Origin: an uncultured Alphaproteobacteria bacterium
GTDB taxonomy: Bacteria; Pseudomonadota; Alphaproteobacteria; Rs-D84
NCBI GenBank assembly: GCA_947053455.1
Contig: CAMRSV010000001.1
Span: 36,937-100,936, forward strand
Direction: 5' to 3'
DNA: 64,000 nucleotides
The position numbers and the translations under genes were made by a program. The notes under the pieces are model-generated. The model was not told the DNA's origin, did no database searches, and saw only the letters and a list, made by a program, of their open reading frames with translations. Numbering within the stretch: the stretch's first letter is position 1; each line of letters starts with the position of its first letter. Positions 1-64,000 of this stretch are shown here, in pieces.

Positions 1-925
1 ATAATAATTCCAGCGCGGGTGACGCACTATCTATACGTCCCGCCGCATTCAACCGCGGCCCCAGCACAAACCCTAGCGCATACACCGACGGATGCTTTAC
101 CATGGCTACATCCATCAGCACACACAACCCCAAATTGTTTCGCAGCCCCATTACCTTTAGCCCCGTCGAAACAAATGCACGGTTTAATCCAATAAGCGGC
201 ATTGTGTCGCAAACAGTTCCCAACGCCACCAAATCCAGATAATTTAACAGGTTTATTTTTTCAATGCGCGACATAATTTGGTCGTCACCGCGCGATTTTA
301 ATTCGCGGTTTACCGCAACCAGCGTTAAAAAGGCAACGCCGACACCAGCCAGATACTGCATACCGGACGCATCATCTGAACGCTTTGGATTTACAACCGC
401 ATCCGCCGCAGGCAACGATGCATCCGGTGAATGGTGATCGGTCACGACAACACGCATTCCACGCATACGTGCATGCGCGACATCATCAACCCCACTGATG
501 CCACAATCAACAGTTATCATCAGTTTCGCACCGCAATCTGCAATTTCATCAATTGCCGCAATGTTTAAACCGTATCCCTCGCCCTCGCGCGTGGGCAAAT
601 GCCATATTACATCGCACCCCAGCGAACGCAAATACTTCACAAATATTGCAGTTGATGTTATGCCATCGACATCATAATCGCCATATACTGCAATTTTATC
701 ATGATTTAAGACTGCATCTGCAATTATGCGCGCGGCGCTATCCATATCGCGCAAGATGCACGGATCTGGCATATATTCCTTTATACTGGGATTCAAAAAT
801 TTTTGAACGTCGCCCGCATCAGATATGCCGCGGCTGGCCAATATTCTTTCTATCAAATCGCCGGTTGATGAAAAACCACACTCTGAACTGATATCATTTT
901 CCGTAACCCATGCCCGGCCAAGCAT
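1..925 (-). CDS. recJ: single-stranded-DNA-specific exonuclease RecJ (N-terminal part; gene runs off window start)
   Basis: Manual minus-strand translation from ATG at 925 gives MLGRAWVTEN... with DHH motif VVVTDHHSP (rev-comp of 400-426) and the GPRLNAAGRID motif. No stop before position 1, so it is absent from the ORF track. Confidence 0.85.
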   Translation of the reverse strand, partial: MLGRAWVTENDISSECGFSSTGDLIERILASRGISDAGDVQKFLNPSIKEYMPDPCILRDMDSAARIIADAVLNHDKIAVYGDYDVDGITSTAIFVKYLRSLGCDVIWHLPTREGEGYGLNIAAIDEIADCGAKLMITVDCGISGVDDVAHARMRGMRVVVTDHHSPDASLPAADAVVNPKRSDDASGMQYLAGVGVAFLTLVAVNRELKSRGDDQIMSRIEKINLLNYLDLVALGTVCDTMPLIGLNRAFVSTGLKVMGLRNNLGLCVLMDVAMVKHPSVYALGFVLGPRLNAAGRIDSASPALELL

Positions 926-990
926 GGATTTATCCACTATTTTTTTCACGCTATACTCTTTTTTCTTATCAAGAGTATTATAATCAAAAT

Positions 991-2634
991 TTATTCAAAT
1001 AGCAACGGCAGTATGCTATCAAGAATTTTTCCCGTTGTCGGAACCGCATTCCACGCCGCCGTACGCCATCCCCACGATTCCTGCGTGGCATGCGGTTCGT
1101 CTAAAACGATTAAAATCACATACTGCGGGGCATCGGCGGGAAATATTCCGGCAAAGGCTGTAACATTGCGATTCGAATCAATTTTTCCATTTACCGCCTT
1201 TTCCGCGGTTGCGGTTTTTCCACCTATTTTTATTCCGGCAATGCGCGCCCTTCTGCCGCTGGTTTCTTCGGCAACACGAACCATTATCGGACGCAGTCCC
1301 GCCGATATTTCATCAGCTAAAACACGCTGCCCCTGAACCACGCCCACAGAACGCTTTTGCAAAGTTGGATATATGTATATTCCGCCATTTGTTACCGCAT
1401 TCACCCCCAACATTAAATGCATCGGGGTAACGGCATACCCTTGGCCGTATGCGACAGTCGCACGTTCAACCGGCCCCCATTTGCGTTGTGGAATGGTGTT
1501 CTCGGTTCGCCCGAACTCTAAATCCAGCGCACTATCCATATGCAGTCTTTCAAAAAACTCCTTTTGCGCGCCATCCGGCAGTTCCAGTGCAATCTGTGCA
1601 CTGCCGACATTACATGAATGCACCATAATCTCTTCGACATTAATGCTGGGACGCGGTGGCTTGAAACTGCGAATATCAGAAATATTTTTTGCAACGCGGC
1701 CGAATTTGTCATATATCGGGAACGGTTTGGCGACATAATACTCTTTGTCCTTTGAAATTCCATTTTCCAGCGCCAACGCTGTATTGAATATTTTAAATAT
1801 AGAACCCATTTCATACACGCTGCGCATGGGCTTGAACAAACGATTCGCCACTGGGTCTGCCCGCAAATTTTCTGGATCATAATCCGGTAGTGACACCATC
1901 GCAATCATTTCACCCGTGCGCGAATTCATAAGCATGCCCATTGCTGCCTTGGTCTGATATTTATCCATGGCAATAGACAACTGTTCATAGAAAACAGATT
2001 GAATTCGCGAATCGAGAGACAGACGCAGCGGCGATGTATTTTCACGCAAATATTTGTCGTATGTTTTTTCCACCCCATCCAGGCCGCGCCCATCGCTACC
2101 AACAAAACCAACAACATGCGAAAACAGGCGCCGCTTCGGATATCTGCGTGTTTGGCGTGCCTCAACCTCCAGTCCGGGAATTTTTGCAGCACGAATCATA
2201 TGTCGCACTTCGTCAGATGCCAATTTTTTCACATATGTATAACGATTATTTTTCCTAGCCGCGTTCACCAATTTCAATGCATCGTTTAAAGAATATTCAT
2301 ACGGCAACGCCCTGTGAATCATTTCGGCCACGGCATCAGAATCACGAACCAGACCCGGCACAATTCCGATATGCCCCGATTCGACATTCTTGGCCAAGAT
2401 GTCGCCATTTCTGTCGACAATGTCCGCGCGTTCGGGAACCCATTGGGCATCGGCGCGCGCCAAACGTGACCGTGTAGTGCCATGAAGTCCCAGATATAAT
2501 GTACGCACTGCAAATATGGCAAACGCAATAACGAACAACAAATATATAAACCGCAACCGGCCACGCCCAAACCTGTCGCCGCCGATAACGCCGAAAAAAC
2601 CATATCTGAATATATCGGTTCCTATTTCAAACAT
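991..2634 (-). CDS. ftsI: penicillin-binding protein transpeptidase (FtsI/PBP3-like)
   Basis: 547 aa with N-terminal TM and a GSIFK (SxxK) active-site motif. Lies directly downstream of an FtsL-like gene. Confidence 0.8.
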   Translation of the reverse strand: MFEIGTDIFRYGFFGVIGGDRFGRGRLRFIYLLFVIAFAIFAVRTLYLGLHGTTRSRLARADAQWVPERADIVDRNGDILAKNVESGHIGIVPGLVRDSDAVAEMIHRALPYEYSLNDALKLVNAARKNNRYTYVKKLASDEVRHMIRAAKIPGLEVEARQTRRYPKRRLFSHVVGFVGSDGRGLDGVEKTYDKYLRENTSPLRLSLDSRIQSVFYEQLSIAMDKYQTKAAMGMLMNSRTGEMIAMVSLPDYDPENLRADPVANRLFKPMRSVYEMGSIFKIFNTALALENGISKDKEYYVAKPFPIYDKFGRVAKNISDIRSFKPPRPSINVEEIMVHSCNVGSAQIALELPDGAQKEFFERLHMDSALDLEFGRTENTIPQRKWGPVERATVAYGQGYAVTPMHLMLGVNAVTNGGIYIYPTLQKRSVGVVQGQRVLADEISAGLRPIMVRVAEETSGRRARIAGIKIGGKTATAEKAVNGKIDSNRNVTAFAGIFPADAPQYVILIVLDEPHATQESWGWRTAAWNAVPTTGKILDSILPLLFE

Positions 2635-2933
2635 TATTGCTGTGCGCCCTCGCGGTTTGGCAAATCTTCTATTGCGACAGATTTATTGAAACTAATAACC
2701 TCTGATTTTGGGGCAATGCTTGTCACCAGATTACGCAAAATTTCCGGACGGACATAGGATGCAAAATTGGCTTGGGCGACGGCTATCTCCTGCTGGGTGC
2801 GGACAATTTGGGTATGAACCCTGTCGCGGGCGCTATTTTGTGTGCGATAACATACCTGCAAACCAATCGTCAGCAGTATTACAATCCCCAGCCCCCAAAC
2901 ACCAATTTGAAACATTTTCTCTTCTTCACGCAT
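2634..2933 (-). CDS. ftsL: FtsL-like cell division protein (single TM + coiled coil)
   Basis: 99 aa with one TM helix then a coiled-coil-like segment. Overlaps the ftsI start in the usual ftsL-ftsI arrangement. Confidence 0.55.
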   Translation of the reverse strand: MREEEKMFQIGVWGLGIVILLTIGLQVCYRTQNSARDRVHTQIVRTQQEIAVAQANFASYVRPEILRNLVTSIAPKSEVISFNKSVAIEDLPNREGAQQ

Positions 2934-2970
2934 ATTATCGGCACCTGATTTTTATCCTGATTGCAGTTTA

Positions 2971-3333
2971 TCACAAATTCTGTAAAAATCTAACCATTGA
3001 ATTCAAGCCATTCATGCGCCCCGCCCCAAGGGTTAAGCCCAACCCGGCAAACTCGCCTAATAAATCCATATTTTTTATTTCGGACGGGGTACGCCCATCA
3101 ACCATGGCGGTCAAAATTGCAACAATACCACGCACCAATGCCGAATCGGCTGTGCCGAAAAATTTATCATCCAAACGGCATATTTCAACATACGATGCAC
3201 ATCCTGAAATAACGTGGCATTGCGCCGCGGCCGGTGGTGGCGGCATATGCGCCCCAAAATCCATAACCAATTCAAGTTTTTGAACCGGGTCATCCACCGC
3301 AAGAAGTAAGTTTTTCATTTGCTGATATGTCAT
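2971..3333 (-). CDS. sufE: SufE-like cysteine desulfuration (sulfur acceptor) protein
   Basis: 120 aa with an ISGCAS Cys motif and the C-terminal LGLTLGAGRMNGLNSMVRFL, typical of the SufE/Fe-S metabolism associated domain. Confidence 0.7.
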   Translation of the reverse strand: MTYQQMKNLLLAVDDPVQKLELVMDFGAHMPPPPAAAQCHVISGCASYVEICRLDDKFFGTADSALVRGIVAILTAMVDGRTPSEIKNMDLLGEFAGLGLTLGAGRMNGLNSMVRFLQNL

Positions 3334-3336
3334 GGG

Positions 3337-3648
3337 TCACCATCCCTGCTCTGTCAAATCAAGTTCCAGTCGCGCACTTTCAGACATTCGCGACAAATCC
3401 CACGGCGGATCCCACACCAAATCAACCCGCACCGGCATTTGTGCGACTTCTGATGCGGCATCGCGAACTTGAGCCAGCAAATCCTCCATCATAGGACATG
3501 TCGGACTTGTGAACGTCATTGTAATTATAACTTCATCTTCATTTATGGCAATGTCATAAACCAATCCCAAATCCCATATGTTTACGGGTATCTCGGGATC
3601 ATATACGGTTTTCAGGGCGTTTATAATATCCTCTTTTGTGGGCAGCAT
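3337..3648 (-). CDS. sufT: SUF Fe-S assembly protein SufT (DUF59/MIP18 family)
   Basis: 103 aa with the DUF59 signature (YDPEIPVNIWDLGLVY ... TSPTCP). Adjacent to sufS and sufE. Confidence 0.8.
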   Translation of the reverse strand: MLPTKEDIINALKTVYDPEIPVNIWDLGLVYDIAINEDEVIITMTFTSPTCPMMEDLLAQVRDAASEVAQMPVRVDLVWDPPWDLSRMSESARLELDLTEQGW

Positions 3649-3649
3649 G

Positions 3650-4750
3650 TTATTTCACCATATTTTCTATTATATCCGCAGTCCGCTGCATGTCATCAAT
3701 TGTATTCCAAAATCCCGGCGATATGCGAATACTGCCCTCAACCCCCAAGGCACGGTGAATCCATGTTGCACACATGTTCCCAACACGCAAACATACCCCG
3801 TGTGCACCGGCCAACACCCCGAAATCCAAAACATGCATACCGTCAACAACAAAAGATATTAATGCCGCATCCGGCCGTGTCAGTATTTTCACACGCGGCA
3901 TTTTTGCCAGCCTGTCATACATATATTTGACAAGATTTGAATCAGCCGGATGGGATTTTATGTTATCAATTGCAAACGGCATCCCAACAATCTGGGTAAG
4001 CGGCAACGTCCCTGCCTCAAACTTTTCGGGCGGTGCGCTAAAAATAATCTCGTCATCCATAACACGCGAAACCATTCCGCCACCGAACTTGTCCGGCAAA
4101 TATTTTTCCGGATTTTTTATATACATAACGCCGATTCCTGTATCCGCACCAATTTTGTGACCGGAAAAACACATAAAGTCGCAATCCCACGCGCATACAT
4201 CAACTGATGCGTGCGCCGCATATTGCGCCGCATCAACAATTGTAATAACATTTGGATTTTTTTTGCGTGCCGCGCGTACTATTTCCGCAACATCTTGCGT
4301 AACCCCAATAACATTTGACATTGCGGTTATAACCATAATATCGGCACGCGGAATTCTTGACACATCAATATTATATTGCGAATCAAGTGACATAACAGTC
4401 AAATCCGCCACCCCTGCCAAATGCGCATCCATCCACGGCAGACGCGCCGAATGATGATCCAAATCGGATACCGCAACCACAGGATGCGGTACATCTTTCA
4501 ATATATTGCGCACCCGATTCAATCCATCGGTCGCACCGGATGTAAAAACAATCTGCTGTGGTTTTGCATTTATAAAGGCGCCCACCGCGGCACGGGCATT
4601 TGATACCATTTCATCCACCCACGCGGTACGGGAACAAACGCCACGGCCTGAATTGGCATATTTATTGCGTAAAAAATCAGATTCTGCATCAATTACCGAG
4701 TCCGGTTTAAGACTACTAGCGGCAGCGTCTAAGTATATGATTTTATTCAT
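3650..4750 (-). CDS. sufS: cysteine desulfurase (SufS/CsdA class V aminotransferase)
   Basis: PLP-lysine motif FSGHKIGADTGIGVMY. The likely start MNKIIYLDAAASS is at 4750; the track ORF extends to 4927. Confidence 0.85.
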   Translation of the reverse strand: MNKIIYLDAAASSLKPDSVIDAESDFLRNKYANSGRGVCSRTAWVDEMVSNARAAVGAFINAKPQQIVFTSGATDGLNRVRNILKDVPHPVVAVSDLDHHSARLPWMDAHLAGVADLTVMSLDSQYNIDVSRIPRADIMVITAMSNVIGVTQDVAEIVRAARKKNPNVITIVDAAQYAAHASVDVCAWDCDFMCFSGHKIGADTGIGVMYIKNPEKYLPDKFGGGMVSRVMDDEIIFSAPPEKFEAGTLPLTQIVGMPFAIDNIKSHPADSNLVKYMYDRLAKMPRVKILTRPDAALISFVVDGMHVLDFGVLAGAHGVCLRVGNMCATWIHRALGVEGSIRISPGFWNTIDDMQRTADIIENMVK

Positions 4751-4826
4751 TTTATGTTTTCTCTTGCATTTTATGACGATTATAATACACTCTCGACGAA
4801 TATCAACAACGTTTAAGGAGAAAAAG

Positions 4827-5147
4827 ATGGCTTTAGAACACGCAAATGACCAAAATTTTGCAGATTTAGTAAAAAATGGGATAACCTTGGTGGATTTCTG
4901 GGCATCTTGGTGCGGACCGTGTCGCATGTTCGGCCCGATTTTCGAATCGGTTTCAGCTCAAATGCCTGATGTTAATTTCGTAAAATTTGAAATTGACGAA
5001 GGTAACCGCCGCACGCCGGCCAAATACGGAATCCGCAGCATCCCCAGCATTCTGGCATTCCGCAACGGTGAACTGATTGAAGCGCGCACCGGCGTCATGG
5101 ATCCGGAAACATTAACCGCATGGATATATGAATTAAAAGGAGCCTAA
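4827..5147 (+). CDS. trxA: thioredoxin
   Basis: WCGPC active site. AAGGAG RBS at 4815-4820 precedes ATG 4827. Confidence 0.92.
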   Translation: MALEHANDQNFADLVKNGITLVDFWASWCGPCRMFGPIFESVSAQMPDVNFVKFEIDEGNRRTPAKYGIRSIPSILAFRNGELIEARTGVMDPETLTAWIYELKGA

Positions 5148-5150
5148 CAA

Positions 5151-5582
5151 ATGGCTGCACAAAATTATAAGACTATGGAATTACCGCCAAAGTATTCGCC
5201 TAAAAAATCGGAACCCTATATGTGTCCTATGCATTTGGCATATTTTTACCAGGTTCTAAATTCGCAGAAAGATGAACTGATGCAGGAACGCGCATCTGTT
5301 TTAAGCGATGTACGCATGGCAGAAAAAACAGAAACCGCGGGCGTTGGCGACGAAGTTGACAATGTCATGGTCGATCAGGAAATAAACATGAATCTGCGCA
5401 TGTCGGAAAGAAACAATAAGCTGTTGGCGAAAATAAACGCTGCGCTGGAAAGACTTGAAAACGGAACATATGGCTACAGCGTTGTTTCCGGCGAAGAAAT
5501 TGGCCTGCCCCGGTTAATGGCACGCCCATTGGCCACAATGACTGTCGAAGAACAAGAAGAATACGAAAGTCGTAAAAGTTAA
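5151..5582 (+). CDS. dksA: RNA polymerase-binding transcription factor DksA (Cys-less alphaproteobacterial type)
   Basis: C-terminus RNNKLLAKINAALERLENGTYGY..EEIGLPRLMARPLATMTVEEQEEYE matches DksA. It lacks the 4-Cys zinc finger. Confidence 0.85.
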   Translation: MAAQNYKTMELPPKYSPKKSEPYMCPMHLAYFYQVLNSQKDELMQERASVLSDVRMAEKTETAGVGDEVDNVMVDQEINMNLRMSERNNKLLAKINAALERLENGTYGYSVVSGEEIGLPRLMARPLATMTVEEQEEYESRKS

Positions 5583-5592
5583 TAAGCATTAT

Positions 5593-5626
5593 AAAAAACA
5601 AACCCGCCAAATGGCGGGTTTTTATT
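5593..5626 (+). terminator. rho-independent terminator after dksA
   Basis: Hairpin AACCCGCCAAATGGCGGGTT followed by TTTTT. Confidence 0.8.
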
Positions 5627-5669
5627 AATTTTCCTTTACCATAAATCAAGTTTATGTAAAAATATGCAT

Positions 5670-5915
5670 ATCACAGAGAATTTCTGTGATGGGGCGTCGA
5701 AACCCCTTATAGAGGGTCCGAATAAATTCGGACATTAATGGCACAAGGAAATAATTAATTATTTTCATAGTTGTGCCGCCTTCCAACCACAAAAGGTTGG
5801 AGGATGGCTGAATATATTGAATAGGCCTGCAATTCTCTATAATTGTTTCGAACCTCCAACCACTTGAACTTTTCCAGTGGTTTTTATTTATTAAAAGATT
5901 CAATGGAGTATAGAA
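5670..5915 (+). promoter_or_regulatory. conserved structured 5' leader, copy 1 (candidate riboswitch/attenuator) upstream of cysteine-rich secreted protein gene
   Basis: Perfect IR ATCACAGA-N5-TCTGTGAT (5670-5690). Box GGGGCGTCGAAACCCC (5691-5706). Hairpin CCTTCCAACC-ACAAAA-GGTTGGAGG (5777-5807). Then GAACCTCCAACCACT fused to terminator-like hairpin AACCACT..AGTGGTT+TTTTT (5850-5886), then RBS GGAG and ATG 5916. The same architecture recurs at three other loci. Confidence 0.7.
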
Positions 5916-6518
5916 ATGAGAAAATATCTTATAACTATTTTTGTTTTGTCTTTATCTTTGCCCGCCCGCGGCAACTTGGTAAGTGGCTCATATAAAGAAG
6001 GTGATTGGTGCTATAGTGATTGCACCTATCAAGGATGCCCGTCCGTCCGCAGATTTTCGTGCGGCGGATATTGCAACATGTATGAAATGCCCGATTGGCC
6101 AATCTGCAATAGTTATAACGAAGATGAATCCTGCGTAATTTGGAAAAGCAGCACAGAAATGTATTATTGCAGCCTAGGTGGGGAACATGCCTGCTACGAA
6201 ATTATTGGTTATGGCAGTAGCAAATATGAGACTTATAACACGACAAACCATAGTGTAAAATACTCTGAAATTCAGTTCGAACCAGATGACAACTATTATG
6301 ACAATTGCTCCATAGAAGACATTATCGAAGTTTCTTATGGATGCGCGGCCGGATATTATGTTTCAAGCGGATATGGTTCTAATATTTATTGTTCGACATG
6401 TCCCAACGGCGGTACAAGTTATATCGGAAATATTTCTCAATCTAATTGTTATTTACCCGCGGGAAATTTTAGCGATGCAACCGGCACCGGACAATATACA
6501 TCAAACTGCTACTGGTAA
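5916..6518 (+). CDS. secreted cysteine-rich protein, paralog 1 (EGF/ephrin-receptor-like Cys repeats)
   Basis: 200 aa with a signal peptide and about 20 Cys. The C-terminal ~60 aa (CAAGYY..C..CP.GG..C.LPAGNF..TGTGQY..C) is shared with the 37001..37618 protein. Confidence 0.75.
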   Translation: MRKYLITIFVLSLSLPARGNLVSGSYKEGDWCYSDCTYQGCPSVRRFSCGGYCNMYEMPDWPICNSYNEDESCVIWKSSTEMYYCSLGGEHACYEIIGYGSSKYETYNTTNHSVKYSEIQFEPDDNYYDNCSIEDIIEVSYGCAAGYYVSSGYGSNIYCSTCPNGGTSYIGNISQSNCYLPAGNFSDATGTGQYTSNCYW

Positions 6519-6543
6519 AAGACCGGATATAAAAACGCAAAAT

Positions 6544-6578
6544 AAAACGGGACAATAATACCGCCCCGTTTTATTGTA
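6544..6578. terminator. bidirectional terminator between cys-rich gene 1 and tatA
   Basis: Hairpin AACGGGAC..GCCCCGTT flanked by A-run and T-run. Confidence 0.6.
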
Positions 6579-6583
6579 ATAGA

Positions 6584-6886
6584 CTATTTGCTTTTTGATG
6601 GTTTCTTCACTGTCTTTTTTGAGGAAGACACCGTTTTTTTATTGTTCGCTTTGGGTAAAGTTTTGGTTACCGGCTTTTTCACCGCGGCTTTTGCTTTTGA
6701 TGCAGGCTTTTTCGCAGAATCCATCGCAGGCGCATGTTCACTCTTTTGTTTTGTAATTTCCTTTTTAAAAATATTCAATCCATCCGCCAGATTTTTCATC
6801 ATGCCGGGAATCTTGCCGGACCCGAACAAAACTATAACTAAAACCACTATGATCAGTATTTCAGCCCAACCAAATCTTCCAAACAT
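6584..6886 (-). CDS. tatA: twin-arginine translocase TatA/TatB-family protein
   Basis: N-terminus FGRFGWAEILIIVVLVIVLFGSGKIPG..L..GL..FKKE matches the TatA/E signature, followed by a Lys-rich tail. Confidence 0.8.
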   Translation of the reverse strand: MFGRFGWAEILIIVVLVIVLFGSGKIPGMMKNLADGLNIFKKEITKQKSEHAPAMDSAKKPASKAKAAVKKPVTKTLPKANNKKTVSSSKKTVKKPSKSK

Positions 6887-6901
6887 ATTTATCCCCTTTT
6901 A

Positions 6902-7678
6902 TTATTTTGCAACATAACAGTCCAAACCGTCGGATTTCGCATTTCTGCAAAAACCGTTGGCATCATTGGCATTTGAAAACGCAATACGCAGTCTGTATGT
7001 CGTCGTTCCATTCGGCAATTGCGCGGCTAAAATTATGAACTGCTTTCCTGTAAAAAGACTACTGTGGGCCCCCAGAATTTGCTTTTCAGCGCGTTCGGCC
7101 AATGCACGTGTGCTATATGAACCAAATTGAACATACCATGCACCCTTTGGCGCTGCCTGCGGTTTCGGCGCAGCTTTTTTGGCCGTCTGTTTTGCCGCCG
7201 GCTTTTTTACCGCAGCGGGCTGTTTTGATTGAACTTGCTTTGGCGCATCCGCCTTATCCGGGTTAAATGTGACGGGCTTTCTATCCTCTACCACGCGGAC
7301 GGGAACCCCCGGCGTATCTGTTGTGGTGACCACTGGCGCAGCCGGCGCCACAGGTGGCGTCACCGGTGCAGGCTGTACAACGGGTTTTGGTGCATCCGGT
7401 TTTTGTGGTTCCACAACGGGTTTTACATCCGGCATCCCACTCGCCCCATCAATCACAACGACGGGTGCATCCAAATCAACATCTATTGAAGAAGATGAAT
7501 CATTACCAATTGTACGAACAATAATATATGTCGCCAGTATGATAACTACTACCCCTAACCCCAGCAACAACCACGGCTTTTTCGGGCGCGGCGCGACAAA
7601 CGGTGTTGCATCTGGCAATGCATCCATGGACACATCATCGTCCAGGTCTAATAAATCCAAATTTTTATCGTCATTCAT
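6902..7678 (-). CDS. SPOR domain-containing protein (Pro-rich linker, TM anchor)
   Basis: C-terminal SPOR-like domain (WYVQFGSYSTRALAERAEKQI...YRLRIAFSNANDANGFC). The likely start MNDDKNL is at 7678; the ORF extends to 7735. Confidence 0.7.
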   Translation of the reverse strand: MNDDKNLDLLDLDDDVSMDALPDATPFVAPRPKKPWLLLGLGVVVIILATYIIVRTIGNDSSSSIDVDLDAPVVVIDGASGMPDVKPVVEPQKPDAPKPVVQPAPVTPPVAPAAPVVTTTDTPGVPVRVVEDRKPVTFNPDKADAPKQVQSKQPAAVKKPAAKQTAKKAAPKPQAAPKGAWYVQFGSYSTRALAERAEKQILGAHSSLFTGKQFIILAAQLPNGTTTYRLRIAFSNANDANGFCRNAKSDGLDCYVAK

Positions 7679-7790
7679 AATGATTCCCCCATTACTCTTT
7701 GACTGTATTATATCATAAAAATATTCCCATAACAAAGAATATCTGGCAAAAAACAGTCTGTTTTAGCGGAAAATTTTCTTAAAATGCGCA

Positions 7791-7934
7791 TTATTTCGGC
7801 ATTTGACCAAAGTTTGGCGGAACAATCAACTTGTGATTTTCGCTGACAATGGGTTCAACCTCGCAACTGGACATGCATGCCGACAGCGCCAAAGGTAACA
7901 CGGCAACACACAATAAAAACAATATTTTTTTCAT
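7791..7934 (-). CDS. small lipoprotein (47 aa), not in ORF track
   Basis: Manual translation gives MKKILFLLCVAVLPLALSACMSSCEVEPIVSENHKLIVPPNFGQMPK*. It has a signal peptide plus an LSAC lipobox. Confidence 0.4.
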   Translation of the reverse strand: MKKILFLLCVAVLPLALSACMSSCEVEPIVSENHKLIVPPNFGQMPK

Positions 7935-7959
7935 TTTTATCCTTCCTTTTATTCACTTA

Positions 7960-7992
7960 AATATATGCGGCGTGCATGATGCACGCCGCATT
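7960..7992 (-). terminator. terminator-like hairpin downstream of thrS
   Basis: TGCGGCGTGCATGATGCACGCCGCA is a perfect palindromic stem. The flanking T-tract is weak. Confidence 0.45.
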
Positions 7993-7995
7993 AAT

Positions 7996-9729
7996 TTAGC
8001 ACGGCATTTTCACTGCATCACGCATTTTATTTACAAATGCGTCCAGTGACATTGTTTCCTGCTTTTCTACCCCAAGGGTACGCAGTGTTACATTTTTATC
8101 GGCCTGCTCTTTCTCGCCTACGACGGCGATAATCGGGGTTTTGGCCATTGACAGTTCACGAATTTTATAGTTTACCTTTTCATCGCGTAAATCGGCGTGC
8201 GCATTAACACCGGCATCACGCAGCGCGGTTACAACTTCATTCGCATATTCTTTGAACTTTTCTGAAATGGGGGTTACCACCACCGGTTCCGGCGACAACC
8301 ACAGCGGCAAATTCCCACCCGTTGATTCCAGCAAAATACCCATAAATCGTTCAATGGAACCAAGCATTGCACGATGCAACATAATCGGACGATGTTTTTC
8401 CCCGTCTTCGCCGATATAGGACAAATCAAACCGTTCCGGCAGATTCATATCCAGCTGAACTGTCCCGCACTGCCACGTGCGTCCCATGGAATCCTTTAGA
8501 TAATTGTCAATTTTCGGGCCATAAAACGCTGCATCGCCTTCTGCAATCTCGTATTCAATGCCGTTCGCATCCAACGCATGACGCAACGCGCCCTCCGCCT
8601 TGTCCCAGATTTCGTCCGATCCAATACGGAATTCCGATTCTTTTCGCGTCGCCAATTTCATTGAAATTTTTTCAAATCCGAACTTGCTGTAAATATCCTT
8701 AATAAAGCGCAGGATTTTTACAACCTCGGTCTCAAGCTGTTCTTCTGTGCAAAAGATGTGTGCGTCGTCCTGGGTAAATTCGCGTACACGCATCAGGCCA
8801 GACAGGCCGCCGGCCGCCTCATATCTGTTAACCTTGCCAAATTCCGCCAAATACATCGGCAGGTCTTTATAAGACTTTATTCCCTGACCAAATACCAGCA
8901 TTCCACCCGGACATGACATCGGTTTTACACAGAAAGTCTTGCCATCCTGTGTTTTACCGGAATAATTATGTTCGCCATATTTTGCCCAGTGGCCACTGCG
9001 TTCCCACAGGCACCTATCCATAACCGCCGGGGTTGAAATTTCAAGGTAGCCCGCCCGTTCTTGACGTGCACGAACATATTCAATCAAGCGCCGATAAATT
9101 CTATATCCCTTGTCATGCCAGAATACCGCACCCGGCGCGTATTCCGGTTCAAAATGGAACAAGTCCATATCACGCCCAAGCTTTCGGTTGTCGCGCGCGG
9201 CGGCCTCTTCTTGCATTTTAAGGAACGCGTCCAATTCCTCGCGCGTTGCAAATGCATCGACATAAATGCGCTGCAACATTTTATTTTTTGCATCACCCTT
9301 CCAGTATGCGCCGGCAACCGAACGGATTTTAAACCCGTCGCGTGGCAAATCCTTGGAACTTTCCACATGCGGGCCACGGCACAAATCCGTAAAATCGCGG
9401 AACGAATAAATCGAGAGTTGTTCACCCGCCGCATCATATTCACGCAACCATTCGGTTTTATACGGCTGCGCGGCAAAAATTTCCATTGCTTCGTCGCGCG
9501 AAACAAATCGCTGTTCAAACCGGCCATTTGATTTTATCAACGCGCGCATTTCCTTTTCAATTTTTTCAAAATCTTCGTTGGTAAATCTGTGTTCGGTATC
9601 AAAATCGTAATAAAAACCGTTTTCAATCGCAGGACCGCCACCAAATTTTACATCCGGATATAAGTTCTGAACCGCCGCCGCCAAAACATGCGCCAACGAA
9701 TGTCTTATTGTTTCAAGTTCATATGACAT
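7996..9729 (-). CDS. thrS: threonine--tRNA ligase (lacks N-terminal TGS domain)
   Basis: 577 aa starting at the N2/editing-like region (SLAHVLAAAV..NGFYYDFD), followed by class II core motifs. AAGGA RBS precedes ATG 9729. Confidence 0.9.
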   Translation of the reverse strand: MSYELETIRHSLAHVLAAAVQNLYPDVKFGGGPAIENGFYYDFDTEHRFTNEDFEKIEKEMRALIKSNGRFEQRFVSRDEAMEIFAAQPYKTEWLREYDAAGEQLSIYSFRDFTDLCRGPHVESSKDLPRDGFKIRSVAGAYWKGDAKNKMLQRIYVDAFATREELDAFLKMQEEAAARDNRKLGRDMDLFHFEPEYAPGAVFWHDKGYRIYRRLIEYVRARQERAGYLEISTPAVMDRCLWERSGHWAKYGEHNYSGKTQDGKTFCVKPMSCPGGMLVFGQGIKSYKDLPMYLAEFGKVNRYEAAGGLSGLMRVREFTQDDAHIFCTEEQLETEVVKILRFIKDIYSKFGFEKISMKLATRKESEFRIGSDEIWDKAEGALRHALDANGIEYEIAEGDAAFYGPKIDNYLKDSMGRTWQCGTVQLDMNLPERFDLSYIGEDGEKHRPIMLHRAMLGSIERFMGILLESTGGNLPLWLSPEPVVVTPISEKFKEYANEVVTALRDAGVNAHADLRDEKVNYKIRELSMAKTPIIAVVGEKEQADKNVTLRTLGVEKQETMSLDAFVNKMRDAVKMPC

Positions 9730-9908
9730 GATAAAAATCCTTAATATTCTTTAGTTATTTATTGTTTAACTTAAATTATACATAGCGCGCGGAAAACCGC
9801 AAATAGAAATTACACCCCCAAAGGGGTTGTAGTTGTTGTAAAAGCAATAAACATAAGAACACAATCTTTCATGACAAATATTATGTCTTGAATATGGTAC
9901 AAAGTCAA

Positions 9909-9937
9909 TAAAAAACGCCCCGTTTGGGGCGTTTTTA
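9909..9937. terminator. bidirectional rho-independent terminator
   Basis: AAAAACGCCCCGTTTGGGGCGTTTTT. Confidence 0.8.
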
Positions 9938-10684
9938 TCAGAAATCAATTATGCATCCGAACAGTACCGCGAAAAAGAAACACACCGTGCCACCAATTAC
10001 AAACAGATGCCATATTGCATGCGAATATTTCATGCGACGCCACAAATAAAATATCACCCCCAGCGAGTATGACAGGCCGCCCGCCAATATAAACCACATG
10101 CCGAGCGCCGGTATATGACGCAACATTGCCGGCAATATAAACAGCATTGTCCATCCCATAACCAGATACAGCAACACCATCCATTTCGGCTGCTGCTTTG
10201 GATTTCTGATTTTCATGACGGCGCCAAATATTACAATCGCCCAAAGTATTCCAAACACAGTCCACCCAATCCCGCCACGCAGATTCACCAGGCAAAACGG
10301 AGTATATGTCCCGGCAATAAGCGCATATATTGCAACACTATCCCAAACTTCAAAAAAGCATTCAGATTTTTGTCCGATGGACGCATGACACATGGTCGAA
10401 CCAAAATATAATGTAAACATTGTGACACCGAAAATTGCGGTCGACACAATCGCCCACGCATCCCCCTTTAGCGCCGCAAACACCACCAGCAGTGTCAATG
10501 CCGCAATTGCGATTCCAATTCCGATTCCGTGCGTCAATATGTTTAACGCCTCTTCGGCGCGAGTGCTGGGGCGTTCCCAACGAAACAGCCCGGTTGCCCG
10601 CAGCGCCCGCAATATGCACGACGCATGAGTATCACGCTTTACGGCCTTTAATTTTGTCTTAACTTGTTTTTTTGTTTTTGTCAT
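9938..10684 (-). CDS. hemolysin III / PAQR family membrane protein
   Basis: 7-TM protein with a C-terminal HAIWHLFVIGG motif. The likely start MTKTKKQ is at 10684; the track ORF extends to 10855 and overlaps gltX. Confidence 0.75.
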   Translation of the reverse strand: MTKTKKQVKTKLKAVKRDTHASCILRALRATGLFRWERPSTRAEEALNILTHGIGIGIAIAALTLLVVFAALKGDAWAIVSTAIFGVTMFTLYFGSTMCHASIGQKSECFFEVWDSVAIYALIAGTYTPFCLVNLRGGIGWTVFGILWAIVIFGAVMKIRNPKQQPKWMVLLYLVMGWTMLFILPAMLRHIPALGMWFILAGGLSYSLGVIFYLWRRMKYSHAIWHLFVIGGTVCFFFAVLFGCIIDF

Positions 10685-12258
10685 TTTAATATATCCCCTA
10701 TTCTTTTTATTACGCGATTCTCCCCCAGAACATTTATTATTGAATACAAATCCGGCGTGTTCGTGCGTCCCGATAGCGCCACGCGCAGGCTCATTGCCAC
10801 ATCGCCGTTTTTGACGCCCAGTTTCTCGGCAATAGAAACAATTTTCGCCCACCATGCATCCTTGTCGTCAGACGCATTATACACCGCCAAAAATTCACGC
10901 AATGCGTCACGGTTATATTCAAATTCAGTATTTGGCACAAACAGTGCATCCCAGAAAAACGCAACGTTTTCCAGCGTCTGGCGCCAAGTGATAAAATCCT
11001 TGCGCACGCGCTTTGGATTATCACGCTCAATCGAGAGCACATCGGTCAAATAATCCCTGTCTGCGACCTGCATTTTGTGTTTATCATCACCGTATTCGTT
11101 TGCCCAATTGGTGATACGCGAAACCAATTCCGACACCGGCAGCGCACCAATAAATTCCTTAGCCCACCATTCCAATTTTTTCATATCAAACAACGCGCCC
11201 GACATCGGAATCTTTTTCGGCCGCATTTCATATTCCCAAATGGATTTGACGGTCCCCTTGTTTTTCGCCTCTTCATATCCAGATGCTGCGATATTGAACA
11301 AATATTCCAGAACTGATTCTGTCGGCCACCCGTCGCGCAGGAAATATTCCACATTCGCTTCTGGATCCTTGCGCTTGGAAAGTTTGCGTTGCTTACCGGT
11401 TTCCTCATCAATCTTGTCAATAGTTGATGTATGGATATACATTGGCGCCGGCCAATCCATCATGCGAAACAGTGCCACATGCAACGGCAATGACGGCAAC
11501 CATTCTTCGCCACGGATAACATGCGTTGTGCGCATAAAATGGTCGTCCACCAAGTGTGCAAAATGATATGTCGGCAATCCATCGTTTGATTTGATTAAAA
11601 CCAAATCCTCGTTATTTTCGGGAAAACCGACGGAACCACGGACTGCATCCTTGCAGAATATACGGCGCGACGGGTCACCCATAGAATACAGGCGAATTGT
11701 CGGCACTTCACCTGCATCCAGGTGCGCTACAATTTCGTCTTCGGTTAAATTTCTATCGCGTGCAAATTCCCCGTAAATGCCGGTTGGGAAACCCGCCGCC
11801 TTTTGATCCGCACGGATTTTTTCCATATCTTCCGATGTCAAGAAACACGGATATGCCAACCCCCGGCGCAATAAATCCGCCGCGACCGAATGATATATGT
11901 CTTTGCGCTGCGACTGATAATATGGGCCATAGACATCATCATTATTATATTTCAAACCGAATCGCGCCATTGACGCAACGATAATTTTTACCGCGTCTGC
12001 AACCTCGCGCTTGGTATCGGTATCTTCAATACGCAGCATGAACACCCCGCCCGACTGTTGCGCCAATTTGCAATCAATCAAGGCACCATACAATCCACCC
12101 AGATGCATATAGCCTGTGGGACTTGGCGCAAAGCGCGTGACAAGCGCACCATCCGGCAAATCGCGCGGGGGAAATTTCTCTTCCAACTGCGCCAATGTAT
12201 ATCTTGGCGCCGTCCCCAGAATACGCGTAATAAGTTGTTCTGATAAACTCTGTCTCAT
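10681..12258 (-). CDS. gltX: glutamate--tRNA ligase
   Basis: Class I HIGH-like motif (PTGYMHLGG) and KLSKRK (KMSKS); 525 aa. Confidence 0.88.
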   Translation of the reverse strand: MRQSLSEQLITRILGTAPRYTLAQLEEKFPPRDLPDGALVTRFAPSPTGYMHLGGLYGALIDCKLAQQSGGVFMLRIEDTDTKREVADAVKIIVASMARFGLKYNNDDVYGPYYQSQRKDIYHSVAADLLRRGLAYPCFLTSEDMEKIRADQKAAGFPTGIYGEFARDRNLTEDEIVAHLDAGEVPTIRLYSMGDPSRRIFCKDAVRGSVGFPENNEDLVLIKSNDGLPTYHFAHLVDDHFMRTTHVIRGEEWLPSLPLHVALFRMMDWPAPMYIHTSTIDKIDEETGKQRKLSKRKDPEANVEYFLRDGWPTESVLEYLFNIAASGYEEAKNKGTVKSIWEYEMRPKKIPMSGALFDMKKLEWWAKEFIGALPVSELVSRITNWANEYGDDKHKMQVADRDYLTDVLSIERDNPKRVRKDFITWRQTLENVAFFWDALFVPNTEFEYNRDALREFLAVYNASDDKDAWWAKIVSIAEKLGVKNGDVAMSLRVALSGRTNTPDLYSIINVLGENRVIKRIGDILK

Positions 12259-12305
12259 ATTTATTTAACCTTGTTTTCTTAATCAATGAATTTTATACTA
12301 AAAAT

Positions 12306-12932
12306 ATGGAAAAACAAGAAATAAGAACTTTTGGGCGCAGGCACGGAAAAAAACTGTCCCTGCGAAAAGAATATTTGATAGCGCACGTTTTGCCGCAAAT
12401 TGCACCTGTAACCGACGCAAAAATACTTGAAATTGGTTTCGGCGCAGGCGAACATGTACGCCAATTGTCGTCGGATAATCCAGACACTATCATCATCGGT
12501 GCAGAACCATTTATGAATGGGGTTGCCTCCCTGCTGTCGGCGATAACGGACGAAAAAACAAACTTGATTTCGCCACAGTATAAAAACATACGCATATTTG
12601 CGGACGATGTGCGCATAATGCTAAAAAAACCAAATTTTAAATTTAGCGAAATATGGGTTCTGCACCCTGACCCGTGGCCAAAGGCAAAACATGAAAAACG
12701 CCGCCTGTTAAATGCAGAGTTTTTGACACTACTGTCAGAACATTTGGAAAAAGACGGTAAAATAATAATAGGCACGGATCATTGGGAATATTACGAGTGG
12801 ATAACTGAACGCATCCCAGAAACCCCGCTGCGCATTCTTGCAACAAATCTTGAAACAATACAAACCCGGTACCAGTCTAAAAACATGGCCGGAACAGATG
12901 CGCCTAAATACCTAATCTTGCAAAACAGGTAA
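12306..12932 (+). CDS. trmB: tRNA (guanine46-N7)-methyltransferase
   Basis: 208 aa SAM-dependent methyltransferase fold (EIGFGAGEH) with TrmB-like length and motifs. Confidence 0.8.
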   Translation: MEKQEIRTFGRRHGKKLSLRKEYLIAHVLPQIAPVTDAKILEIGFGAGEHVRQLSSDNPDTIIIGAEPFMNGVASLLSAITDEKTNLISPQYKNIRIFADDVRIMLKKPNFKFSEIWVLHPDPWPKAKHEKRRLLNAEFLTLLSEHLEKDGKIIIGTDHWEYYEWITERIPETPLRILATNLETIQTRYQSKNMAGTDAPKYLILQNR

Positions 12933-13106
12933 CGCGTTTGAACTATAATGGCGTGGCGCTGATTTTTTGTATCTAACCGGATGTTTTGCGACGGGCGCCG
13001 TACACACATTACACGCAGGAATCACTTTCAAGTTCGATGCCACGGCGCCATCCGGCGCGACACCAGCAAAAGCAAATATAAGAAAAACACATACAACACG
13101 CATCAT
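12912..13106 (-). CDS. small putative secreted protein (64 aa)
   Basis: Signal-peptide-like N-terminus. Its start overlaps the stop of the upstream gene (ATGA at 13103-13106), suggesting translational coupling. Confidence 0.3.
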   Translation of the reverse strand: MMRVVCVFLIFAFAGVAPDGAVASNLKVIPACNVCTAPVAKHPVRYKKSAPRHYSSNALPVLQD

Positions 13107-13822
13107 TTTCTACCCGCGGCTATAAAAAATCCGATACGATTGCATAGTTCGGGTCGCATAGATTTTACCAGCCGCAAAACCTGCTGAACACGAAAATCAG
13201 ACATCGGTGCAAATAAAACGTCGCCTTCAAATTCATTGTCAAACGAATCCAACATCCCATAAACTCGCCCTACAAAATCCGATTTATCGCCCGCATCGTC
13301 TGCAAATGCAAATATTACAGACGATGCCTTTATAGACTTTAAATTTTCAAAAACTACCGGCCAATCGCACGGCGCTATGTCGCCCAAATCCATCCCTATT
13401 GACAATTCACGGTTAAAAAATAAATCTTCGCGTATTGCGTGAAATTCATCGACGAACCACCCCAGCATTGAAACCGGCATAAAAACCTGGGTTCCGGCGG
13501 CGCCACTGCGAAATGCCGAATTTATGCGTGCGGATAAATCCACCGCGGTATTTGTGCGTGTGGCCACACCGCTTTTTTCAACAACAAATCGTGCGATTAT
13601 ATCGGTATTTGTTTTTTCCAACCACGGCCACAGGGACGCGACCGCATCGGGCGCCGCAGATATTCGCCCCATATTGTTTGCCAGCACATATTCCGCCGCC
13701 ACGGCCAAATCGGCCCCTTTTACATATGACGGAACCCATGCAAAAACATGCCCATCAAAATCTTCAAAAAACATATTATGTTCAATCATTATGCTTTTTA
13801 CTTTATCATAAATATGATACAA
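13103..13822 (-). CDS. hypothetical protein (239 aa)
   Basis: Long ORF with coding-like composition. No family recognised by eye. Confidence 0.55.
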   Translation of the reverse strand: MYHIYDKVKSIMIEHNMFFEDFDGHVFAWVPSYVKGADLAVAAEYVLANNMGRISAAPDAVASLWPWLEKTNTDIIARFVVEKSGVATRTNTAVDLSARINSAFRSGAAGTQVFMPVSMLGWFVDEFHAIREDLFFNRELSIGMDLGDIAPCDWPVVFENLKSIKASSVIFAFADDAGDKSDFVGRVYGMLDSFDNEFEGDVLFAPMSDFRVQQVLRLVKSMRPELCNRIGFFIAAGRK

Positions 13823-13832
13823 TTAAAGACAA

Positions 13833-14741
13833 ATGAGAAATAGAATAGATAATATATTGCTGGGAATATTATGGGTTCTAGCGGTGACGCTTGGAACCAG
13901 TTTTTGGTTTAACACGCAATTCGGATTCAACATGTTTTCCGACGCCCACTGGCAATATCTGGCCTATCTTCAGGCATCGCAGTCACATGTCCGACCAATG
14001 TTTTATGTGTCACTGGCGGCGGCTATATTTATATTAATATTTGGCCTATATATATTAATGCGCCCGCGGCGCCGTAAAATAAGGCTCGGTCAAAAACCAA
14101 TCGTTGCAGACATGAATAAAAAGCCTGTCAACAACACGCAAACTGATGCATCAACAATAGATATTGTAGCGGCCGAGCCCACCCCAAAGCCCGCCACTGC
14201 ATCACCCGTAATTGATTCAAAACGGCCACCGCGACTAAATTTGCCACCCATAACAAATCGCGCGCCCCAACCGCATCAATCGCAACCGCTGGGCACAACA
14301 ATGTTGCAGCCAAACACAAGCCCGGACGCCAATGCGGCGGAAATAAGAAAAATCTTTGAAGACGCTGGCTACTTAATAAAAAAGAACCCACAAATCGGCA
14401 ACACGCGCCCCAGCCTGTTTGCAATCGGAACAAACGAGGTATTGTGGATTGGCGCATCAAATATTTCCACGACTGATATGCGCCGCGCCATAAACAAACT
14501 GTCGAATATATTTACCGACACACTGGATAACATAGAAATAAATATTAATGGATTTGTAATAAACGCAACCGACGCCGCAACATCAGAATTTCAAGACATA
14601 CTTATGTTTGCTGATGTGAACGCCCTGCGCGACTATATGGCGGGACATCACAATCCCCCGCTGCCACCGGACGACGAAGGTAACTTTGACGCATATTCAG
14701 CATACATCGGAACAGTAATAGATTATATAGGTAAAATGTAA
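13833..14741 (+). CDS. hypothetical membrane-anchored protein with Pro-rich linker (302 aa)
   Basis: N-terminal TM helices, a P/T/Q-rich linker, and a C-terminal globular domain. First gene of a 4-gene + strand operon. Confidence 0.55.
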   Translation: MRNRIDNILLGILWVLAVTLGTSFWFNTQFGFNMFSDAHWQYLAYLQASQSHVRPMFYVSLAAAIFILIFGLYILMRPRRRKIRLGQKPIVADMNKKPVNNTQTDASTIDIVAAEPTPKPATASPVIDSKRPPRLNLPPITNRAPQPHQSQPLGTTMLQPNTSPDANAAEIRKIFEDAGYLIKKNPQIGNTRPSLFAIGTNEVLWIGASNISTTDMRRAINKLSNIFTDTLDNIEININGFVINATDAATSEFQDILMFADVNALRDYMAGHHNPPLPPDDEGNFDAYSAYIGTVIDYIGKM

Positions 14742-14742
14742 A

Positions 14743-15249
14743 ATGCAAATAAACCAGTCCACGGCAGAAAAAAGAATGCGAGAGCTTGGTATGGACGACA
14801 TGCCGTTGATGCAGTTATCCGTAAAGCCGGCTCGCGTTGAGGAAAACTGGTTTGCAAAATATCGGGAAACTGTTCGGAAATTTATGATGTCACTTACCGA
14901 TTCGGTTGAAAGTCTGGCATTTATGAACTTGTCCCAGGATGAATTTATGTCCCTGATTATGGGACGGGCGGTACCAGAAAATTTGTCTGTGCGTATGCGT
15001 GTGCCATTATTTTTGGGCGGCCCCATTGAAATAGACAACATGTTTTTGTGCCGTACGTTCCCACATTCGCATAATCTAGACAGATTTATAATTGAACAAA
15101 ACGGAGCCGCAACACTATGGTTGCCGAACCCATCAAAAAAAATATATCTGCCGGCGCACACCACAGGCGGTGGCGATGGCGGTAACGCAACCGAAGACCG
15201 CCTAGCGCAAATTGCAGCACAAATCGCCGCAGGCCGCGGTATGGAATAA
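14743..15249 (+). CDS. hypothetical protein (168 aa)
   Basis: Start is 2 nt after the previous stop (operon). Contains an FPHSHNLD segment of unknown meaning. Confidence 0.5.
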   Translation: MQINQSTAEKRMRELGMDDMPLMQLSVKPARVEENWFAKYRETVRKFMMSLTDSVESLAFMNLSQDEFMSLIMGRAVPENLSVRMRVPLFLGGPIEIDNMFLCRTFPHSHNLDRFIIEQNGAATLWLPNPSKKIYLPAHTTGGGDGGNATEDRLAQIAAQIAAGRGME

Positions 15250-15258
15250 GGAATCAAA

Positions 15259-15693
15259 ATGACCAATGACGAATTCTTGTCATCTATAAAGTCACGTGGG
15301 GCATCGTTCGCACCTGGGGCGACACAACGCGATATAATATTGGCAACAAACGCGCTAATGGCAATGCAGGCCGCCAGACTGCCGCAATATATGTCAGAAA
15401 TATATACAAATGCCGGCGGAATAAATCTTGGGTCAGGATATATTTTCGGCCCAACCGAATGGAAAACTAACCGTAAAGTGCCCGTACCGTCAATCGTAAA
15501 CATAAATAATGAAATCGCAAAAATTCAGTCGATGCATGGAAAAACCGTATTTGGTCGTAATGATTTATTCTGGTTTGTATTTGACACGTTCGGCACGTGC
15601 TATATGCTGGATAACGTGGCATTGCGCGAATTACGCAAATACGACAATCCATACAAGGCTATGACCGATTGCCTGGTTGCGGGGAAATTTTAA
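15259..15693 (+). CDS. hypothetical protein (144 aa)
   Basis: Third operon member. No recognised family. Confidence 0.5.
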   Translation: MTNDEFLSSIKSRGASFAPGATQRDIILATNALMAMQAARLPQYMSEIYTNAGGINLGSGYIFGPTEWKTNRKVPVPSIVNINNEIAKIQSMHGKTVFGRNDLFWFVFDTFGTCYMLDNVALRELRKYDNPYKAMTDCLVAGKF

Positions 15694-15695
15694 AG

Positions 15696-15896
15696 ATGAA
15701 AAAAATATCGGTTTCATTGTCCGGGCATCAAACCAGCATTTCGCTGGAACCCGAATTCATAGATACATTGCATGAAATTGCAGGCGCCCAAAATCGACCA
15801 GTTGGCGCAATAATAAATGAAATTGATAAAACACGTGGGCGAACAAACCTGTCGTCCGCTGTGCGTGTATGGATTTTGAAAAACAAACATTCCTGA
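15696..15896 (+). CDS. ribbon-helix-helix (RHH_4-type) DNA-binding protein
   Basis: MKKISVSLSGHQTSISLEPEFIDTLHEIAGAQNRPVGAIINEID..NLSSAVRVWIL matches the conserved alphaproteobacterial RHH family pattern. Confidence 0.7.
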   Translation: MKKISVSLSGHQTSISLEPEFIDTLHEIAGAQNRPVGAIINEIDKTRGRTNLSSAVRVWILKNKHS

Positions 15897-15937
15897 CAAT
15901 AATCTATTTTAACACCAGCTAATGTGACATCTATTTT

Positions 15938-17941
15938 TTAATCAGATTTTGCGCGTGCCCCACAAATCGCACCAATACAGGAAACAATCAAAATAATTAT
16001 CATCCATGCATTTCTCCCAACCACCCGATATGGGGTCAAATGCGCCGTGCCGACATTTCCGTCAAGCACCCCTGGGGAACCGACCGGCAAATATGACACC
16101 ACCCGACCCGCCGCATCAACAAATGCACTTATTCCAGAATAATTCGCCCGAACAATCGGCGTGCCCGATTCAATCGCATAACGACGAACCATATCCAAAT
16201 GCTGATAAACGCCGGGCGTGTTGCCGAACCATGTATCATTTGTTATGTTTACAATCGCATCGGGCATCGCACCACGTGGTATCAGGGAATCAGAAAAAAT
16301 GATTTCATAACAAATTGCGGGCGCAAATGTAAATTCGCCACCATTGGTCTTGATAGAAATTATTTCTGGGCCTTTGCCGCGGTTTAAATCCGCGGGCGAC
16401 GGCATGATTCCGCCCAATGGTGAATATTCGCCGAACGGCACCAGGTGCGATTTGTTGTATATTTTTTGAACCATGCCATCCGCATCAGCCACAATCATTG
16501 AATTATAAAGTTTCGAATCCAAAAATGCAGTCGCCCCCAATACGACGGGACGTTTCAAGGCACGCGACATCGGCATGTCATTATCAACTACGACAAATGG
16601 GTATGTCGTTTCTGGAAAAATTATAATATCCGGATTCCCACCCGCGGCGGCCAAATCAATTAATTTCACAACGCCCCGCTCTGCACTGGCGATGCGTTCG
16701 GCACGAGATGCGCCATACGATATCTTCTCGGACTGGGCGCGTGCCGGTTGAACAATACGAATTGTTACTGATGATGGAACATTATCAAAGTTTGACTTTC
16801 GAATATTTTCATATCCAAAAATGGCGCCACCAATCAATGCAGCAACAAAAAAAATCGCGGAAATCATGCACATACGACATTTTCTATTACCTATAAAATC
16901 AACCGCCGCCGCAATCAGACCGACAATTATAAACGTAAGTCCCAATGCACCCCACAACGACATTGAATTTGCAATCACAGGATATGGCATTGCAATGTTT
17001 GCGACCGGATTCCATGGGAACCCTGTTAGCACCCATTCGCGCATCCACAACACCAATGTCCAAGAACCTGCGAAAACAAATGCCCGAGATGCAACCGACG
17101 CAAAATGCGCAGCCATAACAAATGGAATTGCAAACACAACCGCCCCGGCCAACCCCATGGCCAGCAACGCCGGAACGGTCCAGACTGCAAATTCTGCGGT
17201 CAATTCTGGAACAACATAAATTGAATTTAATGCCCACCAAAACATTGCAATGGCATATCCTGCGCCAAAAGGTGCCACCCGTAAAAACGAGAGCCATATT
17301 GTTTTGCGTGTTTTCCGCATCAATATCCAATACGCGAATCCAATCCCAACAATCGTTGCAGGCCATATATAAAATGGTGCAAAACCAAGTGCGGAAACAA
17401 CGCCGCAAAAAAACGGCGCAATTATATTTAACAGCCACTTTGCACGCCGCGACACCTTGCCGGACGCAGTAACAGTAACGTCATCCATATATGGATTTTT
17501 TAACCCTAATTTTTCCATTATTTTTATTTCGAATGATTCCATAATTTCTGCATCATCATCTTTGATATGATCATACCCCTGCAGGTGCAGCATCCCATGA
17601 ACCACCATGTGTGCAGTATGTTCGGCAACGGAAATTTTTGCGGCCGCCGCCTCGCGACGAACAGTATCAATAGATATATATATATCACCCATCAACACTG
17701 GGTCACCCAGTTCAAAAGACAAAACATTAGTCGGCCGGTCAATTCCGCGATAACTTTGATTCAATTCATGAATTTCTTTGTCATTTGTCAGAATAATCGA
17801 AACTTCAGAATCTTTGTATGCAGCGCCCACCGCCATGCAGGCGATTTTTTCAAAATCTATTTTATACTTTTTCCAACGATTATCGTTATAATTAACCCAA
17901 ACCTTCATTATTTGCCCCCAACGATTATGCGGTGTAATCAC
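15938..17941 (-). CDS. YbeY endoribonuclease (N-terminal ~150 aa, HGxLHLxGYDH) fused in-frame to apolipoprotein N-acyltransferase Lnt (C-terminal ~515 aa, CN-hydrolase)
   Basis: A single 667-aa ORF. The YbeY motif HGMLHLQGYDH is followed, without a stop, by MDDVTVTAS... (internal ATG at 17488), Lnt TM helices, and the catalytic CYEIIF region. Confidence 0.7.
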   Translation of the reverse strand: MITPHNRWGQIMKVWVNYNDNRWKKYKIDFEKIACMAVGAAYKDSEVSIILTNDKEIHELNQSYRGIDRPTNVLSFELGDPVLMGDIYISIDTVRREAAAAKISVAEHTAHMVVHGMLHLQGYDHIKDDDAEIMESFEIKIMEKLGLKNPYMDDVTVTASGKVSRRAKWLLNIIAPFFCGVVSALGFAPFYIWPATIVGIGFAYWILMRKTRKTIWLSFLRVAPFGAGYAIAMFWWALNSIYVVPELTAEFAVWTVPALLAMGLAGAVVFAIPFVMAAHFASVASRAFVFAGSWTLVLWMREWVLTGFPWNPVANIAMPYPVIANSMSLWGALGLTFIIVGLIAAAVDFIGNRKCRMCMISAIFFVAALIGGAIFGYENIRKSNFDNVPSSVTIRIVQPARAQSEKISYGASRAERIASAERGVVKLIDLAAAGGNPDIIIFPETTYPFVVVDNDMPMSRALKRPVVLGATAFLDSKLYNSMIVADADGMVQKIYNKSHLVPFGEYSPLGGIMPSPADLNRGKGPEIISIKTNGGEFTFAPAICYEIIFSDSLIPRGAMPDAIVNITNDTWFGNTPGVYQHLDMVRRYAIESGTPIVRANYSGISAFVDAAGRVVSYLPVGSPGVLDGNVGTAHLTPYRVVGRNAWMIIILIVSCIGAICGARAKSD

Positions 17942-19694
17942 CGTGCATAAAATTCACAACAGCCGCATTTTTAATTGTGTCGTCATTATGCAGTTTTTTC
18001 AATCCGGAATTAAACCCCAGCCGCTTGCCACGTGTTGTCATTTCTTTTGCGGCCTTGATGTACATTTGCAATTTTTCAATGTCGTTAACATCACCATTTT
18101 CGTAATTATAAACTGCGTTTTCAAAATTTTTAGCAGCCTTGCGATAATTCTCGCGTGCTTTGTCCGGCATTTTACGCGACATATATATGTCACCCATCGC
18201 ACGACGCGCACATCCGGCGGTATAGTAAGATTCTGCCTTGACATCACGGTCCATCAACAGGCTTTTGTTCGCGTTCATTCGACTATTACATTTTACAACA
18301 ACATTTACCGCGTTTTGAAAACATTCAATATCATTGTTTTGTTCGCCCAATTTATTATACGCATCGGCAAGTTCACTATATGCCCCCATATTATCCGCAT
18401 CTATATTAATCGCCTGTTGAAACAGCTCTATTGCCCCTTTGAAATCCATTGATACAATCTTGGCGTTTCCCTGATTAAGAAGTGACATGGATTCTTCAAT
18501 ATTTTTTGCGAGCAAGTTATCTTTTATCGCTGTATGTGCAACAATTCCGCGATTTTTTACCACATCAAGTATTTTTAGTCCGGCATCAAACCCGGATAAA
18601 AATTTTTCAACAGTACCGTTAACGCTGGGGCGCGTCATCACATATTTTACGGTTTGCTCCCCCAAAAGGAAATGCCCGTTTCTATAAATATTATTTATAT
18701 CAACACTGGAAAACGCATCACGACGCATTTTCAACAAATCATTCGCCGTTATAATGCCGGCGGCATACGCCGCACATACCCAACGACGCTTTAACGTACC
18801 GTCGCGCCACCTAGATGGAATTTTACCCGCAGTAAACGCATCTGCAACTTCCTGAACTGTTTTAGCACTATCTAAACGCGCGGCAATGTGCACCATATCG
18901 GATGGTCGCTGATACCCGGCCAGCAACATCGCAATCGCATGCCGGTCCGTAATATTTTTACGATTCTTTACCGCCCTCACCAATGCAGGCATTGTGTCAA
19001 ATTCAAGATGACGGCGCACCTGCTCATAATTTTCATCCTTGTCACGAACGATTGTATCGTTATCACTCGGCGTTTGCTGCAATTTGCCGTTATTGTCATA
19101 AGAATATATCCACGTTGTCCCCAGCCCATAAGTATACCTAGATTCGCCGGCATATTTACGCGGTGTCGCACGATATGTTTCTAACTCGGTCAGTCCGACC
19201 GCAATATCAACCCAATAGGCATCTAACGACAAAACTGCACTATCAATAATTTCTTTGTCGGTGTCAGTATCATTAACAATTTCAATTTTTGCGATATTTG
19301 AATCATCACGGGCATCATCCATTAATCTGTTAGCCCCAATAACAATTCCAGACAACATCATGTAGTACGTAAGGTAAGACAATATCCACGGATTCTTTTG
19401 CATAAAATCAGAAAATTTGTCATCTGCGCGCTGTGCCTTGATTTCCGGCGTAAAGAGAGATTTATACCCATGTTCCATTGCGCGCAGCAATACATTGTTA
19501 ACAATTGCAATATCAAACGTTTTTACCATATATGAAAACAGAGACAGCAGAAAGTATCCACCAACCTTTGCGGTTTGCCCCAGTTTTGATTCTGGATATG
19601 TCTGAAGCAATTGTCGACGGATGTTATCAATTTTTCCCGCCGCCCAATCCGGACCACGCCCGATTTTTTCTGCAACTGTTTTTTTATTTGCCAT
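17925..19694 (-). CDS. TPR repeat-containing protein (589 aa)
   Basis: C-terminal third shows TPR-like repeats (AIELFQQAINIDADNMGAYSELADAYNKLGE...). The N-terminal part has no recognised family. Confidence 0.6.
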   Translation of the reverse strand: MANKKTVAEKIGRGPDWAAGKIDNIRRQLLQTYPESKLGQTAKVGGYFLLSLFSYMVKTFDIAIVNNVLLRAMEHGYKSLFTPEIKAQRADDKFSDFMQKNPWILSYLTYYMMLSGIVIGANRLMDDARDDSNIAKIEIVNDTDTDKEIIDSAVLSLDAYWVDIAVGLTELETYRATPRKYAGESRYTYGLGTTWIYSYDNNGKLQQTPSDNDTIVRDKDENYEQVRRHLEFDTMPALVRAVKNRKNITDRHAIAMLLAGYQRPSDMVHIAARLDSAKTVQEVADAFTAGKIPSRWRDGTLKRRWVCAAYAAGIITANDLLKMRRDAFSSVDINNIYRNGHFLLGEQTVKYVMTRPSVNGTVEKFLSGFDAGLKILDVVKNRGIVAHTAIKDNLLAKNIEESMSLLNQGNAKIVSMDFKGAIELFQQAINIDADNMGAYSELADAYNKLGEQNNDIECFQNAVNVVVKCNSRMNANKSLLMDRDVKAESYYTAGCARRAMGDIYMSRKMPDKARENYRKAAKNFENAVYNYENGDVNDIEKLQMYIKAAKEMTTRGKRLGFNSGLKKLHNDDTIKNAAVVNFMHGDYTA

Positions 19695-20072
19695 GTTTTA
19701 CATCCCTGCCGTTTTTGCCCAAGCCGGCCTTTTTTGCAATTGTCGAACGCCGGGCGGCATATGCAGGTGCGACAAATGGATAATTATCCGGCAGCCCCCA
19801 TTTTGCACGATACTGATCCGGCGACATACCAAATTTTCGCCGAATATAGCGCCGCAACATTATATGCCACGTGCCATCTTCTAAACATTGAATCTTATCA
19901 GAACGCACACTGTCTGCAATCTGTTTTGGCGTGGCACTAGCGCCACGCAAACTATCGCGGGCGGCGCGAACCGCTTCGTCCATAGATAGGGATGGGTTTG
20001 CCGCAATTGCCGCCGCCGCCAGATTCGCCACAGCCAGCGCAAATTCAGAATTTTTATCAGTATTTACCAATT
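19684..20072 (-). CDS. mucR: MucR/Ros family transcriptional regulator
   Basis: C-terminus ..MLRRYIRRKFGMSPDQYRAKWGLPDNYPFVAPAYAARRSTIAKKAGLG matches the Ros/MucR domain. The start is uncertain: the track ORF extends to 20220 but its N-terminus looks non-coding. Confidence 0.65.
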
Positions 20073-20145
20073 GCCAACACCTTATTTTTTTAATAGAATT
20101 ATTATACCATAAATAAAAAGCAAATAAAACAAAGTAAAACAGATT

Positions 20146-21426
20146 ATGAAAACCGATAACAGACCACTTGCCGACCAAATGCGCCCAAACACAATTGACG
20201 ATATTGTGGGTCAACGTCAATTGCTTGGGGAAAACGGCCTGGTACGAAGAATGGTTGAAAATGGTAAATTATCAAACCTGATTTTATGGGGGCCGCCGGG
20301 ATGCGGCAAGACAACAATCGCACGCGCATTGGCAAATTCAGTTGATATGGATTTTGTACCGATGTCGGCAGTTTTTGCCGGAACGGCAGACATAAAAAAA
20401 ACGATGGAGGCCGCAAAACTGCGGCGCGACATCGGACGCAATACGTTGTTGTTCATAGACGAAATACATAGATTTAACAAAACACAGCAGGACACCCTTC
20501 TCCCCTATCTAGAGGATGGAACCGTAGTCTTTATGGGTGCGACAACCGAAAATCCCAGTTTTAATTTGAATAACGCGCTGCTTTCGCGCTGTCATGTTGG
20601 CGTATTACAACCACTAGATACAGAAGATTTGGCCACCCTAATGACACGTGCCGAAGATTTTATGAAACAAAAACTTCCACTGGACGCACCGGCAAGAATT
20701 CATATTGCCGAAATGGCCGATGGGGATGCAAGGTTCTTGCTAAACACAGTGGAATATTTAATCAATGCAAACTTTAAACGCACACTGTCGCCAGATGAAC
20801 TGGACAAAGCCGTGCAAAAGCGCGCGCCGATGTCCGACAAATCCGGTGACGAACACTATAACTTGATTTCCGCCGTACACAAATCACTGCGCGCATCGGA
20901 TACAGACGCGGCATTATATTGGACGGGTCGCATGATGACATCCGGCCAAGACCCAATGTATTTATTTCGGCGACTTACACGATTTGCAATGGAAGATGTT
21001 GGCCTGGCCGATCCGAACGCATTGCAAATTGCGATAAGCGCATGGCAGGCATATGAACGCATGGGTAGTCCAGAGGGCGATTTGGCCCTGACACAACTTG
21101 TAATATATCTGGGAACTGCCCCAAAAAGTACCGCAAATTACCGTGCACAAAAGGCAGCCTATGCCGCCGCCCGCGAGAATGGCAGTTTAATGCCGCCCAA
21201 AAATATTTTGAACGCACCAACAAAAATGATGAAGGAACTTGGCTACGGCTCTGGGTATGTTTATGAACCTGATACGGCGTCGGGTTTTTCAGGTCAAAAC
21301 TGTTTTCCAGAATCCATGAAGCGACAAAAATTTTATGTTCCGATTGAACGCGGATTTGAACGCGAAATAAAAAAGCGTGTTGAATACTGGGACGGGCTGC
21401 GTGAAAAACTAAATTCAAAAAAATAA
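20146..21426 (+). CDS. rarA: replication-associated recombination protein A (AAA+ ATPase)
   Basis: Walker A GPPGCGKTT plus conserved RarA/MgsA C-terminal domain; 426 aa. Confidence 0.9.
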   Translation: MKTDNRPLADQMRPNTIDDIVGQRQLLGENGLVRRMVENGKLSNLILWGPPGCGKTTIARALANSVDMDFVPMSAVFAGTADIKKTMEAAKLRRDIGRNTLLFIDEIHRFNKTQQDTLLPYLEDGTVVFMGATTENPSFNLNNALLSRCHVGVLQPLDTEDLATLMTRAEDFMKQKLPLDAPARIHIAEMADGDARFLLNTVEYLINANFKRTLSPDELDKAVQKRAPMSDKSGDEHYNLISAVHKSLRASDTDAALYWTGRMMTSGQDPMYLFRRLTRFAMEDVGLADPNALQIAISAWQAYERMGSPEGDLALTQLVIYLGTAPKSTANYRAQKAAYAAARENGSLMPPKNILNAPTKMMKELGYGSGYVYEPDTASGFSGQNCFPESMKRQKFYVPIERGFEREIKKRVEYWDGLREKLNSKK

Positions 21427-21430
21427 TAAC

Positions 21431-22399
21431 TTACAAAGTGCGCGCAAGTGCCACAGACAATTCATTTAACATGTTCTTTACATTTGAAAAATTGTCGGTA
21501 TTGGAACATGTGCACCCAACATTTGCGCGATTAATTAATCCGGTCAATGTACGCCCAGGCCCAAGTTCATATGCACGCGTAATATTATAACTTGGAAATT
21601 TTTCCATTATCTCTGCCCAACGAACACCGTGCGTCATTTGGTCCGCCAATGCATCTTTGATATCCATTGGATTTGACATCACATTTCCGGTTTGATTTGA
21701 AAACCAGTTTGTTTTCGGCGGAATAATTTCTATTTCTTCCAAATGTTTTCTTAATAATTTTTCCGCGCCACTCATCAATGCGCAATGTGCCGGCACAGAA
21801 ATATTCAGGCGTTTCGCCACACGCGCCCCGTTGTGACGCGCCGCCGCCAACACCGCATCAAGCGCTTCATTTTGACCGCTTATTATAAATTGGTCACGAG
21901 CATTGTGATTTGCGATTTCAACGTAACCGTGCCCGACAGAGGCAAGCAATACTTTCTCTAGCCTCCCCTGGTCCAATCCAACAATTGCGCCCATTCCACC
22001 GCCATCCTTGTTTGTCATTGACATATATGTTGAACGCGCAGCCAATACATTAATTGCATCTTTTATTTTCATACTATCTATGCAGTACAGCGCAGAGTAC
22101 TGACCCATTGAATGTCCTGACATGGCATATGCAATTTTATACAACGGCATTGCAAATTCCGTTTCTATTATTCTGGCAATCGCAATAGAATGTGCAAACG
22201 TCGCCAATGACGTGTTTGCCGCCGTTGATAATTTATGTGCAGGTCCGTTAAAGCACATTTCGGCAATATTACAACCGGTGATTGATTCAATTTCATCAAA
22301 TGTATAACGAACAACAGCAAATTCCTTAAAAATATCTTTTGCCATTCCAATATACTGGGCACCCTGTCCGGGAAAAACAAATATTATTTTTTCTTTCAT
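21431..22399 (-). CDS. fabD: malonyl CoA-ACP transacylase
   Basis: GHSMGQYSA active-site motif. Likely start MKEKIIFVFPGQGAQ. Confidence 0.88.
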   Translation of the reverse strand: MKEKIIFVFPGQGAQYIGMAKDIFKEFAVVRYTFDEIESITGCNIAEMCFNGPAHKLSTAANTSLATFAHSIAIARIIETEFAMPLYKIAYAMSGHSMGQYSALYCIDSMKIKDAINVLAARSTYMSMTNKDGGGMGAIVGLDQGRLEKVLLASVGHGYVEIANHNARDQFIISGQNEALDAVLAAARHNGARVAKRLNISVPAHCALMSGAEKLLRKHLEEIEIIPPKTNWFSNQTGNVMSNPMDIKDALADQMTHGVRWAEIMEKFPSYNITRAYELGPGRTLTGLINRANVGCTCSNTDNFSNVKNMLNELSVALARTL

Positions 22400-22483
22400 A
22401 ACACCAGTTATGGCACAAATGCAATATTTTGTCAATAAATATTATATAAAATTATCCCGCATATAATGGGTGCGGGATTTTCA

Positions 22484-23203
22484 TTAAAACAAAATATTGA
22501 CCTTAACACCCGCCTGCACATCATCACTTTCAAATTCATAATCTATGTGCCCAATGTACTGTGTGCGGCCATATTGGCGAACGACCTTCCCGCCCAACCA
22601 TTCTTGGTCATAGTCTGGATTGGTCGCCTTGCGCCATGTAAAGTTCGCGCCCAATCTCCAATCGGGGGCAATGCGGAAATATGCCTCTGGCATAAAATCT
22701 ATGTATGCCATACCGCGCTTATCATCAAATATCCAGTTTGACTTTATAGTAGCAGCCAAAGTCATACCCGTCCATTGACGGCCAAAACGCAGACCCGCAT
22801 AATATGTTGAATTGGCAAAATACGGTGTGCGCACATGCGAAGAACCACCGATTTTCACACCAATCATAACATCCGATATTATACGTTCCGAATTATCCAC
22901 CGCGGTCGCCATACGATACGTCGCCCCTAAATCAACAGCGGAAAATCCATTTTCGTCATCTTTAAAATCTTCTTGGTAATGAATATTGGCACCGATACTT
23001 AATCTATCGTTTAGGCCATATGACAAAACTTGGCCAAAGCGTAATATATGATTCCAATAAACCAGACTGGTTTGTGACAATATCGCGTTATCTTGCAGAA
23101 TATACAGCGGATCGGCCGTATCACGCGCCAACAAATCGTCAGCCCGCGCTGCGCCGCACATGCACATTGCTAATATTAAAACCGATAAAAATTTATACTT
23201 CAT
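22484..23203 (-). CDS. outer membrane beta-barrel protein (239 aa)
   Basis: Signal peptide, alternating amphipathic strands, and C-terminal ..VKVNILF. Confidence 0.6.
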   Translation of the reverse strand: MKYKFLSVLILAMCMCGAARADDLLARDTADPLYILQDNAILSQTSLVYWNHILRFGQVLSYGLNDRLSIGANIHYQEDFKDDENGFSAVDLGATYRMATAVDNSERIISDVMIGVKIGGSSHVRTPYFANSTYYAGLRFGRQWTGMTLAATIKSNWIFDDKRGMAYIDFMPEAYFRIAPDWRLGANFTWRKATNPDYDQEWLGGKVVRQYGRTQYIGHIDYEFESDDVQAGVKVNILF

Positions 23204-23283
23204 AATAACACACCCCGTTTGTTATATAAATACTGCACACACATGCGCGCCGATGCGGCGCGCATGTGCCGACACAATTGCGG

Positions 23284-24540
23284 TTAGAAATAAAATATAG
23301 CCTGCAAACCAACCGACGTTTCCGCATAATCCTTTAATTTTACAGAACCGATATCGGTCAGGCTGTTAAATCCGACGGCCGGTTCCATGAAATATAACGA
23401 TAGATGCTTGTCATTTGCGCTGTCGTAAAACGCCGTTTTCGCATACAAGTTCAATGCAAACCAATCGTTCGGCTGCCATCCGATTGCACCACGAACTGAT
23501 GCCTGGTTGTGCCAATCATAGTATCCGAACACACCTTCCAGATTAAGCGTCCAGTCTTCATCTAAAACCGTAAATACACCGGCACCACCTTCTGCATAAA
23601 ATATATTGTCATCTATATTTGTCTGGTACGCGATATAAGTCATAGCATAGTTGTTTTTATCTTTGTTTTCGACGGTGTTTCCATATGTATTGCCATCAAA
23701 ATTCACATACCAACCACGCGCCAGACCATATATGGTTGACGAACCAACTTTATAACCGCCCTTTAATTCCAGAATGAAATTATTCGCGATATCCTTTTGG
23801 TGCTGGAAATATCCAGAAACATTGGCAATCCATTTATCATTGTCGACAAAACGCCAACGCGCCCCTATTCCGTACAAGTTCAAATCGTTATTGTCATCCT
23901 TGTCGTTGGGAATTAATGGATCGTCCCACTTGAATTTGTATTCCGAAAAATCATAGCGTAACATCGCCATAAGTGCGATTGTATCCGTTATACCATAACT
24001 AAAATCTTCCTGAATAGAAAACTGATCCATGTTCCATTTTGCATTAAGTCCGTCAAGCAGCAACTTATTGCTAACCGCGTCCGGCACGGTCTGGTGTATA
24101 TTAAATTTGTAAGAATTTGTTAAATATGAAAAATCCGTAACAGAGCCAAACTTTCCTTGCAACGGTTGAAAGAACGGATGCGCCAGATAATATTTGCGTT
24201 TCATTTCACGCCGAACCGTTTCCGCGCGGGACGTGCGAACCGTCGTTTGTGTAGTGGTCATTGTTGATGATGTACGTGTGGCATCATAATCCTTGTACAA
24301 TGCACTGCGATTGCGTGGCGCGGTATAATATATGTTTTTACCATCACCGGCGTTATAGGTGCGATTCATTGTACGCGTTTCATATTTTTGATAATTTACG
24401 TTTTCACGCGTGCGTGTTGCCGGCATTCCGGTAAGATCCGCACTGGACGCAGCGCGAGTTCCACCATTAGGCGCCGCCAAAACAGGCGACATACCAAACA
24501 ACGCCACCGCCCAAACAAACAAAGACATCTGTTTTTTCAT
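23284..24540 (-). CDS. outer membrane beta-barrel protein (418 aa)
   Basis: Signal peptide MKKQMSLFVWAVALFGMSPVLA, aromatic-rich strands, and C-terminal ..LQAIFYF. Confidence 0.6.
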   Translation of the reverse strand: MKKQMSLFVWAVALFGMSPVLAAPNGGTRAASSADLTGMPATRTRENVNYQKYETRTMNRTYNAGDGKNIYYTAPRNRSALYKDYDATRTSSTMTTTQTTVRTSRAETVRREMKRKYYLAHPFFQPLQGKFGSVTDFSYLTNSYKFNIHQTVPDAVSNKLLLDGLNAKWNMDQFSIQEDFSYGITDTIALMAMLRYDFSEYKFKWDDPLIPNDKDDNNDLNLYGIGARWRFVDNDKWIANVSGYFQHQKDIANNFILELKGGYKVGSSTIYGLARGWYVNFDGNTYGNTVENKDKNNYAMTYIAYQTNIDDNIFYAEGGAGVFTVLDEDWTLNLEGVFGYYDWHNQASVRGAIGWQPNDWFALNLYAKTAFYDSANDKHLSLYFMEPAVGFNSLTDIGSVKLKDYAETSVGLQAIFYF

Positions 24541-24611
24541 GATATAAATTCTCCTTGAATATAAATATTATATCACAAATCGGAATTACAAAAAAGCATT
24601 AAAATATAAGA

Positions 24612-24640
24612 AAAAAGGCCGGCATTTGCCGGTCTTTTTA
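24612..24640. terminator. bidirectional terminator (CCGGCA-TTTGCCGG hairpin)
   Basis: AAAAAAGGCCGGCATTTGCCGGTCTTTTT. Confidence 0.75.
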
Positions 24641-26887
24641 CAATATATGTCGTTTATTGTTTGCATCGGGCGGACTGACAATTCCTTCCTGCTCCATACG
24701 TTCCATAAATCCTGCGGCCTTGTTATACCCTACCTGCAGTCTGCGCTGTATATATGAAATCGTCGGTTTTTTATCACGCAACACACATTCCTTTGCCTGT
24801 GTATAAAGGTCTGCGTCCTTTTCCGCCTTGCCGGGAACCGCCGGCGGCATTCCAGGTATTGCGGCGTCATCTGCATCATCAACAATTCCCGCGACATATT
24901 CCGGTTCGCCCTGCGCTTTCAAGAAATCTGCAATCTGGTTTATTTCCGTGTTTTCTATAAATGCGCCATGAATACGCACAGGTACACGGCCGGCCTCGCT
25001 AAACAACATGTCACCACACGCCAACAGATTTTCGGCACCCTTTTCACCCAATGTGGTCATAGAATCGATATTGCTTCGCGCCTGGAATGAGATGCGCGTC
25101 GGGAAATTCGCCTTGATAACGCCGGTAATTGTCGTCGCATCCGGACGCTGGGTCGCCATAACCAGATGAATTCCGGCCGCGCGCGCCTTCTGCGCCAAGC
25201 GCTGCACACAAAGTTCTACATCCTTGCGCGCAATTGTCATAAGGTCGGCAACCTCGTCTATGATGATAACCAAATACGGCATATCAGACATGTCGATTTC
25301 TTGAGTTTCGAATTCCAATTCGCCGGTTTCCGGATCTGTTCCAACCGCCACCTGGCGTGTCAAGACTTCACCCGCCGCCCTCTTTTTTGCAATCGCTTCG
25401 TTATATCCCTCAATATTCTGAACCCCCAGCATCTGCAGACGCTTATAGCGTTCCTCCATCTCGCGAACAGACCATTTAAGACCGTTTACCGCCTCGTTTG
25501 CATCCTTCATAACAGGCGTAATCAAATGCGGAATATCATCCCAAAGCGTAAAGTCAACCCCCTTTGGGTCAACAATCATAAGTTTGCATTTGTCCGGTGT
25601 AAAATGATACAAAATCGACATTATTATTGATTGAACAAACACCGACTTACCCGAGCCTGTACGCCCTGCAATCAGAACGTGCGGCATTTTGGCCAAATCA
25701 AAGTACATGGGATTGCCGCCTATATCCACCCCCAGCGCCAACGGAATCTTATATTTACTGTTAACGAACAACTGATTATCGACAAGCGACTGCATGCGAA
25801 CAGTCTGCCGGTTCAGGTTAACCATTTCGACACCAATAAGTTCGGTTCGCGGTATATGCGCAATACGGATATTTTCCGTTGCCATGGCACGCGTCATATC
25901 CTTGACTGTTTTACTAATGTCCACCATGCGTACCCCGCTTTCAGGCATAAATTCGTAAAGCGTTACAATCGGCCCTGGTCGTATTCCAACCACGCGTCCA
26001 CGAACACCGTATTCAGCAAAATGAACTTCCATTGCGGCGGCATTACGTTTTAATTCAGGTGTTACAATATTCTTTCCAAAATTAGAACGCTCCAAAAAGC
26101 GCGGATCTGGTAACTCATAATCATGCCCCTCTTCATTTGCACGCCCGCGACGTGATGCGCGACGCGCAGTGCTGCGCGCTTGACGACGCATGGTACGTTT
26201 AGGTGCGACAACCTCATCAGCATCTTCGTCCTCGTCTTCATCTGCTTCTTGTGCATCATACTCTTCATCAGACTCTTCATAATCACCGGTATTTGCCGGG
26301 GAAACCAAGTGAAATACGGACAAAACCCACCGGCCAGACCGATAAATCATTTTTACCGCAGACATTATATTGACCCATCTTATATTAAGCAGCATCGCCC
26401 CCAGCAATAAAAACACCGCAAGCGCAAGAAAGCCAACCACAATTCCCCATGCCCCCAGCAATCTTGATACGTCCGCCCCAGCAATTGCGCCGATAAGACC
26501 ACCATATGTTCCCATGGGGGCAATTATGCCAAATCCGGCAGCCCCAGAAAATGTTGCGATAAAGCCGCGCAACAAATCATATTCAGGCGCCAAACCCAGC
26601 CCCCCTCCAATCATAAGAATAAGGCCAGTGCGCATGATACATAGCAGCACAAACAAACTTGGGACAAAACCAATAAAATATCTTACGGCACCAACAATGT
26701 TTCCCATCAATGACTGCACCCCAAATGTACCGGCGGCTGCAAAACCATCAAGATACGGGTTATGAAAAAATAATGTTACAGTTGCCCAAATTCCCAGCGC
26801 CAGTATCACAACACCCAGCACCCTGGCAATTACACTTTTTAATGCCCCTGATACGCTGTCCGGTAAAAATTTCGATTTCCTTTCCAT
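24638..26887 (-). CDS. ftsK: DNA translocase FtsK
   Basis: N-terminal TM segments, Walker A GRTGSGKSV, and a C-terminal gamma winged-helix domain (..ISYIQRRLQVGYNKAAGFMERME..). Confidence 0.92.
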   Translation of the reverse strand: MERKSKFLPDSVSGALKSVIARVLGVVILALGIWATVTLFFHNPYLDGFAAAGTFGVQSLMGNIVGAVRYFIGFVPSLFVLLCIMRTGLILMIGGGLGLAPEYDLLRGFIATFSGAAGFGIIAPMGTYGGLIGAIAGADVSRLLGAWGIVVGFLALAVFLLLGAMLLNIRWVNIMSAVKMIYRSGRWVLSVFHLVSPANTGDYEESDEEYDAQEADEDEDEDADEVVAPKRTMRRQARSTARRASRRGRANEEGHDYELPDPRFLERSNFGKNIVTPELKRNAAAMEVHFAEYGVRGRVVGIRPGPIVTLYEFMPESGVRMVDISKTVKDMTRAMATENIRIAHIPRTELIGVEMVNLNRQTVRMQSLVDNQLFVNSKYKIPLALGVDIGGNPMYFDLAKMPHVLIAGRTGSGKSVFVQSIIMSILYHFTPDKCKLMIVDPKGVDFTLWDDIPHLITPVMKDANEAVNGLKWSVREMEERYKRLQMLGVQNIEGYNEAIAKKRAAGEVLTRQVAVGTDPETGELEFETQEIDMSDMPYLVIIIDEVADLMTIARKDVELCVQRLAQKARAAGIHLVMATQRPDATTITGVIKANFPTRISFQARSNIDSMTTLGEKGAENLLACGDMLFSEAGRVPVRIHGAFIENTEINQIADFLKAQGEPEYVAGIVDDADDAAIPGMPPAVPGKAEKDADLYTQAKECVLRDKKPTISYIQRRLQVGYNKAAGFMERMEQEGIVSPPDANNKRHIL

Positions 26888-26942
26888 CTTTTATCCCCCG
26901 ATATCCCAGGTATGTCCCATAAATGCCACGATTCGACAAATT

Positions 26943-27626
26943 CTAAATACGGGAACATATTGCCGATTTCGCAAAGTCTGCAAACACCATTCCGACAAAG
27001 GCGCCCAGCAAAATATCCGTGGGCCAATGCGCGCCCGCACACACCCTTGACGCCCCAACAACAATCGCCAGCGACCATGTAAGCCACTTATATTTTGGCG
27101 CCAACAATCCTATCATTACAAGCCCGGCAAAAGACACCGCCGTATGACCAGATGGCATTGAATTAAACGCCCATTCTGTCGATGGCGGATAGAATCCTGT
27201 CATATTTAAAGCCTCAAAAAATATCGGTCGCGCCCGGCCAATAAACGTTTTTAACAACTTTACCGCAACGCCGGTTCCAAAAACGGAGCAAAATATAAAA
27301 AACGCATAACTAGTCTTTGTTTTTTCTACAAAATCCAGAAAACGAGCCTTTATATTAAACCATTTTGTACGTTTTATAACCGAATCAGTTGTATTTACTG
27401 TTTTTTTTACATAAACTACAAAGGTTGCCACGCCGGCCAAAATAATCCAATTTTTCCAATCAAAAACAATATTTATTGCATTTGCCCACAACCCGTCAAA
27501 ATTACGCAAGAACAAAAATAGCGGCTTGTCATACCAAAAAATACCGGTCAATACTAATACCAGTGTTACAACTGACGCTATCAGTAACCATTTCCACTTT
27601 ATTTTATTTTCATTTGTTAAAAACAT
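26943..27626 (-). CDS. PAP2-family phosphatase (phosphatidic acid phosphatase type 2)
   Basis: Motifs KxxxGRARP, PSGH and SRVCAGAHWPTD. Confidence 0.8.
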   Translation of the reverse strand: MFLTNENKIKWKWLLIASVVTLVLVLTGIFWYDKPLFLFLRNFDGLWANAINIVFDWKNWIILAGVATFVVYVKKTVNTTDSVIKRTKWFNIKARFLDFVEKTKTSYAFFIFCSVFGTGVAVKLLKTFIGRARPIFFEALNMTGFYPPSTEWAFNSMPSGHTAVSFAGLVMIGLLAPKYKWLTWSLAIVVGASRVCAGAHWPTDILLGAFVGMVFADFAKSAICSRI

Positions 27627-27635
27627 TTCCCTGCC

Positions 27636-29144
27636 TCACTGCGCAATCAAATTGTTATAGACCTTTTTATCAGTCAATATTTTTGCAGCCACCGCAGCGG
27701 ATAACGCATCTTCGTCCGTACCGCTGGATATAACTGGACATCCGCGCCGTATCGTGTCGGCCGGAATATCTGTCTGCTTATTAAAATCCTGGGCGTTAAA
27801 ATCATTATTTATAACATTTAAAAAGAACGCATTCTGCTGCGACGCTGACCTGATATTCGACAGACATACAATTGGAAACACACCGCGTCCATCAATTTCG
27901 CGCCCGGAACCCGTTTTTATGGATCGATTTAACAATTCCAATGCGGCACCTGAATCCAAATCAATACGGGTTGCAATTCTTGCCGCGCCACGCGTAGGCG
28001 TACCAACCAGTACTCCGCGTGCATTTTCATAGAATGCGGCAACCACAGCTTCGGCTGTGCCGCGTGTTTGATCGGACATCAATACAACAACCGGTGCTTT
28101 TGTCACCGCATTGCCACCGGGCACAACCTCCACTTCTTCTAGGGCAGTCTGTGCAATACGCATAACCGGCGTTTGCCCAATAAATAGCCCTGCTAGTTTC
28201 GCCGCCGCACGTTCATCATTACCACCACTGCTGCGCATATCCAAAATTATACCGGCCGCGTCGCCGTACTTGCCAAGAGCTTCGCTTACAATTGAAACTG
28301 AATTATCAGTTATATTATGAATAACAATTTCTAAAATATCACCTGAATTGTTGCCCGAACGGTGAACAACATCGGCATCTGCAACAACGACGGTTGCACG
28401 GCGCAAAACCACATCACGGTTACCAGATGGCGACAACAGTTTGATTTTTGCGGTTCCAGAATTAAATCCGTCAAACGCCGCCGCCAAATCTGCGTCATCC
28501 ATATCAGATGTTGCGCGACCGTTTATCCCCACTATCAAATCACCCGCCGAAACACCGGCCGCATCTGCGGGCGAACCTTTAAATACGCCATTTACACGGA
28601 AATTTCCACGCGAATCACGCGCACCCGTTAACCCAACCGTGGTCAGCATTCGATTATCTTCCATAACTTGTGCCGCATGCGACGGTATATAGCGCCCATT
28701 TTCATCAATTCCACGGGTAAGTGTTTCAACAACTTTTTTATATAAATCTGTCGGGGTTGCACGACGCAATGCGTCGTCGCGCGCGCGCAACTGTAAAACA
28801 AGTGCCGTTGTTATTTCGCCAAATCCGTTCCAGTCACGAGCCGCCGGTCGCGGAAAATTTGCCACAATCGCATCGTCCCATACCAATACAACACGTTCAT
28901 CCGTTGCCGCGATGTGCGCATGCGGATTTAATTTTTCCAGGCTTTCAACCGCAACATTTATGTTACGCCCCCCCCAACGCACCCCATCCAATTTTTCATA
29001 TATATCGGCAAATGTCTTGGATGCGTCAATTACATTGATACCATTTTGCACGGGTTCATCTTCGAAAAACAGACTGTCTGCCGATGCAGCCACGGGCACC
29101 GCCATGGCCAGAAACATCAGCAAAATAATTTTATTCAAATTCAT
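27636..29144 (-). CDS. ctpA: C-terminal processing (S41) peptidase with PDZ domain
   Basis: Signal peptide MNLNKIILLMFLAMAVPVAASA and PDZ segment (GSPADAAGVSAGDLIVGING) within an S41-like body. Confidence 0.75.
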   Translation of the reverse strand: MNLNKIILLMFLAMAVPVAASADSLFFEDEPVQNGINVIDASKTFADIYEKLDGVRWGGRNINVAVESLEKLNPHAHIAATDERVVLVWDDAIVANFPRPAARDWNGFGEITTALVLQLRARDDALRRATPTDLYKKVVETLTRGIDENGRYIPSHAAQVMEDNRMLTTVGLTGARDSRGNFRVNGVFKGSPADAAGVSAGDLIVGINGRATSDMDDADLAAAFDGFNSGTAKIKLLSPSGNRDVVLRRATVVVADADVVHRSGNNSGDILEIVIHNITDNSVSIVSEALGKYGDAAGIILDMRSSGGNDERAAAKLAGLFIGQTPVMRIAQTALEEVEVVPGGNAVTKAPVVVLMSDQTRGTAEAVVAAFYENARGVLVGTPTRGAARIATRIDLDSGAALELLNRSIKTGSGREIDGRGVFPIVCLSNIRSASQQNAFFLNVINNDFNAQDFNKQTDIPADTIRRGCPVISSGTDEDALSAAVAAKILTDKKVYNNLIAQ

Positions 29145-29173
29145 CGTATCTGCTTCCTCCCCCGGGCTGAATC

Positions 29174-30037
29174 TCAATATTTTGTATCGCGCAGATTAAA
29201 GTGATACAAAACAACATTCGAGATATAAATACTGGTCAATGTTCCCATTATAATCGAGAATGTCATTGCGATTGCAAAATCTTTCAACATTACACCGCCA
29301 AAGAAATACAGTCCCACCATTGCCAATATGGTTGAAATGCTGGTCATCAATGTTCTATGTAACATTTCATTGACCGATAAATCAATTAAGTCATTCATCG
29401 GTATTTTATGGTATTTTTTGATATTCTCATCAATACGGTCATAATTTACAACCTTGTCGTTTATGGAATACCCTATTCCCATTAAGATAACTGCAATTGA
29501 GGTTTGATTGAATTCTAGACCCACCACGGAAAAAAATCCGAACATCAAAATGAAATCCAGTACCAGCGACACAAAAGAGCCAACCGCGTACCCACCACGA
29601 TAACGAATCCAGATATACACACTCATCAGAACGAATGAAACCAGTATCGCCAAAATTCCGCCACGCACCAATTCACCACCGATTTTTGGACCGACAATCT
29701 GAACCTGGGAATACTGAACGTTGTCGCCCAGAATATTCTTTATTTCTGCGACACGAACATTCTGCTCTGCATCTGTCGCCCCCTTGGGCAGACCAACGCG
29801 CACCAGTATAGAATTATCGCCCACCGTCTGTAATTCGGGACTAAACGGCGCCAGTACTGCACGCATTTTGTCGATTGTATATTCGGGCGTGGTTGGCGTT
29901 ACCTCCATTGATATGCCGCCCGCAAAATCAATGCCATAGTTTAATCCACGTGTCGCCAACGACACAATTGACAACGCAACCAGGATTCCGGAAATCCAAT
30001 ACGACAATTTGCGATATTTCATAAAATGCAGTTTCAT
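29174..30037 (-). CDS. secF: protein translocase subunit SecF
   Basis: Conserved SecF TM topology and sequence. Lies immediately downstream of secD. Confidence 0.9.
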   Translation of the reverse strand: MKLHFMKYRKLSYWISGILVALSIVSLATRGLNYGIDFAGGISMEVTPTTPEYTIDKMRAVLAPFSPELQTVGDNSILVRVGLPKGATDAEQNVRVAEIKNILGDNVQYSQVQIVGPKIGGELVRGGILAILVSFVLMSVYIWIRYRGGYAVGSFVSLVLDFILMFGFFSVVGLEFNQTSIAVILMGIGYSINDKVVNYDRIDENIKKYHKIPMNDLIDLSVNEMLHRTLMTSISTILAMVGLYFFGGVMLKDFAIAMTFSIIMGTLTSIYISNVVLYHFNLRDTKY

Positions 30038-30047
30038 GACATTTTCC

Positions 30048-31607
30048 TTATTTATTTCTTATATATCCAATTTTTTTGTTTTTACCATTCATGTACCAGT
30101 CAATCAAAACACGCGACAGCATCAAACACGTAAACAGCGTTGTTATAACACCAATCGACAGCGTCACTGCAAAACCGCGTATCGGACCTGCACCAAACTG
30201 GAACAAAATCAATGAACAAATCAAATTTGTCAGATTTCCGTCCATAACCGTCTTGATGGATCGATTGAACCCAAGATCAACCGCGCGCAGCGGCGACACG
30301 CCCGCGCGCACCTCATCACGGATACGTTCAAACGGCAGAATATTTGCATCCACCGCCATCCCCAGCGTTAACACGATACCCGCAATTCCCGGCAGGGTAA
30401 GTGTCGCGCCCAGCAGCGCGGATATACCGATAATCATCCCCAAATTTACCAACAATACGATATCCGCAATCAAGCCGAACGTACGATACGCAAATATCAT
30501 GAACAATATAACGAACAGCACACCCACCGCAGAACCAATTTTTCCGGTTGCGATTGTATCCGCCCCAAGCCCTGCGCCAACAGTGCGTTCCTCTATCACC
30601 TGAAGCGGCGCCGGCAATGCACCAGATCGCAGCAACACAGCCAAATCCTTTGCACTTTGCAATGTAAAGTTCCCAGAAATTTGTCCCTTGCCGCCGGGTA
30701 TCGGTTCACGTATGACCGGGGCAGACAAAACCTTGCCGTCAAGGACAATGGCAAAGCGTTCGTTTACATGTTCGGTCGTAAGTCTGGTGAACTTGCGCCC
30801 ACCGGCCGCATCAAACGCCATTGAAACAACCGGCATCTGATTATTGTCATACGCAGCCTGGGCATCTTTTAGTGATTCACCAGAAACCTCAACACGGGAA
30901 TAAACCGGTATAACAGATGCGCCCGAGTCCATATCCGGCAGGAACTCTGTCCCAGCAGGCGCACGACCCGATGCCAACTGTTCGGCCGTAACGTTTTCAT
31001 TAACCAGGTGGAATGTCATCTTGGCCGTCTGACCAATCAATTCCTTTATACGTTCAGGATTATCGACACCCGGCAATTGAACCAAAATGTATTTACCGCC
31101 CTGGCTCTGGATAGATGGTTCCTTGGTTCCCAACGCATCAATACGACGACGTACAATTTCAATACTGCGACTTAACGCATCGCTGACCATTTCTTGTTTT
31201 TGTTTTTCAGAATAAGACAATCTTATTGCTTTTCCATCCGAAGTAATATCAACGCCGCCCCCCAGAACCGATTTCAAGCGCCCCTTGGCGGCGGAAACCT
31301 GCTCCTCATCACGAACAACGAACGACACGGCACCGTCCGCATTACGCAAGTTTGAAAAACGTATCACCCCTTTGTCACGATCAATCAGGGTACTGCGCAC
31401 CTCTTCATATAATTGTGCCGATTTCTCATGAAACATTGTATCGGTATCAACCTCTAACAACAGCTGCGCACCGCCTTTTAAGTCCAACCCTAATGGTATT
31501 GGACGTATCCAGGACGGAAAATACGGCGCAAGCCGCGTCGACATTGTCGGCACCGCCAGCAATACGCCAAACACTGCAACAAAAATTATCGCAAGTTTCT
31601 TAAACAT
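30048..31607 (-). CDS. secD: protein translocase subunit SecD
   Basis: 519 aa in the SecD family with a periplasmic domain and C-terminal TM bundle. Confidence 0.9.
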   Translation of the reverse strand: MFKKLAIIFVAVFGVLLAVPTMSTRLAPYFPSWIRPIPLGLDLKGGAQLLLEVDTDTMFHEKSAQLYEEVRSTLIDRDKGVIRFSNLRNADGAVSFVVRDEEQVSAAKGRLKSVLGGGVDITSDGKAIRLSYSEKQKQEMVSDALSRSIEIVRRRIDALGTKEPSIQSQGGKYILVQLPGVDNPERIKELIGQTAKMTFHLVNENVTAEQLASGRAPAGTEFLPDMDSGASVIPVYSRVEVSGESLKDAQAAYDNNQMPVVSMAFDAAGGRKFTRLTTEHVNERFAIVLDGKVLSAPVIREPIPGGKGQISGNFTLQSAKDLAVLLRSGALPAPLQVIEERTVGAGLGADTIATGKIGSAVGVLFVILFMIFAYRTFGLIADIVLLVNLGMIIGISALLGATLTLPGIAGIVLTLGMAVDANILPFERIRDEVRAGVSPLRAVDLGFNRSIKTVMDGNLTNLICSLILFQFGAGPIRGFAVTLSIGVITTLFTCLMLSRVLIDWYMNGKNKKIGYIRNK

Positions 31608-31618
31608 ACCAAACCCTT

Positions 31619-31933
31619 TTATTTTTCAACGCTTGCAACGGCGTTCTTGTTAACCTCAACAACGACGCCTTTGGCGATTTCAACTTCGATTGTCTGTTCG
31701 TTTATTTTTTTTATCGTACCAAAAATGCCGGCGGCCATAACACGATTGCCGACCTGCATGGAATCAAGCATTTTTTGATATTCGGCCATACGCCGCTTGT
31801 TCGGGCGAACCATGAATATATAAATTATCGCAAATACGACCACGCAATACATCGCCATGTAAAGCCAATCGCCCTGCTGGGCTGCATTGGCGGCAACAAC
31901 CGCATTGTCGGCAACAACAGTTTCTACTGCCAT
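31619..31933 (-). CDS. yajC: preprotein translocase subunit YajC
   Basis: 104 aa with a single TM helix and the conserved YajC C-terminal region. Sits in the yajC-secD-secF order. Confidence 0.85.
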   Translation of the reverse strand: MAVETVVADNAVVAANAAQQGDWLYMAMYCVVVFAIIYIFMVRPNKRRMAEYQKMLDSMQVGNRVMAAGIFGTIKKINEQTIEVEIAKGVVVEVNKNAVASVEK

Positions 31934-32008
31934 AACTTCTCCTTACCTTATTATAAATGCAGAATAGTAAAAAAAGGTGGCGCTTGTAAAGGCAAAAAAC
32001 GCGCAAAA

Positions 32009-33808
32009 CTACACGCGTTCAAACCATGCATCCATGTCCGAAATGGGTATTATTTTATAAACCGGGCGCCCATGATTGCACTGGCCTGCGCGTTCGGTTC
32101 GTTCAATATCCCGCAACAAAGCGTCCATCTGCTCTATGCTTAATTTCTGGCCGGCACGCACGGAATGATGGCACGCATAATTAGCCATTTTTAAGTGCAG
32201 CCGTTCGCCCAGACCTGACGAATAACCGTTTGCACGCACCTCGTCCGCAATCGTGCGCAGTAAATCCGCCCAATTCAAATCCCAATCGGCCGGCTTTTCA
32301 AATATGGCAACGGCATCTTCACCAAACGCGTCCAGACGCAGCCCCGCATTCGCCATTTCATTTGCAACTGTCAAAACTGCATTCACCTCTTCAGCGCGCA
32401 ACGCGATGACAATCGGGGTCAGTAACGGCTGCGTCTTTATCGCATGGCGTCGTATCTTCTCGTACGTGATGCGTTCATGGGCGGCATGCTGGTCAACCAC
32501 GACAAGGCCGTCACCACGCGCCGCCAATATATATTTGTTGCCAACCTGGCCGACGACACGCCCCAATGGCAATTCTTCAAAAGAATTTTGCGGCACAGAT
32601 TCCCGCTTTAAATCGGCACACGCGTCTGTCCGTTGAATTTCATCAGATGCATTTGCAGCGTTTCGGCGCGTCACCACCGGCGATGCGCCGAACATGTTGC
32701 TCACGCGGGTCTGGACAGTATCGCAAACGCGCGATGCCGCACCGCGCGCATTAAAATAATTCGGCGAAACGAAAGTCATTGGGGTTGCCACCGCTGATGC
32801 CGGCGCTGCGGCGGGCGATGAATATGACTCATCAACCATTGTCTGCGCCAGCGCATCACGCAGACTTTTTATCATAAAAGACCGCACGTGTGCAGGTTCT
32901 AAAAAGTGCACCTCCGTCTTGGCGGGCGAAACATTCACGTCCACGTTCTGCGGCGCCAACGTCAAGTGCAACGCGCAAAGCGGAAATTCACGCGCATGCA
33001 TAACATCCATGTATGCAGCACGCAGCGCACCGACCAGCACCTTGTCCTTGACGGGTCGGCCATTAACAAACAAATACTGGTCTATAGATGACGCACGACG
33101 CAGCGTTGGCTCCGACACAAATCCGGTCAGACGCATTTTTGCAGTTGATATGCTCTCGCTGTCTATTTCCAGCATACGACCCGCCACGTCATCCCCCATA
33201 ACAGCCACAATTCGGTCACGCATATCCTGATTTTTTGGGAACCGCCATTTGTTGTTCAACGTAAATCCGACATCGGGTCGCGCCATCGCCAGACATTTTA
33301 CAACCTCCAACACAGACATCATTTCAGCCCGGTCGCCCCGCAAAAATTTCAACCGGGCGGGCGTTTTTGAAAACAGGTTTTGAACGCGCACACGGGTGCC
33401 ACTTTCCCAGTCGGATGGCCGCACATCGCCGGTATTGGCATCAAGGCACCACCCGTTATCCTCACCATGCCGACATGTATCTATTGTCATATCGGCAACA
33501 CTGGCGATTGACGGCAGCGCCTCGCCACGAAAACCCATAAAATTTATATTCAGCAAATCATCGTCCGGCAATTTTGACGTTGCGTGCCTGGTGACGCTTT
33601 TCTCCAAATCGTCACGTGACATTCCCGACCCATTGTCGATAATTGAAATCATTGTACGACCGCCGTCCACCACATCAACAACAATCTGATCTGCACCCGC
33701 GTCCAGGGCATTTTCAATCAATTCTTTTACAACGCTGGCTGGACGTTCAACCACCTCGCCGGCGGCAATTTGATTGATAAGATAATCCGGTAAAATACGT
33801 ACGGTCAT
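32009..33808 (-). CDS. mutL: DNA mismatch repair protein MutL
   Basis: N-terminal GHKL ATPase motifs (INQIAAGEVVERPASVVKELIENALDAGA). Confidence 0.92.
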   Translation of the reverse strand: MTVRILPDYLINQIAAGEVVERPASVVKELIENALDAGADQIVVDVVDGGRTMISIIDNGSGMSRDDLEKSVTRHATSKLPDDDLLNINFMGFRGEALPSIASVADMTIDTCRHGEDNGWCLDANTGDVRPSDWESGTRVRVQNLFSKTPARLKFLRGDRAEMMSVLEVVKCLAMARPDVGFTLNNKWRFPKNQDMRDRIVAVMGDDVAGRMLEIDSESISTAKMRLTGFVSEPTLRRASSIDQYLFVNGRPVKDKVLVGALRAAYMDVMHAREFPLCALHLTLAPQNVDVNVSPAKTEVHFLEPAHVRSFMIKSLRDALAQTMVDESYSSPAAAPASAVATPMTFVSPNYFNARGAASRVCDTVQTRVSNMFGASPVVTRRNAANASDEIQRTDACADLKRESVPQNSFEELPLGRVVGQVGNKYILAARGDGLVVVDQHAAHERITYEKIRRHAIKTQPLLTPIVIALRAEEVNAVLTVANEMANAGLRLDAFGEDAVAIFEKPADWDLNWADLLRTIADEVRANGYSSGLGERLHLKMANYACHHSVRAGQKLSIEQMDALLRDIERTERAGQCNHGRPVYKIIPISDMDAWFERV

Positions 33809-33824
33809 GAGCTATTAAATTCCA

Positions 33825-34295
33825 CTATTGTCTGAACGTTACATTCAGAATTTCATATTCTTTCTCGCCACCGGGCAATTTAACAATGCATGTGTCGCCG
33901 ACGCACTTTCCAATCATTGCACGCCCAACCGGCGATGTACATGAAATAACGGTACGACCATCGGATTCTATATCAGACAAAATCCGGCATTGCATTTGGT
34001 TGCCATCCTCGTCTTCGGCTGTAACAATGGCGCCAAACACGACCCGGTCGCCGGACAAAGATTCCACATCTATCACGGCGGCGTTTTCTATAACACCTTC
34101 GATAAATCCGATACGTTTGTCAATCTGGCGCTGTTTTTCCTTGGCGGCGCTATAATCGGCATTTTCAGACAAATCGCCCAATGAACGCGCCCACTGCACT
34201 GTTTTTAATATTTCTGGGCGCTGAACTTCCTTCAAATCACGTAATTCCTTGACAAGGGCGTCAAACCCGGCACGTGAAATCGGCTTCTTTTCCAT
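33825..34295 (-). CDS. greA: transcription elongation factor GreA
   Basis: Matches GreA across its N-terminal coiled-coil and C-terminal FKBP-like domain. Confidence 0.9.
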   Translation of the reverse strand: MEKKPISRAGFDALVKELRDLKEVQRPEILKTVQWARSLGDLSENADYSAAKEKQRQIDKRIGFIEGVIENAAVIDVESLSGDRVVFGAIVTAEDEDGNQMQCRILSDIESDGRTVISCTSPVGRAMIGKCVGDTCIVKLPGGEKEYEILNVTFRQ

Positions 34296-34407
34296 TTTTA
34301 TCAACCTTGTTTTTTATCAAAATTATATCCATTCATTTTAATTTTGCAATTGCCAAATTAACAGGCTATACTTTTCCTGATACACATATAATATATTGTA
34401 AGGCATC

Positions 34408-35469
34408 ATGTTCAAATTTAATATTTTAAATAGATTTCTAATGCGCCGTTTTTTTGGCGGTGTGGGGCTTGTCATGCTGGTTGTGTGTGGAATTATTGTC
34501 GCGGTCACATTTGTAGAACGACTGCCGTCAAATCCAACAATTGGTGCAGCGCTTATGGAATCATGGATACGCCTTTTGGAATATATGCCGTTATTTTTGC
34601 CGATGGCGGTGTTTATGGGAACCTTGCTGGCCTCGTACAATCTGACCAAATCAACTGAAAAGATAATAATTGCCAGTGCGGGTTTATCGCCATACCAATC
34701 AGCGCGGCCATTTTTACTGGGGGCGGCGTTAATCGGATTTTTTGCGACAATGGTGGTAAACCCCTACTCTGTTAATTTAAGCGAAAAAAATATAACCTCG
34801 CATAATTTGAAACTTATCGACGACGCCGTCTGGCTGCGCGAGGCGGGGGAAAACGGATTCATAACCATGCGGGCGGGAAAAATGCTGGCCGCATCAAAGG
34901 ATGAAATGACGTTTGCAAACGCAACTGTATATATCCAGAATTCACAGTTTCGCCCCGTCCAGCAGGTTCAGGCGAATAAAATAACCCTGACAGATGACGG
35001 ATTAAATGCAGCGCGTGCACGTGTATGGGACGCAAACGGCGCCTTGAAAACAGAAAAGTGGTCTATTAAAACCCGCCTGACGCCACGCACGGTTTTGGAC
35101 AGATATCTTCAGCCGGATCAGATTTCATTTTGGGATTTGCCTGCGTTTATAAAAAAGATGAGTGCAATCGGAATTCCTATGCGCGGCCATTTAGTTCAGT
35201 TTTGGACACTGCTGTTTTTGCCATTGACCATGATTGCGATGGCGACATTGGGGGTTGCGTTTTCACAAACACGCCAACGCAGAAATTACAGTTTCGGCGT
35301 AAAATTTAGTTCCGGTGTCATAACTTGCTTTGCGCTGTATTTTCTAACAAATTTGTTTAACGCGCTGGGGGCGACGGGCGCGCTGCCGCCAATGCTGTCA
35401 GTTGTTGCACCGCCACTGATTATAATCGCGGCGGCAGGAATGTTCATAGCCAGTTTTGACTCTATATAA
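34408..35469 (+). CDS. LPS export ABC permease LptF/LptG (YjgP/YjgQ family)
   Basis: 353 aa with 6-TM permease topology and a central periplasmic domain. Confidence 0.75.
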   Translation: MFKFNILNRFLMRRFFGGVGLVMLVVCGIIVAVTFVERLPSNPTIGAALMESWIRLLEYMPLFLPMAVFMGTLLASYNLTKSTEKIIIASAGLSPYQSARPFLLGAALIGFFATMVVNPYSVNLSEKNITSHNLKLIDDAVWLREAGENGFITMRAGKMLAASKDEMTFANATVYIQNSQFRPVQQVQANKITLTDDGLNAARARVWDANGALKTEKWSIKTRLTPRTVLDRYLQPDQISFWDLPAFIKKMSAIGIPMRGHLVQFWTLLFLPLTMIAMATLGVAFSQTRQRRNYSFGVKFSSGVITCFALYFLTNLFNALGATGALPPMLSVVAPPLIIIAAAGMFIASFDSI

Positions 35470-35616
35470 AAACCAAAGGAAAACCAACATGCCGTTGCGT
35501 AAAAAGAACACTTTACGGAATAACATAATAATATGGACACTGATTGCAGTGCTGGTTCTGCTGATGATAATATCATTCGCCCCACATGCGCAAATGACCG
35601 AAATTGTACTGTTTCC

Positions 35617-36486
35617 ATGAATTATATAGATATATTTTTAGAGGCATTAACCGCTGAAAAAGGACGCAGTGAAAACACAATATATAACTATTCGGCGGAT
35701 TTATACGCGGCCGACGCGGCGATTGCGGGAGGTTTAATATCAGCCAGCGCAAAAGACCTGCAAAATTACATATCGTCACTAAAAGCAAAACCGTCATCCA
35801 TTGCGCGCAAGGCTAGTTGTCTGCGGTCTTTCTATAAATTTCTGATGTTGGAAAAAATAATATCGAAAAACCCGGCAATGGCGCTGGAACTGCCGCGGCG
35901 GGCGCGTACATTGCCGAAACTTTTAAGCGTGGATGAAATAAACCTGCTAATATCATCGGCCGGCGATACGCGAAACGTTGTAAGACTGCGGGCAATGATT
36001 GAACTGACGTACGCATCGGGGCTGCGCGTATCTGAATTGTGCGAACTGCCCGTGCGGGCGATACTTGGGGACAAGCTGCTTATTCATGGCAAAGGCGCCA
36101 AGGAAAGAATCGTCCCGATGCATCCGGGCGCGGTGCACGCCCTGGAAAAGTGGATGGAGGTGCGCGGCCCAGACCAATCAAAATTCGTATTCCCAGGGAT
36201 TGGCAAGGAGGGTCACATAACACGCGACGGTTTTTTCAAAATAATAAAAAAATGCGCGGTACTGGCCGGCATATCACCAGACAGAGTAAGTCCGCACGTA
36301 CTGCGTCATTCGTTTGCATCACACCTGCTGGCGGGCGGGGCTAATCTGCGCGCGATACAAACCCTACTGGGGCACGAAGATATTTCAACAACCCAGATTT
36401 ACACCCATGTCATGCCGGAAAAACTGATTGATGCGGTGGCGATGCATCACCCGCTGGGGGACAAGACAAAGGTAACAGAGAAATGA
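35617..36486 (+). CDS. tyrosine site-specific recombinase XerC/XerD family
   Basis: C-terminus LRHSFASHLLAGGANLRAIQTLLGHEDISTTQIYTHV with catalytic R..H..R..Y. Start MNYIDIF at 35617. Confidence 0.88.
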   Translation: MNYIDIFLEALTAEKGRSENTIYNYSADLYAADAAIAGGLISASAKDLQNYISSLKAKPSSIARKASCLRSFYKFLMLEKIISKNPAMALELPRRARTLPKLLSVDEINLLISSAGDTRNVVRLRAMIELTYASGLRVSELCELPVRAILGDKLLIHGKGAKERIVPMHPGAVHALEKWMEVRGPDQSKFVFPGIGKEGHITRDGFFKIIKKCAVLAGISPDRVSPHVLRHSFASHLLAGGANLRAIQTLLGHEDISTTQIYTHVMPEKLIDAVAMHHPLGDKTKVTEK

Positions 36487-36986
36487 TAAAAAAATGCGAC
36501 CATTCCGGATGCACCAAGGCCGGAACATGTCGCGCGCCCAAAACGCGCGACCTTAAGGAATACTGGTTCTTTTGCCAAGAACATGCCGCAGAATACAACA
36601 AAAATTGGAACTATTACGCCAATATGACCCCCGGCGAGATTGAGGCGGAATGGGAACGCGAAACATTCGGGGCGCCGCTGAAAGATAAAAATAGCGCCAA
36701 TGCAGATGCGGCCGATTACGCAAAATTTATAAATGATTTTTTAACAGGCCGCGCATCATTTGATAACGCATCGACGCGACGCACACTGCCCGGCCCGGTT
36801 ATGACGGCGTTAAAAACATTGGATTTGCCAGTAACGGCGACATTACGCGAAGTTGGTGCACGTTACAGGGCACTTGCCAAGAAATACCATCCGGACACGG
36901 CGGCCGACAAAAAATCCGCGGCCGATAAATTTGCAAAAATCGCCGACGCATACGAAACATTAAAAAAGCATTTTGCTAAAAAATAA
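36483..36986 (+). CDS. J-domain (DnaJ-like) protein with N-terminal Cys cluster
   Basis: C-terminal J-domain signature (YRALAKKYHPD) and N-terminal C-x4-C..C..C motifs. Confidence 0.7.
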   Translation: MIKKCDHSGCTKAGTCRAPKTRDLKEYWFFCQEHAAEYNKNWNYYANMTPGEIEAEWERETFGAPLKDKNSANADAADYAKFINDFLTGRASFDNASTRRTLPGPVMTALKTLDLPVTATLREVGARYRALAKKYHPDTAADKKSAADKFAKIADAYETLKKHFAKK

Positions 36987-37000
36987 TCTGCGCCCAATTC

Positions 37001-37618
37001 CTAGTTATATGTGCATTGCGCCGACATATTATAAGTTCCGGTATTATCATTGTACGTTCCGGCCGGCAGTTTACATTGCGTGACAGACGTGCTGCCGGCC
37101 GCGCTGGTACCATACGTCGTCGTGCCCGCAGAATTTAATTCACCGGGACAACGCGTGCACTTAAGCGACGATGTCGTACCAACGCCGTAATAGCCCGCCG
37201 CACATCTATATTCATTCGTCGCCGTCTCATCACCAGTTTTTCCGCATCCGGAAACAACATTATATTTTCTTTCGCGACCAGTGCCGGACGGGCGCCATTC
37301 ATTTGTGGTGCGCATTAAGCATCCGCAACCTATAAGGTTCGGGGGGTTATCGCTATCAACAACCGCCGTGGCACCGTTAAACACCTCTCCACACATGGAT
37401 TCACAATCTTCAACATTTCCCGAATATCCATCATCATAATAGCAAAGATTTGACCCATAGTCATAACACTCGTCAACATCATTACATTCGCCGGGTGATA
37501 TGGGCTCACTCACACCACCAAAAGTATAAAGCATATCCACTCCTGGATCATCACTATATAAATAAGCATTTGCCGCAAGCGGAAACACTAGAAACAATGC
37601 GATAACAATGCTTTTCAT
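37001..37618 (-). CDS. secreted cysteine-rich protein, paralog 2
   Basis: Signal peptide present. The C-terminal domain is homologous to the 5916..6518 product (CAAGYYG..C.RCPGE...CKLPAGTYNDNTGTY..C). Confidence 0.75.
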   Translation of the reverse strand: MKSIVIALFLVFPLAANAYLYSDDPGVDMLYTFGGVSEPISPGECNDVDECYDYGSNLCYYDDGYSGNVEDCESMCGEVFNGATAVVDSDNPPNLIGCGCLMRTTNEWRPSGTGRERKYNVVSGCGKTGDETATNEYRCAAGYYGVGTTSSLKCTRCPGELNSAGTTTYGTSAAGSTSVTQCKLPAGTYNDNTGTYNMSAQCTYN

Positions 37619-37795
37619 TTAACCCCTCTTTTTATTACAAAAAAACCACTAAAAATCAGTGGTTGGAGGTTCGAAACAATTATCAGGAATTGTGGGCTTA
37701 TTTAGTTATATCGCCACCCTCCAACCCATGGTTGGGGGAAAGTTTTTTCCTGATAAGGGGTTTCGACACCCCGTCCGCGCAACACCCGCCGACAA
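37619..37795 (-). promoter_or_regulatory. conserved structured 5' leader, copy 2
   Basis: Read in gene orientation: GGGGTGTCGAAACCCC box, hairpin CCCCCAACC-ATG-GGTTGGAGG, then GAACCTCCAACCACT-GATTTTT-AGTGGTTTTTTT terminator-like hairpin, then RBS and ATG. Confidence 0.7.
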
Positions 37796-37864
37796 ATTCA
37801 TTATAAATAAAATAAGAAATAATGTAAAATAAAATATGATTATGCAATCCAAACTTGACGCTAT

Positions 37865-37891
37865 AAAAAAGCCGGCATATGCCGGCTTTTT
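37865..37891. terminator. bidirectional terminator (GCCGGCATATGCCGGC)
   Basis: AAAAAAGCCGGCATATGCCGGCTTTTT. Confidence 0.8.
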
Positions 37892-37893
37892 CC

Positions 37894-39474
37894 CTACTCT
37901 TTGCGTATAGGGTATTGCCCGTCAATCAAGTTTTGCCGCACAACATGGTGTTTCACCTTTTGCGTGCTGGTGGTTGGCAAATCATCGGTTGTCATTGCAA
38001 AATGCGTGACCCATTTATAACTTGCAACCTTTTTATTGGCATTGGCGACGGCTGCCGATAGTTTTTCTAGCGTCATGTCATCTTCAACACTAAACACACC
38101 ATAAGTAACTGTTTTTCCCTTTACCTTGTGTTCAAAAACAGCGACGTTTTTTACCCCCGGAATTTCGATGAACATTCCTTCTAATTCATCGGGATAAACA
38201 TTCTTGCCCGAATCCAGAACAATCACCTGCTTTTTACGACCCGCAAAGTGCAATTCGCCATTCTTGTCCATGGAAACCATATCGCCCGTGTTAAAGAACC
38301 CACGTTCATCAAACACTTCTTCGTTAACACCTGGGTTGTTAAGATAGCCACCAAACACCTGATGGCCACGCAACCACAGAACACCGACACCATCTTCATT
38401 CATGTCGCGAATTTCGCATTCGTTGTTTGTTGTGGGCGCCCCAAAGGCAAATGGCATACGCTTTTTATTATGCTTTGAAATGCAGATTGGACCGACGGTT
38501 TCGGTCAAACCATATCCCTGAATAAAGCGCATTCCCAGACGTTCATAGAAAATCTCAACCTCCGGCTTGGTGGCGGCACCACCTGCAATCAGCAACGACA
38601 CACGGCCGCCGAATATTGCGCGCACAGGATTCTGCACTTTCTTTACCAGAAAACCAAGACCGATTTTATTCAAGATTTTTCCATATTTTAGCACCAACCG
38701 CGCAATCCACCATTTATGCTGCGCCTTTAGCGTATCTATTATTCGGTTACGAATTACCTCAAACAAACGCGGAACCGCCGGAATTGCATGCGGCCGGTAT
38801 TTCTTGAAGTCTTCCATAATTTCCTTTGGATTGACCGTCGGCTGCAACAGAACGCCCGCACCATAATGCAGCGTCGCCAGAATTTCAACCGCGAACCCAA
38901 AGATATGATACATCGGCAAGAAACCGTACATAATTTCGCCGGCATGAAAATATTCACGCATGTCATCCAGCGAATTTGCACACTCAATCAAATTAAAGTG
39001 TGTCAGTGGTACAACCTTTGGCGTGCCGGTTGAACCGGATGTGAACGACAATGTCGCAACGTCCAGCGTTTCCAGCGCGGCTGGTTTTAAGGCCGGGTTT
39101 ATTTTGCCGTCTTTCTTATTAATGTCATAAAACTTGAATTTATTGGTCTTATAAAAGAAAGACTTTTCCGCACACACAATGTGACAATCCGTTGTGGATG
39201 TCATGTTATCGTATTCAAACGGTGTTAGATTAGTATCCAGCAGCAACACCGTGCCCCCCAGATACCATATTGCGAACAAAGTTATCGGAAATTCGGGAAT
39301 ATTGTGCGACAACAGCCCCACGATATTTCCGCGCTTAACACCCGCCGCGGCAAGTGATGCGGCACGTGCCTTTACCATATCTTGGAAAGCGGAAAATGTG
39401 ACATTTTCACGAACCAAGAAAATATTATCCGGCCATGTTGCAACCGCTTTTTCCAGCAATTGATACATATTCAT
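37894..39474 (-). CDS. AMP-dependent synthetase/ligase (long-chain-fatty-acid--CoA ligase-like)
   Basis: AMP-binding region (FTSGSTGTPK) and the overall ANL-superfamily layout. Confidence 0.8.
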   Translation of the reverse strand: MNMYQLLEKAVATWPDNIFLVRENVTFSAFQDMVKARAASLAAAGVKRGNIVGLLSHNIPEFPITLFAIWYLGGTVLLLDTNLTPFEYDNMTSTTDCHIVCAEKSFFYKTNKFKFYDINKKDGKINPALKPAALETLDVATLSFTSGSTGTPKVVPLTHFNLIECANSLDDMREYFHAGEIMYGFLPMYHIFGFAVEILATLHYGAGVLLQPTVNPKEIMEDFKKYRPHAIPAVPRLFEVIRNRIIDTLKAQHKWWIARLVLKYGKILNKIGLGFLVKKVQNPVRAIFGGRVSLLIAGGAATKPEVEIFYERLGMRFIQGYGLTETVGPICISKHNKKRMPFAFGAPTTNNECEIRDMNEDGVGVLWLRGHQVFGGYLNNPGVNEEVFDERGFFNTGDMVSMDKNGELHFAGRKKQVIVLDSGKNVYPDELEGMFIEIPGVKNVAVFEHKVKGKTVTYGVFSVEDDMTLEKLSAAVANANKKVASYKWVTHFAMTTDDLPTTSTQKVKHHVVRQNLIDGQYPIRKE

Positions 39475-39543
39475 CTTAAAAAATCCTTGTTGTTTTTATA
39501 TTGGACAGTGTGTATTATAATCCCAATAAAAAGGATTGCAATC

Positions 39544-40314
39544 ATGAAAATTTTGACATTAAATATAAATTCAATTCGTGCGCATGCCGAAAGTTTTATC
39601 GATGTACTTAAATCCGGCGTATACGACACAATCCTGGTTCAAGAATTAAAGGTGGAAAATGCGGCATTTCCACACAACCTGTTTGACGATTATGGATATA
39701 ACATCAAGGTGTTCGGGCAAAAAAGTTGGAACGGCGTTGCGGTATTTTCAAAATTTTCAATCGAAGACGTGACACGCGGGCTACCAAACTATGCGGACAC
39801 AAACGCTAGATTTATTGAATGCGTAATAGATGGGCGCGTACGCGTAATATGCGTATACATGCCAAACGGCGATACGGTTCAGTCACCGAAATTTCCATAC
39901 AAACTGGAATGGATGCGCGCGTTCACCGATTACATTTCACAATATACCGCGTCACCGGAACCGGTCGTTATCGCGGGTGACTTTAATGTCGCAATCGAAG
40001 ACCGGGATGTATGGAAACCCGCAAATTATGTCGGCATAGCCATCGCCGCACCCGAGGCGCGCGAAATAATGCGCGGGTGGCTGAACGCCGGCTGGATTGA
40101 CGCATGGCGCACCTTGCATCCAGATACGATTGATTATACATGGTACGGATATCGCGGTGGCGACACAGTTGGCAAGAAAATGGGGTTGCGTCTGGATTAT
40201 TTCCTGTGTAATCCGGCCGCAATGGCGCATATCACATCATGCGAAATAGATATGTCTCCGCGCATGGCGCAAAAGCCCACAGACCACACCGGCCTTGCAT
40301 TAGAAATGGACTAA
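39544..40314 (+). CDS. xth: exodeoxyribonuclease III (EEP family AP endonuclease)
   Basis: MKILTLNINSIRAH start and C-terminal DH..L motifs typical of Xth. Start at 39544. Confidence 0.85.
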   Translation: MKILTLNINSIRAHAESFIDVLKSGVYDTILVQELKVENAAFPHNLFDDYGYNIKVFGQKSWNGVAVFSKFSIEDVTRGLPNYADTNARFIECVIDGRVRVICVYMPNGDTVQSPKFPYKLEWMRAFTDYISQYTASPEPVVIAGDFNVAIEDRDVWKPANYVGIAIAAPEAREIMRGWLNAGWIDAWRTLHPDTIDYTWYGYRGGDTVGKKMGLRLDYFLCNPAAMAHITSCEIDMSPRMAQKPTDHTGLALEMD

Positions 40315-40375
40315 AAACACGCGCCGCACAAAAACAGATTGCGACGTGAAATATTTTCTCATATAATAAAAAATG

Positions 40376-40567
40376 ATATGGGGTGTTCCCATATCGGGGT
40401 GTCAGAGCCTATGTCACGGCGTCCTTTGTTGGACGATAAATCTCCTGCCGGTCGGCAGGAGGGTTGATGTTATATATTGAAGACATCACACAATTTCCGT
40501 GAAATTGCTCTGAACCTCCTGCCACTCTAATAGAGTGGTTTTATTTTGATACGAGGGGTGAGTAAAA
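40376..40567 (+). promoter_or_regulatory. conserved structured 5' leader, copy 4 (compensatory-variant copy)
   Basis: GGGGTGTCAGAGCC box. The hairpin is CTCCTGCC-GGTC-GGCAGGAG instead of CCAACC/GGTTGG. The downstream segment GAACCTCCTGCCACT-CTAATAG-AGTGGTTTT carries the matching change. Confidence 0.7.
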
Positions 40568-41767
40568 ATGAAATTCAAAAAAATATCATATGCACTTGTT
40601 GCAATTATATGTACCATTGACGCATATGGCAAGGATATGCCTTCAAATATAAAAGAAGCATGGGGCAGCCCTACACTAATTTCTGAATCTTGGAGTCGCG
40701 GCAAAGGCCACGACAGCAGCACAAACATGCCAGACCAGACATTCTGGATGAGTAAAAAGGTTCGCGCCGATAACGCAAACGACGAAGCGATTGTAATTGT
40801 ATACATGGCGCGCCAAGTTGTAGAACACGGTGGATACTTTTGCGCGACGCAACTGCGTTCACGAAACAGCGGAAAATCCGGATGCCCGAACATTTGGACC
40901 CAATATCAAAATCCAACCGGCGATTTTGAACGCACATGCTTTTGGTTATGCGAACCGGGATACACCGGCGAAAATTGTGTCAGTGGTAAGGCAAAATCCG
41001 CAGACGCATGCAAATACACAAATTTATCCGCGGCCACACTATTAAAAGATATAGGGTTTCAACAAATGGGTGGCTATGACACCGCAACGGTGGAAAGCGC
41101 CATACATGATGCCGGCGCACGATTTTTTTATAGCAATACAACTCGCAAATCCGACGAATCTGATGTCATCCTTTTGGCAAAAGAATATCTTGAAAACGGC
41201 CACGGAATTGTTGCATCACCCGCAACATTTTCCGCGCACGGTGGCATGTGGAATGCAGAGAATTATTCCGATGAATGGCTGGATTGCAAATATGGCGATT
41301 CTAATTTAACCGTGACCGCTAATGGCGGCGGGTACACAACAAAAAAACTGTGCATGCCGGGATTTGACGGCGAAGATTGCACAACGACATATTGCAAAAC
41401 ATGCGACGATACGCTTGCCAAATACAATGATAAAACAGGTTCCTGCAGTGACTGTATTGAAAACCATATCCGCAACAAAGAAGGCAAATGCGAAAAGTGC
41501 CCGGCCGGAACAACTGCGGTACAGGATAAAAAAATCTGCCTAGAGTGCAAGAAAACCGAATATGTAAAGGATGGCGAATGTGTGCCACGTGATGTAATTG
41601 AAAAAAGCGTGCTTTATAACTGCTATCCGAATGAAAACGCAAATGATTTCAAGGCATGTGTATCAAGTACATGTACAAATGACGCAAAGGTAAAATGTGT
41701 AACCGCGCAAAAACAAATTGGCACCAAAAAATGCACCGGCGGTAAATGGGGTACATGCACAAAATAA
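40568..41767 (+). CDS. secreted cysteine-rich protein with EGF-like repeats (399 aa)
   Basis: Signal peptide present. Canonical EGF-like motifs CFWLCEPGYTGENC and CMPGFDGEDC, followed by a long C-x2-C-rich tail. Confidence 0.7.
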   Translation: MKFKKISYALVAIICTIDAYGKDMPSNIKEAWGSPTLISESWSRGKGHDSSTNMPDQTFWMSKKVRADNANDEAIVIVYMARQVVEHGGYFCATQLRSRNSGKSGCPNIWTQYQNPTGDFERTCFWLCEPGYTGENCVSGKAKSADACKYTNLSAATLLKDIGFQQMGGYDTATVESAIHDAGARFFYSNTTRKSDESDVILLAKEYLENGHGIVASPATFSAHGGMWNAENYSDEWLDCKYGDSNLTVTANGGGYTTKKLCMPGFDGEDCTTTYCKTCDDTLAKYNDKTGSCSDCIENHIRNKEGKCEKCPAGTTAVQDKKICLECKKTEYVKDGECVPRDVIEKSVLYNCYPNENANDFKACVSSTCTNDAKVKCVTAQKQIGTKKCTGGKWGTCTK

Positions 41768-41774
41768 TGGCAAA

Positions 41775-44279
41775 TTAATCCGCAATACGTGCTAAATCGT
41801 CGTATGCGCGGTATTTTGCATCCGTCGTCGCGCGGTATTCATATGGCGCGGTGCCTGCTGAATACATGTTAAAAAGTGCCGCCACCTTATCCACTGCTGC
41901 ACGCATCATCTGCGCGGTTGTCACCGCATCATATTTAATGGCACGCGCATCATTTGCGCGCAGTTGCAAAAATGTCATGACGGGTGTTGCCGGTGCGGTG
42001 ACATCCGAAAATCCGCCCGATTGCAGTATATACGCCTCAAGCGGTAATTGCGGCATGTTTCCGTCCATCAATTGTTTTGCCGACGGTGCGGCTCCTGTTT
42101 TTATATCCAGTACGCCCGCCGACCACACCAAATCGGCACGCGCACGAACGCGCCTGCCGGCAATATCGACCGCGCCGTCAATTTCTGAAAACGCGCCCGG
42201 CAATGCGTTCAACTCATTTGAAATAACCGGGGCAATTTCCAAAAAGCGTCGGTGCCAGAAATGAAACAGCACATTGTCCGCGCCCAATATTTCGACCGCG
42301 CGCCTATCCATGTCCGCGACAAGCGCCGCGGGCGCAAAATTACGTGCATCACTCACCGCATAATGAACCAAATTTCCAAACATGCGCGCATCAACCCCCA
42401 TCCAGTAATCGTCAATCGGCCGCAGCCGCAGGATATGACGCACGTAAAACGCATACGGATTATGTATCAATAATTCCAGTTCAGTTACAAAAACATCCGA
42501 CCAGTCCGCCGGTGGGCACGGCGCTGAATAATCCAACGGGCATGGCGACACATTATCGCGCGTGCGCACTGCGCCCAATATATCTGATGCAATGGCATCA
42601 TTGATATCCGCACCACGCACCACGCACCGCGACAAAAATCTGGATTCGGTCGTGGTGGCGCCACCGGCCGTTCTGCTACGCGTCCAGTACACATCCGCCC
42701 CACATGACAGGTTCATAAAGTCCAGTGACATTAATGACACTTTTCTATCAGCGGGCGGTAACCCTATCTTTTCCGCAAGCGCACGCGGCAACCATGAATT
42801 TTCATATCCACGCGCCGGAAACATACCGTCGTTAAGCCCGGTCAAAATCACGACATCGGCGGTTTGCATTCTAGATTCAATTGTACCCAAAACAGTTATG
42901 GCAGCGCAATCTGGCATTATGCCACGCACCGACACAGTAGACAGCGCGTCGCTTACAAATGCGCGCGCATCTGCCACAGAAAGTTTCAAGCCCACGCGTC
43001 CCACACAATCAGACAAATTTTTTATTGCCATAAAAACAGCCATCGATGACGCATCATCCAATAAAAACTGCGGCGCAAATTCATATAACTTTTCATCGAC
43101 CGTGCGGGCAATTATTTCAAACAAATCACCACCGCATGCAGCGTATAATTTTTCAAACGCGCCGTCATCCTTTTCAATCCACGCATCAAACATGTTAAGT
43201 ATCGCACGCCCCGCCGCCGTCATTGCGCCCGGCACGCCGCCAGAAAAATCGGCCGACAGTCCACGCGCCGCAAACGCGGTTGCAATACGCTGATTTGCGG
43301 CGGCATCGGGGGTTATTATTAAAACACTTTTGCCCGCATCCGCCGCACGTGATGCAATCTCTGCAACGGCAAGGGCTTCTTCTGACTCACGCGCGCATTC
43401 AATCAAACGACAATTTGAAAGTCCATATTGCCCACAATCGGTGCCGTCATTTCCAAATGCCACATTCATAAAGTCAATTGCAGACGGGCCAACATCAATC
43501 TGGATGACATCTGACGGCGACACGCCAACGCGTCGTAAAAACTTATATTCGCAATGATATGGATTTGTCGGCAGTTCAAAATCAGACGTGCGCCCGGAAA
43601 TTTTCCCCGGCAATATAATGCGGCCATTGGGCGCACTTGCCACGGCCGCCATCAAATCGGCCGTTGCAGGGACACTGGCGGTGGACGCGCACACAACAAC
43701 CAGTTCATATTCACCGATATAATCTATCCATGCACGTATCGTGCGATTACGCACAGCAGTTGTTGTTGGCCGCCCCCCGCGATACGCCGGCATTGCCGTT
43801 GACAATATGTTTAAAATTGCTGCTTTATGCTGAAAATGTGCGGCATATTTTTCATCAACCAATGTCGCCCAATCTATGGATGAAATATCAATCCCTTCAT
43901 TTTCCAGATATGACGACATACGCACCAAATCACGTGCAATCGGCAAAGCCGTAGACAGGTTTCCAATATCTGCATCCGCCGCAAGAAGCCCAGACAGAGC
44001 CGCAACCTGCTCTGTATCGGAAACGGCGTCGGATGCGTCAAAATCATCATCGGGGTCAAATTCATCTGCGCCCTCGCCTAGCGCCACAAGACGCGGCAGC
44101 ATGCATGCACCGCCGGCGCGTGCCACAATTGCCCGTTCCACGGTACGCACGGCGCGACGGCTGGGTAAAAATATCAAAACATGGGATAAATCAACCCCCG
44201 ATGCGTCCAGCACTCCGATTAATGCATCCGTCATTCGCGCCGGATTTGTCACACAAAAAATGTTTTTATTTGATACCAA
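41775..44279 (-). CDS. addB: double-strand break repair protein AddB (alphaproteobacterial type)
   Basis: 834 aa with a C-terminal PD-(D/E)xK nuclease motif (LDIKTG) and an inactivated helicase-like N-terminal region. Confidence 0.7.
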   Translation of the reverse strand: MVSNKNIFCVTNPARMTDALIGVLDASGVDLSHVLIFLPSRRAVRTVERAIVARAGGACMLPRLVALGEGADEFDPDDDFDASDAVSDTEQVAALSGLLAADADIGNLSTALPIARDLVRMSSYLENEGIDISSIDWATLVDEKYAAHFQHKAAILNILSTAMPAYRGGRPTTTAVRNRTIRAWIDYIGEYELVVVCASTASVPATADLMAAVASAPNGRIILPGKISGRTSDFELPTNPYHCEYKFLRRVGVSPSDVIQIDVGPSAIDFMNVAFGNDGTDCGQYGLSNCRLIECARESEEALAVAEIASRAADAGKSVLIITPDAAANQRIATAFAARGLSADFSGGVPGAMTAAGRAILNMFDAWIEKDDGAFEKLYAACGGDLFEIIARTVDEKLYEFAPQFLLDDASSMAVFMAIKNLSDCVGRVGLKLSVADARAFVSDALSTVSVRGIMPDCAAITVLGTIESRMQTADVVILTGLNDGMFPARGYENSWLPRALAEKIGLPPADRKVSLMSLDFMNLSCGADVYWTRSRTAGGATTTESRFLSRCVVRGADINDAIASDILGAVRTRDNVSPCPLDYSAPCPPADWSDVFVTELELLIHNPYAFYVRHILRLRPIDDYWMGVDARMFGNLVHYAVSDARNFAPAALVADMDRRAVEILGADNVLFHFWHRRFLEIAPVISNELNALPGAFSEIDGAVDIAGRRVRARADLVWSAGVLDIKTGAAPSAKQLMDGNMPQLPLEAYILQSGGFSDVTAPATPVMTFLQLRANDARAIKYDAVTTAQMMRAAVDKVAALFNMYSAGTAPYEYRATTDAKYRAYDDLARIAD

Positions 44280-44820
44280 TCACAGCCCTTAATTTATCAA
44301 GACCCGTTTTCTTTTCCGCAGATGTTTCCAAAATTTCAGCCACCATTGCACCGTGCGAATCATGAGATAATTTTAGTTGCTCGGCCTCTCGCACTTTTTT
44401 ATCTTTCTTTGTATACACGATTTGATACGGCACGGCATGCGCATCGCAAAAATCCATCAGTTCCAAATCCGCATTACGCGGCCCGATGCGTGAATCAATT
44501 AAAATAAACAAACGTCTCAATTGGCGCCGCGATAACAGATATTCCTCTAGCCGCTCCAGCCAGCGCAACGCATCTGTTTTAGATACACGCGCATATCCAT
44601 AACCCGGCAAATCAACAATCATTACGCGGTCATCTACATTGAATAAATTTAGCGACTGCGTGCGCCCCGGCGTGTTTGATGTACGCGCCACCGGCGCACC
44701 AAGCACCGCATTTATTAACGAGGATTTGCCCACATTACTGCGCCCAACAAAGGCGTATTCTGAAAACAGTGTATTCGGTAAATCTGCCACCCGTTCAAAA
44801 CTGCCAACAAATTTTATCAT
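44266..44820 (-). CDS. engB: ribosome biogenesis GTP-binding protein YihA/EngB
   Basis: G1 motif GRSNVGKSSLIN and DLPGYG. Confidence 0.88.
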   Translation of the reverse strand: MIKFVGSFERVADLPNTLFSEYAFVGRSNVGKSSLINAVLGAPVARTSNTPGRTQSLNLFNVDDRVMIVDLPGYGYARVSKTDALRWLERLEEYLLSRRQLRRLFILIDSRIGPRNADLELMDFCDAHAVPYQIVYTKKDKKVREAEQLKLSHDSHGAMVAEILETSAEKKTGLDKLRAVIGIK

Positions 44821-45614
44821 TCGTCCCCCTTTTCCAACAGGCGCTTGTAAGCTTCTTTCTTTGAAATTCCGGTTCGCGCGGCCAAGTCTGCCGCCGCCGA
44901 TTTTGTGGATGCGTTTGACACGACATCATTCACGATTTCTGATATCTGTGCGTCCGTCATAACGCGATCGGGGGCCGGCGCGACAACAATCACGATTTCA
45001 CCACGCGGCGGCGTTATGTTCACCAAATCCGCCGGATATCCGATTATGCATTCCTCGTGCAACTTGGTTATTTCACGAACTATTGCAATCTGGCGTTCCG
45101 GCATAACGCGAGCCATGGCGGCAACAGTCGCCATGATGCGGTTCGGACTTTCATAGTAAATTATGGTGTGGCGTATTTTATTGTCGGCGGATAATTTCTT
45201 TTCATCAAAAAATCCGCAAAATGTGAATCTGTCGGTTGGAAATCCCGACAACACCAACGCAGAAATCGCCGCCGTGGGTCCTGGTACGACAAACACCGGC
45301 AACCCGGCTGCACGCGCAGCTCGCACCAGACGAAAGCCCGGGTCACTGATGCCGGGCATGCCGGCATCGGACACGGCTGCCACCGCCGCGCCAGACGCAA
45401 TCTTTTCAATAATTTCAGGAACCGCGTCACGTTCATTATGCTCGTGACAGGAAACACGTGGTGTCTTTATATCAAAATGCGTGGCCAGCTTGCCAAAAAC
45501 CCGCGTATCTTCGGCCGCGATTAAATCCGCGCCACGCAATACGTCAATCGCACGCGGCGACATATCGGATAAGTTTCCAATTGGTGTTCCGACAATATAA
45601 AGCCCTGTTTGCAT
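44817..45614 (-). CDS. rsmI: 16S rRNA (cytidine1402-2'-O)-methyltransferase RsmI
   Basis: LYIVGTPIGNLSDMSPRA..AEDTR signature. Start MQTGLYIV at 45614. Confidence 0.88.
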   Translation of the reverse strand: MQTGLYIVGTPIGNLSDMSPRAIDVLRGADLIAAEDTRVFGKLATHFDIKTPRVSCHEHNERDAVPEIIEKIASGAAVAAVSDAGMPGISDPGFRLVRAARAAGLPVFVVPGPTAAISALVLSGFPTDRFTFCGFFDEKKLSADNKIRHTIIYYESPNRIMATVAAMARVMPERQIAIVREITKLHEECIIGYPADLVNITPPRGEIVIVVAPAPDRVMTDAQISEIVNDVVSNASTKSAAADLAARTGISKKEAYKRLLEKGDE

Positions 45615-45635
45615 TCGTAATCCTTTTGTAGTAAA

Positions 45636-47261
45636 ATGATACAAAATAAAATGGATTTTGCAATGTATATGAACAGATTTTTGATTTTTGGTGCTTTTGG
45701 GGCGATACTGGCGGGGTGTGCACAAAATTCGCAAAAACGTGACTGGTTTTCCGAATACGGTGAAATTCCGACCGGCACACCGGTTCAGATGCAATACGGC
45801 ACAACGCCCACATCTGCGGTAGATGTTGATACCCCACGACGCATGGCGGTAATGCTGCCATTATCAGGCGACGCGGCCACTGCGGGCAACGCGATACAAT
45901 CGGCAATAGAAATCGCCGTACTACAGAACGCGCCAAAAAACCTGTCTGTTTCGTTTTATGACACGGCGATTGATGCACCACGACAAATCGCGACCGCATT
46001 GGCGACAAATCCCGAAATAATTATCGGGCCGCTGTTCGCGCGCGATGCCAACATGGTTCGCACACAAAAGGGAATGGAAACCCCAGTTTTATCCTTTACA
46101 TCAGACGCGACCGCGGTGGGTGGCGGCGTTATGACAATGGCACTTATGCCCACCAATAGTGTCGAGGCAATTATCAACGAAATGGCTGCGGATCGCGTTG
46201 ATAATTTCATAATAATTTCCCCAGACAATGAATCAGGGCGACTAATGGCGGGTGTCGCGACACAGGCTGCAAAATTACAACAGATTAAGATAAGTGGCAT
46301 ATTCTACTATACGGAAAATGATACGGAATCTATAAAAAATGCGACGATTGATGCAACCATGAATAAGGCACGAACCGCCGCCAACACCCGTGCACGCGAA
46401 ATACTGTCGGACATACTGACAACGGAACGGCTAACAGCGATTGAAAAATCCGATTTGACTATGCAATTGGAAAAAATATCAAAGACCGACACAATCGGCA
46501 ATCTGCCCTATAATGCGGTTCTGTTTTTGGGGTCGGGCGACGACACAAAAAGTCTGGCATCCTTTATGCGCTATTACGGGTTGGGCGCGCGCGACGCACG
46601 TTTCTATGGAACGGCCGTATGGGATGGTGCGGACATAATGTACGACCTTACTATGTCTGGGGCTAAATTTGCGACATTACCGGTGGCAGATGCAGAATTT
46701 TCATTACTTTATGAACAGGTAACGGGCGCGCAACCGTCCAGACTTGCCACATTTGGGTTTGATGCCGCACGCATGGCAATAGGCATGATAAATTCCGAAA
46801 AATCCAATGCGGCATACCTGCTGGATCCGAGTGGATACATTGGCACAGATGGGCTGTTGCGACTGCGCCCCAATGGTGAAAATGAACGCGCATTGCGCAT
46901 AGTGCAATTAAACGGAACGGCCACACCACGTGAAATAAAACCAGCACCGCAAAATTTCATGAGCCCGATTTATAACATTGAACAGCGTCATATCTCGGCC
47001 GCGGACGCAATGGAATTGGAAACACCGGGGATTAACCCTATGGACTATATCAAAATACCAGACCGTTTGCGTGACAGATATAATGAGGAAACATACGGAA
47101 TGCATTTGACAGTTACACCGATTGAGGCCAACACAATTGACAATGTTGTAACCATACTGCCCGAAGACGACAGCGACGTAATTGTCACGCCGGATTTTCA
47201 ACCCGTAAATTTGGAATCGGTAAACCGAAAATATATAGAAGATGTTGAAATAACCGAATAA
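45636..47261 (+). CDS. LpoA-like periplasmic lipoprotein (penicillin-binding protein activator-like, PBP1 fold)
   Basis: Lipoprotein signal (ILAGC), a type-1 periplasmic-binding-like body, and divergent rsmI synteny as with E. coli yraL/yraM. Confidence 0.55.
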   Translation: MIQNKMDFAMYMNRFLIFGAFGAILAGCAQNSQKRDWFSEYGEIPTGTPVQMQYGTTPTSAVDVDTPRRMAVMLPLSGDAATAGNAIQSAIEIAVLQNAPKNLSVSFYDTAIDAPRQIATALATNPEIIIGPLFARDANMVRTQKGMETPVLSFTSDATAVGGGVMTMALMPTNSVEAIINEMAADRVDNFIIISPDNESGRLMAGVATQAAKLQQIKISGIFYYTENDTESIKNATIDATMNKARTAANTRAREILSDILTTERLTAIEKSDLTMQLEKISKTDTIGNLPYNAVLFLGSGDDTKSLASFMRYYGLGARDARFYGTAVWDGADIMYDLTMSGAKFATLPVADAEFSLLYEQVTGAQPSRLATFGFDAARMAIGMINSEKSNAAYLLDPSGYIGTDGLLRLRPNGENERALRIVQLNGTATPREIKPAPQNFMSPIYNIEQRHISAADAMELETPGINPMDYIKIPDRLRDRYNEETYGMHLTVTPIEANTIDNVVTILPEDDSDVIVTPDFQPVNLESVNRKYIEDVEITE

Positions 47262-47287
47262 AAAACCGGCATATGCCGGTTTTTTTA
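47261..47287. terminator. bidirectional terminator (ACCGGCATATGCCGGT)
   Basis: AAAAAACCGGCATATGCCGGTTTTTTT. Confidence 0.8.
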
Positions 47288-47307
47288 TTGTTTTTATCAG
47301 TCTTACA

Positions 47308-47889
47308 TTAGCGAATTTTGCCGCCATAGCATTTTTCCAAAAAAGCCTTATTTGCACGTTCCTGCTCTTTTGTAAATTCATCTGCCAAGCGTAATAATTC
47401 ATATCGCGACGACACCACATCTACAACTTCATATAGCCAATGTTCCTTCTGTGCGTCTAAATCATAATCTGTTCGCTCGTTTTGCTTGTCCAGCAGTACA
47501 CGCATTTTTATACGATCCTGTTTTTCCAATTCGGCAACAACAGAATCCAACCATTCCTGCGCAGGCGAAATCGCCGGCTGAAAATAATTATAGATATTCG
47601 CGCGGTAATTGCGGCGTTCAACACAGCGCCAGCCGCCCTGTACGCGCGATTTTATCTTTGATTTTTTGACCTTGCACTCTTTTACGTCTGTTTTAAAATC
47701 TTTCTTTTGCAAAAGCGGTATTTCATTTGGTCGTGGCGTTGCATGCACCTTCTTTACCGCAGCCACGTTACGCGATACTGCTTTCGGATTTTTTGAATTC
47801 AAAACAGAGCCATGCACATCAAAGAAAAAATGCGTCGGCTTAAATTTATATTTATTTTTCATTATATTTTCTTTTTTTAACACTTTCAT
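47308..47889 (-). CDS. hypothetical basic protein (193 aa)
   Basis: ORF with Lys-rich N-terminus; no recognised family. Confidence 0.45.
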   Translation of the reverse strand: MKVLKKENIMKNKYKFKPTHFFFDVHGSVLNSKNPKAVSRNVAAVKKVHATPRPNEIPLLQKKDFKTDVKECKVKKSKIKSRVQGGWRCVERRNYRANIYNYFQPAISPAQEWLDSVVAELEKQDRIKMRVLLDKQNERTDYDLDAQKEHWLYEVVDVVSSRYELLRLADEFTKEQERANKAFLEKCYGGKIR

Positions 47890-47962
47890 AAAATCTCCTT
47901 ATGGGGTTGCAATAATATACAAAAGAACAAAAACATTCAACAAAAAAATTTTTGGTCAAAAA

Positions 47963-49261
47963 TTATTTTCCAAGACACAACTGGGAAAAAGTAGCATCCA
48001 TAACCTCGGCCGCGGTGATTGTCCCCAAAATCTTGCCAATGGCGTCGGATGCACGGCGCGTGTGTTCGGCAAAAATATCATAATCGTCCCGGGGTGACAA
48101 TACGGCTGATTTCAATTCATCAGCCGCCATCTCCAGCAGGCCACGCGTACGCACATTTATGGCAAGCGCACCATCTGCCCCATCCAACATTTCATGCATC
48201 CGATCCGCTATCGCGCATAATAAATCATCAATTCCCGCACCAGTTTTAGCGGAAACGTAAACGGCGCCTGGAATATTGTTTTCCGAAATTAAATCCGATT
48301 TATTAATAACCAGCATTTCATTCGTACCAACGCACACATCAACATTTTCATCATAAACACGCAATACCAAATCCGCGTTTTCAATCTCGTCATGCGTTTT
48401 TTCAATCCCTATTTTCTCAATCGCATCCGACGCGTCATCACGCAGACCGGCCGTATCCGAAATATTTACCATGAATCCGTCAATATCAATTGTGGCACCA
48501 ACAACGTCGCGCGTGGTCCCAGGCGTGTCCGACACAATTGCGCGATTTGCACCGACAATGCGATTAAATATTGATGATTTTCCCACATTTGGCCGCCCCG
48601 CAAGCGTTATATTAAAACCGCCGCGCACCGCACGAACCGCCGCATAGCGCGACAATGCCGTATTTATTTCATCACACAGCGCGGATGCGGCGACGCGAAT
48701 TTTTTCACCAATATTTGCCGGTAATTCATCGTCCGCATAGTCAGTCATCGCGGCCGCGTATGCCGAAATTTCAATCATACGGGCACGCCATGCATCATAA
48801 ATTTTTGCGTCCCCACCCATCATTGAACGCAGTGCGGATTTTCGTTGCGCATCAGTTTTGGCATCCAACAATGCCGCCAAACCGTCAACATCCGTCAAAT
48901 CCATTTTATCATTGTAAAACGCGCGACGGGAAAATTCACCTGGCACGGCCATACGGGAGCCGCGTGCGCGTAAATCATCAAATATCTTTTCAATTACGGC
49001 CGCCGCACCGTGACAATGAATTTCAATTACATCTTCGCCGGTAAATGAATTTGGTGCCGAAAAATAAAGCATCAACACCTGGTCTATTACATCACCATGC
49101 ACATCGCGCAAATTTGCAAGATATGCGTGGCGTGCCCCTATTGATGCACGGCCGGTCATAGATAAAAACGCATCACGCAAATTGTCACCCGACACGCGGA
49201 TAACTGCAACCCCGGATTTACCATGGCCGCTGCTTAATGCAAAAATGGTGTCCGCATTCAT
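47963..49261 (-). CDS. mnmE: tRNA modification GTPase MnmE
   Basis: N-terminus MNADTIFALSSGHGKSGVAVIRVSG, a G-domain, and the C-terminal C(I/L)GK motif. Confidence 0.92.
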   Translation of the reverse strand: MNADTIFALSSGHGKSGVAVIRVSGDNLRDAFLSMTGRASIGARHAYLANLRDVHGDVIDQVLMLYFSAPNSFTGEDVIEIHCHGAAAVIEKIFDDLRARGSRMAVPGEFSRRAFYNDKMDLTDVDGLAALLDAKTDAQRKSALRSMMGGDAKIYDAWRARMIEISAYAAAMTDYADDELPANIGEKIRVAASALCDEINTALSRYAAVRAVRGGFNITLAGRPNVGKSSIFNRIVGANRAIVSDTPGTTRDVVGATIDIDGFMVNISDTAGLRDDASDAIEKIGIEKTHDEIENADLVLRVYDENVDVCVGTNEMLVINKSDLISENNIPGAVYVSAKTGAGIDDLLCAIADRMHEMLDGADGALAINVRTRGLLEMAADELKSAVLSPRDDYDIFAEHTRRASDAIGKILGTITAAEVMDATFSQLCLGK

Positions 49262-49824
49262 TTTGATATTTCCTTTAGCGCGCGCGGCACCAGTGCCGCA
49301 ACATCCATCCCCGGATTTTCCGATACCAATTTTTGCGCCATATCAACAACATCTATGCGCCGGTACCCCAACGCCTCTAACGCAGATAGCAAATCCGGCA
49401 ACGCGCCGCCGGGCGCCTCCATTACATCAAATGACGCGCCACCAACCTTGGACTTTAATTCCAAAATTATTTTTTCTGCGACCTTTTTCCCGACACCGGG
49501 CGCCGTCGCAATTGTTTTTGCGTCACCAGTTGCAATCGCAGACATTAACGTTTCGACCTTTATCGTAGATAGAATTGCCATTGCAACTTTGGGGCCGACC
49601 CCAGAAACGCCGGTCAACTGATTAAACAAATTCTGTGCACCAAGCGATGAAAAGCCGAACAAACGAATGGAATCTTCACGAACGACGGTTTCAATCCACA
49701 ATGTCACGGCCGCCCCCGGCGTCAGATATTCAGGGGTAAAAACCTTGTACCCCACAGGTCCCGCCATAACAATTGCGTAACCATCACCTAAAAAATCAAC
49801 AATGCCTTGCAATTTGCCAATCAT
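49258..49824 (-). CDS. ruvA: Holliday junction branch migration protein RuvA
   Basis: MIGKLQG... start, two HhH motifs, 188 aa. Confidence 0.9.
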   Translation of the reverse strand: MIGKLQGIVDFLGDGYAIVMAGPVGYKVFTPEYLTPGAAVTLWIETVVREDSIRLFGFSSLGAQNLFNQLTGVSGVGPKVAMAILSTIKVETLMSAIATGDAKTIATAPGVGKKVAEKIILELKSKVGGASFDVMEAPGGALPDLLSALEALGYRRIDVVDMAQKLVSENPGMDVAALVPRALKEISK

Positions 49825-49874
49825 TTGCTATCCTTTTGGGGTAATTGTAAACTAATAAAATTAAAAGGTCAAAT

Positions 49875-50591
49875 ATGAGTGGACACAGCAAATGGCACAA
49901 TATACAGCATAAAAAGGGTGCCGTGGACGCCGCCCGCAGCGGTTTGTTCACAAAACTGGCACGTGAAATAACGATGGCTGCAAAACTGGGCGACAAGAAC
50001 CCGGACAATAATCCGAGATTGCGTCTGGCAATTTTACAGGCACGTAAAAATTCCATGCCCAACGATAATATCAAACGCGCAATTGACAAGGCATCGGGTT
50101 CAAACACCGAAAACTATGTCGCCGTCCGATACGAAGGATATGGTCCTAACGCCGTCCCAGTTATTGTTGAGGCGTTGACCGACAACCCGCGCCGCACCGT
50201 ACCTGAAATTCGAAACATATTTGCCAAGAATGGTGGAAATATGGGCGAAGAAGGAAGTGTTGTTTTCATGTTTACACGTGCAGGACAAATCATGTACCCA
50301 GCGTCTATCGGCAAGACCGAAGATGAAATGATGGAAATTGTCATGGATGCGGGCGCAGACAATCTGGAATCATCACCGGAAGGATTTATTATCACAACCA
50401 AACCTGATGATTTTATTACCGTGCAAAAGACACTGTCAGACAAGTTGGGCGAACCGGAAAACGCGGAACTGACCTGGTTGGCAAACATGCCGGTTGATTT
50501 GGATGACGAAGCATACGCCAAGGTTGAAAAACTGGTTGATAGCCTGGACGACAATGACGACGTTCAAAAAGTGTTTACAGCGGCGGCATAA
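49875..50591 (+). CDS. yebC: YebC/PmpR family DNA-binding transcriptional regulator
   Basis: MSGHSKWHNIQHKKG start; 238 aa. Confidence 0.92.
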   Translation: MSGHSKWHNIQHKKGAVDAARSGLFTKLAREITMAAKLGDKNPDNNPRLRLAILQARKNSMPNDNIKRAIDKASGSNTENYVAVRYEGYGPNAVPVIVEALTDNPRRTVPEIRNIFAKNGGNMGEEGSVVFMFTRAGQIMYPASIGKTEDEMMEIVMDAGADNLESSPEGFIITTKPDDFITVQKTLSDKLGEPENAELTWLANMPVDLDDEAYAKVEKLVDSLDDNDDVQKVFTAAA

Positions 50592-50608
50592 AACCGTCTA
50601 TGTACAAG

Positions 50609-50633
50609 AAAACGGGGCATTGCCCCGTTTTTA
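50609..50633. terminator. bidirectional terminator
   Basis: AAAACGGGGCATTGCCCCGTTTTT. Confidence 0.8.
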
Positions 50634-51527
50634 CTTTAATTCAAACAAATGCATTATTATATCACCACCTTCATATGTTGCCTCGTCTGCCAAGCCGGTA
50701 ACATTGGTGTTATTAGTATTTGTATTCCATTGACCCACGGGGGCATATGATGTCGTCGCGGACACATATTTTTCATGTGCTGTGTCGATAAAAAATTGAA
50801 CAATATTATTCCCCAAAATCCCAGCATAACCCACCGGTTGATCAAACACTGCCATATACGCATATGACACGGATGCGGATCGCCCATCCAATGCATCAAT
50901 TAGATTTGGTTTGTCTGAAATCCCAGGCCCCTTGTAACGTGCAACAAACAGGTATGTTCCCGGTCCTATGGTTCCACCCATACACATTTCATCAACCGAA
51001 AAATCATCTATGTTTGAACTGTTTATATTCTGATTTATTTTCGCACAGGATTTTACCCGACGCCATACGCTTATGTCTGATTTCGGAATAAATTTTTCAA
51101 CCGCGGACAATGTCATAAATTTATTTACATTGCCAAGCCCATCTGGCTGTGCATTGGCATTGCGACTAAAATTAACTTCCGGACAACCTATTGCGCCATA
51201 TGTGCATACCGCGCGATGAAGCCCACCCGTACAGTAATGACCCATGCCGCAATTGACACATTCACTGTTATTCATCAAGTACTGGCCAGGCTCGCACCAC
51301 TTGCCCACCCAATAATCTTTCGCCCCCACCCGCAGGCGCAGCGCCCCGGTCGGCGCAGCGGATGAATACATTGCACCATACCATTTCTCGTCTGCAATAG
51401 AAACCGCCAACGCAGGCGAAGTATTTCGCGTGGAATTAAGTGGCACTGACCGGTCGCCAAAATGCAACATGCGCGCATAACATGCGGCATTAAAAAATAA
51501 TGTAAAAAATAAAACTATATATCTCAT
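50631..51527 (-). CDS. secreted cysteine-rich protein, paralog 3 (298 aa)
   Basis: Signal peptide present. The N-terminal half carries C..G.Y....C..C..G.YC.GG repeats related to the other paralogs, and the C-terminal half is Cys-poor. Confidence 0.65.
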   Translation of the reverse strand: MRYIVLFFTLFFNAACYARMLHFGDRSVPLNSTRNTSPALAVSIADEKWYGAMYSSAAPTGALRLRVGAKDYWVGKWCEPGQYLMNNSECVNCGMGHYCTGGLHRAVCTYGAIGCPEVNFSRNANAQPDGLGNVNKFMTLSAVEKFIPKSDISVWRRVKSCAKINQNINSSNIDDFSVDEMCMGGTIGPGTYLFVARYKGPGISDKPNLIDALDGRSASVSYAYMAVFDQPVGYAGILGNNIVQFFIDTAHEKYVSATTSYAPVGQWNTNTNNTNVTGLADEATYEGGDIIMHLFELK

Positions 51528-51713
51528 CTACCGTTACGACGTAATAAATGCCGTCATATAAATCAGACGGCTGGAGGTTAGAAACTATAAAACGGTATAG
51601 TGTCGTTTATTCAGTATATTCACGAGCCCTCCAACCGAATGTTGGAGTTTTTTTCGTCCACACGGACGCCGTTTTAAAGGTTTCTACACCCCACAGCATT
51701 TATCTTATGCTGC
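51528..51713 (-). promoter_or_regulatory. conserved structured 5' leader, copy 3 (diverged)
   Basis: Gene orientation: hairpin CAGCAT..ATGCTG, box GGGGTGTAGAAACC, hairpin CTCCAAC-ATTC-GGTTGGAGG, then CTAACCTCCAGCC fused to hairpin GCCGTCTGATTTATATGACGGC with an A/T tail, then ATG. Confidence 0.6.
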
Positions 51714-51773
51714 GAAGGAATTATAACATAAAATATTCTTTATATGCCACAGATAATTTCTTATAATAATCAC

Positions 51774-52253
51774 ATGACCAGAATACTTGGGATTGATCCC
51801 GGACTTTTGCATACGGGTTGGGCTGTGATAGAAAGTAAAGGTTCAACACGTAAATATGTCGCAAGTGGCGTTATTTTGCCGCCGGCGAAACTCCCGTTTG
51901 CACAAAGACTGGCCATAATTTTTCGCGGTGTGGATGAATTATGCGAACAATTTCAACCAGACTGTTGCAGCATAGAAGTCATATTCGTTAACGTAAACCC
52001 CAAGACAACATTGATTCTGGGTCAGGCACGCAGTGCGGCAATCGTCGCGGTTGCAAACCGAGATATACCGGTTTATGAGTATGAGCCAAATAAAATAAAA
52101 AAGGCGCTTACCGGTGCGGGACATGCGGACAAATCACAGATTGATAAAATGGTGCGAATATTGATGCCGGCAGCACACCCAAAAACACCAGACGAAGCTG
52201 ATGCAATCGCAATCGCATTGGCGCACAGCAATATGAATAAATTCGTTTTATAA
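51774..52253 (+). CDS. ruvC: crossover junction endodeoxyribonuclease RuvC
   Basis: MTRILGIDPGL start (catalytic Asp), 160 aa of RuvC-like sequence. Start at 51774. Confidence 0.9.
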   Translation: MTRILGIDPGLLHTGWAVIESKGSTRKYVASGVILPPAKLPFAQRLAIIFRGVDELCEQFQPDCCSIEVIFVNVNPKTTLILGQARSAAIVAVANRDIPVYEYEPNKIKKALTGAGHADKSQIDKMVRILMPAAHPKTPDEADAIAIALAHSNMNKFVL

Positions 52254-52303
52254 CAATTCCTTATTTTGTGTTATAATGACAAAAACAACAAAAGGGGAAA
52301 ATC

Positions 52304-52582
52304 ATGAAAAAAGAATTTATTGAAGCAGAATCAGAAAAACTACGCCAGCGCCAGCGGATACTGTTTCGCACATTTGGTGTGAATGTAATTTTGGGCGTTA
52401 TTGCATGGGCGCTGACTATGGTGCCGGGAATACTTTATTTCGGCGTATGGATGACAGGATTTTCAGCAATGCTGATGTATTATTCCGCAATAAGCGCGAT
52501 TGCCCTGTGGCAGATATTGAACGTTGCGTTCTTCTTTGCACCGGCCATCGCCACATGGTGGGAAAGAAAAATGATGAAATAA
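52304..52582 (+). CDS. small 2-TM membrane protein (92 aa)
   Basis: Two hydrophobic helices. Followed by a strong terminator. Confidence 0.45.
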   Translation: MKKEFIEAESEKLRQRQRILFRTFGVNVILGVIAWALTMVPGILYFGVWMTGFSAMLMYYSAISAIALWQILNVAFFFAPAIATWWERKMMK

Positions 52583-52583
52583 T

Positions 52584-52612
52584 AAAAAACGGCGGGTCAC
52601 CCGCCGTCTTTT
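52584..52612. terminator. bidirectional terminator
   Basis: AAAAAACGGCGGGTCACCCGCCGTCTTTT. Confidence 0.8.
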
Positions 52613-52630
52613 ATTAAACGCACATCGCGC

Positions 52631-53539
52631 CTATTGCATTGAATTTAGATATGCGATTGCATCCATGGCTGCCTCGCACCCGGTACCGACCGCGGTTGCA
52701 ATTTGCATCTTTATCCCCGAATGCACATCGCCCGCCACAAACAGACCCGCCGGCATTTCACCCGGCATCAGACGCCCCATGTTGTCGCGCGCTACATCTT
52801 CGCTTAAATAATCCGTATTCGCCTCATGCCCGATTGCAACAAACAGACCGTCAACAATTATTTCCTTGTCATCAGTTGTTGTCACAACAAGCCTGTCATC
52901 ATCGCGCTTTGCAATTTTTTTCAAATCCGTGTTGAACAGGCATTCAATATTTTCACGTTCCGCAACGCGGTTGCGTAATACGGCCTCGGCTCTGGTAAAG
53001 GCACCCTTGCGGTAAATAATTTTCACCGACCGCGCCTGATCCGCCAGATAAAGCGCATCGTTTAGCGCGCTGTTTCCGCCCCCCAGTACGATGACATCTT
53101 TGTTCATATAAAAGAACCCATCGCATGTAGCGCAGTATGATACACCCTTGCCCATAAGTTCGCGCGCACCTTCAATTTCCAGTCTGCGCGGTGACGCACC
53201 GGTTGCGATAATCACTGTGCGTCCGACATAGCGGTTGCCATCATCGCCCAGTACATTAAACCCGGACGCAGCATCGCCCGAAATGGATTTAGCGCCGACA
53301 AATTTTATTTCCGCACCAAATGATTCGGCCTGTCGCTTCATAAATTCCGCCAAATCCGTACCTGACCCCAAAAATCCCGGATAATTTTCCAATTTGGCGA
53401 TACCGGCCATCTGGCCCCCCAGTCTGTCACCACCCAGAACCAGCGTCTTTTTCCCGGCGCGCCCCGCATACAAAGCCGCCGTCAATCCCGCAGGACCTGA
53501 ACCCAAAATGATAACATCATGCATAACAATGTCGTTCAT
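52631..53539 (-). CDS. trxB: thioredoxin-disulfide reductase
   Basis: FAD motif ILGSGPAGLTAALYAGRAG, redox-active CATC (SYCATCDGFF), and NADPH GGGNSA motif. Start MNDIVMHDV at 53539. Confidence 0.9.
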   Translation of the reverse strand: MNDIVMHDVIILGSGPAGLTAALYAGRAGKKTLVLGGDRLGGQMAGIAKLENYPGFLGSGTDLAEFMKRQAESFGAEIKFVGAKSISGDAASGFNVLGDDGNRYVGRTVIIATGASPRRLEIEGARELMGKGVSYCATCDGFFYMNKDVIVLGGGNSALNDALYLADQARSVKIIYRKGAFTRAEAVLRNRVAERENIECLFNTDLKKIAKRDDDRLVVTTTDDKEIIVDGLFVAIGHEANTDYLSEDVARDNMGRLMPGEMPAGLFVAGDVHSGIKMQIATAVGTGCEAAMDAIAYLNSMQ

Positions 53540-53683
53540 GTTATTCTTCCTTTTATTATATTTCACGGCACACCATACCATAATGGATAACGACGCGCAA
53601 ATTAAAATATAGGCGTTATGAAAATATTGATTTTCCAATATAAATGAACTATATTTTATTGGAAATCAAAGGATTGCAATATC

Positions 53684-54961
53684 ATGCTGGATATAAAATT
53701 TATTCGTGAAAACCCGGAAATAGTCAAAAATGCCTGCCGGGTTAAGGGGTTTGACGATAATGTCGACGAAATATTGGCGTTGGACGCGCGGGTGCGCGAA
53801 CTTAAAACCGCAACCCAGACAATGACCGCCGAAAAAAACCGAATAACGCGTGAAATACCCATGGCATCGGACAAGGCGCCGCTGATTGCACGATCCAAAG
53901 AAATAGGCAATGAAATTGCCGCAGATATGGCGGAGTTGGCCGAAAAAGAGGATGCGCTTAATGATTTAATGCACCGCGTGCCACAAATCCCCAGCCAAAG
54001 CGCCCCAATCGGTCCCGACGACACATCAAATGTAGAGGTAAAGCGCGTCGGCACGCCACGCAAATTTGATTTTACACCCCGCGCCCAGTGGGATTTGTTG
54101 GACATGAACAATTGGTGGATGCCGGAAAAAATTGGCCAAATTTGCGGTACGCGCACATATGCACTAAAGGGCGAGGCCGCCGAACTGCAACTGGCGATTG
54201 AAACATATGTTATTCAAAAACTGATTCAAAAGGGATTTGTATTCGTTGAGTGTCCGTCAATTACAAAACCCCAGACAATATTCAACGCCGGCCACTTTAT
54301 GGGGGCAAACCCGGCGGTTATGGAAAACGATGTATTTATGCTGGCGGGAACTGACCGGTGTCTGGCCGGAACGGCTGAAATTATTCTAAATTCACTGCAC
54401 GGGGGCGAAGTTTTGAATGAATCCGATTTGCCGATAAAGTATGCCGGGTTTTCACCATGCTTTCGTAAAGAGGCGGGCGCGGCCGGCCGTGATACACGCG
54501 GACTTGCCCGCTTTCACCAGTTTAACAAGGTTGAACAATACATTTACTGTACCCCGGCGCAATCGGACGAAATGCATGAACATATTCTGCAAAATCTGTG
54601 CGAAGTCATGGAAGATTTGGAATTGCCATACCGCGTGATTGCAAATTCGACAGGCGACATGGGATTTAACAAAGTAAAGATGAATGATGTTGAGGCATGG
54701 GTGCCGTCGGAAAACGGCTACAAAGAACTTGGCAGCTGTTCATCAATCGGCACATTCCAGGCACGCCGCACAAACACACGATACCGTGCAAACGACGGTT
54801 CAATGCAATTTTGCGCGACACTGAACAACACAGGAATTGCCGTACCACGCGCATTGGTACCGGTATTGGAAAATCATCAAAATCCGGATGGCAGTGTTAA
54901 CATACCGAAAAAGTTGCAACCACTTATGGGCGGACGCACAAAAATCGGTGGCAAGCATTAA
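53684..54961 (+). CDS. serS: serine--tRNA ligase
   Basis: N-terminal coiled-coil arm (MLDIKFIRENPE..) and class II motifs; 425 aa. Confidence 0.92.
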   Translation: MLDIKFIRENPEIVKNACRVKGFDDNVDEILALDARVRELKTATQTMTAEKNRITREIPMASDKAPLIARSKEIGNEIAADMAELAEKEDALNDLMHRVPQIPSQSAPIGPDDTSNVEVKRVGTPRKFDFTPRAQWDLLDMNNWWMPEKIGQICGTRTYALKGEAAELQLAIETYVIQKLIQKGFVFVECPSITKPQTIFNAGHFMGANPAVMENDVFMLAGTDRCLAGTAEIILNSLHGGEVLNESDLPIKYAGFSPCFRKEAGAAGRDTRGLARFHQFNKVEQYIYCTPAQSDEMHEHILQNLCEVMEDLELPYRVIANSTGDMGFNKVKMNDVEAWVPSENGYKELGSCSSIGTFQARRTNTRYRANDGSMQFCATLNNTGIAVPRALVPVLENHQNPDGSVNIPKKLQPLMGGRTKIGGKH

Positions 54962-54987
54962 AAAACGGGGCGACGCCCCGTTTTTAT
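54961..54987. terminator. bidirectional terminator
   Basis: AAAAACGGGGCGACGCCCCGTTTTT. Confidence 0.8.
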
Positions 54988-55538
54988 TATCGCTGAAAAG
55001 AATACATCAATCTTTTCAATGGCCGCATCAACGGATTAGACTGCTGAATATCAACCATGGACTGTAACTGCCGTGACTGGGTGATAATGTCATGTGCAAA
55101 CTTAAATGATTGCATACGAAAAGTATCGCTGCTGGATGTGCGGTCATATTCCCAGTTCTGAACAGATTTACAAAAATTATAATACGCCTGACACAAGTCA
55201 TCGTTTTCATACATTGCCGCATCGGACGCATTAATAACAAAATCCATCGGGCTTTGAACAATATAATATGCCATTGTGGTTTCTTTTGCATTTTTTTCTT
55301 CCGTCCATTTGTCGACGCGCGAACGCCACATACCCAAAGTATACGCACGCGAAAAATAAATTTCCGGATTTTGCGCAACCCCGTTTATATATACCAACGC
55401 ACGACCTGCCAAATAACGCGATTTAATCGGCATCTTGCCCCAGCGCCGGGACAACGATTCCCTGGCCAAAATTTTGAAACAGGCAAAACCAGATTTTATC
55501 GCATTATAAACCTGAATATCTGACACTTTTTTTTGCAT
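54987..55538 (-). CDS. hypothetical protein
   Basis: ORF on the minus strand; no recognised family. Likely start MQKKVSD. Confidence 0.4.
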   Translation of the reverse strand: MQKKVSDIQVYNAIKSGFACFKILARESLSRRWGKMPIKSRYLAGRALVYINGVAQNPEIYFSRAYTLGMWRSRVDKWTEEKNAKETTMAYYIVQSPMDFVINASDAAMYENDDLCQAYYNFCKSVQNWEYDRTSSSDTFRMQSFKFAHDIITQSRQLQSMVDIQQSNPLMRPLKRLMYSFQR

Positions 55539-55749
55539 AACTAAACGCCCTCTGTTATCTCTTACAGTATAAGACAAAAAACACAAAATGTCAACATATT
55601 AAATTCAAATTTAATCCAGGGCATGCGAACGAAGTCTTTCCAAATATTTTATTATTTCGACAAAAAAATCAATTTTTATATACATAACTTGTTGAAAATT
55701 TGGATTTATTGTATAAACTTAAAAAAATTAAAATCTTAAAGGCACAAAA

Positions 55750-57582
55750 ATGAAAATTCGTAATATTGCAATTATCGCGCACGTTGACCACGGAAAAACA
55801 ACATTGGTTGATAACATGCTAAAACAAGCTGGAACATTCCGTGAAAACGAACGTGTTGAGGAACGCGTCATGGACAGTGGTGATATCGAACGCGAACGCG
55901 GAATCACCATTTCGGCAAAACCGACATCAATCCAGTGGGGCGAATATAAAATAAACATCGTTGACACCCCGGGGCACGCCGATTTTGGTGGCGAAGTGGA
56001 ACGTATTTTATCAATGGTTGATGGCGTCGTTTTGCTGGTCGATAGCGCCGAAGGCCCCCTGCCCCAGACAAAGTTTGTATTAAGCAAGGCATTGAAACTG
56101 GGCTTGCGGCCAATTGTGTGCATTAACAAGGTAGATAGAAGCGACGCCCGTCCGGACGAAGTTCTGACCGAAACATTTGATTTGTTTGATAAATTGGGTG
56201 CGACGGATTCGCAACTTGATTTCCCATATCTGTATTCCGTCGGACGCGACGGTTGGGCCGTTCGTGATTTAAATGACGAACACAAAGACCTGACACCGCT
56301 GTTCCAATTGATTGTAGACCATGTGCCGGCACCAGACTGCAACGGTGACAGATGCCAAATTGACGCACCGTTCCGCATGTTGGCCACAACGTTAGAGGCA
56401 GATCCCTATGTTGGCCGAATTCTGACTGGAAAAATTGAATCTGGGACGGTAAAGGTCGGACAATCGGTCAAAGCAATAAATATGAAGGGCGAATTTATCG
56501 AAAACGCCAAAATAACAAAAATTATTGAACATCGCGGCGTTGAAAAAATCTCGAGAGAGAGTGCCTCGGCCGGCGATATTGTCGTGCTTGCCGGATTTTC
56601 CAAGGCAACTGTGGCGGATACCCTGTGCGACACGTCTGTTACCGAACCGATTCCCGCCATGCCGATTGACCCGCCGACACTAACCATGACATTCTTTGTT
56701 AATACATCACCTTTGGCGGGGAAATCCGGAAAGAAGCTGACGTCACGAATGATTGGCGAAAGACTTTTCAAAGAGGCAGAAACAAATATCGCCCTGCGTG
56801 TAACACAGAGTGCAAACAACGAAGCATTCGAGGTATCCGGGCGCGGTGAACTGCAACTGGGTATTTTGATTGAAACCATGCGCCGCGAAGGATTTGAACT
56901 GTCCGTGTCACGTCCGCGCGTTGTTATGATTGAAGGGCCAAACGGCGAACAACTGGAACCGATTGAAGATGTCGTAATTGACGTTGACGATGAATTCTCG
57001 GGTGTGGTCATAGAAAAAATGACCAAACGCAAGGCAACAATTACCGAAATGAAATCGTCCGGCGCCGGCAAAACACGCATAGTTTTTTCCGCACCATCAC
57101 GCGGTTTAATTGGCTACCTGTCGGAATTTAGAACGGATACACGTGGCACAGGTATCATGAACCGCGTATTTTCCGAATACAGTGAATACCGCGGTCCGAT
57201 AATGCAATACCGACCGGGCGTGCTGGTATCTATGGAAAACGGTTCGGCCGCAACGTATGCATTATTCAATCTGCAGCCGCGCGGGACCTTGTTCATCGGC
57301 CCACAAACAGAAGTTTATTCCGGCATGATAATCGGCGAACACAGCAAGGAAAACGATTTGGAGGTAAACCCCATAAAGGGCAAGGAACTGACCAACATGC
57401 GTTCCGTTACGGCCGATGAAAAACTGTTTCTGGCACCGCCACGGCGCATATCGCTGGAAGAAGCGCTGTCATATATCCAGGACGATGAATTGGTTGAAAT
57501 AACACCGGCGACTATACGCCTGCGAAAAAAGGAACTGGATAGTAACATGCGCAAAAAGATGCACAAAAACACGGGGGCATAA
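55750..57582 (+). CDS. typA: translational GTPase TypA/BipA
   Basis: MKIRNIAIIAHVDHGKTTLVD G1 motif and EF-G-like domain order; 610 aa. Confidence 0.93.
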   Translation: MKIRNIAIIAHVDHGKTTLVDNMLKQAGTFRENERVEERVMDSGDIERERGITISAKPTSIQWGEYKINIVDTPGHADFGGEVERILSMVDGVVLLVDSAEGPLPQTKFVLSKALKLGLRPIVCINKVDRSDARPDEVLTETFDLFDKLGATDSQLDFPYLYSVGRDGWAVRDLNDEHKDLTPLFQLIVDHVPAPDCNGDRCQIDAPFRMLATTLEADPYVGRILTGKIESGTVKVGQSVKAINMKGEFIENAKITKIIEHRGVEKISRESASAGDIVVLAGFSKATVADTLCDTSVTEPIPAMPIDPPTLTMTFFVNTSPLAGKSGKKLTSRMIGERLFKEAETNIALRVTQSANNEAFEVSGRGELQLGILIETMRREGFELSVSRPRVVMIEGPNGEQLEPIEDVVIDVDDEFSGVVIEKMTKRKATITEMKSSGAGKTRIVFSAPSRGLIGYLSEFRTDTRGTGIMNRVFSEYSEYRGPIMQYRPGVLVSMENGSAATYALFNLQPRGTLFIGPQTEVYSGMIIGEHSKENDLEVNPIKGKELTNMRSVTADEKLFLAPPRRISLEEALSYIQDDELVEITPATIRLRKKELDSNMRKKMHKNTGA

Positions 57583-57597
57583 ACCCCGTGTTTTTTT
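57570..57597 (+). terminator. rho-independent terminator after typA
   Basis: CACGGGGGCATAAACCCCGTGTTTTTTT. Confidence 0.8.
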
Positions 57598-57670
57598 ATT
57601 CATAACATCGGCTAAATCCAGCATATATTCATTTGTTGAAAATGCGATTAAAAACATATATTATTCATAT

Positions 57671-58513
57671 ATGAAGATAAAAAGACTTTTCCTATTTGCC
57701 GGTTACGACCCAAAGGGTATAATTGACGAAGCACTGCTGTACTACGTTCGCGCATTATCTAAATTGGGCGACGTGGTTCTTTTTATGGACAGTGACTGCA
57801 GCGCAGCGCAACTAAAAAAACTGGCACCGTACGTTATATGGGCAGGTGCCACGCGACACGGCGAATACGACTTTGGCTCGTACAAGCGTGCATATGAATA
57901 CGCGGTGGATAAAAAAATTTTAAATAAATATGATTTCGTATACTTGGTAAACGATTCTGTATACGGACCGATGCGCCCGCTTAAACCAATAATCACCGGA
58001 TTAGAGGCACGAAAGCTGGACGCATTCGGCATGATTAAGAATCCGAACCATAATGCGCCGCATATCGGGTCATGGTTTATCGGCATGCGACCACGAGTAT
58101 TTTTGTCACCTATGTTTGATAAATTTATGCGCAGTATAACACGCCAACCAGACAAGGGCACGGTCGCCACTTTATACGAGCATGGATTTACCGCAATGAT
58201 AGAACGCGCCGGATTTTCATGGGGATGTAAAAAGACCATATTTAATCGCGGCGTATACAATCGGGTAAAGGCGCAATTTAAATCCAATGTGCCGTTCATA
58301 AAAAAATTATCATTTACGCGACATAACGGCTCACTTGGTCGACAAATAAATTATGTTCTGAAACATGCGGATGCACCCGCACGCATCGCAACGCTTGCGT
58401 CGGCACGGCGCACAATGGGCACGGAATATATCGACTGGTTGCTCCATGGCAGTAAAATGACGATGATTGTGCGTTTCCTGAAATATATGTGGAAAAAATA
58501 CAAGAACGGATAA
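57671..58513 (+). CDS. putative polysaccharide biosynthesis glycosyltransferase (RgpF/rhamnan-synthesis-F-like)
   Basis: 280 aa with weak by-eye resemblance to the RgpF family. First gene of the glycan locus. Confidence 0.35.
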   Translation: MKIKRLFLFAGYDPKGIIDEALLYYVRALSKLGDVVLFMDSDCSAAQLKKLAPYVIWAGATRHGEYDFGSYKRAYEYAVDKKILNKYDFVYLVNDSVYGPMRPLKPIITGLEARKLDAFGMIKNPNHNAPHIGSWFIGMRPRVFLSPMFDKFMRSITRQPDKGTVATLYEHGFTAMIERAGFSWGCKKTIFNRGVYNRVKAQFKSNVPFIKKLSFTRHNGSLGRQINYVLKHADAPARIATLASARRTMGTEYIDWLLHGSKMTMIVRFLKYMWKKYKNG

Positions 58514-58516
58514 AAA

Positions 58517-59350
58517 ATGCAAAAACAAAAGCGCATTGCCGCAATAACCATGGCTCGAAATGACGACTTCTTTCTGGGGCGATGGATTAAATATTATGGA
58601 AATGAAATAGGACGTGAAAACCTGTACGTTTATCTGGACGGACTAGACCAATCTGCACCACGCGATGCGCGTGATGTAAACATAACAAAACTGCCCCATG
58701 TGGAAGAAGCCGTACAACGTGGTGACAAACGCAGAATACTGCTGCTATCGGATTTGGCTAAAAAACTTTTTAATAATGGATACGACATTGTCATAGGATG
58801 CGACTGCGACGAATTTTTGATTGTAGATCCGGCGAAAAACAAAACTCTTGCCGAATATTTATCCGGGATACGAAATGTAACATCGGTATCGGGCCTTGGG
58901 TTAGATGTGGGCATGGATTTAAATACCGAATCCGCATTAGATATGCGCGCCCCATTTCTAACACAGCGTAGATATGCCCTGTTGTCGACGCGCTATACAA
59001 AACCCGTCGTAATGTTCCGCCCGGCAACCTGGGGCAGCGGGTTTCACAGTGTAAAGGGTAAAAATTTTCACATTGATAAAAATCTGTATCTGTTGCACTT
59101 TGGCGGCGTTGACTATAACATGATAAAAAATAAAATCGGCGACCGAAACCCATCATGGGAAAAACACCTAAAAAAACGCGCACGAACAATTGAAACAATC
59201 ACAAAAGTGCATCGCCGAAATGCATCACTTAAAATCGCGCGTACGCTGCAAACCTTACTGCGCCCTGTATACGACTGGAACAAGCCTGCGATGCTGGGGC
59301 TAAAAATGGTCACAACAATACCAGAACGCTTCAAGAAAATCGGTATATAA
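58517..59350 (+). CDS. putative GT-A fold glycosyltransferase (DXD-type motif CDCDEF)
   Basis: 277 aa with an acidic DxD-like motif after a beta-strand (IVIGCDCDEFL). Co-oriented and adjacent to the previous gene. Confidence 0.4.
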   Translation: MQKQKRIAAITMARNDDFFLGRWIKYYGNEIGRENLYVYLDGLDQSAPRDARDVNITKLPHVEEAVQRGDKRRILLLSDLAKKLFNNGYDIVIGCDCDEFLIVDPAKNKTLAEYLSGIRNVTSVSGLGLDVGMDLNTESALDMRAPFLTQRRYALLSTRYTKPVVMFRPATWGSGFHSVKGKNFHIDKNLYLLHFGGVDYNMIKNKIGDRNPSWEKHLKKRARTIETITKVHRRNASLKIARTLQTLLRPVYDWNKPAMLGLKMVTTIPERFKKIGI

Positions 59351-59376
59351 AAATGGGGTGCATCCCCCATTTTTTA
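59350..59376. terminator. bidirectional terminator
   Basis: AAAATGGGGTGCATCCCCCATTTTTT. Confidence 0.8.
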
Positions 59377-60378
59377 TTTCCGGTCAATCAATTTCAAAAT
59401 GCGCCGCCGATATTTTCGTGCGCGCATTGTTTGCACAAAATCCAGCGCACCGTCACGATACATTTTATCAAAATATATCCGTGCCGCATCCATGCCACCT
59501 GGAAACCCGCGTGCAGCGCGCATAACAATTATGAAAAATGGCCATAAAAATTCACGTGACCATGTCCTTAATTGTTTTGTATTGGAATGTTTTTTTGCAT
59601 ACAAGTATGATGCCGCCGTCGCACGTGATATATTTTCAAAAACGTTACGTGATGTTGCGGCATTTAATGCCGACGACATATTCGGCACATAATAGTACAG
59701 TGGCGTCCGCAAAATAACCGCATGTGGCCGACGCAGCAAAATCTCGGTCCACCAGAGAAAATCTTCAGCAATTTTTATGGACGTGTCAAATTTCATTCCA
59801 GAAATAAATTTGCGGCGCATTAAATGCATCCATGGATAGCAATGCCGAATGCGAAACAATCCAAACGAATGGTTTCGTTCCGTTGAATACCCCAGCAAAT
59901 TATCCGTCACGACACCCGTCACGCACGCCGGATTATAAACATGCGCCAAGGATTTTGGCACAAAATCCGCCGTATCAAGACCCGAACGCAACAGACGACG
60001 CATCCCCATTTGTGCACGCGCGTCAAAGCGAAAAGAAACAGTGTCGGCATTATTCTTATCCGCCAGGCATGTTGTTATTTCAAACAATTGCGGATGTATA
60101 AAATCATCGCTGTCTATAAATATCACATATTGCCCACGGGCAAGCTTTATACCGTCATTTCGCGCCGCAGATACACCCCCATTTTCTTTGTGGATTACAC
60201 GTATACGCTTGTCACGACGCGCATATTCATCCAGTATTTTTCCACTGTTGTCCGGACTGCCGTCGTCGACACATATCGCCTCCCAGTCCGTTAATGTCTG
60301 ACTCATCACACTGTCTAGACATCTGCGCACATATCTTTCAACTTTATATACTGGTATTATTACACTTACTTTGGGCAT
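59374..60378 (-). CDS. family 2 glycosyltransferase (GT2), tandem copy 1
   Basis: N-terminus VSVIIPVYKVERYVRRCLDSV..DWEAICVDDGSPDNSG..DSDD is the classic GT2 fold. Confidence 0.88.
   Translation of the reverse strand: MPKVSVIIPVYKVERYVRRCLDSVMSQTLTDWEAICVDDGSPDNSGKILDEYARRDKRIRVIHKENGGVSAARNDGIKLARGQYVIFIDSDDFIHPQLFEITTCLADKNNADTVSFRFDARAQMGMRRLLRSGLDTADFVPKSLAHVYNPACVTGVVTDNLLGYSTERNHSFGLFRIRHCYPWMHLMRRKFISGMKFDTSIKIAEDFLWWTEILLRRPHAVILRTPLYYYVPNMSSALNAATSRNVFENISRATAASYLYAKKHSNTKQLRTWSREFLWPFFIIVMRAARGFPGGMDAARIYFDKMYRDGALDFVQTMRARKYRRRILKLIDRK
60124..60378. repeat. 255-bp block 100% identical to 60922..61176 (5' ends of adjacent GT2 genes)
   Basis: Direct comparison: CACATATTGCCCACGGGCAAG...CTTACTTTGGGCAT is identical at both sites. 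Confidence 0.85.
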
Positions 60379-60381
60379 AGC

Positions 60382-61188
60382 TTATCCCCTAAAAAATTTT
60401 CCAACATACGGCAATTTCTGCAGTTTACGCATACGCCACAACCATATCAATCCGTGTTCACGCGCAAACGTGCGTCGAAACTTTTTACTGGCCTTGTAAT
60501 CCAGTTTCATTTTTTTTCTTTTTTCCACATCACGCGAATTCAACAACGACAAATCGTTGAACATATAGTGATATAGCACATCGGGCACAACCACCAAAAG
60601 GCGCATACGCGTCAAAATCCGCAGCAGGAAATCCATATCCTCCATTGTCATCATGCCAACCGGAAAAGAAATTCCGCAATCGGATAAAAACTTACGCGAG
60701 AAAACATACCGCCACACATACCCATCCGACAATGCATTTGTTCGTTTAAAAATTCCAAATGTAGTACGCACAACGCGCATACGGTTGTACAACAATCCTT
60801 TTGTATATTTAACATTTGTGACAAATCCGCTTACCGCGGCATCCGCACCGGTACTAACCAGTGCATCAATCATTTTCTCATAATAATCTGGGTCGATAAA
60901 ATCATCACTGTCCATGAAATGCACATATTGCCCACGGGCAAGCTTTATACCGTCATTTCGCGCCGCAGATACACCCCCATTTTCTTTGTGGATTACACGT
61001 ATACGCTTGTCACGACGCGCATATTCATCCAGTATTTTTCCACTGTTGTCCGGACTGCCGTCGTCGACACATATCGCCTCCCAGTCCGTTAATGTCTGAC
61101 TCATCACACTGTCTAGACATCTGCGCACATATCTTTCAACTTTATATACTGGTATTATTACACTTACTTTGGGCATTTTTACTGTCAT
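60382..61188 (-). CDS. family 2 glycosyltransferase (GT2), tandem copy 2
   Basis: The first ~85 aa are identical to copy 1 (MPKVSVIIPVYKVERYV...ARGQYV), and the C-terminal domain is distinct. An alternative start MPKVS lies at 61176. Confidence 0.85.
   Translation of the reverse strand: MTVKMPKVSVIIPVYKVERYVRRCLDSVMSQTLTDWEAICVDDGSPDNSGKILDEYARRDKRIRVIHKENGGVSAARNDGIKLARGQYVHFMDSDDFIDPDYYEKMIDALVSTGADAAVSGFVTNVKYTKGLLYNRMRVVRTTFGIFKRTNALSDGYVWRYVFSRKFLSDCGISFPVGMMTMEDMDFLLRILTRMRLLVVVPDVLYHYMFNDLSLLNSRDVEKRKKMKLDYKASKKFRRTFAREHGLIWLWRMRKLQKLPYVGKFFRG
60922..61176. repeat. 255-bp block identical to 60124..60378
   Basis: See paired repeat. Confidence 0.85.
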
Positions 61189-61190
61189 GG

Positions 61191-62216
61191 TTATTTATTT
61201 CGGGGTCGAATAAAATCATATATTTTTGCACGAACTTTGGCAGCCCACTTGAACGGCGGATTGTCCAACGCGCCAATTTTATTCATTTCTACAAAGCATT
61301 CACGCGCCGCATTCAAATCATGCGCATTGTCTATGTATTTTATCTTGCTGAACGCCTTTTTTATAAAAAACCATTTAAAATTGTCGGTCCAGCACCGTGT
61401 CTGATATTCATTGGCACTTTTATGATACAACATGTACGCGTCATTGATTCCGATGCACAATCCCTGCAGTATATGCAATGCCTTGGCCGACAAAACAATT
61501 CCACCAAAATTCGGGCGATAAAAAACCAAGGGCATGCGCGTAATTGTAGTTCGCGGCTGCTTAAGCAAAAGTGCCGACCACCACGGAACATCCTCAAACA
61601 AAATACCTTTTATAAACGCGATATCTTGAATCATTTCGCGCCGATACAGGTTTTTCCAAACCTGGCAATGCTTTACCAGCCATTTTCTTTTCAAATTAAA
61701 GGGGTTGTGCGTACGTTCGGTCGCATATTTAAATATATCGTCCGTTACACGTGTTTTTATTTTTGCCGCATCATACCGGCGCCGTATACTTTTCGGTACG
61801 ACATTATCTGTGTCCAAACCCAATTTATGCCGTATCATCATTTTCGGCCGATACGAACGGTCGTACGTAAACGCCACCATATCTGAATTGTCGCGGCGCG
61901 CCAGGGTATATGTCACCTCCATCGCCTGGGGATGCAAAAAGTCATCACTGTCCAGATACATGACATAATCGCCGCGTGCATGCTTCATTCCAGTATTTCG
62001 CGCAACGGACAGTCCCATATTTTCCTGCGTAAAGACCTTGAAGCGTTTATCGCGCGCGGCATATTCTGCCAAAATCTTGCCACTATTGTCTGGGCTGCCG
62101 TCGTCGACGCATATCGCCTCCCAGTCGGTAAATGTCTGCGCAATCACACTGTCTAGGCATGCCCGCAGATATTTTTCAACCTTAAAAACAGGTATAATTA
62201 TTGAAATTGCTGGCAT
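61191..62216 (-). CDS. family 2 glycosyltransferase (GT2), tandem copy 3 (diverged)
   Basis: MPAISIIIPVFKVEKYLRACLDSV..DWEAICVDDGSPDNSG..DSDD. The 5' DNA is partly similar to copies 1 and 2. Confidence 0.85.
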   Translation of the reverse strand: MPAISIIIPVFKVEKYLRACLDSVIAQTFTDWEAICVDDGSPDNSGKILAEYAARDKRFKVFTQENMGLSVARNTGMKHARGDYVMYLDSDDFLHPQAMEVTYTLARRDNSDMVAFTYDRSYRPKMMIRHKLGLDTDNVVPKSIRRRYDAAKIKTRVTDDIFKYATERTHNPFNLKRKWLVKHCQVWKNLYRREMIQDIAFIKGILFEDVPWWSALLLKQPRTTITRMPLVFYRPNFGGIVLSAKALHILQGLCIGINDAYMLYHKSANEYQTRCWTDNFKWFFIKKAFSKIKYIDNAHDLNAARECFVEMNKIGALDNPPFKWAAKVRAKIYDFIRPRNK

Positions 62217-62228
62217 GCCCGCCCCTTT

Positions 62229-63134
62229 TTATTTATTCATCTTGTTTATCATGACATCAGCAACACTGCCCGGAATCTGGCGCTTTGCCCACGGGCTTTT
62301 GTACGCCGTTTTCTGGAAAAACGCACCTGATGTGTATTTATCGAACAATTCCTGACTAAATGGTTCATTTGCAATTGACCACCACAGGGCATGCGTCGGA
62401 TCTTGATCTACATGCGGCATCTTTTCAAAATACTTGGCGGCCAATGGGTCGTTTTGAACCAGCGCCTTAAACATCAATTGATGCATGAAGTAATCAAATT
62501 CGCGTGGCTCGTTCAACCAGAAATTATGAATCACTGCACGCCATGCCTCTAATAGATATGCCCCCTTGCGGCCACGTATAAAACAGTTCTGAATAAAACT
62601 GTACGGGCTGCCAACATTTTCACCGGCCATAAATACAAAGAAATCTTGGTCTACGATATATTGCGGTATGGGCGATGTCACAAACCCCGTCGAATCCAGC
62701 CAGAATCCCCCGTGATTATGCAACAGTTCAACCCGGCAAATATCCAAGAAATGCGCGACCGCGATTTTGCCCTCATGAAACTTGTCCATAATTACGCCAG
62801 GCAAGTCTATGTAATTGAACAAAGTCTTTTCATCAAGCAACAATACTTTTTGTGTCAGGTTCTTTTCCGCACTGCGCATGCATGCCTTGACCAAATCGGG
62901 CATCGGGTTGTACCCCCAGAAAACGAACACGTTTTCATTTGCGTCGTTTTTTACCGCTGGCTTTTCTGCGACAGTACCCGGCGCCGGAACGTAACGCGCC
63001 AGATAGCGCGGTATCGCAACGGTTGCAACGGCACACCGATGGGCGCGGCGCTTATCACGCGGCCACCACAGCGGGTTTAATACGTGCGCGCGCAACGCAA
63101 TGTCCGTCAATGCTAATGTTCTGCTTAATTTCAT
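62229..63134 (-). CDS. putative polysaccharide-synthesis glycosyltransferase (Caps_synth/GT32-like)
   Basis: 301 aa. The layout resembles capsular polysaccharide synthesis proteins, assigned by eye only. Confidence 0.4.
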   Translation of the reverse strand: MKLSRTLALTDIALRAHVLNPLWWPRDKRRAHRCAVATVAIPRYLARYVPAPGTVAEKPAVKNDANENVFVFWGYNPMPDLVKACMRSAEKNLTQKVLLLDEKTLFNYIDLPGVIMDKFHEGKIAVAHFLDICRVELLHNHGGFWLDSTGFVTSPIPQYIVDQDFFVFMAGENVGSPYSFIQNCFIRGRKGAYLLEAWRAVIHNFWLNEPREFDYFMHQLMFKALVQNDPLAAKYFEKMPHVDQDPTHALWWSIANEPFSQELFDKYTSGAFFQKTAYKSPWAKRQIPGSVADVMINKMNK

Positions 63135-63214
63135 AAGGCACCCCTTTTAGTTATAAATTACAATAATATAAATGTTTTTACCATTCGTCTAAATCATGTA
63201 GCATTGTTTCCTCC

Positions 63215-64000
63215 TTATTCTTCTGTGACTGACATTTCATCCGCATCATCTTCGGCGGGGCCGGTTGTCATCTCTTCGGCAATACCCGACGCACGTGCCA
63301 TGATTTTTTCTAGCAATTCTTTCTGAACATCTTCGCGGTCACGCAGCCATTGGCGTGCATTTGCCTCGCCCTGCCCCATGCGCTCACTATTATATGAATA
63401 AAAGCTACCCGCCTTTTCAATCAGGTCGTATTTCACACCCATATCCAGAATTTCACTAACGCGACTTATACCTTCGCCGTACATGATTTTGAAATCAACC
63501 GTCCGGAATGGCGGTGCGACTTTGTTTTTAACAACCTTAACACGTGTTTCGTTACCAACAATGTTTTCCTTGTCCTTTATTTGACCGGTGCGGCGAATAT
63601 CCAGACGTACCGACGCATAGAACTTTAACGCATTACCACCAGATGTCGTTTCCGGGTTTCCAAACATAACACCGATTTTCATACGTATTTGGTTGATAAA
63701 GATAAGAAGAGTGTTACTGCGCGAAACAGAACCAGCAAGTTTTTTCAAACTCTGACTCATCAATCGCGCTGTGGTACCGACAAATGAATCGCCGATATTT
63801 CCCTCTAATTCCGCACGCGGAACCAGCGCCGCCACACTGTCAATTACAACAACATCAACCGCACCAGATTTTACCAACGTATCTGTGATTTCCAATGCCT
63901 GTTCACCGGAATCGGGCTGCGATATAATCAGATTTGATACATCAACACCCAGTTTTTTCGCGTAACTTGGATCCAGTGCATTTTCCGCATCAATATACGC
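63215..64000 (-). CDS. recA: recombinase RecA (C-terminal part; gene continues beyond window end)
   Basis: The track ORF from an internal Met matches RecA core and C-terminus (..[32 protein letters not shown]..). The reading frame stays open to 64000. Confidence 0.9.

Follow-up and report, generated by a model that had tools for sequence, protein, structure and literature searches.

Probable recurrent gene conversion of a shared 85-codon module in two adjacent GT2 glycosyltransferase genes of an uncultured alphaproteobacterium

Introduction

How do two neighbouring glycosyltransferase genes come to be identical, base for base, over their first 85 codons when the remainders of the two proteins are of different types? 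The question is raised by two genes, here called A and B, in the 64,000-nt stretch of alphaproteobacterial DNA analysed in this study (hereafter the window). An earlier note on this DNA had ascribed the identity to recent gene conversion or duplication, and had proposed that recombination between the two copies, by deleting or amplifying the intervening 798 bp, could switch a surface glycan; it had also called for a check against assembly artefact and for comparison with other strains. A perfect direct repeat of 255 bp is a substrate for RecA-dependent deletion or duplication. Interlocus gene conversion is the accepted mechanism of concerted evolution, of which tufA/tufB and the rRNA operons are the classic cases. 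Here, we describe the repeat and the genes that carry it, follow both through independent assemblies and related lineages, and weigh the explanations for its identity.

Results

The glycan island between recA and typA

Genes A (59374-60378, 334 aa), B (60382-61188, 268 aa) and C (61191-62216, 341 aa) are all encoded on the minus strand, with 2-3 nt between neighbours, and follow a Caps_synth gene and recA. All three encode GT2 proteins, with scores for the Pfam family PF00535 (Glycos_transf_2) of 130.5 bits (E = 8e-38) for A, 136.3 bits (E = 1e-39) for B and 130.5 bits for C, far above the curated cut-off of 23.3 bits. The Caps_synth (PF05704) gene (62229-63134, minus strand) stands directly upstream of C as the first glycan-cluster gene after recA, and its synteny is kept in every relative examined. 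Convergent to C-B-A are an RgpF-like gene (57671-58513) and a Glyco_tranf_2_4 gene (58517-59350), both on the plus strand, which together (57671-59350) round off a small island between recA and typA. The recA gene itself (63215 to beyond 64000, minus strand) is about 2 kb from the repeats, as the earlier note had remarked; its position is correct, and its nearness carries no mechanistic meaning because RecA acts in trans.

For B there are two candidate starts, at 61188 (MTVKMPKV) and, 12 nt downstream, at an inner ATG at 61176 that would give a protein of 264 aa. The true start is probably 61188, a choice favoured by the orthologue, in which the inner codon is AAG and the upstream ATG serves as the start. 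The C-terminal half of B is shorter than that of A and of a different type, the two C-terminal parts having 31% protein identity over about 100 residues. The C-terminal 240 aa of A belong to a rare subfamily, with 10 database matches at E <= 1e-10. Genes C and A are full-length paralogues with 45% protein identity. The more distant lineages have a long GT2 gene to which C is orthologous, with C-terminal parts that are 45-62% identical.

The repeat and its edges

Direct comparison of 60124-60378 with 60922-61176 gave 255 identical bases of 255 at an offset of 798, a figure that rests on short-read assemblies, in which one graph edge serves both copies and a low-coverage bubble may be popped, so that on the assemblies alone 1-2 true differences between the copies could hide behind the 100%. 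The match is not extendable by even a single base on either side, and it is the sole long repeat within the 64-kb window, the next best being imperfect and 41-46 nt long. Both copies lie on the minus strand. The first (60124-60378) comprises codons 1-85 of A, whose ATG is at 60378-60376, and the second (60922-61176) comprises codons 1-85 of B if counted from 61176, or 5-89 if counted from 61188. The 798-bp repeat unit thus consists of the remainder of B, a 3-nt spacer and one copy of the identical segment (hereafter the module). These results bear out what had been noted from the sequence at the outset, namely perfect identity of the two segments and, from Pfam and alignments, two adjacent GT2 genes with the same 5′ module (start codon and about 85 codons) and different downstream parts. 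The further statement that gene C is homologous at roughly 80% held for the homology; the percentage was too high, the corresponding segment of C (61962-62216) being 69.8% identical to the repeat over 255 nt, or 74% in a local BLAST alignment.

Both edges of the module coincide with landmarks in the genes. The outer end (60378 and 61176) is the A of the ATG. Upstream of it A and B are unrelated, the end of C preceding B and the end of B preceding A, and homology and conversion must therefore halt at the start codon. At the inner end, a tail of homology in A (60100-60123, minus strand) runs through the DSDDF (DxD) motif, with 18 of 24 bases matching B at 60898-60921; beyond this motif neither the identity profile nor the alignment shows any remaining similarity between A and B DNA. 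The first mismatch is at codon 86, Ile in A and His in B, and this His is invariant across an alignment of 19 B-family proteins, so the repeat ends one codon short of the first residue that distinguishes the families. From this position, conversion tracts running past codon 85 would seem to be selected away, or else blocked by the drop in homology.

Adjacent GT2 pairs that have no conversion tract provide a baseline. In five other lineages (L099, L101, L103, L104 and L107) such pairs are 70-75% identical with exact runs of only 11-31 nt, which excludes chance as the origin of a 255-nt identity. An Rfam scan of the whole window returned no family match and a tRNA scan nothing, which argues that the repeat holds no RNA element.

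Predicted fold and function

The AlphaFold model of B (pLDDT 90) places a strand at residues 4-10, a helix at 14-25, a strand at 32-38, a helix at 45-55, a strand at 59-63, a helix at 69-79 and a strand at 84-87, followed by DSDD at 89-92. Residues 1-85 are accordingly modelled as β1-α1-β2-α2-β3-α3 and the start of β4, within the nucleotide-binding half of a GT-A fold. Among known structures, B matches GalT1 (PDB 5hea) with E = 1e-35 over residues 4-213, and its residues 1-105 align with all of 5hea, 3bcv (from Bacteroides), 2z86 (chondroitin synthase K4CP) and 1qgq (SpsA). Like these solved GT2 enzymes, it has a Rossmann-like N-terminal nucleotide-binding half and then the DxD motif, whereas the C-terminal part of A belongs to its rare subfamily, for which we identified no solved relative here. 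With the profile scores of all three proteins, and the fold and DxD motif in B, we class A, B and C as predicted GT2 glycosyltransferases of GT-A fold. We infer from the model that A and B are alike at the beginning of the nucleotide-binding half, part ways in the half that presumably binds the acceptor, and may use the same donor.

The repeat in independent assemblies

A contig from a separate metagenome assembly, ERZ13632118 (L001), matches the window at 100% and spans all three genes. In addition, the locus is spanned by a contig of a different strain (L009, GCA_964017585.1; 99.3% identical to the window), in which neither module differs from its counterpart in the window. Two further contigs carry unique sequence on both sides of a single module: L005 runs from the end of C through the B module into the remainder of B, and L017 from the remainder of B through the A module into the remainder of A. 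Other contigs break at the repeat, and do so at defined positions. Three contigs that SPAdes assembled from other samples stop after exactly 55 nt of a repeat copy, and six Logan contigs, each from a different run, stop after exactly 30 nt of the B copy. Since 55 nt is the k-mer length of the SPAdes assemblies and 30 nt is k-1 for k=31, these ends are as expected of a de Bruijn graph at a true repeat (k=55 and k=31, respectively). The module is the same in five strain-level variants of protein A, and all contigs that reach upstream of A run on into B; none with B deleted or amplified turned up among these contigs, which are short-read assemblies that break at the repeat.

Concerted evolution in the window and its sister lineage

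The closest other lineage, L006 (ERZ14235891, a 327-kb contig at 35x coverage), has the recA-Caps-C-B-A-...-typA order of the window, with homologous C-B-A junctions. At the DNA level the two are 79-89% identical gene by gene and about 85% across the locus. Within L006, the A and B modules are 93.3% identical, with 17 differing sites and an exact tract of 143 nt (nt 61-203), whereas either is only 80-81% identical to the module of the window. When A and B of both genomes are compared, nt 1-255 contain 39 sites that group by genome and no site that follows orthology; from nt 256 to 330, no site groups by genome and 24 follow orthology, so that the signal is reversed across a sharp boundary. Between the two species the module differs at 48-50 nucleotide sites, at 39 of which the two paralogues within either genome agree. 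These fall in 42-43 differing codons, and as 28-29 of them differ only synonymously, selection on the protein cannot explain the identity.

Rough polarisation with outgroup modules gave 12 shared-derived sites in the lineage of the window and 17 in that of L006, and homogenisation thus postdates the split on both sides. A third lineage, L098, has an exact tract of its own of 63 nt, and the ends of the three tracts (255 nt in the window, 143 nt in L006, 63 nt in L098) differ in each case. In a neighbour-joining tree of the module, A pairs with B inside each genome, while the C-terminal parts follow orthology. This pattern fits the definition of concerted evolution given, with a survey, for bacterial paralogues (Wang and Chen 2018; PMC6053082). 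Taken as a whole, the comparison identifies the A and B modules as a case of concerted evolution, most probably by recurrent gene conversion: paralogues are more alike than orthologues, the likeness extends to synonymous sites, the boundary is sharp and the process recurs.

As to which gene acted as donor, the module of the window is equally distant from outgroup B-family and A-subfamily modules (about 65% protein identity). Two candidate markers of direction were discarded. The motif GVSAARNDG, considered as a B-type signature of conversion from B to A, is also carried by outgroup A-subfamily proteins, and at codon 1 of B, ATG and AAG are one substitution apart, which does not polarise direction.

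Gain or loss of gene B

Trees of recA and typA both give the relationship ((window, L006), L103, L104), L101, (L098, L099). Between recA/Caps_synth on one side and RgpF/typA on the other, the window and L006 carry C-B-A, L103 and L104-106 carry C-A without B, L098, L099 and L101/102 carry B followed by a C-type gene, and L107 carries another GT2 gene followed by A. The 5′ ends of the genes also bear on this history. All seven outgroup proteins of the A subfamily are extended at the N-terminus by 2-22 aa, and five of them have K or R where the canonical Met would stand; in the B family, that Met is the first residue in 50 of 84 proteins. The window and L006 show the reverse, B having a 4-aa extension (MTVK-M and MTLK-K, respectively) right after the stop of C and A having none. 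This suggests that the 5′ ends of A and B have been swapped, as would fit a crossover within the module.

A crossover inside the module is therefore the probable route by which B was gained or lost; this model is based on the 4-residue extension and on gene order, and other rearrangement paths are possible. The best reading of these data would be that a unit made up of the remainder of B and one module was inserted into an ancestral C-A locus, which a deletion between the modules would reverse. Given the presence or absence of B between C and A, and the swapped ends, the repeat unit appears to be a unit of gene gain or loss over evolution.

Discussion

In this study, we examined why two adjacent and otherwise different GT2 genes begin with the same 255 bases. 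We assign a probability of about 0.88 to the reading that the first 85 codons of A and B are kept alike by recurrent gene conversion, in an arrangement that probably arose from a crossover inside the module. Repeated non-reciprocal homologous recombination between these copies of the module would homogenise codons 1-85, and the latest conversion in the window would have covered the full alignable stretch, leaving 255 identical bases. The tract would be limited on its 5′ side by the start codon and on its 3′ side just before the DxD motif, past which lie the different C-terminal halves with their family-specific residues, His86 of B being the first. A crossover inside the module, by contrast with conversion, would add or remove the 798-bp unit of B remainder and module, and could thus account both for the origin of the arrangement and for its loss in some lineages.

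Several other explanations could produce an identical pair of modules. An assembler might have collapsed the module or copied it into two places, and it is true that all data are short-read metagenome assemblies, that 255 bp exceeds their k-mer sizes and that contigs break there. Nevertheless, four contigs from different samples and assemblers (L005, L017, L001 and L009) carry the module with unique flanks, both genes are intact, in frame and represented by orthologues, and L006 at 35x resolves two copies with 17 differing sites, and hence the same phenomenon. Because independent contigs either span the repeat or break exactly as at a true repeat, we consider an artefact extremely unlikely. 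A single partial duplication of the module, made recently when the B/A pair was built and followed by no ongoing conversion, would account for the 100% identity and for a repeat unit of one gene length, and the swapped 5′ ends do point to a structural event within the module. However, C-B-A is common to the window and L006, and the flanking genes of the two are 79-89% identical in DNA, which makes the structural event old; moreover, the modules have diverged by 19-20% between the species and are still 100% and 93% identical within each genome, with 39 genome-specific shared sites and not one orthology-specific site. Such a duplication is accordingly a highly improbable source of the identity. 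Purifying selection or a nucleotide constraint, such as an embedded RNA or regulatory element, might in principle hold the copies identical with no recombination at all, since GT2 enzymes are most conserved in the part that the module encodes, but 28-29 codons differ only synonymously between species while the paralogues share their state within each genome, no Rfam family matched anywhere in the window, and orthologous modules diverge freely, by 19-20%. We regard this explanation as negligible. With respect to the alternatives named at the outset, conversion is thus upheld by the comparison with L006, while a one-off recent duplication is not, C-B-A being older than a split of about 15% in DNA.

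The remaining alternative is that the direct repeats form a programmed or selected variation device, in which frequent RecA-dependent loss or amplification of B varies a surface glycan. In its favour, there are 255 bp of perfect direct homology only 543 bp apart, far above the minimal length for RecA by general knowledge; the predicted deletion product, C followed by an intact A, occurs in related lineages; and diversifying selection typically acts on surface-glycan loci. Recombination between the repeats would lead either to a clean loss of B with A intact or to a second B. Phase variation is reversible, whereas this deletion would remove B together with one module copy and leave no source from which B could be restored. 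Unless B were acquired anew, its loss is irreversible, and the repeat is for this reason not a switch. Furthermore, the lineages that have no B are distant (51-59% identity in the C-terminal part of A) and not strain-level variants, the five strain-level variants of A share the module, and contigs reaching upstream of A enter B. The homology is of an ordinary kind: the neighbours of the repeat are recA, Caps_synth, GT genes, RgpF and typA, with no recombinase gene among them, we found no significant inverted repeats and noticed no repeat tract of the phase-variation type, and the longest homopolymer noticed in B is an A8 at 60510-60517. Taking both sides together, we find such a device improbable. 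Of the proposal in the earlier note, deletion or amplification of the 798 bp can be retained as gain and loss over evolution, as lineages differ in the presence of B between C and A and the 5′ ends are swapped; the switching of a surface glycan cannot, the products being irreversible loss of B with A intact, or duplication of B. Two of the checks that it had called for, on assembly artefact and on other strains, came out in favour of a genuine repeat, independent assemblies spanning it or breaking at it as at a true repeat, and other strains and lineages carrying it either in identical form (both modules of L009) or in the form of concerted evolution (L006).

Recurrent conversion with a crossover origin leaves room for a bolder view, which we think unlikely, though worth stating, that the 85-codon module acts as a recombination handle for the cassette-like exchange of acceptor-specific GT halves, in which case lineages, and possibly cells within one population, would differ in surface glycan as such units are gained, lost or amplified. 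If this were true, B entered a C-A locus by a crossover in the module and can leave in the same way, and the locus would be natural proof that the first 85 residues of the GT-A nucleotide-binding half are interchangeable between two GT2 subfamilies.

Compared with known systems, the modules resemble concerted bacterial paralogues in that likeness within a genome exceeds likeness between genomes, synonymous sites included, in their sharp edges and in their recurrence in separate lineages. In contrast to the classic cases, it is not whole genes of identical function that are affected here, only one 85-codon sub-domain of two enzymes with different C-terminal halves, and the partners are direct neighbours, with 798 bp between their starts. 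The lgt locus of Neisseria strain 15253 is reportedly of recombinational origin. According to the abstracts of the respective papers, the lipooligosaccharide locus lgt is made up of tandem GT genes with the homologous pairs lgtA/lgtD and lgtB/lgtE (PMC2191774), strain 15253 keeps only lgtA and lgtE, two of the five genes (PMC2192810), and rapid variation comes about through poly-G tracts (PMC2192423). As far as these abstracts go, both loci have tandem GT paralogues within one glycan locus, and in both, homology goes along with variants that miss the intervening genes; in contrast to lgt, no poly-G tracts were noticed at the present locus, and organism and glycan are unrelated. By analogy of arrangement, lgt would be the nearest biological parallel, and our literature search, at the level of abstracts, returned no other paper on gene conversion between bacterial GT paralogues. 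In pilE/pilS antigenic variation, also of Neisseria, gene conversion proceeds from silent cassettes (reviewed in PMC11130364). Like A and B, that system involves non-reciprocal transfer between homologous segments bounded by conserved sequence. However, it is dedicated, works at high frequency from silent donors and makes diversity, whereas conversion between A and B would remove diversity between two genes that we take to be expressed, with no sign of a dedicated mechanism.

The process itself is ordinary, well-known gene conversion, and the locus is a clean example of it and not a new kind of system. What makes it useful is that the case is so well bounded, with conversion confined to one sub-domain of two bacterial enzymes. 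It indicates that the first three β-α units of the nucleotide-binding half of GT-A enzymes can be identical in proteins with different C-terminal halves, which is of some interest for glycosyltransferase engineering and for the diversification of glycan loci in uncultured gut Alphaproteobacteria. There are also practical consequences, in that the repeat breaks short-read assemblies at this locus, and phylogenies based on the N-terminal region of these GT2 genes will give a misleading picture of orthology.

Additional observations

Exact-pattern scans of the JGI metagenome collection, with the module/A junction and with the conserved core of the module, gave zero matches for both patterns, which argues that the organism is absent from that collection. 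A scan of a genome collection with degenerate patterns back-translated from the B-family alignment yielded, among the matches listed, no close relative; the matches listed were distant GT2 genes (<=41% identity) in unrelated gut MAGs.

We also considered the module as an anchor for allele exchange between strains, on account of a block of divergence between L009 and L017. Dense divergence in this block (59833 down to 59267) begins about 290 nt beyond the module, and the block is therefore not anchored in it.

A and the 277-aa gene converge, and between their stop codons lies a GC-rich hairpin flanked by A and T runs (AAAAATGGGGTGCATCCCCCATTTTTT, 59352-59378, no strand assigned), probably a bidirectional terminator that would end the C-B-A transcription unit. 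A scan with promoter and terminator consensus patterns gave counts at or below the shuffled expectation and did not call this hairpin. It resembles other hairpins in the window (family D2).

A block that is hypervariable between strains (59267-59833) lies at the 3′ end of A, the last of three adjacent minus-strand GT2 glycosyltransferase genes (C, B and A). Compared with a different strain of the window organism (L009), identity in this block is 98%, with flanks at 99.5-100%. The block begins about 290 nt past the module, the stretch of 255 nt at the 5′ end of A that recurs in B, and runs through the 3′ end of A and the hairpin that separates A from the convergent 277-aa Glyco_tranf_2_4 gene, on into the 3′ end of that gene. 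In L017, a contig carrying the A module with unique flanks, identity to the window was 100% over the remainder of B, 99.6% over the module and 91% over the remainder of A. Judged from these alignments, the block looks like an allele brought in by recombination.

In the sister genome L006, the A and C modules (10811-11100 versus 8973-9260) share an exact run of 24 nt around the GMKHARG codons, a site at which the A module is unlike B. This run may be the trace of a small C-to-A conversion, or ancestral sequence that both modules have kept, and on its account A, B and C may all trade segments.

Two in-frame start candidates exist for B, at 61188 and 61176 (within 61176-61190), and no recognisable Shine-Dalgarno sequence precedes either of them; AGGGG-type sites precede both A and C, that of A sitting within the final codons of B (…TTT AGG GGA TAA; 60379-60381). 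Only 2 nt separate the stop of C from the ATG at 61188, and B may rely for its translation on coupling to C. Further into B, the coding strand carries A8, then G, then A6 (60510-60524), a run which codes for a KRKK stretch and is shorter than typical phase-variable tracts. The lysine-rich peptide encoded there is kept in the L006 orthologue.

The glycan island between recA and typA (55750-64000 in the window) keeps its position and varies in content among related gut Alphaproteobacteria (L006, L098, L099 and L101-L107). Each island has a single Caps_synth gene or a pair of them, together with two or three GT2 genes, in an order that differs between lineages; extras are a Stealth-family gene in L101/L102, and GT61 and HtrL-like genes in L107. 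No flippase, polymerase or transporter genes were found within the island proper, from recA to typA.

At 50609-50654, 54962-55007 and 59352-59397 lie three GC-rich hairpins that are related to one another and bordered by runs of A and T (AAAACGGGGC...GCCCCGTTTTT). By their sequence they look like intrinsic terminators, possibly bidirectional ones. Neither ARAGORN nor Rfam identified a tRNA in the entire 64 kb. A 45-nt inverted repeat, 87% complementary, has its arms at 5820-5864 and 37658-37702, separated by 31.8 kb, and includes GGTTCGAA, which resembles a tRNA T-arm.
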